Source: Mustelus asterias
Taxonomy: Eukaryota
Assembly (NCBI RefSeq): GCF_964213995.1
Contig: NC_135808.1
Span: 34,224,001 to 34,288,000, forward strand
Length of the DNA stretch: 64,000 bases
Direction of reading: 5' to 3'
Shown: positions 1 to 64,000 of the stretch, piece after piece
How positions within the stretch are numbered: the stretch's first letter is position 1
Layout: every line of letters starts with the position of its first letter
Translations under genes and position numbers: made by a program
Notes under the pieces: model-generated
The model's input: the letters and a program-made list of their open reading frames with translations, nothing else
Databases searched by the model: none
Told to the model about the DNA's origin: nothing

Positions 1-2614
1 ACGCAGCTGGATGCGTATCCCCTCCCGCGCATATCTGACATGGTCAATCAGATTGCGCAGTACCAGGTGTTCTCCACCATTGACTTGAAGTCTGCTTACC
101 ACCAGCTCCCCATTCGCCCAGAGGACCGAAAATACACGGCCTTTGAGGCGGATGGTCGTCTGTACCACTTTTTAAGGGTTCCCTTTGGTGTCACAAATGG
201 GGTCTCGGTCTTCCAGCGTGCTATGGACGGAATGGTGGACCAGAACGGGCTGCGGGCTACCTTCCCGTACCTGGATAACGTCACCATCTGCGGCCATGAC
301 CAACAGGACCACGATGCCAACCTTCTTAGATTCTTACGCACTGCATCTCGCCTGAATCTGACCTACAACAGGGAGAAGTGTGTATTTCGCAAGCGCTGCC
401 TAGCTATCCTCGGATACGTGGTGGAAAACGGGGTCCTTGGCCCTGATCCAGACCGTATGCGTCCCCTCCTCAAACTCCCCCTGCCCACTAGCATCAAAGC
501 ACTGAGAAGATGTTTAGGCTTCTTCGCATACTGTGCACAGTGAGTTCCCAATTACGCGGACAAAGCCCGTCCGCTCATCAAGTCTACCTCCTTTCCCCTA
601 ACAACAGAGGCTCGCGTAGCCTTTGCAGGAATAAAAGCCAACATTGCGTAAACCACGATGCACGCTATTGATAAGTCCATCCCCTTCCAGGTGGAGAGTG
701 ATGCATCTGATTTTGCCCTGGCCGCCACACTTAACCAGCCTTTTTCTCTCGCACCCTCCAAGGCCCTGAAATACGGCATTCTGCGGTGGAAAAAGAGGCC
801 CAGGCCATTGTGGAGGCCGTTCGGCATTGGCGCCATTACTTGGCGGGAAAACGGTTCACTCTGCTCACGGACCAGCGGTCCGTGGCGTTCATGTTCAACA
901 ACACGTTACGGGGTAAGATCAAGAATGATAAAATCTTGAGGTGGAGAATCGAACTCTCCACCTACAATTATGATATCATGTACCGTCCAGGGAAGCTCAA
1001 CGAGCCCTCGGACGCCCTGTCGCGTGGAACATGTGCTAGTGTGCAGGAGAATCGATTACAGGCTCTCCACAATGACCTTTGCCATCCGGGGGTCACTCGG
1101 CTCTTCCACTTCATAAAGGCCCAGAATCTACCCTACTCGGTGGAGGATGTCAGGTCCATAACCAGAAGCTGCCAGGTATGCGCGGAATGCAAACCGCACT
1201 TCTACCGACCTGACAGGGCACACCTCATTAAGGCCACTCGTCCTTTCGAAAGACTGAGTGTGGACTTCAAGGGCCCCCTTCCCTCGACAGGTCGGAATGT
1301 GTACTTCCTCAATGTGATTGACGAGTACTCACGATTCCCTTTTGTCATTCCCTGTTCTGATATGACCACTGCCACGGTTATCAAAGCATTACGGGATCTT
1401 TTCACCCTGTTTGGTTACCCCTGTTATATCCACAGCGATAGGGGCTCGTCGTTCATGAGCAACGACTTGAGGCAGTACCTGTTCTCAAATGGGATTGCCT
1501 CTAGTAGAACCACGAGCTACAACCCTAGGGGTAACAGACAGGTTGAACGAGAGAATGCTACAGTCTGGAAGGCTGTCTTACTGGCGTTGAGGTCTAAAGG
1601 TCTTCCAGTCTCCCGTTGGCAAGAGGTACTCTCTGATGCGCTCCATTCCATCCGCTCACTCCTATGTACGGCAACCAACGCTACTCTTCATGAGAGAATG
1701 TTTTCATTCCCTAGGAAGTCTTCCTCTGGGACCTCATTACCGTCTTGGTTGACGTACTCAGGACCTGTCCTCCTGCGGCGGCATGTTAGGACCCGCAAGT
1801 CCGACCCTTTGGTTGAACAGGTCCATCTCCTCCACGCCAACCCTCAGTATGCCTATGTGGCATACCCTGACGGGCGAGAGGACACGGTCTCGATTCGAGA
1901 TCTGGCGCCTGCAGGGGGCTTGGAAACCCCAGTCGCTCCCACACCCCCAGTTAGGGACCCCCCAACCATTATCTCTTCTCCTGACATGGCGCAGGCAGTA
2001 TCGGGACCACCACTTAACCCCCTTACTCCCGTGTACAGCTTGCCTGAGTCCAGGAGATTGTCGCCACCTCGAGGCGTGCTCGAGTCCAGCGGATTGTCAC
2101 CACCTTGTGGTCTACCGGCCCGTGAGGAATTGGAGGAGCTACTGGACACCGCCTTGGAGAGAAGGTCACCGCGATTGCCTGAACCGGCGTCATCGCCAGT
2201 ATTGAGGAGGTCGCAGAGACGGTGCGGTCCCCCAAAACGATTGAACTTATAGACAGATGAACAGTTGTTCTGGTTTTTTTTGTGCCCCGCCGGCCTTTGT
2301 TTTCAAAGGAGGGGTGAATGTGGTGAACCATTGTTGGTTACCACCAGGAGTGCTGAGCCATGGTCTGGCCAGTACTATGAGTCTGTAGATATGTTACTGT
2401 TGGGGTTAGGGTTGGGCTGTTCTACCTGTTAATATAGTCCTATGGTACACCCCAGTTGGCTCCGCCTTCCGGGAGAGGTATAAAGGTCACTGCTCTGCCT
2501 GGTGACCCTTTAGTCTGGGATTGTATATTGTAGAAAGTAGCTCCGTTATTGTTGGCAATAAAAGCCTTTATTTCCCGAGTACATCCAGCCTCCCGTGTGA
2601 TTTATTGCGCATCA
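1..2614 (+). mobile_element. Ty3/Gypsy LTR retrotransposon, 3' part (RT-RNase H-integrase pol, PPT, 3' LTR); pol disrupted
   Basis: RT motifs IDLKSAYHQ, PFGV.N, YLDNVTI (40-543, ends in TGA). RNase H ESDAS / EKEAQAI..AVRHWRHYL. Integrase H..G..R..C..C, SVDFKGP, IHSDRGSSF, YNPRGN.QVER (786-2252). Polypurine tract aaaggaggggtgaa at 2305-2318. Confidence 0.93.
2319..2614 (+). repeat. 3' LTR of the Gypsy element (~296 bp)
   Basis: Starts TG directly after the PPT and ends ...gcatCA. Contains TATAAA (~2480) and AATAAA (~2557). CR1 endonuclease codons (EIRNSRGKKSLVGVVYRPP) begin immediately after it. Confidence 0.8.
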
Positions 2615-5238
2615 GAGATAAGGAATAGTAGGGGGAAAAAGTCACTGGTAGGCGTGGTCTATAGACCCCCAAATAATAACTTAGAGGTAGGGAGGGCTAT
2701 AAACAAGCAAATAATGGATGCGTGCAAAAACAGAACGGCAATAATCATGGGGGATTTTAACCTGCATATTGATTGGTCGACTCAAATTGGACATGGAGGG
2801 CTTGAGGAAGAGTTCTTAGAATGCTGTCGGGATAGTTTTATTGAACAGTATGTTACAGAACCTACGAGAGAGCAAGTTATCTTAGATCTGGTACTGTGTA
2901 ATGAGACAGGTAGAATTAAGGATCTTCTTGTGAGGGATCCTCTTGGGTTGAGTGATCATAATATGGTTGAATTTCTGAATCAGATGGAGGGTGAGAAAGT
3001 AGAGTCCCAAACCAGTGTCCTCTGCTTGAACAGAGGGGAGTACGATAGGATGAGGGTGGAATTGGCTAATGTAGACTGGGCGAGCAGACTGGTAGGTAGG
3101 ACAGCTGAGGAACAGTGAAGGATTTTTAAGGAGATTTTTTAAAGTACTCAGCAAAAATATATTCCGGTGATAAAGAAGGACTGTAAGAAAAGGATAACCA
3201 GACGCGGATAACGAAGGAAATGAAGGACAGTATTAAAATAAAAACAGATGCGTACAGAGTGGCCAAAAATAGTGGAGAATTAGTGGATTGGGAAAGCTTT
3301 AAAAAACAACAAAGAACGACTAAGAAAGCGATTAAGAAAGGAAAGATAGATTATGAAACTAAACTAGCTCAAAATATAAAAAATGATAGTAAAAGTTTTT
3401 ACAAATATATAAAAAGGAATAGAGTGGCTAGAGTGAATGTTGGACCCTTGGAAGATGAGAGGGGGGATTTAATAGTGGGAAATGAGGAAATGGCTGAGAC
3501 TTTAAATAAGTTCTTTGTGTCGGTCTTCACGGTGGAAGACACAAATAGTTTACCGAATATTAGAGATCGAGAGTTGGTGGGAGGTGAGGTCCTTAATACA
3601 ATTACTGTTACTAAAGAGGTAGTGCTTGGTAGACTAACGGGACTGAAGGTGGACAAGTCCCCGGGCCCGGATGGAATGCATCCCAGCGTACTGAAAGAAA
3701 TGGCTGAGGTAATAGCAGATGCGTTAGTAGTTATTTATCAAAATTCGCTGGACTCTGGGGTAGTGCCGGCTGACTGGAAAACAGCTACTGTTACGCCGCT
3801 GTTTAAAAAAGGAAGTAGACAAAAGGCGGGTAACTACAGGCCGGTTAGCTTAACGTCCATAGTTGGGAAGATTCTGGAATCCATCATTAAAGAGGAAATA
3901 GCAGAGCACCTGGATAAGAATGGTTCGATCAAGCAGATGCAGCATGGATTTATGAAGGGAAAGTCGTGTTTGATGAATTTGCTGGATTTTTATGAAGATG
4001 TAACGAGTGAGGTTGACAGAGGGAAACCGATGGATGTGGTGTTTTTAGATTTCCAGAAGGTATGCGATAAGGTGCCTCACAAAAGGTTGCTGCAGAAGAT
4101 TGGGGTACACGGAGTTGGGGGTAAGGTGTTGGCATGGATTGGGGATTGGCTATCTAACAGGAAGCAGAGAGTTGGAATAAATGGGTGCTTTTCTGGTTGG
4201 CAGTTGGTGACCAGTGGCATGCCGCAGGGATCGGTGCTGGGGCCTCAATTGTTTACCATTTACATAGATGATCTGGAGGAGGGGACTGAGTGTAGGATAA
4301 CAAAGTTTGCTGATGACACGAAGATGAGTGGGAAAGCGAATTGCGTGAAGGACGCGGAAAGTCTGCAGAGAGATTTGGACAGGCTGAGCGAGTGGGCGAG
4401 GATCTGGTAGATGGAATATAACATTGGCAAATGTGAGGTTATCCACTTTGGAAGAAATAATAGTAAATTGGAATATTATTTAAATGGAGAAAAATTACAT
4501 CATGCTACTGTGCAGAGGGACCTGGGGGTCCTTGTGCACGAATCGCAAAAACTCAGTTTGCAGGTGCAGCAGGTGATCAAGAAGGCAAATGGAATGTTGG
4601 CGTTTATCGCGAAGGGGATGGAGTATAAAAGCAGGGAGGTCTTGCTGCAATTGTACAAGGTACTGGTGAGGCCGCAACTGGAGTACTGTGTGCAGTTTTG
4701 GTCCCCTTATTTGCGAAAGGATGTATTGGCCTTGGAGGGAGTGCAGAGAAGGTTCACCAGGTTGATACCGGAGATGAGGGGTGTAGCTTATGAGGAGAGA
4801 TTGAACAGATTGGATCTGTACTCGTTCGAGTTTAGAAGGCTGAGGGGTGATCTTATAGAGACATATAAGATAATGAAGGGGCTGGATAGGGTAGAGGTGG
4901 AGAGATTCTTTCCACTTAGAAGGGAAACCAGAACGAGAGGGCACAGCCTCAAAATAAGTGGCAGCCGGTTCAGAACAGAGTTGAGGGGGAACTTCTTCTC
5001 TCAGAGGGTAGTGAATCTCTGGAATTCTCTGCCCATTGAAGTGGTGGAGGCTTCCTCGTTGAATATGTTTAAATCACGGGTAGATAGTTTTCTGATCAAT
5101 AAGGGAATTAGGGGATATGGGAAGCAGGCGGGTAAGTGGAACTGATTCGCTTCAGATCAGCCACGATCTTATTGAATGGCGGGGCAGGCTCGAGGGGCTC
5201 GATGGCCTACTCCTGCTCCTATTTCTTATGTTCTTATG
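2615..5238 (+). mobile_element. CR1 LINE ORF2 (APE endonuclease + RT), with stops/frameshift, and 3' tail
   Basis: [56 protein letters not shown] motifs across ORFs 2549-3118, 3220-4410 and 4411-5145. Tail (ttcttatg)n at 5223-5238. Confidence 0.95.
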
Positions 5239-5546
5239 CCCTTCATCACAAGGTGGAAATCGAGTTAGAGGCTGGAAGATTTGGGCATTATAAAGCCCGT
5301 ACAATTCTCTGAATGGCTGCACCCATAGTCCCCATTTTAAAACCAGATCAGACAGTAAGAGTTTTCGGGGATTACAAATTAGCTGTCAATAAAGGAGCTC
5401 AGATAAACAGGTGCCCCATACCCAGAATCAAAGATCTCTATGCTAAACTAGCTCGAGGTTTAAAGTGCACTAAATTGGGCCTCAGCCATACCTATCCGCA
5501 GCTGAAGTTGGAGGAGGACACGCAAAGGCTGGTGACAATAAACATG

Positions 5547-6266
5547 ATGTGGAAATGCCGGCGTTGGACTGGGGTAAACACAGTAAGAAGTCTCACAGCA
5601 CCACGTTAAAGTCCAACAGGTTTATTTGGCAGCAAAAGCCACTAGCTTTCACGTTGTCTACCTGATATGCTGCAGGAAAGGATGTCCCGAGGCATGGTAC
5701 ATTGGGGAGACCATGAGACACTACGACAACGGATGAATGAACACCGCTCGACAATCACCAGGCAAGAGTCTTCTCTTTCTGTTAGGGAACACTTCAGCAG
5801 TCACAGGCATTCGGCCTCTGATCTTCGGGTAAGCGTTCTCCAAGGCGGCCTTCACGACACACGACAACGCAGAGTCGCTGAGCAGAGACTGATAGCCAAG
5901 TTCCGCACACATGAGGACGGCCTCAACCGGGATCTTGGGTTCATGTCACACTATCTGTAACCCACACAACTTGCCTGGGCTTGCAAAATCTCACTAACTG
6001 TCCTGGCTGGAGACAATACACATCTCTTTAACCTGTGCTTAATGCTCTCTCCACTCACAATGTCTGTACCTTTGAGGCTTGATTACCTGTAAAGACTCGC
6101 ATTCCAAGCATTATTTTGTAAATTGAGTTTGTGTCTTTATATGCCCTGTTTGTGAACACATCTCCCACTCACCTGATGAAGGAGCAGCGAGCGCTCCGAA
6201 AGCTAGTGGCTTGTGCTACCAAATAAATCTGTTGGACTTCAACCTGGTGTTGTGAGACTTCTTACT
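5547..6266 (+). mobile_element. Penelope-like element, 5'-truncated (GIY-YIG end + pLTR with hammerhead), preceded by an inverted terminal segment
   Basis: WYIGE-type and RQRMNEHRS..GLNRDLGFMSHYL GIY-YIG residues. 5547-5650 is the reverse complement of the family's 3' end. Flanked by the direct repeat tgacaataaacatg (5533-5546 / 6266-6279). Confidence 0.9.
6165..6209 (+). ncRNA. Minimal type-I hammerhead ribozyme motif in Penelope pLTR
   Basis: cac-CTGATGA-a-ggagc[agcgagc]gctcc-GAAA-gcTA-gtg: catalytic boxes, paired stem II, short palindromic stem III, stem I cac/gtg. Confidence 0.75.
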
Positions 6267-6724
6267 GACAATAAACATGCACAAGGGTTTGTACCTGTAT
6301 ATAAGATTACCATTTGGAGTCTCATCAGCCTGTGCCATTTTCCAGCGCACGATGGTAAGCCTCTTGCAAGGCATCCCACTGTAATAATTTATCTGGACGA
6401 TGTACTGATCACTGGCATTTCACCTAAAAAACACAGACCCAATTTGGAAGAAGCATTGAAATGGTTTAAGGTAACAGGGGTTAGGCTGAAACGGAAGAAA
6501 TGTGCATTTCAATCAGATGAAGTTAGCTATTTAGGATTCAGGGTCGATTCAAAACCACTATATCCATTGGAAGAAAAGGTTAAAGCCATCAAGGAGGTCC
6601 CACAACCAAAAGATGCATCCGAGCTGAAATCATTTCTGGGCATGATCAACTACAATGGCAGGTTTTTAAAAAAATGTTTCTACCACTTTAGCCCCATTTC
6701 ACCAACTTAAAAAAACCCAAAAGA

Positions 6725-6895
6725 TGGATCTTCCTCTACACCCTGCCTATGACTACAACACTATTTTCTGCACCCTCTCCTTTTCCTTCTCCCCTGTGTA
6801 CTCTATGAATGGCATGCTTTGTCTGTAAAGCGCATAAGAAACAATACTTTTCACTGCATTCCGGTACATGTGACAATAAATCAAATCAAATCAAA
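6725..6895 (+). mobile_element. Rex1/Babar-type LINE 3' end fragment
   Basis: Matches the 3' UTR of the LINE at 34046-35078 and ends gtgacaataaa(tcaaa)n. Confidence 0.7.
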
Positions 6896-7954
6896 TGGGG
6901 AGAAGAGCAAAATAAAACTTCCGCAAAAGTTAAACGGTCTGCAGTTATCCACCTTGTTGGTGCATTTTGACCCAAACAAGCCGTTAATAGTTACCTGTGC
7001 TCCTCCATGTGGAATGGGAGCTGTTTTGTCCCACCGATGCCTGATGGTGCAGAAAGGCCCATTGCCTTCACTTCAAGAATGTTATTTGACATGGGGAGGA
7101 AATACTCTCAAAAACACATTCTCTGGGACTCCCAAATAATTGTTCCATCCCCAAGACGACATCCAATATTAATGGAATTACATAATGTCCACCCAAGAGT
7201 ATCATAAATGAAGATGCTGGTCAGTAGTTATGTCTGGTGGCCCAGTCTTGATTCCGACATCACAGACTTGGTAAAACTATGTGATCTGTGCCATGAAAAT
7301 TAAAAACTCACACCCTCAGCCTCCCTACACCCATGAGAGTGGCCTGGCAGGCCATGGGTGTGCGTACATGTGGACTTAACATGTCCCTTTATGGGTTCCA
7401 TTTTTTAATCATGGTGGACGTACACTCCAAGTGGCTGGAGGTGCATTCCTGGGCTCCACCATGATCGAGAAATTACAGCAAGGCTTCAGCATACACTGAA
7501 TTCTGGAAGTCCTGGTTTCCGATAACAGCACGGCATTCACCAGTGGTGATTTCCAGAACTTTCTGCTTTCCAATGGTATTCAATGTGTCTGGACTGCATC
7601 TTATCACCCGTTGTCAAATGGACTGGCAGAATGGGTGGTTCCACCCTTTAAAAATGGTATGAAGAAACCGGCAGCATCCATTGACACTAAACTGACATGA
7701 CTGTTGTTTGGTTTCAGCGCCACACCGTACAGGACAAGGTGTTGCTCCAGCAGAGCTATTGGTGGGACGATGGCTTTGAGCCAGATTGAGCCTATCATTC
7801 CCATCCTTGGCGGGGAAGGTGAAGTCCCAGCAGGAAAACCAAAAAAAGAAACTTTGATTACATAAAGACAAAAAACTTTTGCAGCAGGTGATTTGGTTCA
7901 TGTAAGGAACTCCGGGGAAGGTCCCAGATAAGTCCCTGGGATCATTCTGGAGAA

Positions 7955-8087
7955 CACAGTAAGAAGTTTAACAACACCAGGTTAAAGTCCAACAGGTTCC
8001 CATTGGGTTAAACCTGTTGGACTTTAACCTGGTGTTGTCAAAACTCTTACTGTGTTTACCCCAGTCCAACGCCGGCATCTCCACATC
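7955..8087 (+). mobile_element. Penelope-derived fold-back mini-element (133 bp)
   Basis: ~45-bp inverted arms of the pLTR end plus a one-sided tail ...ccagtccaacgccggcatctccacatc. 14-bp TSD atcattctggagaa (7941-7954 / 8088-8101). Confidence 0.85.
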
Positions 8088-10208
8088 ATCATTCTGGAGA
8101 AACAGGACCAGTATCTTAGAAAGTTAAAGTTTGGGGTAAAACCCTAAAGAAGCACTTAGACCACCTCAGGGCCAGAGAGTCCTTGCCCGAGCTGCTCCTG
8201 GCACCGGCCAGGGAGATAGCTGCTGCCAGCCCTCAACTTGAAGCTGACTCCATGTAGGCCCCTCTGGATAGTGGGGGCACGGACTTGGAGATGGAGGCTG
8301 GAGAAGTGGGCCTCCAAGCTGAAGTGGAACCTGAGGAGAAACCTGCAACGCTCCCTCCAAACGAGAAGGTCCCCTGTTCGGTTTCCAACACCTGATACGG
8401 CCATGCCTTCGACGAACCGCTGCCCAAGTGCCAAGTGTCAGAAAGGACCTCCTCGCAGTGGGGTGCTGAGACAGCCTCAGACCTAAAAGGGAAAGGATGT
8501 TACAATGTCCACAAAGGCCACGAGGGATCATCAGTAGGTCTACCATAGGTTTTAAGGAGTATGAGTTGTCTTATTGAGTGAGTGGAAGCTTACCCAATGG
8601 GAAGCAGCCAGCAGGTGTTTTGAAGCCTGTAGCTTTACCCAGGCCAGAGTTGTGGGTCCCGGGGTGAAGACTACGTGACTGTAAGCCGCAGGAGTGGCCT
8701 TTTCCTTTGGTGCACAATGAAGGGTGTTGGTGACAGGAAACTGACGTTTGGCTGAATTACTATCTGTACCAAATGAAAAGGGTGTACCTGCGGCTTACAG
8801 TGAGACAGTCTGCACCTCGGGACCTACAACAACCAGCCCAGGTTGATCAGCAGCTTTATAAGCCCCCAATGTCTGCTTCTCATTGGGCTAGCATGCACTC
8901 GCTCAGTAAGGAAGCTTGTATTCCATAAAGTCCACAGGGAGATATATTGATGATTCCCCCCTGTTCTTTCAGCCATGCTATCATAACAGAATTCCAAGAG
9001 GAAATGAGAGAAATAGTTCACTTGTGGAGCTATGCCTTGACGAGGTCCCGAGCACTGTCCCCTGAGAGGCCAGAGCACTCTAGAGAGGCTGAACAACCCG
9101 TACAATTTCAGCAAATTCCTGCCATGTGACAGAAGACTAGAAAAAGTTCAGAGATCCCACCATTGAAAGAATCTTTCAGGAATAAGATGGTACAGAAAAG
9201 CTACCCGGATTTAAAAAGGCTGTGATTCAGCCAGAGAGGTTGAAAGGAGCCAAGACCAAGCAGCAGAAATCTGCAGTGGGGCAGAAAGCTGGAGATGATA
9301 AAGTAGCCCGAAAGGGAAATGTAGACCCCACAGGCCTCGGCTCAGAGCAGCTCGGAGGTAGCAAGCCTAAAGACAGTCCAGTAAAATCAAACCAGTTCCA
9401 CAGAAGGCCCCTAGAATCCGAAGTGGATTCTCAAAAACAACCCGAATGAATAGGGAGCAGAGAAGTCCACAAGGAGGTGAGGAATGTACTTCGCCCAGAG
9501 TCAAACCAAAAGAAGCTGGAAAGTTCTCAAATTCACCCAGAAGGACTGAGGGTGACGTTTCCTCCAGTTGATAAACCATCTGGAGATTTTTAAAAAGCTG
9601 ACCATTCCTCAGAGGGCAGTAATGTCCCAAAAGACACAGAAACCCCAACTCACCATCATTGGGATCCCCAACTATTTCAGACCCCATGCCTATCCCACTG
9701 GGTTACTGCACTGTAGCCATATCCAGTATGGATGCAGGAGAGGCCCCTGTCAGAAGGCCCTCTTCCTGTCAGCTCAGCACAGACAGATGTTCAGTCAGCT
9801 ATCACCAGAAGCTAGATCTTTCCAGCTGTGCTAGCCCCCAAAATGGGATCTCTTAAAGCAGCAAAAGGCCCTTCAAAGCCTCCCATTTTCCTGACACTTG
9901 GCCTAACCCCTGTCCCTGAGTCTACGTAACCGAACCCCCAGGTCACATAAATAAACAGGCAGTGCTAAGTGGGACAAGAGCTGCTCTTGATTCCAGCGCC
10001 TGGCACCCTCAGAGTCCCACATTCCCTGCGCATTAGCCAGAGATGTTTAACCCACACTCGACCCCTAGAAAACCCTCCTAACCATTTGAAGATACAGGAG
10101 AGTGGAATGCCTGACCCCCTGCCCCCTGCACCACCCCCCCCCTACCCCGGCCCCCTACAGAGGGGAGTGAAGTCAGACTTTTTGCACTAAATAGGCCTCC
10201 CCAGGCAG

Positions 10209-11129
10209 ATGAAATTCAAATTCTCACCAAATTACTTACATTACTGGAAAGGACAATGCGCTTGCAGGCACCCAGAGTTTAAACCTCAAAAGAAGGTGCA
10301 ACAGGGGACATTTGCTAACTGTGTGTTTGAGATGCCGGTGAGAATGAAAGAAAGTGTGGCCGGAGGACTGACTACAACAACTATTGCTACAATAACAATG
10401 GAATATTAGCTGTAAGCACAATTGTGACAATGAGAGTCAGCAAGCTGGGAACTTTGGTCAAGTTATAACTAAACGCAGATGCAGGTTAGAAGGCTACAGT
10501 GAGTCGTGACCTGGTCTGTGAACTGTGACATGACACTTCCTGTGTTGAAGAGAATAAGGATAGTTGTTTGCACTATGCCGGACATCCAGAGCCATTGTTA
10601 CCATATATGGTGAGGTTATGTAATTTACATGCAGTTTGGTATAAATATTTGGGAGTTATTTACGAGTAACTCCATTGGCCTGATCGAACAATGTGATCAA
10701 GTTCTGATTACATCATTGGCTGGGTGAATTTTCTGGAAGACTGGGAAAGTTTGGAGATAAAGAGATGTGCTTCAGCCCTTTGTCTCCAGTGATAACTCGA
10801 GACCCACCATCCCAAGTGTGCCCTGAAGGAACATCTTCAGAGAAGGCAACCACAAGGAAGAATCTACATTGGGAACGCACTCAGCTACTTCGTTCTGAAG
10901 TGGGTAATATCCGTTTTCAATTAAAGAGTTGAAGTTTCAGTTAAAGAGTTAATGTTAAAGACTTAAAGTTAAGAGTTGAAGCGTTGCAACTGTTGTAAGT
11001 TTGAGTTTGGCATCTAAAGTGTTGAATAAATGAAGGTTTGTTTAAGTGAATTTGAGTCAACTTCTGTCCTTTGGTTTGTAATAGTAAACTAAGTATCTGG
11101 AGTGTAGTTAAGTTTAAAGCCAGATAACA
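10209..11129 (+). repeat. Possible solo LTR
   Basis: TG...ACA ends, internal CCAAT-like motifs and AATAAA (~11025). No TSD confirmed. Confidence 0.35.
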
Positions 11130-11244
11130 AATGCCTGTATACTTCCAAGTTTCCTTATCCTTCCTTCCTAAGACTGTATTAGGATAGGCAGCATTGACTC
11201 AATGGGCCAAAGGGCCTCTTTCGGTGCTGTAAAACTCTTATGGA

Positions 11245-11412
11245 CTGGTGAACCAGATGGGTTTCACGGTCATCGTTAAACTTTTAATTCCAGATTCCTA
11301 TTGAATTTAAATTCCACTACCTGCTGTGGTAGAGTTCAACCCCGAATCCCCAGAGCATTACCCTGAACCTCTGGATTATGAGTCTAGGGCTATCACCACT
11401 ATACTACCACCA
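11245..11412 (-). mobile_element. tRNA-like 5' head of the tRNA-headed LINE family
   Basis: Reverse complement resembles 29603-29755 and 55905-56095 (ggactagtaatccagag...ggttc..accac..cag, ggaattaaaa). Confidence 0.6.
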
Positions 11413-11699
11413 CAAGAGCTAGTTTCAAAGGGGCACCATCTGTGCAGCAGCAAAGAGACTTCCTCAGTGTCAACTGTGATACGGCAAGGTGGGAGGAGGG
11501 TCATTTCAGGGGGTTGGAGCTCAAGGTCAGCACAGTTGACCAATTCCACATAAGGACATTGAGGTTGTTGTCTTGCTGCTGCACAGATGGTGCACCTTCC
11601 TTGAAACCAGATCCACCATCACCTTTTGCCCTCCCCTGATCACCCACCAACTAACCCCCATCACTATTGACCCAGCCTATATGAGCATTACTCTCCCTA

Positions 11700-11997
11700 T
11701 TTTGTTTTATTGATCAGAATCACAAGTAGGCTTACATTAACACTACAATGAAGTTACTGTGAAAATCCCCTAGTTGCCACACTCCAGCACCAGTTTGTGT
11801 ACACTGAGGAAGAATTTCGCATGGCTAATCCACCTAACTAGCACGTCTTTCGGACTATGGGAGGAAAACGGAGCATCCGGAGGAAACCGATGCAGACACG
11901 GGGGGAATGTGCAAACTCCGCACAGACAGTGACCTGAGCCAGAAATTGAATCCTGGCGCTGTGACACAGCAGTGTTAACCATTGTGCCACCATGCTG
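11700..11997 (-). mobile_element. V-SINE (HE1-like head and V domain) with an atypical tail
   Basis: On the - strand: tRNA head tggcacaatggttaacactgctg and V domain gtgcggagtttgcacattcccccc..ggtttcctccggatgctccg. The tail differs from the other four copies. Confidence 0.8.
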
Positions 11998-11999
11998 CT

Positions 12000-12990
12000 C
12001 CTCTGTCTCCCCACAGTTACCAGGGCACCATCATACTCCACTCCCACATGCCTATACCCATGACTGTGCCATACTCTTCCTGACCCAGCCCCCTCCGTTA
12101 TCTGTACTACCTGTCTTATCTTCATGACCCACCCAATGACACTGACACCTGTAAGAAAGATATCTTGATCCTCCCACACCTCCCCTTCTATGACTCTTCC
12201 CTCTTACCACCATGAACCTCAGTTTGCCTCCAAGTCCCCACCACCCTGAAGACATTTCCCAATCCCCCGTGAACACTTTTTGCCCCCTACACAATTCTCC
12301 TTCCCTCATGCACATTCCTCCCTACCCTTGGACAAACACATCCTCCCCACTCCCCAATAAACATTTCCCACTCCTCCCTGTACAATCCCCCATATGCATT
12401 CCCCCCTCCCCCATAGATTTTCTCCACTCCCTGGAGACATTCCCACGTATACAAACCTGCCTCCCCAAACACATCTCCACTCCCCGTATGCACTACTCCT
12501 CCCCGCATACATTCCCCACTCCCTGTTCACAATCCCCCTCTCCCCATATATGCTGCCCCCTCCCTCATATGCACACCTCATCCCCCCGTGCACACTCCCT
12601 ACAACCTCCTCCGTTATCAATTCTGCCTCCCCTTCATGTACAATCTCCCCGGTACACCACTCCCTCCACCTGTACACACTCCCCACTCCCATATGCACAT
12701 TTCACCATCCCGCATACACAATCCTGCCTCCCCATACACAATTCCCTCCTTCTCGTAAACAATAACTCTCTCTAGTACACACTCCCCATTCTCCCATACA
12801 CATTTTCCCCTCGTCCATACATACTCTCTGCTCCCCCCGACACAGTCCCCCTTCTCCTGCAAACAATCCCCCCTCCCCCACAGACCACTCCCCCATACAC
12901 ACCCCCTCTTCCAGTCTTCGCCTGCCTCCCCTGTTCACTCTCCCCTCCACCCCACCCCTTCTACTGCCCCTGTTTCCAGCCTCTGCACAG
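12000..12990. repeat. C/A/T-rich low-complexity tract (G-poor + strand)
   Basis: Loosely repeated ctcccc/cacat motifs. The Pro/His-rich and Gly-rich ORFs here are compositional artefacts. Confidence 0.75.
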
Positions 12991-13095
12991 TTTTGAATAC
13001 CGGTACCCAAGACCAAGCCCTGAGAGGACAAAATCAGCATCGATTGACCGCAAAGTCCCAGGAATAAGTTGACCTCACGGTCAACTTATTCCTAC

Positions 13096-13445
13096 GGGCG
13101 GCACGGTAGCACAGTGGTTAGCACTGCTGCTTCACAGCTCCAGGGTCCCGGGTTCGATTCCCGGCTTGGGTCACTGTCTGTGTGGAGTTTGCACATTCTC
13201 CTCGTGTCTGCATGGGTTTCCTACGGGTGCTCCGGTTTCCTCCCACAGTCCAAAGATGTGCGGGTTAGGTTGATTGGCCATGCTAAAATTGCCCTCAGTG
13301 TCCTGGGATGCGTAGGTTAGAGGGATTAGTGGGTAAAATATGTTGGGATATGGGGGTAGGGTCTGGGTGGGATTGTGGTCGGTGCAGACTCGATGGGCCA
13401 AATGGCCTCTTTCTGTGCTGTAGGGTTTCTAAGATTCTAAGATTC
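13096..13445 (+). mobile_element. HE1-type V-SINE, full length
   Basis: A box tagcacagtgg, B box ggttcgattcc, V domain, CR1-like tail gggccaaatggcct...(gattctaa)n. Confidence 0.9.
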
Positions 13446-14116
13446 ACCTGGTGAACACCACTTAATACAGTGGTGATCAGAGGCCATTGAAGCCCCTGGA
13501 TGGTTAGGGACATGGCCGGGCAGTGCTCTTTGGGCATTAACAGCCTGGCAGTGCCCACCAGGCACTATAACTGTACCAGGGGCAGTGCCAAGGGGGTGGG
13601 GCTATGGCAGGGGGGGATGCTGTGGAGGGTGTTGTGATGGGGGACACATCGGGAGGGTCCTCATGCCCCGATGTTGGTGTGGAGGGGGGGTGGGGTTACA
13701 CGCCACTGATGATGGTGGGGGGATTCCAATATCCGTGCCAGGGTGGTGGGGGAGGGGAGGGGAGGGGGGTGCAGTGGGGTACAGTTAGCAGTGCACTGGG
13801 AGATTGAAGCGCTTTGCACAGTGGTGCCCAAGTGCTCTGAAACCGCTTTCACCGGCGTACATAGACTCCCCCACCCAATCCCCCACCCAATCCCCCCCCA
13901 CCAGCGCCAAGCTCCCTAGTGTAAAAAAAAAGTGGGAAGATTGCAGTGCCAAACTCACTGAAAAAAAACGGAGTGATTCACTCCTGTTTTCAGACTTTTA
14001 CAGCACTGATGAGAATTTCTTTAAGAGAGTGATTTAATGGAGCTGAATGAAACCTAGGCAGAGAGGTAATTGGTAGAATGACCAGGGAGACTTTTGAAAG
14101 GCTAAAAACATGATTT

Positions 14117-14535
14117 TGTGATTTGATTTATTATTGTCACATGTATTAACATACAGTGAAAAGTATTGTTTTTTGTGCACTATACAGACAAATCATACTG
14201 TTCATAGAGAAGGAAAGGAGAGAGTGCAGAATGTAGTGTCACAATCATAGCTAGGATGTAGAGAAAGATCAACTTACTGCGAGGTAGGTCCATTCAAAAG
14301 TCTGATGGCAACAGGGAAGAAGCTGTTCTTGAGTCGGTTGGTACGTGACCTCAGACTTTTGTATCCTTTTCCCGACGGAGGAAGGTGGAAGAGAGTATGT
14401 ACAGACAGTGTGGGATCCTTGATTATGCTGTCTGCTTTGCCGAGGCAGCGGGAAGTGTAGGTAGAGTCAATGGATGGGAGGCTGGTTTGTGTGATGGATT
14501 GGGCTTCATTCACAACCTTTTGTAGTTTCTTGAAC
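14117..14535 (-). mobile_element. Rex1/Babar-type LINE 3' fragment
   Basis: AQSITQTSLPSIDS.YTSRCLGKA..IIKDP..RLKNSFFP.A.RLLN, homologous to 34680-34910. Tail (gattt)n. Confidence 0.85.
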
Positions 14536-15997
14536 TGTTTCAGAAAGTACTAAAACTTTCAGCACAGTGAAGGACATTAGAAGTCAGTGAAAGCAGCTTG
14601 TGTGGAATGGGATGTACTTCTTTATTCCACCCCTCCCATCCTCATTGTTTATTTGATTCCAAGGATTGAAATCAGTTCTAATGAAAGCTCATTGACCTGA
14701 AACATTGTTTCTCTCTCCCCAGATCCTGCCAGACATGCTGAGTGTTTCCTGCATTTTCTGTTTTATATCACATGCCCAGCATCGGCACTGTTTGACCTTT
14801 GATTCATCTGGGGATAGCAGCAACCAGCCAGCAGTGTGTGGAGTGGGGAACAGGTGTAGGGGAGATAGTATGGAGTGGAGCAGGAATGGCTGATTATGCT
14901 TATCCCCATGGAGGCGATAGGGGTGGGGATAATTGCCTGCAGCATCACTGAAACCAGAGATATGTTCCTGCATAATGCACTTCTCAAAACTCACTTCACC
15001 CTCATCTGAAAGTCACTGTCCTTCCATTTGCAACCACTGAGGTAGGATTGTTTCAGAGCTCCAGTCAGGAAAAGACACATACAAGACAGACACTAATGAC
15101 AATGAGTTGAGTATTACACAGAATGTTGAATGTGCTATTGGATAAAGTTGAATGGGTTTTTTGTTGGTTCAGTATCTATAATTTCAGGATTGTGCCAAGA
15201 GCAATTTGTGATGGTCTATAGCAGAGAGATGCTAAAAGCATGAGTTAACAGTGGTCTGCTGGTTCTTTCTGGGGAAAGATTTAGCAGACTGCTGTCCGAA
15301 TCATCACGAGCTGGACAGAAAGGTTGACAGGCCAGCAAAATGTCTGTGCACTTATGGTGGAAATTTCCAGTCCCACAGCAGGCGGGACCAGAAAATCCCA
15401 GTGTGAATGTCTGCTCTCTGACAACCTGTCTGGACTTCCAATATATGAGCTGTCTTCTCCCACGGTGGTCACTGAAGACCTGGTGTCGATGGCCAGGTTG
15501 TAGAACATGTAACAGCCAGTCACATAATAGTCTGATGTATACTGGAAGGCTTCATCTGAGTGGTACAGGCAACAATATCATCATTTCAGAATGTCAATGG
15601 TCTGCTCTCTAACATTCCTCATTACCTTATGAATGTCATTGTAGGAGCACTGTTCACATGAGGTTGGCTTGTGGAGGGCACGTATCAGCCATGTGTGCAG
15701 TGGATACGCCTAGTTGTCAAGCAGCCACTGATGCTTGGCATCAATGGCTCCAGCTGCTGACTGGTGCAGATGGGAGAAAAAATATTTGCTTTGCAAGGAT
15801 CAAATGTATTCACCACAAGATATTCAGGATCTGGTCACACGCCAGCTTACTCGCAGTAAGTGGTTCCCTTGTCATTTCAGTACAATTTCCCACTGAGAAC
15901 CGCTGCCTGCACAGACACCACACTCAATCGATGGTCTCCTGCACCATGAGGAAGCTCAGTGCCTTGGAAAAGTTACCTGCCTGCTTCACTCTGCTTA

Positions 15998-16145
15998 AAG
16001 TAAGAAGTCTCACAACAGGTTAAAGTCCAACAGGTTTATTTGGAATCACGAGCTTGTGCTACCAAATAAACCTGTTGGACTTTAACCTCGTGTTGTGAGA
16101 CTTCTTACTGTGCCCACCCAGTCCAACGCCGACATCTCCACATCA
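15998..16145 (+). mobile_element. Penelope-derived fold-back mini-element (~148 bp)
   Basis: Inverted arms agtaagaagtctcacaac..ttattt / aaataaac..gagacttcttact plus tail. Direct repeat tcactctgctta at 15986-15997 / 16143-16154. Confidence 0.85.
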
Positions 16146-16750
16146 CTCTGCTTAGAGAGGAGGCAATGAAATCTCCTTCGTGTACAGGGTGTCACAGAAA
16201 GAATCTACCTGTCCATAAACAGAAAGCTCCTTTTTTAATCCTGATTTCCCCCTTTATAAATGGTAGCGTATTTTCCCAAACCTTAAATTTAGAATGTTCC
16301 AGTCCCCTATTAATAATTCATACAACAAACCTGAGGTAAGATGAAAACAAAGGGTTGATTTATTTTTACACACACACATCCAAGGCATTTCCCAATGTCC
16401 ACCCCTTTACAATAAATGGGTAATAAGGAAAAAGGAAGAGGGTTCCAGGGCACAACCACAATATAAATACAAGTATAAGTTTTATATGTGCCCAGGATCA
16501 CAAGTCAACTGGGACGTTCCTTTCAAGGGGAGAGTGGCTGATTATAGAATGCTTCAATTTCAGGGGTGAGACTTGTACAATAGGAGAAGGCACCTAGAAT
16601 GAGTTAGCTTGGAGGCACGAGTTTGGAGGTTCCAGCAGTTGGCAGGTTTGATGAGGATCTGAGGGCTCTCTGCTGCCACCAGCCTGAGGGTAAACAGCAC
16701 AGGCTGTTGTCTGGAGTTCTGTTCACATTGAGCCAACAGAGAGATCTGTG

Positions 16751-18975
16751 GTGCAGCAACCGAAGAGGAAAGACTTGAATTGGACTCCTCTGGAAGGCCA
16801 CTGCCCTCGGCTTGACATGTACGCCCAAGCCGTCAGGAGGTGCATCAATGCTAGGTTCATCAGCCGCACTCACAAGACAGCCCCGAACATCACCCAAGCA
16901 CAACGCAACGCCATCCGCGCTCTCAAGACCAACCGCAACATTGTCATCAAACCAGCAGACAAAGGAGGGGCCATCATCATACTGAATAGAACGGATTACT
17001 GCAAAGAAATGTACCGACAACTGAACAACGAGGAACACTACAGACAGTTACCCGCAGATCCGACCAAAGAACACACCCGTCAACTCACCAGACTGATCAA
17101 GACCTTTGATCTGGACTTTCAGAGCACCCTCCGTGCTCTCATCCCACGTACTCCTCGGGTTGGAGATCTCTACTGCCTCCCAAAGATACACAAGGCCAAA
17201 ACACCCGGCTGTCCCATCGTATCAGGCAATGGGACCCTGTGCGAGAACCTCTGCGGCTATGTTGAGGGCATCTTGAAACCTATTGTACAAAGAACCCTCA
17301 GCTTCTGTCGTGACACTACGGACTTCTTACAGAAACTCAGCACCCATGGAGCAGTTGAACCAGGAGCACTCCTCGTCACAATGGATGTCTCAGCACTCTA
17401 CACCAGCATCCCCCACGACGACGGCATTGCTGCAACTGCCTCAGTACTCAACGCTGCCAACTGCCAATCTCCAGATGCAATTCTACAACTCATCCGCTTC
17501 ATCCTGGGCTACAACATCTTCACCTTCAACAACCAGTTCTTCATCCAGACACATGGAACAGCCATGGGGACCAAATTCGCACTTCAATATGCCAACATCT
17601 TCATGAACAGCTTCGAACAAGACCTCTTCAACCGATGCTATACACTGGATACATCGATGACATTTTCTTCCTTTGGACTCACAGCAAACAATCACTGAAA
17701 CAACTATATGATGACATCAACAAGTTCCATCCCACCATCAAACTCACCATGGACCACTCTCCAGAATCGGTTGTATTCTTGGACACACACATCTCCATCA
17801 AGGACGGTCACCTCAGCACTTCACTGTACCGCAAGCCCACGGATAACCTCACGATGTCCACTTCTCCAGCATCCACCCTAAACACATGAAAGAAGCCATC
17901 CCCTACGGACAAGCTCTCCCTATACACAGGATCTGCTCAGGTGAGGAGGATCGCAACAGATGCTGAAAGATGCCCTCATAAGAACAGGATATGGTGCTCG
18001 ACTCATTGATCGACAGTTCCGACACACCACAGCGAAAATCTGCACCGACCTTCTCAGAAGACAAACACGGGACACAGCGGACAGAGTACCCTTTGTTGTC
18101 CAGTACCTCCCCGGAGAGAAGAAGCTACGACATCTTCTCCGGAGCCTTCAACATGTCATCAATGAAGATGAACATCTTGCCAAGACCATCCCCACACCCC
18201 CACTACTTGCCTTCAAACAACCGCACAGCAACTTCAGACCATTGTCTGCAGCAAACTACCTTGCCTTCAGGAGAACAGTGACCACAACACCACACAACCC
18301 TGCCACAGTAACTTCTGCAAGACGTGCTGGATCATCGACATGGATGCCATCATCTCATGTGAGAACACCATCCACCAGGTACACGGTACATACTCTTGCA
18401 ATTCAGCCAACCTGATATGCTTCAGGAAAGGATGACCCGAGGCATGGTACATTGGGGAGACCATGCAGACGCTATGACAATGGATGAATGGACAACGCTC
18501 GACCATCACCAGGCAAGAGTGTTCCCTTCCTGTTGGGGAACACTTCAGCGGTCACGGGCATTCGGCCTCTGATCTTTGGGTAAGTGTTCTCCAAGGCGGC
18601 CTTCAAGACACACGACAACGCAGAATCGCCGAGCCGAAACTAATAGCCAAGTTCCGCACACATGAGGACGGCCTCAACCGGGATCTTGGGTTCATGTCAC
18701 ACTATCTGTAATCCTCATAACTTGCCTGGGCTTGCAAAATCTCACTAATTGGCCTGGCTTGAGACAATTCACTCCTCTTTAACCTGTGCTTAACCCTCTC
18801 TCCACTCGCATTGTCTGCACAAGACTTAATTACCTATAAAGACTCGCATTCCAACCATTATCTTGTAAATTGAGTTTGTGTCTATATATGCCCTGTTTGT
18901 GAACCAAACTCTTCACTCACCTGATGAAGGAGCGGTGCTCTGAAAGCTTGTGCTACCAAATTAATCTGGTGTTGT
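16751..18975 (+). mobile_element. Penelope-like retroelement (RT + GIY-YIG endonuclease), 5'-truncated and frameshifted, with pLTR
   Basis: IKPADKGGA, LPKIHK, MDVSALYTSIP, GTAMG, YIDDIF, FLD..I, LYRKPT, then C..C..C and YIGET..GLNRD. 3' UTR is homologous to 5960-6260. Confidence 0.95.
18914..18952 (+). ncRNA. Minimal hammerhead ribozyme motif
   Basis: cac-CTGATGA-a-ggagc[ggt]gctct-GAAA-gcTT-gtg. Confidence 0.65.
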
Positions 18976-21097
18976 GTGCACATTGAGAAGTCAGACAGGA
19001 ACTGCTGGAGTTCCCACAGATGTTATCACAGTACAGCTGTCGGGGGATGTCATGTGGCCCCCTCCTCAATGTTGGACTCAGTATGTGTATTCCCGAGGTT
19101 GGAATCTAGGCATTTAATTGGAATCATGATCCCTTTGCTTTTGGAGACACTGTATCAGGTTAACTAACTGCTGCTCCCTTTGTTGAACTCCTGGTGTTAG
19201 GTCTGATAATGCTTTAGCCATTAGCACTATAATGAGCGATTACAACTTGCAAAGGTTTTCCTTTGTGTTGAGTTAGTTGGACCAGACTCCTTGTTCCATG
19301 GCCATTGTTACCATGAAACTGCTGCAAGGCATCAGGTGACTGGCTGAACCATTTGTTAGCTCAGCAATCCTCCATTTTTAACAGCACAGAAAAAAATGAT
19401 TTTATAAAATAAGTTGATGAATAAGTATATATATATAATTTTTTCCCATCATGTCTCAAACATGACAAGAGCCTCTGTGACCCCCCTGGATGTAGCATGG
19501 ATGGTAAGTCACAAGGTGTTGACAATATCACCTGTATCATTCAAGGATCCGTTGGCCCAGAAACTCAGTCACAGTCATCTTAACAACTACTTGGCAGCCC
19601 TGCCCTCAACACATTCTGAATCTGCAAACCTAGTTCCAGTAAGTACCCAGTGAAGTACAGCCACCAAACACACTGTTCCTGGTTAAGGTGTAGCTGGGAG
19701 AGTAGCTTCCTGAAGACCCTCAATGGGTTGGGTCTTCTGGTTAAAGCCCCCCACCTCCTCTCTCCGAGAGCAGATGTCTTCTCTCCATCCCCCTCTGATC
19801 CTGCAGCTTAATCAGAGCTGAAAACAAAGACTGGGAGCAAACCGTGATTCTCAACGGCTTTTTAGAAGCATGGGACTCACTCCGAACATCCAGTACCATT
19901 CCTTCTGGTTTGAACAATATAACGTGATTAACAGAGGGCGATAACAGGAGCACTCAGTCCAAAATGGTAGATTGGGCAATAAATCAGTGTCACACACTGT
20001 GACTGATATCATGACCTATCCACTCTGCACACCCGTCCTCCATAATATGGCAATTGATGTGGGCTATACTATAGGTAGTTCAGAACCACTCTCCTGCCCC
20101 CTGCCACCTTTACCCCAACCAGATCCTGTATAACAAAGCCACCAGCACAACAGCTGGATTTTGCAGCCATTTCTCTCTCCAATTAAATTAATAGAAGGAC
20201 ATGTGATGTGGTGTAAAACAGCCCACCCTTCACTATTAAGGCATTTACACTCCTTGGTGGACCAATTTCATAAAGCAAAATACTGTGGAGCTGGAATCTG
20301 AAACATAAACAGAAAATGTTGGAAAATCTCTCAGGTCTGACAGCATCAGTGGAGACAGAATAAAGCCACCGTTCGATCTGGATGGCCCTTTGTCAGAGCT
20401 AAGAGTAAAGAAAAACAGGAGAGATTTATACTATGAATACTATGAAGCTGGCCGGTGCGGAGGGGGGTAGCTGTAATTGGACAAAGGGAATGTAAATGAA
20501 GACAGCTGAGAAAGGAGCTAACAGTGTCCATGAAGTGATCAGAATGTGTGAGGAGCAAAACACTTGCCCTGAAGGGGAAGGGGTCGGATAGAGAGCTGGA
20601 ATGGAGAAATGGAAAAAGGAAGTGAGAAAGAAGGATGATAAAAATGAATGAATGAGATGAAAAGAAAAACAAAATGAAATAAAATAAATGGAAACGGGGT
20701 GGAGGTGGAAGAGAGAGTTCATGCTCTGAAGTTGTTGAGACCGAATTTCACCCTCACTGTAACTGGGTGAATGTGAGAATGTAAATCTCTCTCCTGCAGG
20801 GGGAGACATTGTAAAGTTTATCACAGGCTGGAATTGAAATATACTCCATGGATTTGGATTAAACACTTGTCCCAGTTAAAGCAGATCCTCAGTCAGGCTA
20901 CGCTCAGGTTTAGCTGATGGGCTAATCTGAACTCTATATTTATACAGCAATTCAGGGCTAGTTCAGGTGTAACCAAGATGTGGAGCTGCTGGCGTTGGAC
21001 TGGACACTTTCAAGTGTAACCAGTTACTTAGGCAGATTCCCATTCTGTAACAGAGACACCCAGCTTCCCCAGACACAAGCTGCAGGAAGACACTGCT

Positions 21098-22908
21098 TTC
21101 TACAAATATGTCAAGAGTAAAAGGATGAGATGTGAAGGCATAGGACCCTTAAAAGGTGAAGGGGGAAAAGTTTGTGCGGAACCGTTAGAAATGGCGGAGC
21201 TGCTTAATGAATACTTTACCTCGGTATTCACGGTGGAAAGGGATCTGGGTGGTTGTACTGCTGGTTTGCGGTGGACAGAAAGGATCGAGCATGTGGACAT
21301 AAAGAAAGAGGATGTGTTGGAACTATTGAATGGCATCAAGGTTGGTAAGTCGCCGGGACCGGATGGGATGTACCCCAGGTTACTGTGGGAGGCGAGGGAG
21401 GAGATTGCGGAGCCTTTGGCGATGATCTTTGCATCGTCGATGGAGACGGGAGAGGTTCCGGAGGATTGGAGGATTGCAGATGTGGTCCCTATATTCAAGA
21501 AAGGGAACAGGGACAGCCCGGGAAATTACCGACCGGTGAGTCTAACCTCAGTGGTTGGTAAGTTGATGGAGAGGATCCTGAGAGACAGGATTTATGATCA
21601 TCTAGAGAAGTTTAGTATGATCAAAAGTAGTCAGCACGGCTTTGTCAAGGGCAGGTCGTGCCTTACGAGCCTGGTTGAGTTCTTTGAAAATGTGACCAAA
21701 CACATTGACGAAGGAAGAGCGGTGGATGTGGTCTATATGGACTTCAGCAAGGCGTTCGATAAGGTCCCCCATGCAAGACTTCTTGAGAAAGTGAGAGGGC
21801 ATGGGATCCAAGGGGCTGTTGCCTTGTGGATCCAGAACTGGCTTGCCTGCAGAAGGCAGAGAGTGGCTGTGGAGGGGTCTTTCTCTGCATGGAGGTCAGT
21901 GACCAGTGGAGTGCCCCAGGGATCTGTTCTGGGACCCTTGCTGTTTGTCATTTTCATAAATGACCTGGATGAGGAAGTGGAGGGATGGGTTGGTAAGTTT
22001 GCTGACGACACCAAGGTAGGTGGTGTTGTGGATAGTTTGGAGGGATGTCAGAAGTTGCAGCGAGACATAGATAGAATGCAAGACTGGGCGGAGAAGTGGC
22101 AGATGGACTTCAACCCGGATAAGTGTGTGGTGATCCATTTTGGCAGATCTAATGGGATGAAGCAGCAGTATAATATGAAGGGTACCATTCTTAGCAGTGT
22201 AGAGGATCAGAAGGACCTTGGGGTCCGGGTCCATAGGACTCTTAAATCGGCCTCGCAGGTGGAGGATGCGGTCAAGAAGGCGTACGGCGTACTGGCCTTC
22301 ATTAATCGAGGGATTGAGTTTAGGAGTCGGGAGATAATGCTGCAGCTTTATAGGACCCTGGTTAGACCCCACTTGGAGTACTGCGCGCAGTTCTGGTCAC
22401 CTCATTACAGGAAAGATGTTGAAGCCATTGAAAGGGTGCAGAGGAGATTTACAAGGATGTTGCCTGGATTGGGGGGCATGCCTTATGAGGATAGGTTGAG
22501 GGAGCTTGGTCTCTTCTCCCTGGAGAGACGAAGGATGAGAGGTGACCTGATAGAGGTTTATAAGATGTTGAGAGGTCTGGATAGGGTAGACTCTCAGAGG
22601 CTATTTCCAAGGGCTGAAATGGTTGCTACGAGAGGACACAGGTTTAAGGTGCTGGGGGGTAGGTACAGAGGAGATGTCAGGGGTAAGTTTTTCACTCAGA
22701 GGGTGGTGGGTGAGTGGAATCGGCTGACGTCGGTGGTGGTGGAGGCAAACTCGTTGGGGTCTTTTAAGAGACTTCTGGATGAGTACATGGGATTTAATGG
22801 GATTGAGGGCTATAGATAGGCCTAGAGGTGGGGATGTGATCGGCGCAACTTGTGGGCCGAAGGGCCTGTTTGTGCTGTGGCTTTCTATGTTCTATGTTCT
22901 ATGTTCTA
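21098..22908 (+). mobile_element. CR1 LINE, 5'-truncated, with an uninterrupted RT frame (564 aa) and (ttctatg)n tail
   Basis: ORF 21125-22819 carries all CR1 RT motifs and has no stops. Tail at 22883-22908. Confidence 0.95.
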
Positions 22909-23865
22909 TATTGAGTTGTAATAGTGTCTGAGTCTCAGTCACTCTCAGCATTCATTGAGATATTAATTAGTCATCAAATGTTGTGCAAAATGGACAATAG
23001 TTGGTGCACTTTGGTACTTACTTGACCTCTTGAGCTCAATGAAAAAGGAGATGGGATAGTGTGTAAACAGGCTACTGATTTACTATTGTTCATTTAAATT
23101 CCCACCCGCGGCAGATTTCTACATGTTTACTATCCGCAATCTCGCCCAGCTGGTGAGATCAAGCTAGTTTACTGACATCCCTCTGCCAATAATGAGAATC
23201 AAAATCATTCTGATTCTTCCAACCCACCACTTGTACAAACACAGTCACATTAAAATAGGTTTTATAATTTCTCAATCCATTGTTGGATGATTAATTGTTG
23301 GATGTACAGGGGTTAGAGTGGGTTAGACAGATACCAATCATCTGTATCGTGGATGGGGATTCAGATCCAACCCTGTCCAATAGGCAGAAAGTTTGTTCAG
23401 TCTGTTAGTTTTCAGAGTCTATTCCAGATGAACATTCTGAACCCAACTCTCACAACATGAAAAACATTCCCGTTCAGTGTTAGTGACAATCTCAGCTCAA
23501 TCCAAACAGAGTAAAGACTTTCTGATTAAAGCTCACCTTGATCTGAAATGTTAACTTTGTTTCTCCCCACAGATGCTGCCTGACCTGCCGATTATTTCCA
23601 GCATTTTTTTTATTTCAGAATAAAGGAGTTTATCTTATTATCGGAAATGGACACCAATCAGCCATTTTCCTTTTAGGACTTATCAACATTTTGGGCACAA
23701 GTTGGGGAGTGCATCCTCATTTCCAGTAGAAACTCCCTTTAGGTGAACAAGAAAAATCTAGCCCATGATTTCTGGTTTGTGAAGAAAGCATCATAAATAT
23801 ATAATCAGGGTAATTTTCCAATTTTAGACAATTTAGTCAATGCAATTTTATTCTGTATCTAACCC

Positions 23866-23971
23866 AGATGGAGTGGAAATGTGTGACAAAGGAGCAGCGC
23901 TCTGAAAGCTTATGGTATTTGCTACCAAATAAACCTGTTGGACTTTAACCTGGTGTTGTGAGACTTCTTAC
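23866..23971 (+). mobile_element. Penelope pLTR end fragment with decayed hammerhead
   Basis: ggagcagcgctctgaaagcttatgg...gagacttcttac; same subfamily as 41982-42220. Confidence 0.75.
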
Positions 23972-23985
23972 AGTGTATATGAGCA

Positions 23986-24197
23986 CAGTGTAGAGAGAGC
24001 TTTACCCTGTATCTAAATCTGTACCTGTCCTGGAGTGTTTGATGGGAACAGTGTAGAGGGAGCTTTACTCTGTATCTAACCCCATGTTGTACCTGTCCTG
24101 GGAATGTTTGATGGGGCAGTGTAGAGGGAAATTTACTCTGTAGCTAACCTTGTACTGTACCTGTCCTTTGGGTATTTGATGGGGTCAGTAGAGGGGG
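23986..24197. repeat. Tandem repeat, ~3 units of ~62-68 bp
   Basis: Unit acagtgtagagggagctttactctgtatctaacc..tgtacctgtcctggga.tgtttgatgggg. Confidence 0.85.
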
Positions 24198-24595
24198 AAT
24201 CTGATTGTTGGTAGATCCAGTGTGTGACAGTAATGGCAAGTTTTGTTGACGAGACAGGGCTAACAATAAACAATCTGCTAAACTTTCATTGCCAAGATCA
24301 AGGGGTAAATAAACATGTGTCCTTACCTTTATCTCAAGGTTTGACCTGAGTTGAGAAGGAGGGGGTTTTGGGAAGACCTGAGGACAGAGATAGTGGCTGT
24401 CAAACAAAAAAGCAAAATCCCAAAACAGAACTGCATCACTTTAAACACCTTGTGGGTTTGAGATTTTCACTGCCCTTCTCGCCTTAACCTGATTCCTCTA
24501 TCAGCAGCATCTTCTGGAGAGGGAAAAGAAGAAAATGGGAAAAATAGAGATTTCCAGATACTTGTTGGGATTCCATCCTGATCTTTATCCCAATA

Positions 24596-24940
24596 TCACA
24601 GGACGTGTCAATTATTTATTTACTTGTTGTTTAATTGAATTCTGTTATTGGGTATTAACTGGGGATTTACCTGTGCTCATAGAATATACATTGAGCAGGT
24701 AGGAGGTATATGTCTGCAATCTATAGCTCTGTATGTAAATAGTTTTATATATAGGAGCAGACTGAATGTGGTTGTTGAGATTGTAGGTAGGTACTCGATG
24801 TGTAATATGTTTCTCTGTAAATAAAAGCTTGGAAGTGTATATCTCACATGTCAGTGCAGACTTGATGGGCCGAAAGGCCTCTTCTGCACTTTGTGATTCT
24901 GTAATTAGGCTCCTCACCTCCACCTGGCTGTCTGAACCTC
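24596..24940 (+). repeat. Diverged direct repeat, copy 1 (copy 2 at 26014-26290)
   Basis: Shared blocks ctggggattta, tatacattga.caggtag, aatctatag.tctgta, aaatagttttatatatag, tgtggttgttg, tctctgtaaataaaagcttg, ccacctggc. Confidence 0.8.
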
Positions 24941-25132
24941 CTGAGGAAGGATTCTGATCAATATCGATGACAGGTCATCATGAAAGAAATCATTAACCCC
25001 GCTTCTCTCGCCACTGAGGCTGCCTGACCTTTTGAGTATTTCCAACATTTTCTGTTTTATTTCTGATAAATACTGGTACATGAAGCAGAATATATATAAA
25101 GAAAGATCACTCCCTCTACTGGCCAGTGATCC

Positions 25133-25480
25133 AGCACGGTAGCAGAACGGTTAGCACTGCTGCCTCACAGCACCATGGACAAAGGTTCGATTCCGGCCTT
25201 GGGTGACTGTCTGTGTGGAGTTTATACATTCTCCCTGTGTCTGTGTGGGTTTCCTCCGGGTGCTCTAGTTTCCTCCAAAGATGTGCAGGTTGTAGGGATT
25301 GGCCATGCTAAATTGCCCTTTAGTGTCCAAAGATGTGTGGGTTAGGTGAATTGGCAATGAAAAGTGTGTGAGGTTACCGGGATAGGACAGGGGGATGAGA
25401 CTAGATAGGATGCTCTTTCGGATAGTTGGTGTAGACTAGATGGGCCGAATGGCCTTCTGTTCTGTAGGAATTCTATTCTA
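25133..25480 (+). mobile_element. HE1-type V-SINE
   Basis: tRNA head, V domain and CR1-like tail, as at 13096. Confidence 0.85.
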
Positions 25481-25702
25481 AGGATTAGAATGGAGGTGGG
25501 TCTTTCAGCTGAGAGTATGCATGAGACATGGGGGAGAGCAGGAGGCACTGGGAACAGTAAAGCACCAACAAGAGACTGTTTAATTCAATACAAGTAAACA
25601 GATACCCCTTCACCTCCAAAAATCTTCCTCCCACTGCTAATCTTTCTCAAATAAAACAACTCAAGGATCATGCAGAGAAATTGAGAGCAGGCTGCTATTT
25701 CA

Positions 25703-25745
25703 CCCAGAAACAGCTGATGGAGGAAATCTGAATTTCTGATTGGCT
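25703..25745 (+). promoter_or_regulatory. MHC class II proximal promoter X box (CCCAGAAACAGCTG, 25703-25716) and Y box (CTGATTGG, 25736-25743)
   Basis: Fits the RFX X-box and NF-Y Y-box consensus with a 19-nt spacer, ~135 bp upstream of the ATG. Confidence 0.85.
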
Positions 25746-25877
25746 TATTAACGCTAAACCACATGTCAATCACAGAGTGATATTTCAGTGAGTGAGATAG
25801 AAACTTGACTGAATTCAGACAGTGACAGCAAACTGAGAGGAGCTGGGATCAGAATTGGGAGAAACAAGAGGATCACA

Positions 25878-25944
25878 ATGGAAGTTGGGACATACTTTAC
25901 TGTGTTGCTGCTGGTTTTGATTCATGGAGCCTGGGCTGGAGAAT
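25878..25944 (+). CDS. MHC-IIA: MHC class II alpha chain, exon 1 (signal peptide MEVGTYFTVLLLVLIHGAWAGE)
   Basis: Kozak acaATGg, hydrophobic leader with A-W-A cleavage motif, phase-1 donor T|gtgagt that joins exon 2 in frame (T+AT = Tyr). X-Y promoter upstream. Confidence 0.88.
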
Positions 25945-26013
25945 GTGAGTTATGAAACAGTAAATAGTTTCTAAATATTAATCTCTGATTTCACTGGACT
26001 CCGTGTGGTGTTA

Positions 26014-26290
26014 TTACAGGAAGTGTTAATTGTATATTAATTGGGTGTTTAATTAAATTCTGGTACTGGGGATTTACTTGTGTTTATAATATACATTGAA
26101 CAGGTAGAGGGTATCTGTCTGTAATCTATAGTTCTGTAAATAAATAGTTTTATATATAGCAGCAAACTGATGTGGTTGTTGGTATTGTAGGTGGATACAC
26201 AAATGCAATGTGTGTCTCTGTAAATAAAAGCTTGTAATGAATAATAATTCTGCTTCAATTCTATCCTTCACCACCTGGCAATCTGAATTA
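26014..26290 (+). repeat. Diverged direct repeat, copy 2 (start of intron 1)
   Basis: See 24596-24940. Confidence 0.8.
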
Positions 26291-26334
26291 TAATCTGCAT
26301 AGTGTGTGTTACATTTATTTTGTATTTCAACAAA

Positions 26335-28090
26335 CACAACTTGCATTTATATAGTGCCTCTTACTGCCTGAAGGCATTTTACTTGAGCTAATCAGACAAA
26401 ACTTGATCCACGAAGGAATTGCTTCAAGGGATGGCTTGCTTGGTGAAATAACTGATTTTAAATAAGTTTCTTAAAGGGGGAGAGTTCAGAGAGAGAATTT
26501 GAAAGTTTACGATCGAGATACCTAAAGCCATTTCCACCAATGGTGGTGTGTGAGAGAGCAGAGGAATGCAGAGTGATCGGAGGACTGTAAAACTGAGCCT
26601 GGGAAAGTGAGGCCACAAATAAATTTCAACATGATGAGAATTTTAAACTTGAGGCATTGCCAGATTGGGAGCGAATACAGATCATTGAACACAGAAACAG
26701 GACTGGGTGTGAGTATGGATGTAGGTAGCAGAGTTTCGGATGATGTCACTGAGGAGCAGAGCTTGGATGTGAAACAGGAGGGAGACAAGAATAAATCACA
26801 TAGAATTACACAGAATAATACAGCACGGAATCCAGGCATTCCACCAAACCGGAACATTCCAGAGTTTATATTCCACCTCAGATCAACCTCCTCATCCCAA
26901 TTCCCTTTTCCATCATCTCCATATCTAACTTCCCTGAAATACATCCACACCATTCACTACAGCCACATCTTAGATAACAGTGAGAGCAGAGAGAGAAACC
27001 AATGAGGAGCTCTGGCCACAGTTAAATATAGAACCAGGTGAGAGCAGTCGCACCCAGCTGGGTGACAAGGAAGAGCTATTGGAGGAGGATGGTGTGGGTG
27101 TTAATCATGGATTGAGAAGGTGAGCTGAGGGGGACAGGAACCCCGCAGAGAGCAGAAGCACCGAGAAGGATGAGGAGGATTTTTGTCACAGTCAAATATG
27201 ATATTGTTTGCGGACTTTGATAAGAATCATCTCAGTACTGTGAGAGAACCCGACTGGAAAAGGATCAGGGGGTGTTTTTTGAAGGTGATGACATAATTTA
27301 AATAGAGAGGGACAACATCTGGAGAGAGTGAACGGTGAACAATATCGGCAAACATGGGGAGCAGGAGGGGAAGTTGGGTGATTCAGTGAGAATAGGGTCG
27401 AGGGAACAGGAGGTGGGTCTCATGGACAAGATGAGCTCAGACAGGGCATGAGGGGAGACAGGAGAGAAGATGTGAGTTCAGGGCTCAGCCAGGGGGGAAT
27501 ATTAATGGAAGTTTATCCGGGCAGGTTAGTAAAAGGGAGGGAAGTGGCAGAGGCAGCTGATGGGAAGGTAATAATCTTAGTGACAAAGGAATCCTTGAGC
27601 TCCTCTCACTTGTTGGAAGTGAGGGTGGAGGAGACTGGAGCGGGGAGAAGACTGGGGGTGTGGGGTGTGACAGGGTTAAGAAGTTTGCAGCAGAAAAAAA
27701 GAAGCCTGAAGATACATTTACAATTAGGCTCAGGCAGAAGTGAAATATTTTAGAGGAGTTAGGGTGGAGAAATTGGAAGTCTGGGCAAATTCAGGAGGTC
27801 AGGGAGGATGAGGGTGTTGGGAGATTGGGAGGGGGGAGGGGTATGGGGAGAGGAGTGTTCAGAGTTGTAACATCAGTGGAGTGGTGGGGGGAGGGGACAC
27901 AGAGGTCAGGACTGCAGGGAACCAGGAGGTCGGGTTTTAGGGGAGTCGGGAGGGTGAGTGGAAAGTTGACAAGTAGGTGGGAATGGGAGTGAGACTGGGA
28001 AATCCTGTAGGAATTGGACACCGCAGTTTCCATGGAGATGGGAGCAATAAAAACAACAAATAAATGGTGAGCAGAAAAGGGACAGAGAGA
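26335..28090 (-). mobile_element. Highly decayed L2-like LINE remnants
   Basis: caacttgcatttatatagtgcc (reverse of an L2-type 3' end) followed by purine-rich patchy remnants. Boundaries approximate. Confidence 0.45.
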
Positions 28091-28114
28091 AGCAGCCATT
28101 AAAGGTGGTAGTAA

Positions 28115-28375
28115 GAGAGAGGGGGGAGAGGGGAGAATAGGAGAGTCAGAGAGGAGCAGAGAGTAAAGGGGAGAGTGAGATAGATAGAGATGAGCAAAGA
28201 GGAAAAGGGAGAGTGGGGCGGGGTGGGGGGGAGGGGGGGAGAGAGAGAGAGAAAGAAAGACAGATGAGCAGACAATAAAGAGCAGTGGGAGACTTAGAGA
28301 GAGGAGCAGAGAGTAAAGGGAGAGAGGGAGAGACAGTGGGAGAGGAGCATATAGTTAAGGGGAAACTGGGAGACA
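28115..28375. repeat. GA-rich low-complexity tract
   Basis: (GA)n and repeated gagaggagcagagagtaaaggg. Confidence 0.75.
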
Positions 28376-28394
28376 CACAAAGGCCTGGATTTTC

Positions 28395-28483
28395 ACAGTA
28401 ACAAGTCTCACAACACCAGGTTAAAGTTCAACAGGTTAATTTGGTAGCACAAGCTTTCGGAACGCTGCTCCTTCATCAGGTGA
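28395..28483 (-). mobile_element. Penelope pLTR end fragment with hammerhead motif
   Basis: - strand: cac-CTGATGA-a-ggagc[agc]gttcc-GAAA-gcTT-gtg...gagacttgttactgtg. Confidence 0.75.
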
Positions 28484-28848
28484 TGGTAAAATCAGGCATG
28501 AGGCGATTAGTGTGGTCTGAGTCCGTTTTCATGCCAGTTCCCACTTTATCAAGGTCAAAAAATCGACATGATCGGGAACCCAGACAAAATCGGCGTGACA
28601 TCAGTTATAATATTTTTGCATGCATCTCAATCCAATTAGCGAGCTGCACGCACCAATTTATCAGCACGCCTGCCTTTACCACTACATCTGCCCCAGCCAG
28701 ATTAGTCAGAAACAAACATGCCCTATAAATGTCTGATTCGGGTGCTCCATCAGTGAGGGTTAGTGAGGAGGTAAGTGCCGAGCGTCCGATGGCTCCGTGC
28801 TGCTCACTGGTAGCCTTGTTGCGTTTTGGATCAGGAGGGCTCTGCGAG

Positions 28849-28872
28849 TGTGTGTGTGTGTGTGTGTGTGTG
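28849..28872. repeat. (TG)n microsatellite
   Basis: About 12 TG units. Confidence 0.9.
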
Positions 28873-29756
28873 CGGGGGGTGTTGGGGGAGGCTGTTGCTC
28901 ATCACTGTGTTCAATGTCCGATTTGCAGCACGGACACAGGTCTTAGCACTGACCTCAGGTCTTAGGGATGCTGCTGGGTCCTAGTGCACGCAGCACTCTT
29001 CCAGGTGGGGATGTGCTGGAAGCCCTTTGAAATAATAGTACTGCAAGCTCAGGACTTCAAGCAGAAGTGTATTTAGTCACTACTGCATTGGTTCTGGTGT
29101 GTGTTACCTGGGGGCGGGGGGGAGGGGGGGTGGAGGATGGGGAGGGGGCTGTGTTGCTGGGCAGCTGTGGGGGGAGGGGTGGGCTGCCACTCTGCCTGTG
29201 ATCCTGCACTGGCTCTGTGATCTGCTCCATTTCCAGCTTTACCAGCCACAATGAAAGCTCCCATCCATCAGACCTGTCCTATGAATACCTAACATACTGA
29301 CTGAGTTGTCTACACCAGCTCCAATACTGGCAATTACAGGGTTAACCATGTAAGCTTCACAGCCTACAGTAGATCCCTCGACCATACCTAGTCACTGATT
29401 TTGGGACAGGTCCCTGAGCTTCCCCTCAATACAGAGGTGCTGATACCTGGTCTGGTTTTTATCACTTATCCAATCGTCTGGTCCCCAACACAGGCCTTGA
29501 TCTAATGCAGCCATCTGATCTGATCTTGCAGCCCTCAGCCCAGGGCCCTGATCCTATCTCACTGGGCTTTCACACCTAGCCAACCATCCACCATTTCCCA
29601 AAGGTGGCATAGTAGTATTGTTGCTGGACTAGTAATCCACAGACCCAGGGTAATGGTCTGGGGACCTGGGTTCAAATCCCACTATGGCAGTTAATAAATT
29701 CAATTCAATAAAAAATGTGGAATTAAAAATGTAATGGTGACCAAAAACCATTGCCA

Positions 29757-30591
29757 AATGGGCCAGAATCTGGCAGATGCAGTTTAATGTGGATAAATAT
29801 GAGGGTATCCATTTTGGCCAGAAAAATAAAAGGGCAATTTACTATTTAAATGGGAAACAGATTCAAAAGGTGTCTGTACAGAGGGAACTGGGTGTCCTTG
29901 TGCACGAGTCTCAGAAAGTGGGTATGTAGGTGCAGAATTTTATAAGGAAGGCTAATGGAATCTTGGCATTTATTGCAAAGGGTCTAGAGTATTAAGGTAG
30001 AGAAGTGTTGTTACAATTGTATAAGGCATTAGTGAGTACTGTGTTCAGTTTTGGTCACCTTCTTTAAGGAAGGATGTGGTGACACTGGAGGTGGTTCAGA
30101 AGAGATTCACTAGATTGATTCCAGGTTTGAAGGGCTGTTGTATGAGAAGTGGTTGTGTAGCTTGGGCTTGTACTCGCTGGAGTACAGAAAAATGAGGGGG
30201 GAATTGATTGAGGTGTATAAAATACTCAATGGGATTGATAAAGTAAATATTGACCAAATGTTCCCCATGCTAGGACAGTCTAGGACAAGAGGTCATAGCT
30301 GTAGACTAAGAGGAGGGAGGTTCAAGACAGAGATAAGGAGAAGCTACTTTTCACAGAGGGTTGTGAATCTATGGACCTCACTGGCCCAGAGTGCAGTAGA
30401 TGCAGAATCAATCATGGATTCAAGGAAGAGATAGATAAATATTTGATCAAAAGCGGGATAAAGGGCTATGAGGAAAAGGTAGGAAAGTGGAGTTAGGATG
30501 AGATGAAGATCAGCCATGATCATATAGAATGTTGAAGTGGGCTCAAAGGGCTGAATTACCTAAGCTTGCTCCTAATTCTTATGTTTCTATG
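29757..30591 (+). mobile_element. CR1 3' fragment
   Basis: LGLYSLE..MRGELIEVYK..RTRGH..FSQRVVNLW; tail ttcttatgtttctatg. Confidence 0.85.
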
Positions 30592-32083
30592 AAGTCACTA
30601 ATGCTCGAAAACCTGACATTTGGTGACAAGATAAGGCCTGAATTGCGATTGATTCTTAAATGGCCTAGCAAGACATTCAGTTGTATCCAACCACAGAAAG
30701 TCGACCAAATGGAATGAAACTGGACCTGGGCACCAGAAATGACAATGACAACAAACACCTGTGGGCTTGTGCCAAAGCTGGGAGAGCTGTCTCACAGAGT
30801 AGTCACACACACAGAATCATGCCTGACAGACAATGTCCCAGACACCATGGTATGTTCACCAGCAGCACACACACAGTAGAGCTGGCGACGCAGGGGTATA
30901 CTGTCAGGAGGAAGTTGCCATGTTTGACTTTATGCCATGGGATCAGAGTGAATGGACCCCATGAGGTGCCATGGCATAAGGTCAAACATGGACGAGGAAA
31001 GCTCATGCTGATTGCCACATATACCACCTCCAGCTGATGAATCAGTACTCATTCATGGTGACAAGGGTGCAGATTGTGGCTTGGTATCACTATTATAGTC
31101 CTAAAGGATATAGCTGCTAGACAGGGTCTTCAGCAGGTGGTGAGGGAACCAACAAGAAGGAAAAACATTCTTGACTTCATCCTCACAACCTGCCTGCCAC
31201 AGATGCATCTGTCCCTGACGGTATCAGCAGGAGTGACCGCTGCACAGTCCTTGTGGAGATCAAGTCACATCTTCACATTGAGGATACCCTCCAGCATGTT
31301 GTGTGACACTACCACCGTTCTAAACGGGGTAGACTTCAAACAGATCTAGCAATTCAAGACTGGGTAACTGCAGCATCCAGCCATGAATGGTGGTGGACAA
31401 TTAAACAACTCACTGGAAATGGAGAAAGCTCCACAAAGGAGCCCAGCACACCAGTGCAAAATTTAACGCTGAAGCATTCGCAACAATCTTCAGCCGGAAG
31501 TGCAGAGTGGATGATTCATTTCAGCCTCCTCCAGAGGTCCGCGGAATCACAGGTGTCAGTCTTCAACCAATTCGATTCACTCCATGTGATATTAAAAAAT
31601 GGTTGAAAGCACTGGATACTGCAACGGTTATGGGCCCTGACAATATTCTGGCAAAAGATTTGTGTTCCAGAACTTGCCATGCCCCTAGCTAGAGTGTTTC
31701 AGTATAGCTACAACATTGTCATCTGCCCTTGACATCAAGGCAAGATTTAACTGAGTGTGGCATCAAACTGGAGTCAATGGGAATCAGGAGGAAAAACCTC
31801 CACTGGTTGGAGTCATTGGCACAAAGGAAGATGGTTGTAGTGGTTGGAGGTTAATCATCTCAGTTACAGGACATCACTGCAGGAGTTCCTCAGGGTAATG
31901 CCCGAGGTGCAACCATCTTCAGCGGCTTCATCATTGACCTTCCTTCCATCATAAGGTCAGAAGTGGGAATGTTCGCCAATGATTGCACAGTGTTTCAGCA
32001 CCATTCATGACTCCTCAGATACTGAAGCAGTCCATGTCCAAATACAACAAGACCTGGACAATATCCGGGCTGTCAAGGGCAAG

Positions 32084-32812
32084 TGTAGACAGGGTTTTCC
32101 TCTCGAGGCTACTTAAGCTCAGAGATTCATGAAACGCAGTGTACTGATTTTTAAGACATAACTTTATTTAAACGAACGATCAAATGGAAGAATGATACAA
32201 GGAAGCCCAGCACTCAAGGTACAGAATGCAGGCAGCCCAATATCATTCTGAAGAACAATGCCCCCGTGAAGGCAATTATGCATTCACCAAATCATATTGC
32301 CCACCTTTCTGGTGGGCATTATCCAATAATCATTCATACAAATCAGTCAATAATCACCCTGTCATTAACTCCAGCCAATAACAATACACATCATGACCTA
32401 ATGGGATTTTATTTGTTATTAATTACGGATGTACTCCCCCCTCCTGTTGCCTCATAACATGAGACACTGGACATGAAACGGGAGGATGAATCCTACTGAA
32501 TTGAACCCATGTGACTCTTATCCGATCCTGAGAAATCCCTTGATGTCTACTTGCCACTTGCATTATCAACTTGAAGTTGTATGACACTATTCGTCAAATT
32601 GACATTGGCAGCCATCTTGTTCCCGACCACTGCTCATAACATAACTGCTCTCAGTGGAACTCTCCCACCAGGGCCTGCTGTATTTTGTCATTGACTGAAG
32701 CTTCACAAAATGTCACTAAAAGCAAACCACATCCATTTTATAAATTCAAAATAAATGTTTTAAATGAGAAATATTTGTATTCATATAGAGGTGTCTTCTA
32801 AACAAACAGCCC
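32084..32812 (-). repeat. LTR-like/composite insertion inside the LINE
   Basis: LINE codons (..KWQV|..PHKC) are separated by this block, which starts TGT and has TTTATT at ~32163. Its right part is duplicated at 35117-35312. Confidence 0.5.
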
Positions 32813-33494
32813 TTGTACCACACAAGTGTCAGGCAATGACCATCTCCAACAAAAGAGGATCTAACCATCACCCATTGACATTCAATGGCCTTACCATAAC
32901 TGAGTACAGCGCTATCAACATCTTGGGGGTTATCATTGACCAGAAACTGAACTATCCATATAAATTCTGGGGCTACAAGAGGTCAGAGGCTAGGAATCCT
33001 GTGGCGAGAAACTCGCCTCCTGACTTCCCAAAGCCTGTCCACCATCTACAAGACACAAGTCAAGCATTTGGTGGAAAACTTTCCACTTGCCTGGGTGAGT
33101 GCAGCTCTGACAACACTCAAGAAGCTCGACGCCATCCAGGTCAAAGCAGCCCGCTTGATTGCTATCCTATCCACAAACATCTAATCCCTCCACCACCAAT
33201 GAACAGTGACAGCTGTGTGTACAATCTACAAGATGCACTGCAAGAACTCACCAAGGTTCCTTAGGCAGAACTTTCCAAATCCATGGCTATTACCATCTGG
33301 AAGGACAAGGGCATCAGATACCTGGGAACACCACCACCTAGAGATTTCCCTCCAAGCCACTCACCATCCTGACTTGGAATTATGTCGCTGTTCTTCCATT
33401 GTCGCTGGGTCAGAATTCTGGAATTCCTTCCTATCCTATGTGGGTGCACCTGCACCTCAGGGATTGTAGCGATTTAAGAAAGCAACTCAGCACC

Positions 33495-33817
33495 ACAGTG
33501 CTGTCTCACAGCACCAGGGACCCAGGTTCAATTACGGCTTTGGGTTACTGTGTGTGGAGTTTGCACATTCTCCCTGTGTCTGTGTGGGTTTCCTCCGGGT
33601 GCTCCGGTTTCCTCCCACAGAACCAAAGATGTGCAGATTAGGTTGATTGACCATGCTTAATTGCCCTTTAGTATCTCAAAGTGTGTAGGTTAGGGGAATT
33701 AGTGGGATATGCGTGGAGTTAGAGGGATAGAACCTGGGTAGGATGCTCTGTTGGAGAGTAGGTGCAGACTCAATGGGCCAAATGGCCTCTTCTGCACTGT
33801 AGGTACTCTATGATTCT
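33495..33817 (+). mobile_element. HE1-type V-SINE
   Basis: V domain and CR1-like tail. Confidence 0.85.
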
Positions 33818-34045
33818 CAAGGGCAAGTATGGATGGGCAATAGCCAGTGAAACTCTCACCTTTAAGAGTTTTAAAAAATCTACATGTACCACTAGCCTCA
33901 GAGCTTGCTTTTTAAAGCTCCACTTCATAGAGACACCTCCTGAAACAGCTATAAGATTTTATACTTCAGGATATATACTAATGTCTTTGGATATAAACCC
34001 CAGTGACTGAAAGGTGGTCCATCATTGTGAAGTGTTTGCCTAACT

Positions 34046-35078
34046 CAACTCCAAACTCCATGGCCTGGGCCTCGGCTCCTCCCTCTGCGACTGGATCCTG
34101 AACTTCGTAACTCACAGGCGACAATAAGGATCGGCAACAACACCTCCTCCACGATCATCTCAATTCCAGTGCCCCACAAGGCTGTGTTCTCAGCCCCCTA
34201 CTATACTCCTTATACACCGATGACTGTGCGGCCAAATTCCCCTCCGACTCGATTTTCAAGTTTGCTGATGACACCACCGTAGTGGGTCGGATCTCAAACA
34301 ATCACAAGACGGAGTACAGGAAAGAGATAGAAAATCTGGTGAACTGGTGCAGCAACAATAATCTCTCCCTCAATGTCAACAAAAAGGAGATTGTCATCGA
34401 CTTCGGGAAGCATAGTGGAGAACATGGCCGTCTACATCAACAAGGACGAAGTAGAAATGGTCGAGAGCTTCAAGTTTTTAGGTGCCCAGATCACCAACAA
34501 CCTGTCCTGGTCCTCCCATGCCAACACTATAGTTAAGAAAATCCACCAACGCCTCTACTTTCTCAGAAGACTGAGGAAATTTGGCATGTCAGCTGCAACT
34601 CTCACCAACTTTTACAGATGCAACATAGAAAGCATCACAGCTTGGTATGGCTCCTGCTCTACCCAAGACTGCAAGAAACTACAAAAGATCGTGAATGTAG
34701 CCCAATCCATCACGCAAACCAGTCTCCCATCCATTGACTCTGTCTACACTTCCCGCTGCCTCGGCAAAGCAGCAGCATAATTAAGGACCCCATGCACCCC
34801 GGACATTCTCTCTTCCACCTTCTTCCGTCGGGAAAAAGACACAAAAGTCTGAGGTCACGTACCAACCTACTCAAGAACAGCTTCTTCCCTGCTGCTGTCA
34901 GACTTTTGAATGGACTTACCTTGCATTAAGTTGATCTTTCTCTACACCCTAGCTATGACTGTAACACTACATTCTGCACTCTCTCGTTTCCTTCTTATGA
35001 ACGATATGTTTTGTCTGTGTAACACGCAAGAAACAATACTATGTATGCTAATACATGTGACAATAAATCAAATCAAAC
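34046..35078 (+). mobile_element. Rex1/Babar-type LINE, 5'-truncated RT
   Basis: LC.WIL.F, APQGCVLSPLLY, FKFADDTTVVG, FKFLG..I.NNLSW, QRLYFLRRLRKF; tail gtgacaataaatcaaatc. Confidence 0.88.
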
Positions 35079-35821
35079 CATATGCAATTCTCATTTTTAT
35101 ACATTTATTATGTTACAATAACATAAATGCTCTCAGTGGAGCTATTGTTTAATACCTCTCCCAGCAGGGCCTGCTGTATTTAATCTTTGACTGAAGCTTC
35201 ACAGAATGTCATGAAAAATAAACCACATCCATTTTATAAATTCAAAATACATGCTTTAAATGAGAAATATTTGTTATTCATATAGAGGTGTCTTCTATAA
35301 CAACAGCCCTTGTCAGTGCTCTCCATAACCCTATGTTAGCTTCAGATTTATTTTCATGCCAAAAGATTTCTTCCAATATGATGATGTTGATTTTGGCAGT
35401 TACAGAAGGAAAGTTGCGCAGGGCTCCCTCTGGTGTCTGCTAGCCCATTCCCATGTGGGCGAGGCCATGTTGTACCAGAGATTGTACAGCTCCATTTTGT
35501 ACTTACAGTAAAGCTCAACTTTTTCACCTAAACGCTGTTGATATTGTGATCCAGTCTGTGTGCCTACTGAAGGTAAACAGTCCATTTCCTAGTCATAGAA
35601 CTAAGCTTAGAGACACTTCAGGAAATACTAACTTAAAACTAGGCCTATATCAAAGGTTAAGTTTGATTCGCTCTGAGGACCTATTCGTCAATTAGTAACT
35701 GGAAATTAAGTCAGTTTGTCGTTTTAAAATTGGTCTTGTCGCAATAGAATAATCAGTCAGTCTACACTCAGAAGATGGGACAAAAATCCCACGTGTGGAC
35801 ATGCATGGTCTGACTCATTTG

Positions 35822-36495
35822 TATCCCCACTGTCAACATCCTTGGGGTTACCATTGACCAGAAACTCAACTGGACTCACCACATAAACACAGTGGCTACA
35901 AGAGCAGGTCAGAGGCTAGGAATACTGCGGCGAATAACTCACCTCCTAACTCCCCAAAGCCTATCCACGATCTACAAGGCACAAGTCAGGAGTGTGATGG
36001 AATATTCCCCAACTGCCTGGATGGGTCCAGCTCCAACAACACTCAAGAAGCTTGACACCATTCAGGACAAAATAGCCCGCTTGATTGGCACCACATCTAC
36101 AAATATTCAATCCCTTCACCACTGATGTTCCGTAGCAGCAGTGTGTACTATCTACAAGATGCACTGCAGCAATTCACCAAAGATCCTTAGAAAGCACCTT
36201 CCAAACTCACGACCACTTCCATCTCTAAGGACAAGTGCACCAAATACATGGGAACACCAACACCTGCAAGTTCCCTGCCAAGCCACTCACCATCCTGACT
36301 TGGAAATACATCCATCCTTCCTTCACTGTCTTGGGTCAAAATCCTGGAATTCCCTCCCTAACAGCATTTTGGGACAACCCACAGCACATGGACCACAGCG
36401 ATTCAAAAAAGGTAGCGCACCACCACCTTCTCAAGCACAACTAGGGATGGGTAATAATTGCTGGCCAGCCAGCGACGCCCATGTCCCACAAATGA
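35822..36495 (+). mobile_element. CR1/L2-group LINE 3' fragment (same family as 29603-33845)
   Basis: LGVTIDQKLNW, AGQRLGILRR, LSTIYKAQVRSVMEYS. Confidence 0.8.
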
Positions 36496-36611
36496 TAAGA
36501 GATAACAGATAAGAGATTTTAATTATTACAGCCTTGGATCCCATTAATATATGGCTGATTAGACTGATCTTACCAATAATGTTCCCTAATTTGTCTGTAT
36601 AGTGTGTAAAA

Positions 36612-37735
36612 TGATGTGGAGATGCTGGCGTTGGACTGGCGTAAACACATTAAGAAGTCTCACAACACCAGGTTAAAGTCCAACAGGTTTATTTGGTAGC
36701 AAAAGCCACTAGCTTTCGGAGCGCTGCTCCTTCGTCAGGTAAGTGGGAGCTCTGTTCACAAACAGGGTATATAAAGACACAAACTCAATTTACAAAATAA
36801 TGGTTGGAATGCGAGTCTTTACAGGTAATCAAGTCTTAAAGGTACAGACAATGTGACTGGAGAGAGGGTTAAGCACAGGTTAAAGAGATGTGTATTGTCT
36901 CCAGCTAGGACAGTTAGTGAGATTTTGCAAGCCCGGGCAAGTCGTGGGGGTTACAGATAGTGTGGCATGAACCCAAAATCCCGGTTGAGGCCATCCTCAT
37001 GTGTGCGGAACTTGGCTATCAGTCTCTGCTCTGCGCTGTCGTGTGTCGTGAAGGCCGCCTTGGAGAACGCTTAATCGAAGATCAGAGAGTGAATGCCCGT
37101 GACCGCTGAAGTGTTCCCTAACAGGAAGAGAACAGTCTTGCCTGGTGATTGTCGAGCGGTGTTCATTCATCCGTTGTCGTAGCGTCTGCATGGTCTCCCC
37201 AATGTACCATGCCTCGGGACATCCTTTCCTGCAGCATATCAGGTCAACAACGTTGGCTGAGTTGCAAGAGTAGGTACCGTGTACCTGGTGGATGGCGTTC
37301 TCACGTGAGATGATGGCATCCGTGTTGATGATCCGGCACGTCTTGCAGAGGTTGCTGTGGCAGGGTTGTGTGGTGTCGTGGTGACTGTTCTCCTGAAGGC
37401 TGGGTAGTTTGCTGTGGACAATGGTCTGTTTGAGGTTGTGCGGTTGTTTGAAGGCAAGAAGTGGGGGTGTTGGGATGGCCTTGGCGAGATGTTCGTCTTC
37501 ATCAATGACATGTTGAAGGCTCCAGAGCAGATGTCGTAGCTTCTCCACTCCGGGGAAGGACTGGACGACGAAGGGTACTCTGTCCACCGTGTCCTGTGTT
37601 TGTCTTTTGAGGAGGTCGGTGCGGTTTTTCGCTGTGGCGCGTCGGAACTGTCGATCGATGAGTCGAGCGCCATATCCTGTTCTTATGAGGGCATCTTCCA
37701 GCGTCTGGAGGTGTCTGTTGCGATCCTCCTCATCC
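36612..37735 (-). mobile_element. Penelope-like element 3' half (GIY-YIG + complete pLTR and tail)
   Basis: ORF 36997-37749 contains C..NLCKTC, WYIGETMQTLRQRMNEH. Terminal tail tgatgtggagatgctggcgttggact at 36612. Confidence 0.92.
36706..36746 (-). ncRNA. Minimal hammerhead ribozyme motif
   Basis: - strand: tac-CTGACGA-a-ggagc[agc]gctcc-GAAA-gcTA-gtg. Confidence 0.75.
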
Positions 37736-39720
37736 CCAAAACTTGCCATACTTATCCTTCATCCTTACGGGAATGTGCCGGTCCTGAATCCCTATCAATT
37801 TACACTTGAAAACCTCCCACATGCCAGATGTTGATTTGCCCTCAAACATCTGCCCCCATTCTACATTCTTCAGTTCCTGCCTAATATTGTTGTAATTATC
37901 CTTCCCCCAATTTAGCACCTTAACTTGAGGACAACACTTATCTTTATCCATCAGTACCTTAAAGCTTACTGAATTGTGGTCACTGTTCCTGAACTGCTCC
38001 CCTACTGAAACATCAACCACCTGGTCGGGCTCATTCCCCAATACCAGGTCCAGTATGGCCCCTTCCCTAGTTGGACTATCTACATACTGTTTCAAGAAGC
38101 CCTCCTGGATGCTCCTTACAAACTCTGCCCCATCCACACCCCTAGCACTAAGTGAGTCCCTGTCAATATTGGCGAAGTTAAAATCTCCCACCACAACCCT
38201 GTTACTTTTACACCTTGCCAAAATCTGCCTACATATCTGTTCATCTATCTCCCGCTGGCAGTTGGGTGGCCTATAGTAAACCCCCAACATTGTGACTACA
38301 CCTTTCCTATTCCTGAGCTCTACCCATATTGCCTCGCTGTATGAGCCCTCCGAGGTGTCCTCTCGCAATACAGCTGTGATATTCTCCTTAACCAATAGTG
38401 CAACTCCCCCACCCCTTTTACATCCCTCTCTATCCCGCCTGAAACATCTGTATCCTGGAATATTAAGCTGCCAATCCTGTCCTTCCCTTAACCAAGTCTC
38501 TGTAATAGCAACAACATCATAGTTCCTAGTACTAATCCAAGCTCTAAGTTCATCTGCCTTACCTGTTACACTTCACGCATTGAAACAGATGCACTTCAGT
38601 CCACCAGACCCTCGCTGATTAGCAACCCCCACCCTGCCTGCTGTTTCTTTGAGTCTTACTGGCCCTACTCTCTGGTTCCCCTTCAGTTAATTCACCTTTG
38701 CTTTGGTTCCCACCCCCCTGCCAAACTAGTTTAAATCCTCCAGTGTGACACTAGCAAACCTCCCGGCCAGAATATTTATGTCCTTTTCCAGTTTAGATGC
38801 AACCTGTCCTTCTTGTACAGGTCCCATTTGCCCCGGAAGAGACCCCAATGGTCCAGATATCTGAAACCCTCCCTCCTACACCAGCTGTTTAGCCACGTGT
38901 TGAGCTACACCATCTTAGCCTCACTATTCCGAGCCTCACTGGCACGTGGCACAGGGAGTAATCCTGAGATTACAACCCTAGAGGTCCTGCTTTTTAACTT
39001 TCTACCTAACTCCCTAAACTGCTGCTGCAGGACCTCATCACTCTTCCTGCCTATGTCGTTCGTACCAATATGTACCACGGCCACTGGCTATTCACCCTCT
39101 CCCTTCAGAATGCTTTCTGTCTGTTCAGAGACACCCTGGACCCTGGCACCAGGGAGGCAACATACCATCATGGAGTCTCTTTCACATCCACAGAAACGCC
39201 TATCTGCACCCCTAACTATAGAGTCCCCTATAACTATTGCTCCAGTCCTCTTTATCCCTCCCTGCTTAACAACAGAGCCAGCCATGGTGCCACTGCTCTG
39301 GCTGCTGCTGCTGTTATCCCCTGATAGGCCATCGCCCCCCAACAGTATCCAAAATGGTATACTTGTTAGAGAGGGGGACGACCACAGGGGATTCCTGCAC
39401 TGACTGCCTGCCCCTTCTGGCGGTCACCCATCTATCTGCCTGCACCTTCGGTGTGACCATGTCTCTAAAGCTCCTATCTATGAGACTTTCCGCCTCCTTC
39501 ATGCTCCTAAGTGCATCCAACTGCTGCTCCAACCTATCCATACGATCTGTAAGGAGCTGCAATTGGGTGCACTTCCTGCAGACGTAGTCATCCGAGATGC
39601 TGGAAGCGTCACGGATCTCCCACATCTCACAAGTGCAGCACTTAACCCCACTGATCGACATTTCGAGCGCCAATTAAATTATCTCAGAAAATTTATAAAA
39701 CTCTTACCTTCACTTTTATC
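37736..39720 (-). mobile_element. CR1 5' half (ORF1 zinc-finger/esterase + ORF2 endonuclease); 3' half missing
   Basis: ORF1 C..C.MWE..C.KC and IGDSIVRG..CLPGA (39673-39088). ORF2 IWVELRN..YRPP, GDFN, SDHN (38395-37736). Confidence 0.9.
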
Positions 39721-39734
39721 TTCTCACAGTGGCC

Positions 39735-40021
39735 TTTTTTTTTGTTTATATATCCAATTCAATCCAATCAAAGTCCAATTCAGAGTCTCAGCAAGTGCGA
39801 TATTCCCGATCCACTCGGCCTTTTGGCTAAGATCAAGGATAATATCGACATGCTGTACATGGTTGAAGTCATTAGGTTACATTTTTAGCTTCATTTGAAG
39901 AAATTTTTAAAAGCGGCATCTCAGCCTTTTGGCTAAGATGCAAATGAGATCAAGCCTTGGAGGAGGTGCAATGCCTACTCCAATCAGCTTGGATCATGTA
40001 GATCAGGCCCAAGACAGTGGA
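39735..40021 (-). other. Poly(A)-tailed module with two U2 snRNA 5'-end fragments (39814-39837, 39919-39954)
   Basis: ctcggccttttggctaagatcaag equals U2 nt ~8-31. The second copy is interrupted by an insert containing ATGCAAAT. T9 tract at 39735-39743. Not a complete U2 gene. Confidence 0.75.
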
Positions 40022-43000
40022 CTTTTTTTTTCAAAAATATACTTTATTCACAAAAAAAACTCTCAAATAAGCCATTGCAAAACGACATATCTGATAAATA
40101 CAAACAGTGCAAAAATGACCAGTCATTTTTACAATACTTTACGATGCTTATTTACAAGACATTACGTTCATCACATTTCAGTAATTGAAACTATATACAT
40201 TCATTAGGTTTTACTGTGTGCTGTTGTTTTTCAGATTAGCACACGGTTACGCAGTCTGAGATTCCACACAGTTACCGGGCCCTTGGTCTGCCTCAGTTGA
40301 AAGGCTTTACACGGTGGTCTTTCCCCATTGTGCCTTTGCGGCGGCTGCCCCAAGCTTGAGCGCGTCCCTGAGCACGTAGTCCTGGACCTTGGAATGTGCC
40401 AATCTGCAACACTCGGTCGAGGACAATTCTTTCAACTGGAAGATCAGCAAGTTTCGGGCAGACCAAAGCGCGTCCTTCACCGAGTTGATGACCCTCCAGC
40501 AGCAGTTGATATTTGTCTCGGTGTGCGTCCCCGGAAACAGCCCGTAGAGCACAGAGTCCTGCGTCACCGAGCTGCCCGGGACGAACCGCGACAAATACCA
40601 CTGCATCTCATTCCAGACCTTCTTTGCAAAGACACATTCCACAAGCAGGTGTGCAACCGTCTCATCAGCCCCGCAGCCGCTTCGAGGGCAGCGTGCGGTG
40701 GTATTGAGACCTCGAGCGTGCATAAAGGATCTGACGGGACGTGCCCTTCTCATCACCAGCCAAGCCAGGTCTTGGTGCTTGTTTGTGAGTTCTGGTGATG
40801 AGGCATTCTGCCAGATGATACTGACAGTCTGCTCAGGGAACCATCCGACAGGATCCACCATCTCCTTTTCTCTCAGGGCCTCAAGGATGTTACGTGCTGA
40901 CCACTGCTTGATTGCCGTGTGGTCAAAGGTGTGTTTCTGGAAAAAGTTCTCCACGAAGGACAGGTGCTGCGGTATGGTCCAACTACTTGGAGCGTTCCGC
41001 GGCAGTGTGGCCAGACCCATCCTCCGCAACACTTGGGACAGGTAGAACCTCAAAAAGTAGTGGCACTTGCTGTTAGCGTACCGAGGATCTACACACAGCT
41101 TGATGCAGCCGCACACAAAGGTGGCCATCAGGATGAGGGCGGCGTTGGGAACGTTTTTCCCTCCGTTCTCTAGAGATTTGTGCATCGCTTCCCTCCGGAC
41201 ATGATCCATCTTTGATCTCCAGATAAATTTGAAGGTGGCCTGGGTCACTGCTGCTGCGCAGGATTTGGGGATAGGCCAGACCTGCGCCACGTACAACAAC
41301 ACGGACAGTACCTCGCATCGGATGACCAGGTTTTTTCTGGTGATAGAGAGGGAGTGTTGCTCCCACAAGCCCAATTTTTGCCTCGCTTTGGCGATGCGCT
41401 CTTCCCAGTTTTTGGCGCATGCCCTGCCGCTCCAAACCATATCCCCAGCACCTTAAGGTAGTTGCCCTGACGGTGAAGGGGACAAAGGATCTGTTAGCCC
41501 AGTTCCCAAAGAACATGGCCTCGCTCTTGCCCCGAAGCCAGCTCGAACTGCTCACAGACTTGGAGGAGCCTGCGAACAGTCGAGGGGTCCGAGCAGAAGA
41601 CAGCCACGTCATCCATGTACAGGGAAGCTCTGACCTGCATGCTTCCGCTGCCTGGGATTGTGACCCCTTTGATGCCTGGGTCGCTTCTGAGGGCCTCGGC
41701 AAAGGGTTCAATGCAACACACAAAAAGGATGAAGGAGAGTGGGCAGCCCTGCTGAAACTATCTGATTCCCACCCATTGATTGAAACTGCGCTACTGATGT
41801 CTGCGTAGAGCAGTTGGATCCAATTGTGGATTCCCTTCCCAAAGCCCATTTTGGAGAGCACATCCATCATGTAGCTGTGCGATATTCTGTCAAATGCCTT
41901 CTCCTGGTCTAGGCTGATGAGGCAGGTGTCCAACTGCCTGTCCTGCACGTAGGCGATCGTATCCCTGAGTAGCACGAGGCTTGATGTGGAGATGCCGGCG
42001 TTGGACTGGGGTAAGCACAGTAAGAAGTCTCACAACACCAGGTTAAAGTCCAACAGGTTTATTTGGTAGCAAATACCATAAGCTTTCGGGGCACAGCTCC
42101 TTCGTCAGATGGAGTGGATATCCACTCCATCTGACGAAGGAGCTGTGCTCCGAAAGCTTATGGTATTTGCTACCAAATAAACCTGTTGGACTTTAACCTG
42201 GTGTTGTGAGACTTCTTACTAGCACGAGGCTATCAGAGATCTTCCTGCCGGGTATAGCACAGGTTTGATCAGGATGGATCACTGACCCCAGAGCAGACTT
42301 GACCCAGTTGGCGATGACTCTTGCTAGAATTTTATAATCCACGTTCAATAGTGAAATGGGTCGCCAATTTCTAATTTCTTCCCTTTCCCCCTTCTGCTTG
42401 TAGATGAGGGTAATGATGCCTTTCCTCATGGATTCTGACATGCTGCGTTCCAGAAGCATACTCTCGTATACTTCCAGCAGGTCCGGGTCCACCAAGTCCC
42501 ACAACGCCGAGTAAAACTCAGCCGTTAAGCCGTCACTTCCGAGAGTTTTACCATTCTGAAAGGTCTCAACGGCCTTTGTCAGCTCATCCAGAGCTACCGG
42601 TCTGTCCAGGCTCTCCCGCTCGCCGTCATCTAAGACCTCTGTGATAGACGACAGGAAAGACTGGGAGGCCGTGCTGTCTGTTGGCTTCAGGTCACACAGT
42701 CCGGAATAGAAGGATTTGCAAATCCTCAGAATGTCAGACTGCGATGACCTTACAGAGCCATCTTCTTCCTTCAGGCTGCTGATCACAGAGGTTTCTCTGT
42801 GCACCTTTTGGAAGAAGAAATGCGAACACGTTTCGTCCTGTTCCACGGAGCGGACCCTGGACCGGAAGATAACCTTTGGAGGCCTCCGAGGCAAAGAGCG
42901 AGGCTTGCTGGCTCTTCACCTCCCGGAGATCCTCCTTGAAATCAATCCCCATCGACTGCAGTTGGAGTAGCTCCTGCATGCTTTTCTGGAGTCGGGACAT

Positions 43001-43826
43001 TTTCCCCCCATCTCTCCCTGGCCTTCTGAACCCCTTTGCAGATGAAGAACCTCTTGATGTTGTCCTTGATGTTTCCCACCAGAGCAATGGAGACTCAAAG
43101 AAGGGTTTCACGGTTCTCTAACCGTGGTAAACCCTTTTGAGTTCCTCGAGGTTCTCTGGGGTCAACAGTTCTACATTTAGCTTCCAGGACCCCCTGCCCA
43201 CTTTCTGGATTTCCTCCAGCTGACAGTCGGCCAGCAGGAGGCAGTGGTCAGAAAAGAACACCGACTTGACGTCGGTGGACCTGACCGTGAGCGCGTGGGA
43301 TACAAACATGAAGTCAATCCTGGAGCGGACAAACACGTCTGGCCGCAACCACGTGTAACTACGCTGCACTCCGTCTGCTGGGTTGCTGAAGACGTCGTGC
43401 AGCTTGGCATCTTTGACTATGTCCAGCAGGAGTCTGGATGTAGCGTCCAGTTTGTTTTCAGCCCTGCTGAATCGGCCGGCCTTGTCGATAATGCAGTTAA
43501 AATCCCCACCCAGAATGATTGGCCTGGAGGTGGTGAGCAGCAGTGGCAACTGTTCAAAAACTGCCAGCCGCTCACTCTTGACGGCAGGGGCATACACATT
43601 AATCAGCCTGTATGTGACATCTGCTACGTGGAGGCATCCTCCCACCACCTCCTTAGCTTTGGAGATGGTGAAGTTGCTTCCTCGCAGCAGAATGCCTAGG
43701 CTGGAAGAACGGCAGTTGTTCCCACCTGACCAGGTGGACAATCCGTGGGACCACACACTTGACCAATGCCTGTCACTGCTGAAGTGAGATATCCCACACT
43801 CCTGCAGGAACAGCAGGTCGGCCTTG
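40022..43826 (-). mobile_element. Tx1-group (L1 clade) LINE ORF2, 5'-truncated and frameshifted, with polyA signal and tail
   Basis: FLQE, INVYAP, GGDFN, SRIDF, FSDH (APE); GSDGL..EFY, NWRPISLLNVDYKI, LDQEKAFDR, YMDD (RT); C...CG..ET..HL..C zinc knuckle. AATAAA followed by A9 on the - strand at 40048-40023. Confidence 0.93.
41982..42220. mobile_element. Penelope-derived palindromic mini-element (239 bp) with two opposed hammerhead motifs
   Basis: 42019-42220 is a 202-bp palindrome (one mismatch) centred on GGAT|ATCC, with a 37-bp one-sided tail. TSD agcacgaggct at 41971-41981 / 42221-42231. Confidence 0.92.
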
Positions 43827-44236
43827 AGTGGTTAGAGAAGGAGCGAGGGAGGGAAATGCTAACGTGGTGTTTCGGGTTTACCACTCCTTGACACCAGATC
43901 TTCTGCTTCCCACTTCTTGGTAAATGTTGCTGGTCCGACTTCTCCCAGAATGCACCAGTGAAGTCCCTCAGCCGCTTCTACCTGAATCTCACCCCTGACT
44001 GGTACATAACCGATTGGCGGTGGAAGCTGTGAAGAGTTGGTGACCTGAGTCAGGATCATTTATTAATGAGAGGAGGGACTGTGGTCATTGTGTGAGTTTA
44101 ATCTGGTTGGTGCTCCAGCTCTGGGATGATTGTTTCAGTCGGTTTATTCCGGTTGGTTTGTTGTGTTTGATGATGTTTAAGTTTCTCTGGGTGAGGTGTT
44201 GTTAGTTTTAACCCTGTCTCTCTCTCTCACACACAG

Positions 44237-44485
44237 ATGTACACCGGAATCTCATGGTCCTGTTTGTTCAGGACGGTATTCCCGATAAACACTGGGATCT
44301 GGAGGTGGACGGGGATGAGGTTTTCTACATGGATTTCAAACTGAAGAAGGAGGTGGCGCGGATTCCCGAGTTTAACCGCTACAGAATACGGGGAGGAGAG
44401 GCGGGAATCTCAGCTCAAATCGCCATCGTGAAACAGAATTTAAATGTTTGGAAGATACTGTCGAACGGAACCGCGGAACCGAGAG
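44237..44485 (+). CDS. MHC-IIA: MHC class II alpha chain, exon 2 (alpha-1 peptide-binding domain)
   Basis: Polypyrimidine tract + cag acceptor; 249 nt; (Y)VHRNLMVLFVQDGIPDKHWDLEVDGDEVFYMDFKLKKEVARIPEF...GISAQIAIVKQNLNVWKILSNGTAEPR. DGDE.FY.D and R.PEF motifs. Phase-1 donor G|gtgagt. Confidence 0.96.
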
Positions 44486-45094
44486 GTGAGTGACCGGGTT
44501 CACCCCCCTCAGCCCCGGGCTGTGGAGCGGAGCGGGCTGAGAGTGAGAGCAGCCCGGGGCCGGGGGCTCACAGCCGGGGCTGGATTCATACCCGCGGCTC
44601 CTCCCGATGGATTCACCTCCCGACAGAAAATAACACCCTGGCCGGGAGACAACCCAGTCTCCCAGGTGCTGAGACAATATGGACAGCAGCATTTCAGTAC
44701 CATTACCGGACCCACCCCAGTGTTTCACTCCCAGTGTTCCACAGCAGTTCCCCACTAAAGGCTGGACCATTGAGGCTCTCTGTTCCTCCTTCCGGGAGGT
44801 CAGGGGTAAGGGAGTGCTCCCTGGGCAGTGCCATCCTGCCACTGGGCATTGGCAAGGATGTTGGGCCAGAGCTTACTGAGGTCAGGGCCGACTGGAAGGG
44901 GCAGTCCAGCAGGCCAGCGATTAGTGGTGGGTGGGTGGTTGGCAATAAGGGGGGTTGTGGGAAAGGCCAGCGATTTTGGGGGGTGGGGGGGAGAATGTTG
45001 GGGGTGGTGGAAGGAAAGAGGTCAGTACACATACGCCACTCTCCGCACTGAGATCGGTGTATGCACAGTGGCCCGCTCAGTGCTATGCTGCCAG

Positions 45095-46907
45095 CCTCAT
45101 GTTACAGAGAAGGAAATGCTGGGAATCTTAAAGTGCCCCAAGGTAGATAAATCCCCAGGATCTGATGAAATGTATCCCAGGATTTTGTGTGAGGTTAGGA
45201 AGGAAATTGTGGATCCCCAAGCAGAGATATTTGAAACATCGACAGCCACAGGTGAGGTGCCTGAAGATTGGAAGCTGGCAAATGCTGTGCCTTTGTTTAA
45301 GAAGGGCTGCTGGACACTACAGGCCGGTGAGCCTCACATTTTAATGGGTAAGTTGTTAGAAGGTATGCTGAGAGGATCTACAGGTGTTTAGAGAGGCAAG
45401 GACTGATTAGGGACTGTAGTGGGGATTTATCTTTTAAAATGGTGGCAGATTTCTAAAAACTTAGATTCTATTTGAAAAACTCGTAAAAGGCAAAGTCTCT
45501 GTTCAAGAGACATAACCAAACTTTATTTAAGCACAAAAAAACTAACAAAATAGACACTACATTATCCTGTGGCTGTGGGAGGCCTTCAGGGTCAGATAGC
45601 CCAGGTTCAGCATTATGAGACCTCTCCAAAGATCTGATACACTCAGCCAAATTACAGAACAATTATACTCTGTTATCTAAGATACACCTCTTCATTAGCT
45701 TAGATTCAATTTCATTTAGTGTTAACATGTCAGTCCAATACAATACAGATTTATCTCAGCAATATGTAGCTCGATACAATGATATTTGATTTGTCCGTTT
45801 AATTCCGGACATCTTCCCACTTGGCTAAGCCAATTTTCTGGTTGCCATGTTGTTAACTCGTTAGATAGAATCATTGGCTTGATGACATAAGATGCTTGTA
45901 AAGGGTTTTTTTCAAACTTGAGGCCTGTGACCAGCAGTGTGCCTCAGGGATCAGTGCTGAGTACACTGTGATTTGTCATTTATATTAATGATTTGGATGA
46001 GAATATAGGAGGCATGGTTAGTCAGTTTGCAGATGACACCAACATTGGTGGTATAGTGGACAGTGAAGAAGGTTATCTAGGATTGCAACGGGATCTTGAT
46101 CAATTGTGCCGGTGGGCAGATGAATGCCAGATGGAGTTTAATTTAGATAAATGCGAGGTGGTGATGTATTTTGGTAGACCAAACCAGGGCGGGACTTACT
46201 CAATTAATAGTAAGGCGTTGGGGAGAGTTATAGAACAAAGAGATTTATGGGTACAGGTTCATAGCTCCTTGAAAATGGAGTCACAGGTGAACAGGGTGGT
46301 GAAGAAGGCATTTGGCATGCTTGGTTTCAATGGTCAGAACATTGAATACAGGAGTTGGGACATCTTGAAGTTGTACAAGAAATCGGTACGGTCACACTTG
46401 GAATATTGTGTACAGTTCTGGTCACCCTATTATAGAAAGGATATTAAACTAGAAAGAGTGCAGGAAAGATTTACTAGGATGCTACTGGGACTTGATGGTT
46501 TGAGTTATAAGGAGAGGCTGGATAGACTGGGACAATTTTCCCTGGAGCGAGGAGGCTTAGGGGTGATCTTATAGAGGTCCATAAAATAATGAGGTAGATA
46601 GTCAATATCTTTTCCCAAAGATAGGCAAGTCTAAAACTAGAGGGCATAGGTTTAAGGTGAGAGGAGAGAGATACAAAAGAATCCAGAGGGGCAATTTTTT
46701 CAGTGTCTGGAACGAGCTGCCAGAGGCAGTAGTAGAGACAGGTATAATTTTGTCTTTTAACCATGTAACTGTCTAAATGCTTTTTAAGATGGGTACAGAG
46801 GGATTATGGGCCAAACGTGGGCAGTTGGTACTAGTTTAGTGGTTAAAAACTGGGCGGCATGGACAATTTGGGCCGAAGGACCTGTTTCCATGCTGTGAAC
46901 CTCTATG
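45095..46907 (+). mobile_element. Decayed CR1 RT fragment interrupted by a solo-LTR-like insert (~45415-45886)
   Basis: KSPG.D.MYPRIL, QFADD, LEYCVQFWSP. Insert begins TGTAG and ends TGACA. Confidence 0.8.
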
Positions 46908-47725
46908 ATCCTCCAGTGGGATGAGGGCCCACCCCACCAATTACTGGCATGAGACACTTGAGACACTCTGCTTGGAATTTTGCAAGAAAAGTTCTAAGTG
47001 TCCAGCTACCATGAACATGGGAGAGTGGCTGTTGTGTTTTTTTGGGCGAGTTTTTACTCTCAACCTTATGCAGATAGTGCTTGAAAAAAAAATGGGCCGG
47101 ACTGTTTCTAGCTACTGGAGAGAGTGGGCGGGCGGGTCTTAAATTGCCAGCCAGCCTGATCAGGCAGCAGTGGGAGCTATTGCGCATGTGCAGACCTCTG
47201 TGACTGCACATGCACAATTGCAACAGCAGAGGCCTGACAGAGAGAGGGAGAGCTGTCAGCCCTCTGTTGCTGCAGCCGGCACCAAAGAACCCCCCTACCC
47301 AATCGTGAGCCCCACACCACCTGAAAATATAGCCTTCGCTGCCCCATCTTACCCCCCCCTCCCCACTGTACCCCCTCCCCACTGTACCCCCCCCTCCCCA
47401 CTGATCACAGGCAGAGCAGTAGTGAGTGTCCCCCCCCCCCCCGCCCCGCCCCAACTGATTACCTGCAGAGCAGCAGCAGATCCCCGCTTCCTCCCTTCAC
47501 AGATCAATGGCCTCTGGTTCCACCGCTGAGGGCAACACAACTGATCCCCATTCATAGGGGGCAGGTGTTTTCCTTGGAGAGAACCATAAGACCATAAGAC
47601 ATAGGAGCGGAAGTAAGGCCATTCGGCCCATCGAGTCCACTCCACCATTCAATCATGGTTGATTTCAACTCCATTTACCCGCTCTCTCCCCATAGCCCTT
47701 AATTCCTCGAGAAATCAAGAATTTA

Positions 47726-50455
47726 TCAATTTCTGTCTTGAAGACGCTCAACGTCTCGGCCTCCACAGCCCTCTGTGGCAATGAATTCCACAGACCCACC
47801 ACTCTGGCTGAAGAAATTTCTCCTCATCTCTGTTCTAAAGTGACTCCCTTTTATTCTAAGGCTGTGCCCCCGCATCCTAGTCTCCCCTGTTAATGGAAAC
47901 AACTTCCCTACGTCCATCCTATCTAAGCCGTTCATTATCTTGTAAGTTTCTATCAGATCTCCCCTCAACCTCCTAAACTCCAACGAATACAATCCCACAA
48001 TCCTCAGACGTTCATCGTATGTCAGGCCTACCATTCCTGGGATCATCCGTGTGAATCTCCGCTGGACCCGCTCCAGTGCCAGTATGTCCTTCCTGAGGTG
48101 TGGGGCCCAAAATTGCTCACAGTACTCCAAATGGGGCCTAACCAGTGCTTTATAAAGCCTCAGAAGTACATCCCTGCTTTTGTATTCCAAGCCTCTTGAG
48201 ATAAATGACAACATTACATTTGCCTTCTTAATTACGGACTCAACCTGCAAGTTTACCTTTAGAGAATCCTGGACTAGGACTCCCAAGTCCCTTTGCACTT
48301 TAGCATTATGAATTTTGTCACCGTTTAGAAAATAGTCCATGCCTCTATTCTTTTTTCCAAAGTGTACGACCTCGCACTTGCCCACGTTGAATTTCATCAG
48401 CCACTTCTTGGACCACTCTCCTAAACTGTCTAAATCTTTCTGCAGCCTCCCCACCTCCTCAATACTACCTGCCCCTCCACCTATCTTTGTATCATCGGCA
48501 AACTTGGCCAGAATGCTCCCAGTCCCGTCATCTAGATCGTTAATATATAAAGAGAACAGCTGTGGCCCCAACACTGAACCCTGCGGGACACCACTTGTCA
48601 CTGGTTGCCATTCTGAGAAAGAACCTTTTATCCCAACTCTCTGCCTTCTGTCTGACAGCCAATCGTCAATCCATGTTAGTACCTTGCCTCGAATACCATG
48701 GGCCCTTATTTTACTCAGCAGTCTCCCGTGAGGCACCTTGTCAAAGGCCTTTTGGAAGTCAAGATAGATAACATCCATTGGCTCTCCTTGGTCTAACCTA
48801 TTTGTTATCTCTTCAAAGAACTCTAACAGGTTTGTCAGGCACGACCTCCCCTTACTAAATCCATGCTGACTTGTCCTAATCCGACCCTGCACTTGCAAGA
48901 ATTTAGAAATCTCATCCTTAACGATGGATTCTAGAATTTTGCCAACAACTGAGGTTAGGCTAATTGGCCTATAATTTTCCATCTTTTTTCTTGTTCCCTC
49001 CTTGAACAGTGGGGTTACAACAGCGATTTTCCAATCCTCTGGGACTTTCCCTGACTCCAGTGACTTTTGAAAGATCATAACTAACGCCTCCACTATTTCT
49101 TCAGCTATCTCCTTTAGAACTCTAGGATGTAGCCCATCTGGGCCCGGAGATTTATCAATTTTCAGACCTTTTAGTTTCTCTAGCACTTTCTCCTTTGTGA
49201 TGGCAACCATATTCAACTCTGCCCCCTGACTTTCCTGAATTGTTGGGATATTACTCATGTCTTCTACTGTGAAGACTGACGCAAAGTACTTATTAAGTTC
49301 CTCAGCTATTTCCTTGTCTCCCATCACTAGATTACCAGCGTCATTTTGGAGCGGCCCAATGTCTACTTTTGCCTCCCGTTTGTTTTTAATGTATTTAAAG
49401 AAACTTTTACTATCATTCCTAATGTTACTGGCTAGCCTACCTTCATATTTGATCCTCTCCTTCCTTATTTCTCTCTTTGTTATCCTCTGTTTGTTTTTAT
49501 AGCCTTCCCAATCTTCTGACTTCCCACTACTCTTTGCCACATTATAGGCTCTCTCTTTTGCCTTGATGCATTCCCTGACTTCCTTTGTCAGCCATGGCTG
49601 CCTAATCCCCCCTCTGATAACCTTTCTTTTGTTTGGGGTGAACCTCTGCACTGTGTCCTCAATTACTCCCAGAAACTCCTGCCATTGCTGTTCTACTGTC
49701 TTTCCCACTAGGCTCTGCTTCCAGTCGATTTTTGTCAGTTCCTCCCTCATGCGCCTGTAATTACCTTTATTTAACTGTAGAACCTTCACATCTGATTCTG
49801 CCTTCCTTCTTTCAAATTGCAGACTGAATTCTACCATATTATGATCACTGCTTCCTAAGTGTTCCCTTACTTTAAGATCTTTTATCACGTCTGGCTCATT
49901 ACATAACACTAAGTCCAGAATAGCCTGTTCCCTCGTGGGCTCCATCACAAGCTGTTCCAAAAAGCCATCCTGTAAACATTCAATGAATTCCCTTTCTTTG
50001 GGTCCACTGGCAACATTATTTACCCAGTCCACCTGCATATTGAAATCCCCCATGATCACTGTGACCTTGCCTTTCTGACATGCCCTTTCTATTTCGTGGT
50101 GCATTTTGTGTCCCTGGTCCTGACCACTGTCAGGAGGCCTGTACATAACTCCCATTATGGTTTTTTTGCCTTTGTGGTTCCTCAACTCTACCCACACAGA
50201 CTCCACATCGTCTGACCCTATGTCGTTTAGTGCTATTGATTTAATTTCATTTCTAATTAACAAGGCAACCCCGCCCCCTCTACCCACCTCTCTGTCTTTT
50301 CGATAGGTTGTGAATCCCTGGATGTTTAACTGCCAGTCCTGAACCCCCTGCAACCACGTCTCTGTGATGCCTACCACATCATACCTGCCAGTCACAATCT
50401 GGGCCACAAGCTCATCTACCTTGTTCCGGACACTGCGGGCATTTAAATATAGCAC
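47726..50455 (-). CDS. CR1 ORF2p (APE endonuclease + reverse transcriptase), 909 aa; frameshift in the last ~35 codons
   Basis: YLNARS, ITETWL, YRPP, GDFN, SDHN, KFADD. After FFSQ the frame departs from the RVV.LWN.LP consensus seen in the other copies. Confidence 0.9.
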   Translation of the reverse strand: MLYLNARSVRNKVDELVAQIVTGRYDVVGITETWLQGVQDWQLNIQGFTTYRKDREVGRGGGVALLIRNEIKSIALNDIGSDDVESVWVELRNHKGKKTIMGVMYRPPDSGQDQGHKMHHEIERACQKGKVTVIMGDFNMQVDWVNNVASGPKEREFIECLQDGFLEQLVMEPTREQAILDLVLCNEPDVIKDLKVREHLGSSDHNMVEFSLQFERRKAESDVKVLQLNKGNYRRMREELTKIDWKQSLVGKTVEQQWQEFLGVIEDTVQRFTPNKRKVIRGGIRQPWLTKEVRECIKAKERAYNVAKSSGKSEDWEGYKNKQRITKREIRKERIKYEGRLASNIRNDSKSFFKYIKNKREAKVDIGPLQNDAGNLVMGDKEIAEELNKYFASVFTVEDMSNIPTIQESQGAELNMVAITKEKVLEKLKGLKIDKSPGPDGLHPRVLKEIAEEIVEALVMIFQKSLESGKVPEDWKIAVVTPLFKEGTRKKMENYRPISLTSVVGKILESIVKDEISKFLQVQGRIRTSQHGFSKGRSCLTNLLEFFEEITNRLDQGEPMDVIYLDFQKAFDKVPHGRLLSKIRAHGIRGKVLTWIDDWLSDRRQRVGIKGSFSEWQPVTSGVPQGSVLGPQLFSLYINDLDDGTGSILAKFADDTKIGGGAGSIEEVGRLQKDLDSLGEWSKKWLMKFNVGKCEVVHFGKKNRGMDYFLNGDKIHNAKVQRDLGVLVQDSLKVNLQVESVIKKANVMLSFISRGLEYKSRDVLLRLYKALVRPHLEYCEQFWAPHLRKDILALERVQRRFTRMIPGMVGLTYDERLRIVGLYSLEFRRLRGDLIETYKIMNGLDRMDVGKLFPLTGETRMRGHSLRIKGSHFRTEMRRNFFSQSGGSVEFIATEGCGGRDVERLQDRN

Positions 50456-50671
50456 CTTTAATTCCCTATTGACCGTCCCTTTTTGTTTTCGTAGTGTGGT
50501 GGACCTTGGTTTACTGAGCCTTTCCAGACACTGTCATATTTTGTGAGATGGGGACTATCGTAACCTCCCCTGAGTGCTGTCTTTTCGTGATTTTTTGTAA
50601 TCCTAAGCAGCTACGCTTCCCACTGATTCCTTCACCTCTTGGTTCCCTGACTTTCCCTTCCCCCCCAATCT

Positions 50672-51628
50672 CTAGTTTAAAGTCCTATTGACCACCCCAT
50701 TTACTCTCTTCGCCAGAACACTGATCCCAGCTCGGTCCAGGTGGAGACCATCCCAACGGTATAGGTCCCCCCTGCCCCAAAACTGATGCCAGTGTCCCAT
50801 GAAAAAGAACCCCTCTTTCCCACACCACTCTTTCAGCCACGTGTTAACTTCCCTTATTCTTGCCTCCCTATGCCAATTTGCACGTGGCTCGGGCAGTAAT
50901 CCGGAGATTATGACCCTTGAGGACCTGTTTTTTAATTTGAATCCTAGCTCTTTATAATCTCTAAACAGGTCCTCTTTCCTAGACTTGCCTATGTTGTTGG
51001 TACCAACATGGACCACAACAACTGGATCCTCCCCCTCCCTCTCCAGTATCCTTTCAAGCCGGTCAGAGATGTCCCGCACCCTAGCACCGGGCAGGCAACA
51101 TACCATGCGGGACACTCTATCCTGCTCACAAAGGATACTATCTATCCCCCTGATAATAGAATCCCCTACAACTACAACTTGCCTATTTACTTCCTCCCCT
51201 TGAATGGCCTGCTGAACCATGGTGCCTTGGTCAGCTGACTCATCCTTCCTGCAGCCCTGTTTGCCATCCACACAGGGAGCAAGTGCCTCGTACCTGTTGG
51301 ACAGGGTCAAGGGCTGAGGCTCCTGAGTTCCTGACTGCTGGTTCCCTTTACCTGCCTGACTTGCAGTCACACCCTGCTGTCCCTGGCCACTGGCAGGATT
51401 TAAACTATTTACTCTGACAGGTGTGGCTGCCTCCTGAAACACAGTGTCCAGGTAAGTCTCCCCCTCCCGGATGTGCCTCAGTGTTTGAAGCTCAGACTCC
51501 AGCTCATCAACTCTGAGCCGGAGTTTTTCAAGCAGCCAACACTTACTGCAGATGTGGTCGCTGTAGCTCGCAATGGGATCTGCCAGCTCCCACATCAAGC
51601 AGCTCAAGCACATCACCTGACCAGCCAT
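50672..51628 (-). CDS. CR1 ORF1p (zinc finger, coiled coil, SGNH/GDSL-type esterase), 318 aa
   Basis: CxxC..CxxC, leucine heptads, VVGDSI, PGA, HVGTNN, DGLH. Confidence 0.88.
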   Translation of the reverse strand: MAGQVMCLSCLMWELADPIASYSDHICSKCWLLEKLRLRVDELESELQTLRHIREGETYLDTVFQEAATPVRVNSLNPASGQGQQGVTASQAGKGNQQSGTQEPQPLTLSNRYEALAPCVDGKQGCRKDESADQGTMVQQAIQGEEVNRQVVVVGDSIIRGIDSILCEQDRVSRMVCCLPGARVRDISDRLERILEREGEDPVVVVHVGTNNIGKSRKEDLFRDYKELGFKLKNRSSRVIISGLLPEPRANWHREARIREVNTWLKEWCGKEGFFFMGHWHQFWGRGDLYRWDGLHLDRAGISVLAKRVNGVVNRTLN

Positions 51629-53084
51629 CTCTAATTAATTAATTAGTTTAATTTAAGTTTACGAGTTTAGCTGTGTTTTTTTTAAATTTGGGGCAGATTT
51701 GCTATCAACCAATCAGATCACAGCTTCCCTCTGACGTCACTTTTGAAGAAAGAAAAAGTGGAAAACAGGAAGTTACCGTTAGGTTTTTATACTCACCCAG
51801 AGACTGCTCCTCCTCCTCCGAACTGCTCCCGAAACTAGGACCTCCCCTTGCAAGGCCATAAAGTGATCCTGGAGAATTGAGCGCCAGGCTTACTAAACAG
51901 ATGCAAAACAATACTTAAATACATTTAAATAATTATTCAACCTCTTTCTGGAAATGGGCGAGAGGCTGACCCCGCCGGAAATCTGGTGCCGGTAAGATTG
52001 CAGGAGCTGAGAAAATCAGGTGTGATCCTGATTTCTCGGCTCTTGCGTGATTTTACTGGTTCACGCTATCTGTTGATGGGTGGGGTGATCCGGTAAAACT
52101 GCAGCCTCTGCATCACAGTGTTGGAGATTTGTTCTGGCAAGTATGTGCCAAAAAACAGGTGGGAAATACTCTTGTTTCCCGCTCTTTGGGCACTTAGTTG
52201 TGTTTTGGAGAATCCTGGCCTTGATCCCATGGGGGTTTATAACTGGGAACAGGTTTCAGGGGAATATTGAAAATATTGATTATTTTTAGTGGGATGTCTT
52301 TATCACAGTGACCCCAGAGATCAAACCCTATTTCCGTATGTATATAAACCATTTAACAACCGTATTTATCCAAAATCCACTTTTCAAAAAGAAAAATTGG
52401 ATGCAAAAATGACAAGAATTTCAATTCATGAAGTACTCTGGTCATGTTATGCTTCAGTTGTACAGGCCACACACAAGACCACATCTGAAATACGGTGGAC
52501 AGTATTGTGGACAGTATCTTTTCTAATTTAAGGAAAGATATACATGTATTGGAAACTGTTCAGAAAAGTTTTACAAGATTAATAGCAGGAAAGGTTCAAA
52601 AGGCCATGCTGGAGTTTAGAAAAGTTTAGGTGACTTGATCAAAGTCCTTAAGTTCCTGAAGGGAAGGATGTCTTGTCGAAGAATCAAGGATCACTGTTTA
52701 AAAATAAAGGGTCACTCATTTAAGACAGGTGAGGATAACTTTTTTCCTGAGGGCTGTGTGTGTCTGGAATTCTTCCTCCAGGCAGTGGAAGCAGAATTAG
52801 ATTCTTGATTAACAAGAGATTGAGAGGTTAGTGCGATAGGCAGGAATTGAAGTTGCAATCAGGGGGATGATTGTCCCAGTCTGCTGCACTGCTCAAGCAG
52901 CGCAGTGGGCTGGGAGACATCAGTGGAGCCAGTTTTGCTGGCTTCCCTCTGGGCGTCACAGCTTCCGTGCATCTCCCAGCCTAAGATTTCCAGCTTGTGT
53001 GGAGCTGATTACAATATGGAAATCGGGATTTCCATTTCAGTAGCGGCCCAGGACTGAAATTTCACTTGCACTTCACCAAAGAGA

Positions 53085-54757
53085 AGGACTTGGTGGATGA
53101 TGAGTCTGGGAAAGGGTGTGTGGATAGTTTGAGCCATGTTGAGATCAAAAAGGAGGAGATATTGATGTTCTTGAGAAACATTAAGTAGACAAGTCCCCAG
53201 GGCCTGATGGAATATACCCCAGAATACTGAGAGAGGCAAGGGAGGAAATTGCTGGGGCCTTGAGAGAAATCTTTGTATCCTCACTGGCTTCAGGGGAGGT
53301 CCCAGAGAATTGGGGAATAGCCAATGTTGTTCCTTTGTTTAAGAAGGGTAGCAAGGATAAGCCAGGTAATTACAGGCCGGTGAGCCTTACATCAGTGGTA
53401 GGGAAATTATTGGAGAGGATTCTTCGAGACAGGATTTATTCCCACTTGGAAGTAAGTGGACGTATTAGCAAGAAGCAACATGGTTTTGTGAAGGGGAGGT
53501 TGTGTCTCACTAACTTGATCGAGTTTTTCGAGGAAGTGATGAAGATGATTGATGAGGATAGGGCAGTGGGTGTTGCCTACATGGACTTCAGTAAGGCCTT
53601 TGACAAGGTCTCATGGCAGACTGGTGCAGAAGGTGAAGTTGTATGGGATCACAGGTGAGCTGGCAAGGTGGATACAAAGCTGGCTCGGTGATAGAAGACA
53701 GAGGTTGGAGTGGAAGGGTGCATTTCTGAATGGAGGGCTGTGACAAGTGGCGTTCCTCAGGGGTCAGTGCTGGGACCTTTGCTGTTTGTACTATATATAA
53801 ATGATTTGGAGGAAAATGTAACTGGTTTGATTCGTAAGTTTGCGGATGACAAAGGTTGGTGAATTTGCGGATAGCGATGAGGACCATCAGAGGATACAGC
53901 AGGATATAGATCGGTTGGAGACGTGGGTGGAGAGATGGCAGATGGAGATTAATCCGGACAAATATGAGGTAATGCATTCTGGAAGGTCTAATACAGATAA
54001 GAAATATACAGTAAATGGCAGAACCCTTAAGAGTATTGATAGGCAAAGGGATCTGGGTGTACAGGTACACAGGTCACTGAAAGTGGCAATGCAGGTGGAG
54101 GAGGTAGTGAAGAAGGCATACGGCATGCTTGACTTCATCAGCCGGGGTATTGAGTTTAAAAATTGGCAAGTCATGTTGCAGCTTTATAGAACCTTAGTTA
54201 GACTGCACTTTGAATATAGTGTTCCATTCTGGTCGCCACACTACCAGAAGGATGTGGAGGCTTTGGCGAGGGTACAGAAAAGATTTACCAGGATGTTGCA
54301 TGGTATGGAGGGCAGTAGCTATGAAGAGAGGTTGGAGAAACTTGGTTTGTTCTCACTGGAACGACGGAGATTGAGGGGAGACCTGATAGAAGTCTACAAG
54401 ATTATGAGGGGCATGGACAGAGTGGATAGTCAGAAGCTTTTTCCCAGGGTGGAAGTGTCACTTACTAGGGGGGCACAGGTTTAAGGTGTGAGGGACAAGG
54501 TTTAAAGGAGATGTACGAGGCAAGTTTTTTTACACAGGGTGATGGATACCTGGAACTCACTGCTGGGGGATATAGTGGACGCAGATATGATAGTGACATT
54601 TATGGGGCGTCTTGACAAATACATGAATAGGATGGGAATGGAGGGATATGGTCCTTGGAAGGGTAGGAGGGTCTTAGTTCAGTCGGGCAGCATGGTCGGT
54701 GCAGGCTTGGAGGGCTGAAGGGCCTGTTCCTGTGCTATAATTTTCTTTGTTCTTTTT
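53085..54757 (+). mobile_element. CR1 3' half, frameshifted
   Basis: NYRPVSLTS, DFSKAFDKV, FADD, MRGDLIEVYK-type motifs; tail ttctttgttct. Confidence 0.9.
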
Positions 54758-55010
54758 ACAACAGGTGGAAATCATCGTTTGTAAGGAATGTGAGGATGAG
54801 ACAAGAGGCTTTAAAAATCTAAACTCTTTTGTTATTTCTCCCCTGTATGTTGAAGTAGTCTAATTTCTGATCTGAACTGATAGTCTTCTGCCGATCAGGA
54901 ATTGATTATAGTCGCTCATTGTATATTTTCCACACTGCACAGTCTACCCGTTATATTTTATTTATCCTGCTACATCACATTGGTTAATTGTGTCCTTTCT
55001 CTGTTCACAG

Positions 55011-55292
55011 TTGCCCCTCAGATTGCCATGTACCCTGAAGTCTCAGTAGAATGGGGACAGCCCAACACATTGATCTGTCTGACTGATGGATTCTTCCCTC
55101 CACGTATCACCATGAAGTTTAGGAAAAACAATGAAGAACTGACTAATGGCATCAACATCACAGAGTATTATATAAAGAAGGATTATTCCCACCAGAGATT
55201 CGCATACCTGCAATTCATCCCAAGTCCTGGAGACATGTATTCCTGTCATGTGGAACATGAGGGTCTGGAGGAGCCAGCGACTGTATTTTGGG
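55011..55292 (+). CDS. MHC-IIA: MHC class II alpha chain, exon 3 (alpha-2 Ig C1 domain)
   Basis: Acceptor ctttctctgttcacag; 282 nt; (V)APQIAMYPEVSVEWGQPNTLICLTDGFFPPRITMKF...PSPGDMYSCHVEHEGLEEPATVFW. GQPNTLIC, FFPP and YSCHVEH motifs. Phase-1 donor G|gtgagt. Confidence 0.97.
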
Positions 55293-55370
55293 GTGAGTTT
55301 GGATTTGATTATCTGGGAGCTGATTTCAGAATTGGTTTATAGTCAGATGCTGTGTAAGAGTCAGGCTTCA

Positions 55371-55481
55371 GGGCCGGAATGTTACTGCCCTGCCCGCCAC
55401 AGGAATTGGAGCGGGTGAGGTCCGTTGACCTTGGGTGGGATTTTACAGTTTTGGGATGAGCAAGGCCGTAAAATCCTGCCC
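55371..55481. mobile_element. Short MITE-like element
   Basis: Imperfect terminal inverted repeats gggccggaatgttac / gtaaaatcctgccc. Confidence 0.5.
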
Positions 55482-55902
55482 CACGTCTCATTCTTGAAAG
55501 GCCTCAATTGATGCTTTTCCACCACAAAAGTGGGTAATTAGTTTAACTGGCTGTTGAGTGAGTATGGTTATTGGGGATATTAGATTGGGTTTACAATTAG
55601 AATCCAATAAATGTCTCCAACATCTGTAACTAAATCAAACCTTGGTCTACAGAGAATGAGAATAAGTGGTTGATTGTGTAATTGTCAGCAATGAATCTCT
55701 GTTCAGTGTTGAACTTCCCTTGTGTTCTGCAGAAAATGTATGTAGCACAACAGAGTAAAAGCCAGTATCAGGCCAGGTGCAATATGTGTCTATTACATTT
55801 TGGGAATTTTTTCTGTGTTGTATGTTCTATATACTTTGAAGTATTTGGTTTGGATTATTGTCCTGGGTGAACATCAAAGGTAATAATCTCTGTATTGGGT
55901 GC

Positions 55903-56470
55903 GGGGAGGCGGTGGCACAGTGTTTGTCACTGGACTAGTAATCCAGAGACCCAGGTTAATGCTCTGGGGACCCAGGTTTGAACCCACCACAACAGATGGT
56001 GAAGTTTGAATTAAGTAATAATCTGGAATTAAAAGTCTAATGATGACAATGAGACCATTGTTGATTGTCATAAAAACCCATTTGGTTCACGAACGTCCTT
56101 GGAGAAGGAAATCTGCCACCCTTACCTAGATGTGACTTCAGACCCACAGCAGTGTGGTTGACCCTGAAATGGCCCAGCGAGCCACTTAGTTGTATCACAT
56201 AACTGAAGAAAATTGGATAAAAAAATGAAACCAGACACACCACCCAGCATTGACCTAGGCATCCGGAATGACAATGGGAAACCCAGCTCTATTGACCCTG
56301 CAAAGTCCTCCTTACTAACATCTGGGGACTTGTGCCAAAATTGGGAGAGCTGCCTCAGAATAGTCAAGTAACGGCCTGACAGTCATTCTTGCAGAATCAT
56401 ACCTTACAGATAACACCCCAGACACCACCATTACCATCCCTGGATATGCCCTGTCCCAATGGCAGCGACA
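55903..56470 (+). mobile_element. 5' part of the tRNA-headed LINE (head + start of APE endonuclease)
   Basis: A/B-box-like head, then codons LLTNIWGLVPKLGEL..PD..ILAESYL..PGY. Confidence 0.75.
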
Positions 56471-56669
56471 CAATGGGATACAGAGGGATCCGTCTCCTTT
56501 CCTCTCCTTCCTCCTACTACTACTACTACTCTCCGTGCGCCGCCGTGTAGACATCTGACGACATATGATGATTTCCCAGAATAGGATTGATCCTAGGCCC
56601 TCACATCCATCAGATTCACATTTAATAGGTCCTTGGTACCCAAGTGCTAAATTCAAAAGCCTGTTGCCT

Positions 56670-58420
56670 TGGTAACACTGCTGCTTTGCCTTTCAATACA
56701 AATATTTCAGTTTCGGTATCTCTATATACTTGCATTTTTTTAACTCTCTAAGCACAGAAAAACACCACCTTTTTAAGGGACCATGCAATGCTCTCTCCCT
56801 AGCATTTTACAAACGCCTATCTACAATTACTCTACCCAACTTCGCAACACTATTTACCTGCTCTGCTGTCTTTAGGGATCTGTGAATAAGTACTCCAAGA
56901 TCCATCTGTTCCTCTGAGCTACCCAGTGTCCTCCAGTCTTTAAATACTCCCTTGTGTTATGGTTGAGGTCAGAAACTCCAAAGTGCTTTCTGGAGCCAGC
57001 CTGGATCATAAGTTTTGCATCTTGAATTTGGCTCGGATAAGTATGATATGTTTCACTTCAGGTATGATTCAAATTACTCACTAGGGAACTTTTATCAAAC
57101 AACGTTTATTTAAGAATATAGTTAACATGTATGGAAATAAAATTAGCACTAACTTTTATCAATTACAAACAAAATAGGTACGATAATGTATAACCCTTAA
57201 CAAATATATCTAAAATGTTCCAGTCAAACCAAAACCTTCAAAGACAAAACCCTTTATACAGGTAAACACAGCACAGATTAATGCTCATGTGATACTGGAA
57301 CTGAGCCCTTTGGTTGGAGAATTGAAAACGCTCAGTCTTGTAAGTTCTAGCAGTCCTCTTGGTATATCCTGAACAGCTTCCCAGAACACCAGGGAGACTC
57401 TAGGCAAAACCACCAATAGCAGATTCTTTCCTTCAGCAGAATTTCCAAAACCAGGCAGGGACATTTATTTCCAGCTTCATGTCCCTTCTAAAACTAAAAC
57501 TCCAACTACAGCCAAACAAAAAGTGAAACCTTAAAATCACTAGGAACACTTATCGGTTAAATACCATCTGCCACTGCTCTGCCCATCTGCCCAATCCATC
57601 GATATCTTACTGTAACTTATGACTTCACTATTAACCATCCTACCAATCTTGGTGTCGTCAGCAAACTTGCTCATCATTCCCCCCACTTGATCATCTATAT
57701 TATTTGTGTATATAATAAACAGTAAGAGTCCCAGCACTGAACCTTGTAGTATGCCACTGAACACTGGCCTCCAGTCACTAAAACAGCCTTCTACCACCTA
57801 TCCCTAAGCCAGTTTCTGATCCATCTCACCAAATTTCCCTGAATTCCATGTGTTTCAAACTTCTCAATCAGTCTCCCATGTGAGATCGTGTGGAAAGCTT
57901 TGCTAAAATTCATATAAACTATATCAGTTGCACTTCCCTTATTCACACGCTCCATCAAATCTTTGAAAAATTCTATCAGATTTGTTAGGCATGACCTCCC
58001 TCTGACAAAGCCATGCTCACTATCCTTAGTTAACCTGTGCCTTCCCAAGTGGAGATTAATTCTCACCTTCAGAAGTTTTTCCAATAGTTTCCCTATCACT
58101 GACGTGAGACTCACTGGCCTGTAATTTCATGGTTCATCTCTAATACCCTTGTTAAAACGTGGAACCACGTTGCCCACCCTCTAGTCCCCTGGCACTTCCC
58201 CAGAGAGGAATAAAAAATTTGTGTCAGAGCCTCATGCAATTTCCTGTCTTGCCTCCCACAATTGATATAGCCTGGGTTGCAATTCATCCAGACCTGGGGA
58301 TTTGTCCACTTTTAAGCCCATCAGAGCCTCAAATACCTCCTCATTTCTGATGTCAAACTGTGCAAGTTCCTCACAGTCCCTTTACCTGAACTCTGTACCT
58401 ACGTTCTCATTTTCCTGAGT
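56670..58420 (-). mobile_element. Decayed CR1 interrupted by a solo-LTR-like block (~56953-57540)
   Basis: HGFVRGRSCLTNL, QGSVLG, KFADDTK on the - strand. Confidence 0.75.
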
Positions 58421-58479
58421 GGAGATTGATAGGAAATATTCAGTTAACGCCCTTCCATTGTCCTGTGGCATCACGTAAA

Positions 58480-61060
58480 AAAGGCAATATTAATAATCAT
58501 GGGGGACTTCAATATGCAGGTGGACTGGGAAAATCGGGTAGGTAGTGGATCCCAAGAAAAGGAATTTGTGGAATGTCTAAGAGATGGTTTTTTTGGAGCG
58601 GCTTGTGACAGAGCCTACTGGGGAACAGGCAATTCTGGATTTGGCGATGTGTCATAAGAACATAAGAAATAGGAGCAGGAGTAGGCCATCTAGCCCCTCG
58701 AGCCTGCCCCACCATTCAATAAGATCATGGCTGATCTGAAGTGGATCAGTTCCACTTACCCGCCTGATCCCTATAACCCCTAATTCCCTTATCGATCAGG
58801 AATGCATCTATCTGTGATTTAAACATATTCAACGAGGTAGCCTCCACCACTTGAGTGGGCAGAGAATTCCAGAGATTCACCACCCTCTGAGAGAAGAAGT
58901 TCCTCCTCAACTCTGTCCTAAACTGACCCCCCTTTATTTTGAGGCTGTGCCCTCTGGTTCTAGTTTCCTTTCTAAGTGGAAAGAATCTCTCCACCTCTAC
59001 CCTATCCAGCCCCTTCATTATCTTATAGGTCTGTATATGATCCCCCCTCAGCCTTCTAAATTCCAACGAGTACAAACCCAATCTGCTCAGTCTCTCCTCA
59101 TAATCAACACCCCTCATCTCTGGTATCAACCTGGTGAACCTTCTCTGCACTCCCTCCAAGGCCAATATATCCTTCCGCAAATAAGGGGACCAATACTGCA
59201 CACAGTATTCCAGCTGCGGCCTCACCAATGCCCAGTACAGATGCAGCAAGACATCTCTGCTTTTATATTCTATTCTATATTATATTCTATCTATTCTAAT
59301 GAGGCAAATTTGATTAGGGAACTTAAGGTGAGGGAACCCTTAGGGAGCAGTGACCACAATATGATAGAATTTACCCTGCAGTTTGAGGGAGAAGCTAGAA
59401 TCAGATGTAACGGTATTACAATTAAATAAAGGTAACAACAAAGACATGAGGGAGGAGCTGGCCAGAGTTGATTGGAAGGGGAGCCTAGCAGGGAAGACAG
59501 AGGAACAGCAATGGCAGGTGTTTTTGAGATTTATTCATGAGGCATAACAGAGATTCATGCTCGGGGGAGGCCAGGCATCCATGGCTGACGAGGGAAATCA
59601 AGGACAGCATAAAAGCAAAAGAAAAAGCATACAAAGTGGCAAGGATTAGTGGGATGCCAGAGGATTGGGAAGCCTTTAAAAGTGAGCAGAGGACAATTAA
59701 AAAAACAATAAGGGGGGAGAAGATGAAATAGGAATGTAAGCTAGCTAGTAATATAAAAGAAGATAGGAAGAGTTTTTTCAATATATAAAAGGTAAGAGAG
59801 AGGCAAAAATAGCCATTGGACCACTGGAAAATGAGGCTGGAGAAGTAATAATAGGAAACAAAGCAATGGCAGAGGAACTGAATAGTTACTTTGCATCAGT
59901 CTTCATGATGGAAGACACCAGTGGGATGCAAAAGCTCCAGGAGAGTCGGGGCACAAGTAAGTGTAGTGGCCATCACTAAGGAGAAGGTTCTGGGGAAACT
60001 GAAAGGTCTGAAGGATAAATCACCTGGACCAGATGGACTACACCCCACGGTTCTAAAAAAGATAGCAAAGGAAATTGTGGGGGCATTGGTGGTGATCTTT
60101 CAGGAATCACTGGAGGCAGGGAGGATACCAGAGGACTGGAAAGTAGCGAATGTAACACCATTGTTTAAAAAGGGAGGGAGGCAGCAGATGGAAAATTATA
60201 GGCTGGTTAGTCTGACTTCAGTCATTGGCAAGATTTTAGAGTCCATTGTTTCAGATGAGATCGCAGAGTACTTGGAAGTGGATGATAAAGTAGGACTGAG
60301 TCAGCGCGGCTTTGTCAAGGGGAGGTCATGTCTGACAAATCTGTTAGAGTTCTTTGAGGAGGTAACAAGGAAGTTAGATAAAGGAGAGCCAGTGGACGTG
60401 ATTTATTTAGATTTCCAGAAGGCCTTTGACAAGGTGACGCATAGGAGACTGTGTTAAATAAGTTAAGTGCCCATGGTGTTAAGGGTAAGATCCTGGCATG
60501 GTTAGAGGATTGGTTGACTGGCAGAAGGCAGAGAGTGGGGATAAAAGGGTCTTTCTCAGGATGGCAGCCGGTGACTAGTGGTGTGCCTCAGGGGTCAGTG
60601 CTGGGACCACAACTTTTCACAATATACATTAACGATTTGCAAGAAGGAACTGAAGGCACCGTTGCTAAGTTTGCAGATGATGCAAAGATAGGTAGAGAGG
60701 CAGGTAGTATTGAGGAAGGGGGGGGGGTGGCTGCAGAAGGACTTGGACAGGTTAGGAGAGTGGCCAAAGAAGTAGCAGATGGAATACAATGTGGAAAAGT
60801 GTGAGGTTATGCACTTTGGAAGGAGGAATGGAGGCATAGACTATTTTCTAAATGGAAAAATGCTTAGGAAATCAGAAGCACTAAGGGACTTGGGAGTCAT
60901 TGTTCAAGATTCTCTGAAGGTTAACATGCAGGTTCAGTCGGCAGTTAGGAAGGCAATGCAATGTTAGCATTCATGTCGAGAGGGCTAGAATACAAGAGCA
61001 GGGATGTACTTCCGAGGCTGTATAAGGCTCTGGTCAGACCCCATTTGGAGTATTGAGAGC
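58480..61060 (+). mobile_element. CR1 ORF2, decayed and internally deleted, host of a nested CR1
   Basis: [33 protein letters not shown]. Confidence 0.88.
58653..59296 (-). mobile_element. Younger CR1 3' fragment nested antisense (same subfamily as 2615-5238)
   Basis: ORF 58746-59249 is nearly identical to the C-terminus of 4411-5145. (cataagaa)n tail and (tattc)n filler at the 5' junction. Confidence 0.9.
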
Positions 61061-62057
61061 AGCACCAGGCATACCTAAAAATGAGGTGTCAACCAAACAG
61101 GACTAAATGATTAATGGCAAAAACAGCAGACAAGGCTAAATGATTCCACAACCCACAGATCAGATCTAAGCTCTGCAGTCCTTCCACATACTGTCGTGAA
61201 TGGTGGTGGACAGTCAAACAACTCGGAGGAGGAGGAGGCTCCACAAATATCCCCATCCTAAATGCATTTTACCAAGTGTAGCATCAAGGAGCCCTAGCAA
61301 AACTGAAATCAATGTGTATCAGGGGGCAAACACTCTGCTGGTTGGAGGAAGATGGTTGTGCTTGTAGGGAGTCAGTCATCTCAGCCCCAGGACATCTCTG
61401 CAGGAGTCCCTCAGGGTAGTGTCCTCAGCCCAACAATCTTCAGCTGCTTCATCAATGACCTTCCCTCCGTCATAAGGCCGATTGCACAATGTTCAGCACC
61501 ATTCACGACTCCGATACTGAAGCAGTCCATGTTCAAATGCAGCAAGATCTGGACAATATCCAGGCCTGGGTTGACAAGTGGTGGGTAACATTCGCACCAC
61601 ACAAATGCCAGGCAATGACTATCTTCAACAAGAGAGGATTTAATCATCGCCCCCTAGACATTTACCGACACTGGATCCCCCACTGTCAACATTCACCATT
61701 GACCAGAAACTCAACTGGACTTACCACATAAACACAGTAGCTACAAGAGCCGATCACAGACTGGGGAATCCTGCGGCGAGTAACTCCCCTCCTGACTCCC
61801 CAAGGCACAAGTCAGGAGTGTGATGAAATAGTCCCCACTTGCCTCGATGGGTGCAGCTCCGACTTAAGAAACTTGATGCCATCTGGAACAAAGTAGCCTG
61901 CTTGATTGGAGCCCATCCACAAACATCAATCCCTCCACCACTGGACTGCAGCAGTTCAAGAAGGCAGCTCACCATCACCACCTCCAGGGCAATTTGGGAT
62001 GGGTAATAAATGCTGGCCTCGCTAGCAATGCTCACATCCCGTGAACGAATAAAAAAA
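61061..62057 (+). mobile_element. CR1/L2-group LINE fragments (family of 29603-33845)
   Basis: [36 protein letters not shown]; 3' end aataaaaaa. Confidence 0.8.
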
Positions 62058-62551
62058 TTAAATATTGTTCAAAGATTGGTTCAATTCATAATGTATTGGT
62101 GCTGGGGAAAGTGGAAGCTGTACACTCTTCACCTGAACCCTGCTGGTATAATGTTTCAATAAACCATATAACTGGCTGTAGCAGGAAAAGGGATTATGTT
62201 AGAGGAGATATAGTGAATAGAACACACATTACACGGTAATAGAGCAGGCTGGCTATTTGGATAGACTGTGGCAAGATGGGACAGGGCATATAAATGAATG
62301 CCGAAGCAGATAAGGGCAGAGATTGGAAAAATTGTAAGAGGACAGAGTTAAAGGCTCTGTATTTGAATGCAGACAGCATTTGTAATAAAATGGATGAATT
62401 ATTTGATCAGATAGAAATAAAAATGTATGACCTGATAGCCAACACAGAGACATAGTTGAAAATTGGCCAAGCTTGGACCTGAATGCTGAAGCATGTTTCA
62501 CACTTCAGAAGGATATGAAACAGGGACAGGTGCTGGGGTAGTCTGTTACTT

Positions 62552-62858
62552 GGGCAGCACAGTGGTTCACTCTGCTGCCTGTCAGTGCCAGGGACCTGGG
62601 TTCAATTCCGGTCTTAGGTGACTATATAGAGTTTGCAGTGTCTGCGTGGGTTTCCTCCGGTTTCTTCCCACAGTCCAAAGATGTGCGGGTTAGGTGGATT
62701 GGCCATGCTAAATTGACCCTTAATGTCCAAAGGGAATTAATGGGGTAAATATATGGGGTTACAGGGGAGGGCCTGGGTAAGATGCCCTGTCGAAGAGTCA
62801 GTGCAGCTCGATGGGCCAAATGGCCACCACCTACACTGTAGGAATTCTATGCTTCTAT
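62552..62858 (+). mobile_element. HE1-type V-SINE
   Basis: Head, partly deleted V domain, CR1-like tail. Confidence 0.8.
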
Positions 62859-63841
62859 GAAGAGCTGATCTTAACTTGAAAAAGCAAGTTATAGGGTGGA
62901 ATCTTACCAGAAATGGCAAAGTGTCACGGTCTGACTGAAAATCCATGTTTCTTTCCAGAGAACACAGACTACGTCGCACCTCTCTCACACTCCTCACACT
63001 CGGGTCTTTTCAGAGAAACAGGCAGGTTTTCTTGCCAGATCTTATGGCACCTTGTCAACAAAAGGAGGGAGGGTGTGTTTCATGCTGCCATGTTGAGGAG
63101 TGGGGCCTAAACATGGTGGCAAAGCTGGTTGCATGGGGATTGGGGTGACATCTTTAAAGGGCACCCAGATCAGGCCTAGAAATAGCCACCCACTCCACCC
63201 ACCACAGAGATCTCAGGGGCTGTCCTTCCTCTTTCCCACTCCCACCTCCATGATCAACGTAGCATTCTCTTTGCCGCCGCCGCCATATCTAATATTCATC
63301 ACTGGCATCCCTGCAGCTCCAATGTTTGCTCCCCCTCCCACCACAAATAAATGAGTCCCTCCTCATGAGGCTCTCACTAGGGTCCGCCCCAGCATGAGTG
63401 CCAACCTGGGTCAGGGTCACTGCCCGGCCATTTCCCTCTCCCCCAGGGACTATACCCACCTTTATGTCCCTGGGGAGATCCCCACAACAGGTTCATGTCT
63501 GGGTGAACCTATTGTAAACCTCACAGACATGATGTCACATTGGCAAGGTTTGAAAATACAGCTGGGGGGCATATCGTGCAAGGGTGTTTAATTATATTGC
63601 AGTTAATTTAAATATATTGTAATCAGATTCATGCCCATTATGGGCATGAATCTGATTACCTCACGGGGCAATGAAAATCTGGGTTTTGCCAGATATTAAG
63701 CCCCTGCCGCTGATCCTTCGGATGGAGGGTGTGGGCTCAAATTTCCACTTGTAGAATCCGTTTGTGTAGAGATAAGAAGTAGGAACGATAACAGATCACT
63801 TGTCGGAGTAGATTATAGGCCCCTAATGGCAGTTACATTGT

Positions 63842-64000
63842 AGTAAGAAGTTTAACAACACCAGGTTAAAGTCCAACAGGTTTATTTGGTAGCAAAAGCC
63901 ACACAAGTTTTCGAGGCTCTAAGCCCCTTCTTCAGGTGAGTGGGAATTCTGTTCATAAACAGAACTTATAAAGACACAGACTCAATTTACATGAATAATG
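63842..64000 (-). mobile_element. Penelope pLTR end (runs off the window) with a variant hammerhead at 63902-63943
   Basis: - strand: cac-CTGAAGA-a-ggggc[ttaga]gcctc-GAAA-acTT-gtg, then the family terminus ...cttcttact. Confidence 0.8.

Follow-up and report, generated by a model that had tools for sequence, protein, structure and literature searches.

What is the 239-bp hairpin that interrupts a retrotransposon inside an MHC class II alpha intron, and how was it made? The hairpin occupies positions 41982 to 42220 of the window, the whole 64,000-nucleotide stretch of Mustelus asterias DNA that was analyzed. The original prediction left two origins side by side: a product of Penelope integration, or a non-autonomous, retrozyme- or MITE-like unit mobilized in trans.

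A loopless palindrome with a one-sided tail

The palindrome spans 202 bp (42019 to 42220) without a loop. Its two 101-nt arms, one tail bearing (42019 to 42119, minus strand) and one tail-less (42120 to 42220, plus strand), meet in GATATC (42117 to 42122), a strandless, self-complementary hexamer that is native to the parent pLTR, and a 37-bp tail extends from one side only (41982 to 42018, minus strand). The arms differ at a single position, 42090. This mismatch is private to the window copy, being absent or unlisted in 29 of 29 other loci compared (those giving a variant list or a length), and the equivalent base is symmetric in all 27 other copies of equal length. The insertion is flanked by an exact 11-bp duplication, AGCACGAGGCT. 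The preceding T is common to the duplication and the arm end, and therefore a 12-bp reading, which fits the rule for the family, is equally valid; the duplications then lie at 41970 to 41981 (11 bp if the first T is assigned to the element) and 42220 to 42231, both on the plus strand. Removal of the element and one duplication restored a continuous minus-strand frame, that of an RT (Pfam RVT_1). The predicted coordinates, single mismatch, tail, 11-bp duplication and clean insertion into the RT frame were thus all reproduced, as was the position between exons 1 and 2 of the MHC class II alpha gene. The hairpin also recurs in a manner not due to chance: the best 40 of 903 candidates were all full-length copies with 98 to 100% identity.

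The arms and tail derive from the pLTR of an abundant Penelope-like family

An exact 22-mer from the arm had 33,574 matches genome-wide. The arm maps to the 3' portion of a Penelope-like element (PLE) pLTR, whose 3' end forms the tail and stops one base before the parent ORF start codon. The closest comparison was with a long locus of the same lineage, L281, to which the tail-bearing arm plus tail was 98.6% identical and the tail-less arm, which ends at the second end site of the family, 99.0% identical. Intact ORFs of 892 aa, encoding RT, a C-x4-C-x2-C linker and GIY-YIG, were present in two of the four long loci retrieved from the window's lineage and carried the window's arm haplotype. The parent thus has the single ORF of EN+ Penelope elements, with RT and, at the C terminus, a GIY-YIG endonuclease with CCHH. 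Its pLTRs are partially tandem and/or inverted with an optional tail (L281, L282, L280; 147 pairs), and they carry the motif and stems I and II of the minimal type-I hammerhead as described in PMC4209133. A CX2-5CxxC linker between RT and EN is given in PMC8557442 as the Neptune/Nematis signature, and on the linker found in L281 we assign the parent to the Neptune type. L281 (C5:55073500-55083000) and L282 (C68:7229500-7239000), both with intact ORFs, are candidate active sources.

The layout of the stub was found at 4 to 5 kb in L281 and L282, as an inverted copy with a one-sided tail and a target-site duplication (TSD). There were also 147 head-to-head pairs with spacers of 2 to 1378 nt, and 1,545 palindromes with 0- to 30-nt spacers, heterogeneous junctions and many other centres. 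Among the common forms of the known insertion composed of inverted pLTR, tail and TSD, the window element is the shortest. Inverted-pLTR insertions of EN+ PLEs (Pen2a_Av and others, PMC3846280; PMC8557442; D. virilis form C, PMC2377424) share with it, as far as the available text of those reports describes them, head-to-head pLTR ends, a TSD, a one-sided tail (30 to 40 bp in theirs), a palindrome at the inverted junction and a pLTR hammerhead. The stub differs in its reduction to 138 + 101 nt, without an ORF, and in the recurrence of one junction 242 times. Hence the first of the two predicted origins, a product of Penelope integration, was borne out by arms and a tail that come from the end of a pLTR belonging to an abundant family that has intact parents, and the window insertion is a young, dead-end stub of already known architecture.

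One palindrome centre recurs at a junction hotspot

The original prediction had allowed that every copy might have a different fold-back point. Instead, the exact 18-nt centre of the window copy was found at 242 loci, compared with 0 for the control, and it formed the commonest single class among the 1,545 palindromes (4 of the first 50). Such recurrence is what recommends the second predicted origin, in which the 239-bp hairpin is itself a non-autonomous retrozyme- or MITE-like unit whose transcript the Penelope protein would re-insert intact; the uniformly full-length best 40 hits add to its appeal. The centre was, however, polyphyletic. In the 67 of the 242 loci analyzed, it was spread over six concordant parent haplotype groups (24, 12, 12, 6, 5 and 1 loci) together with mixed arms, rather than descending as one unit with inherited private variants. 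Nor was the window's lineage enriched for it: fold-centre arms made up 4 of the first 100 (1,736 total) in that lineage and 10 of the first 100 (4,258 total) in the sister lineages (P = 0.16), corresponding to approximately 4 to 10% of GATATC-bearing arms. The count for the window's lineage takes in parents reading ACAGATAT; a pattern without them gave approximately 59 of the first 100, an apparent enrichment that we rejected as an artefact of the missing parents.

Variation within the copies told the same way against descent as a unit. Among 31 lineage copies, 42 one-arm changes were counted in 6,138 sites, such that the arms differ by 0.7%, and no non-CpG one-arm variant was common to more than 2 of the 31, a comparison to which 42 changes lend low power; a mirrored variant was common to 6 of the 31. 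The termini were not fixed, as the tail-less ends ranged from 50 to 110 (mostly 100 to 104) and the tail ends varied by 0 to 6 or more nt. A full-length source with a short palindrome at its 5' end was sought among the 26 lineage loci bearing an ORF start, of which one, L270, had the ATAT centre and ends after 4 codons; the centre was absent from all 4 lineage loci with ORFs open for 504 aa.

MITEs, like the stub, are short and non-coding, with inverted repeats, a TSD and many near-identical copies. The stub differs from them in its asymmetric tail, ragged microhomology ends, retroelement parent and lack of a transposase partner. Non-LTR retrozymes (PMC7229834; bioRxiv 10.64898/2026.07.22.740005) are, in the available text, likewise non-coding units with a type-I hammerhead and a PLE pLTR origin, and the derivation of retrozymes from PLEs reported in the latter and the ability of PLE pLTRs to mobilize sequence in trans (PMC3846280) both lend the unit reading some plausibility. 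Retrozymes are described there as head-to-tail tandem units whose hammerheads can dimerize and give circles, whereas the stub is a head-to-head, single insertion with a TSD, in which tandem head-to-tail units are absent and the one sense hammerhead per strand is buried in the predicted hairpin. It also has none of the sequence past its tail that the PLE studied in PMC11167929 is reported to need; without ORF-start sequence downstream of its tail, the stub would not serve as a template. Given the polyphyletic centres, the small lineage share and the continuum of centres, we consider mobilization of the hairpin as a unit very improbable, and the self-replicating reading is already largely refuted.

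What does account for the shared centre is the position of the arm ends. In 50 of 98 arms, the 5' end lay 4 to 6 nt upstream of CCACTCC, against 16% under a flat null (49 of the first 50 junctions, with 8 arms scored 0 for a lineage missing from the variant list), and the same peak was present in lineages without GATATC. These data suggest that the template has a preferred 5' end at this point, most likely a putative transcription start, in line with the fit of CCACTCC to the Inr consensus. An internal promoter with an Inr has been described for D. virilis Penelope (PMC2377424). In parents with GATATC at this point, two cDNA ends would overlap by 6 self-complementary bases and yield an identical loopless product; in other parents the junctions are ragged. 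We therefore attribute the recurrence of the centre to the piling up of ends 4 to 6 nt upstream of CCACTCC in parents that carry GATATC there, and the genome-wide search for centres and TSDs that had been proposed led to a junction hotspot spanning six haplotype groups.

The persistence of the end peak in lineages without GATATC also bears on whether the palindromes formed once the elements were in place, with longer inverted Penelope copies recombining or undergoing deletion between them and collapsing on GATATC. Long inverted copies are common in this genome and long palindromes are unstable, but the junctions hold untemplated and snap-back inserts and the arms differ by so little that this route is scarcely credible. 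Two further candidates for the centre were considered. A hammerhead cut was ruled out for the window copy, in which the cut lies 40 nt away, and for a splice acceptor (CAG before ATAT) no common upstream exon was found in the junction inserts. At one locus, L026 (C4:116763779-116764198), a same-centre palindrome is duplicated 177 bp away.

The second arm is better explained by priming on both strands than by fold-back

We consider it probable (approximately 0.72) that a Neptune-type Penelope element left the window element as a minimal, head-to-head, dead-end insertion, likely made by two priming events, one per nicked strand. Each nicked target strand would prime cDNA synthesis on the start of the element RNA at the landing site. 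The alternative is that the tail-primed cDNA reached the RNA 5' end, snapped back at GATATC, copied itself to the arm/tail boundary and joined the second nick; the product would still be a de novo, dead-end Penelope product. Self-priming of this kind has been proposed for Adineta Penelope palindromes (PMC3846280), and the loopless centre on a native palindrome suits it.

Arm lengths and arm haplotypes bear most directly on the choice. Long pairs with spacers of at least 40 nt and an assignable tail numbered 48, leaving aside 8 ambiguous ones. A TSD of at least 9 bp bounded 35 of the 48, and in these the tail arm was longer in 13, the tail-less arm was longer in 12 and the two were within 5 nt of each other in 10, of which 3 were complex junctions. 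There was thus no bias toward the tail arm, and, as the tail-less arm can be the longer in simple TSD-bounded pairs, simple fold-back is insufficient unless a one-sided central deletion intervened. At the 67 same-centre loci, the arms were concordant in 60, as fold-back would have it, and discordant in 7. The discordant set is partly selected (L159, L221 and L222 were fetched as single matches); in L151 and L159, the arms match two different lineage haplotypes at 2 to 3 or more sites, which under fold-back could reflect later gene conversion. Equal lengths in 10 of the 35 pairs are in keeping with fold-back, and several junctions hold short snap-back copies, indicating that hairpin priming occurs locally. 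The tail-less ends, mostly at 100 to 104, do not lie 2 nt 5' of a CAG on the strand whose cutting fold-back would require. Because either arm can be longer and some arms differ in haplotype, we favour priming on both strands and regard fold-back as unlikely. The equal-length cases and the general concordance of arms suggest that both primers would usually copy the same RNA. L282, whose two tandem pLTRs differ in loop-II haplotype, was rejected as proof of twin priming, as both its arms end at an identical parent base, which fits either model. An origin of the tail-less end by endonuclease cutting of the element's own CTG was also discarded, the register misfitting most ends. Near-equal long arms (L285, L294, L296, L170 and L284) occur far more often than independent truncation would give.

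In L1 twin priming, both target nicks prime cDNA on one RNA and the products are joined by microhomology, and the second primer lands at random internal sites, giving a 5' inversion. In the stub, by contrast, the two starts lie close to one 3' point and the product is a head-to-head duplicate. The scheme agrees with the in vitro results for Poseidon of Anolis (PAc), as given in the available text of PMC11167929. There, both target strands are cut and extended, two internal RT start sites flank the tail, the protein is predicted to form a dimer, the ORF's first 172 nt are required and insertion does not depend on hammerhead cleavage. The Mustelus family shares with PAc the use of both strands and the two internal end sites that bracket the tail. 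The PAc account does not, in that text, address inverted products.

The family inserts at a symmetric target motif

Rebuilt empty sites had TSDs of mostly 12 to 13 bp (72 of 113). In this comparison, which covers only sites with a recognizable TSD, the bipartite motif CTG-N16/17-CAG was exact in 56 of 114 sites, compared with 1 and 0 of 114 in shifted-window controls and a mean of 0.5 in shuffles, and at least 5 of its 6 positions matched at the best register in 99 of 114. The motif was retained after similar sites were collapsed (44 of 96) and was found in short and long insertions alike (41 of 80 and 15 of 34). Forty-five loci of a second set provided 32 sites with a TSD, of which 14 had the exact motif, with 0 and 0 in the controls. 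With both sets pooled, 70 of 146 rebuilt sites were exact, and thus approximately half lack a perfect motif. The window's own site fits, with the left half-site CTG at 41965 to 41967, the right half-site CAG at 42234 to 42236, both on the plus strand, and an empty-site spacer of 16 nt. The geometry of the TSD within the motif implies a putative nick 2 nt 5' of the CAG on each strand, and the landing-site motif likely reflects how the element's enzyme cuts. In the flanks of L029, L017, L023, L026, L031, L051 and L070, several independent insertions lie at the same positions of other repeats (CR1/L2-like), which is consistent with sequence-directed targeting.

The shape of the stub was already known; the symmetric target site is the new element of this analysis. 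A narrow 12- to 13-bp TSD within such a motif is absent from the available descriptions of the EN+ PLE insertions cited above, and a search of the open-access literature, excluding supplements, found no relevant report of twin priming or a target motif in PLEs. The dimer predicted for PAc fits the symmetric site of the Mustelus family. PAc itself, as described in the available text of PMC11167929, favours AT-rich ATT sites and initiates within the ORF, whereas the Mustelus family combines a linker of the Neptune type with an end immediately before the start codon and a bipartite, C/G-anchored site.

Hammerhead motifs and the ends of the template

The original prediction placed a hammerhead on each strand. 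On the plus strand, the minimal type-I motif was exact (42127 to 42163), with a predicted cut at 42159/42160 that follows the CUU triplet; the minus-strand copy (42076 to 42112) carries the private 42090 mismatch in stem II, and its presence is a by-product of the palindrome. In the proposed check against covariance models the motif was not scored: an Rfam scan of the element returned no hammerhead match at an E value of ≤10 and only generic hairpin (miRNA) models below the gathering score. Folding predictions gave pair probabilities of approximately 0.92 for stem II and 0.5 for stem I in a single arm, but 0.000 for both stems in the full hairpin on either strand. On both strands, transcription reaches the antisense arm first. 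Because both motifs are sequestered in the predicted hairpin and the antisense arm precedes them, the stub is unlikely to cleave.

Cleavage of the parent RNA is a separate matter. A second class of shorter palindromes, L307 to L351, has arms ending at the predicted hammerhead cut, and 294 palindromes were joined near this site. In 45 of the first 50 of these, 31 of 90 arms ended within 1 nt of the cut, against 13 to 15% under a flat null, and both arms did so in 12 of 45 (P = 0.035 under a null of full correlation), counts made with a pattern that sees only ends not downstream of the cut. These ends hint at cleavage of the parent RNA in vivo. Minimal PLE hammerheads are reported to cleave weakly in vitro (PMC4209133), and the Anolis RNA sequencing in the available text of PMC11167929 had no reads ending at the hammerhead site, which counts against such cleavage.

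We give even odds to a combined proposal in which a dimeric GIY-YIG/RT reads the bipartite palindromic CTG-N16/17-CAG, introduces a nick 2 nt 5' of each CAG and begins two cDNAs simultaneously, such that stub junctions record the 5' ends of germ line templates, one at the transcription start and the other at the hammerhead cut. If true, this would define a recognition site for a Neptune-type endonuclease for the first time, explain the inverted repeats and tails of PLEs and show hammerhead cleavage in vivo. The origin of these repeats and tails and the role of the hammerhead are stated to be open in PMC8557442, and the family offers a natural experiment on all three. The symmetric motif and the two 5'-end clusters, with intact parent ORFs, define exactly which substrates and predictions can be taken to the in vitro system already in use. 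The interest therefore lies in these family-level clues to mechanism, chiefly the symmetric target site, and not in the stub.

The host locus

The MHC class II alpha gene occupies 25703 to 55340 on the plus strand of the window, with an X-Y-box-like sequence near 25703 that we take to be its promoter. The coding part of exon 1 (leader) extends from the ATG at 25878 to 25944 and exon 2 from 44237 to 44485 (PF00993 match, 44257 to 44478), both on the plus strand, leaving an 18-kb intron 1. The interrupted element, a non-LTR retrotransposon with endonuclease and RT labelled Tx1-like in the original prediction, lies within this intron at 40307 to 43831 on the minus strand. A paralogue 270 kb away (exon 2 at C8:34542280) is 93 to 94% identical at exons 1 and 2 and showed zero alignment over 37.7 to 44.0 kb of the window; hence, the host element and the stub appear to be specific to the window's paralogue. 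The stub itself is ordinary and probably neutral in this large intron, and the MHC pre-mRNA may carry the predicted long double-stranded RNA hairpin. The window also contains at least eight other pieces of Penelope elements from older subfamilies, several of them head to head (5544-6267, 7955-8089, 15999-16145, 16756-18949, 23884-23975, 28394-28482, 36611-37735 and 63842-64000). MHC intron 2 contains a 935-aa open endonuclease and RT frame on the minus strand (47726 to 50533), presumably that of a CR1-like element.
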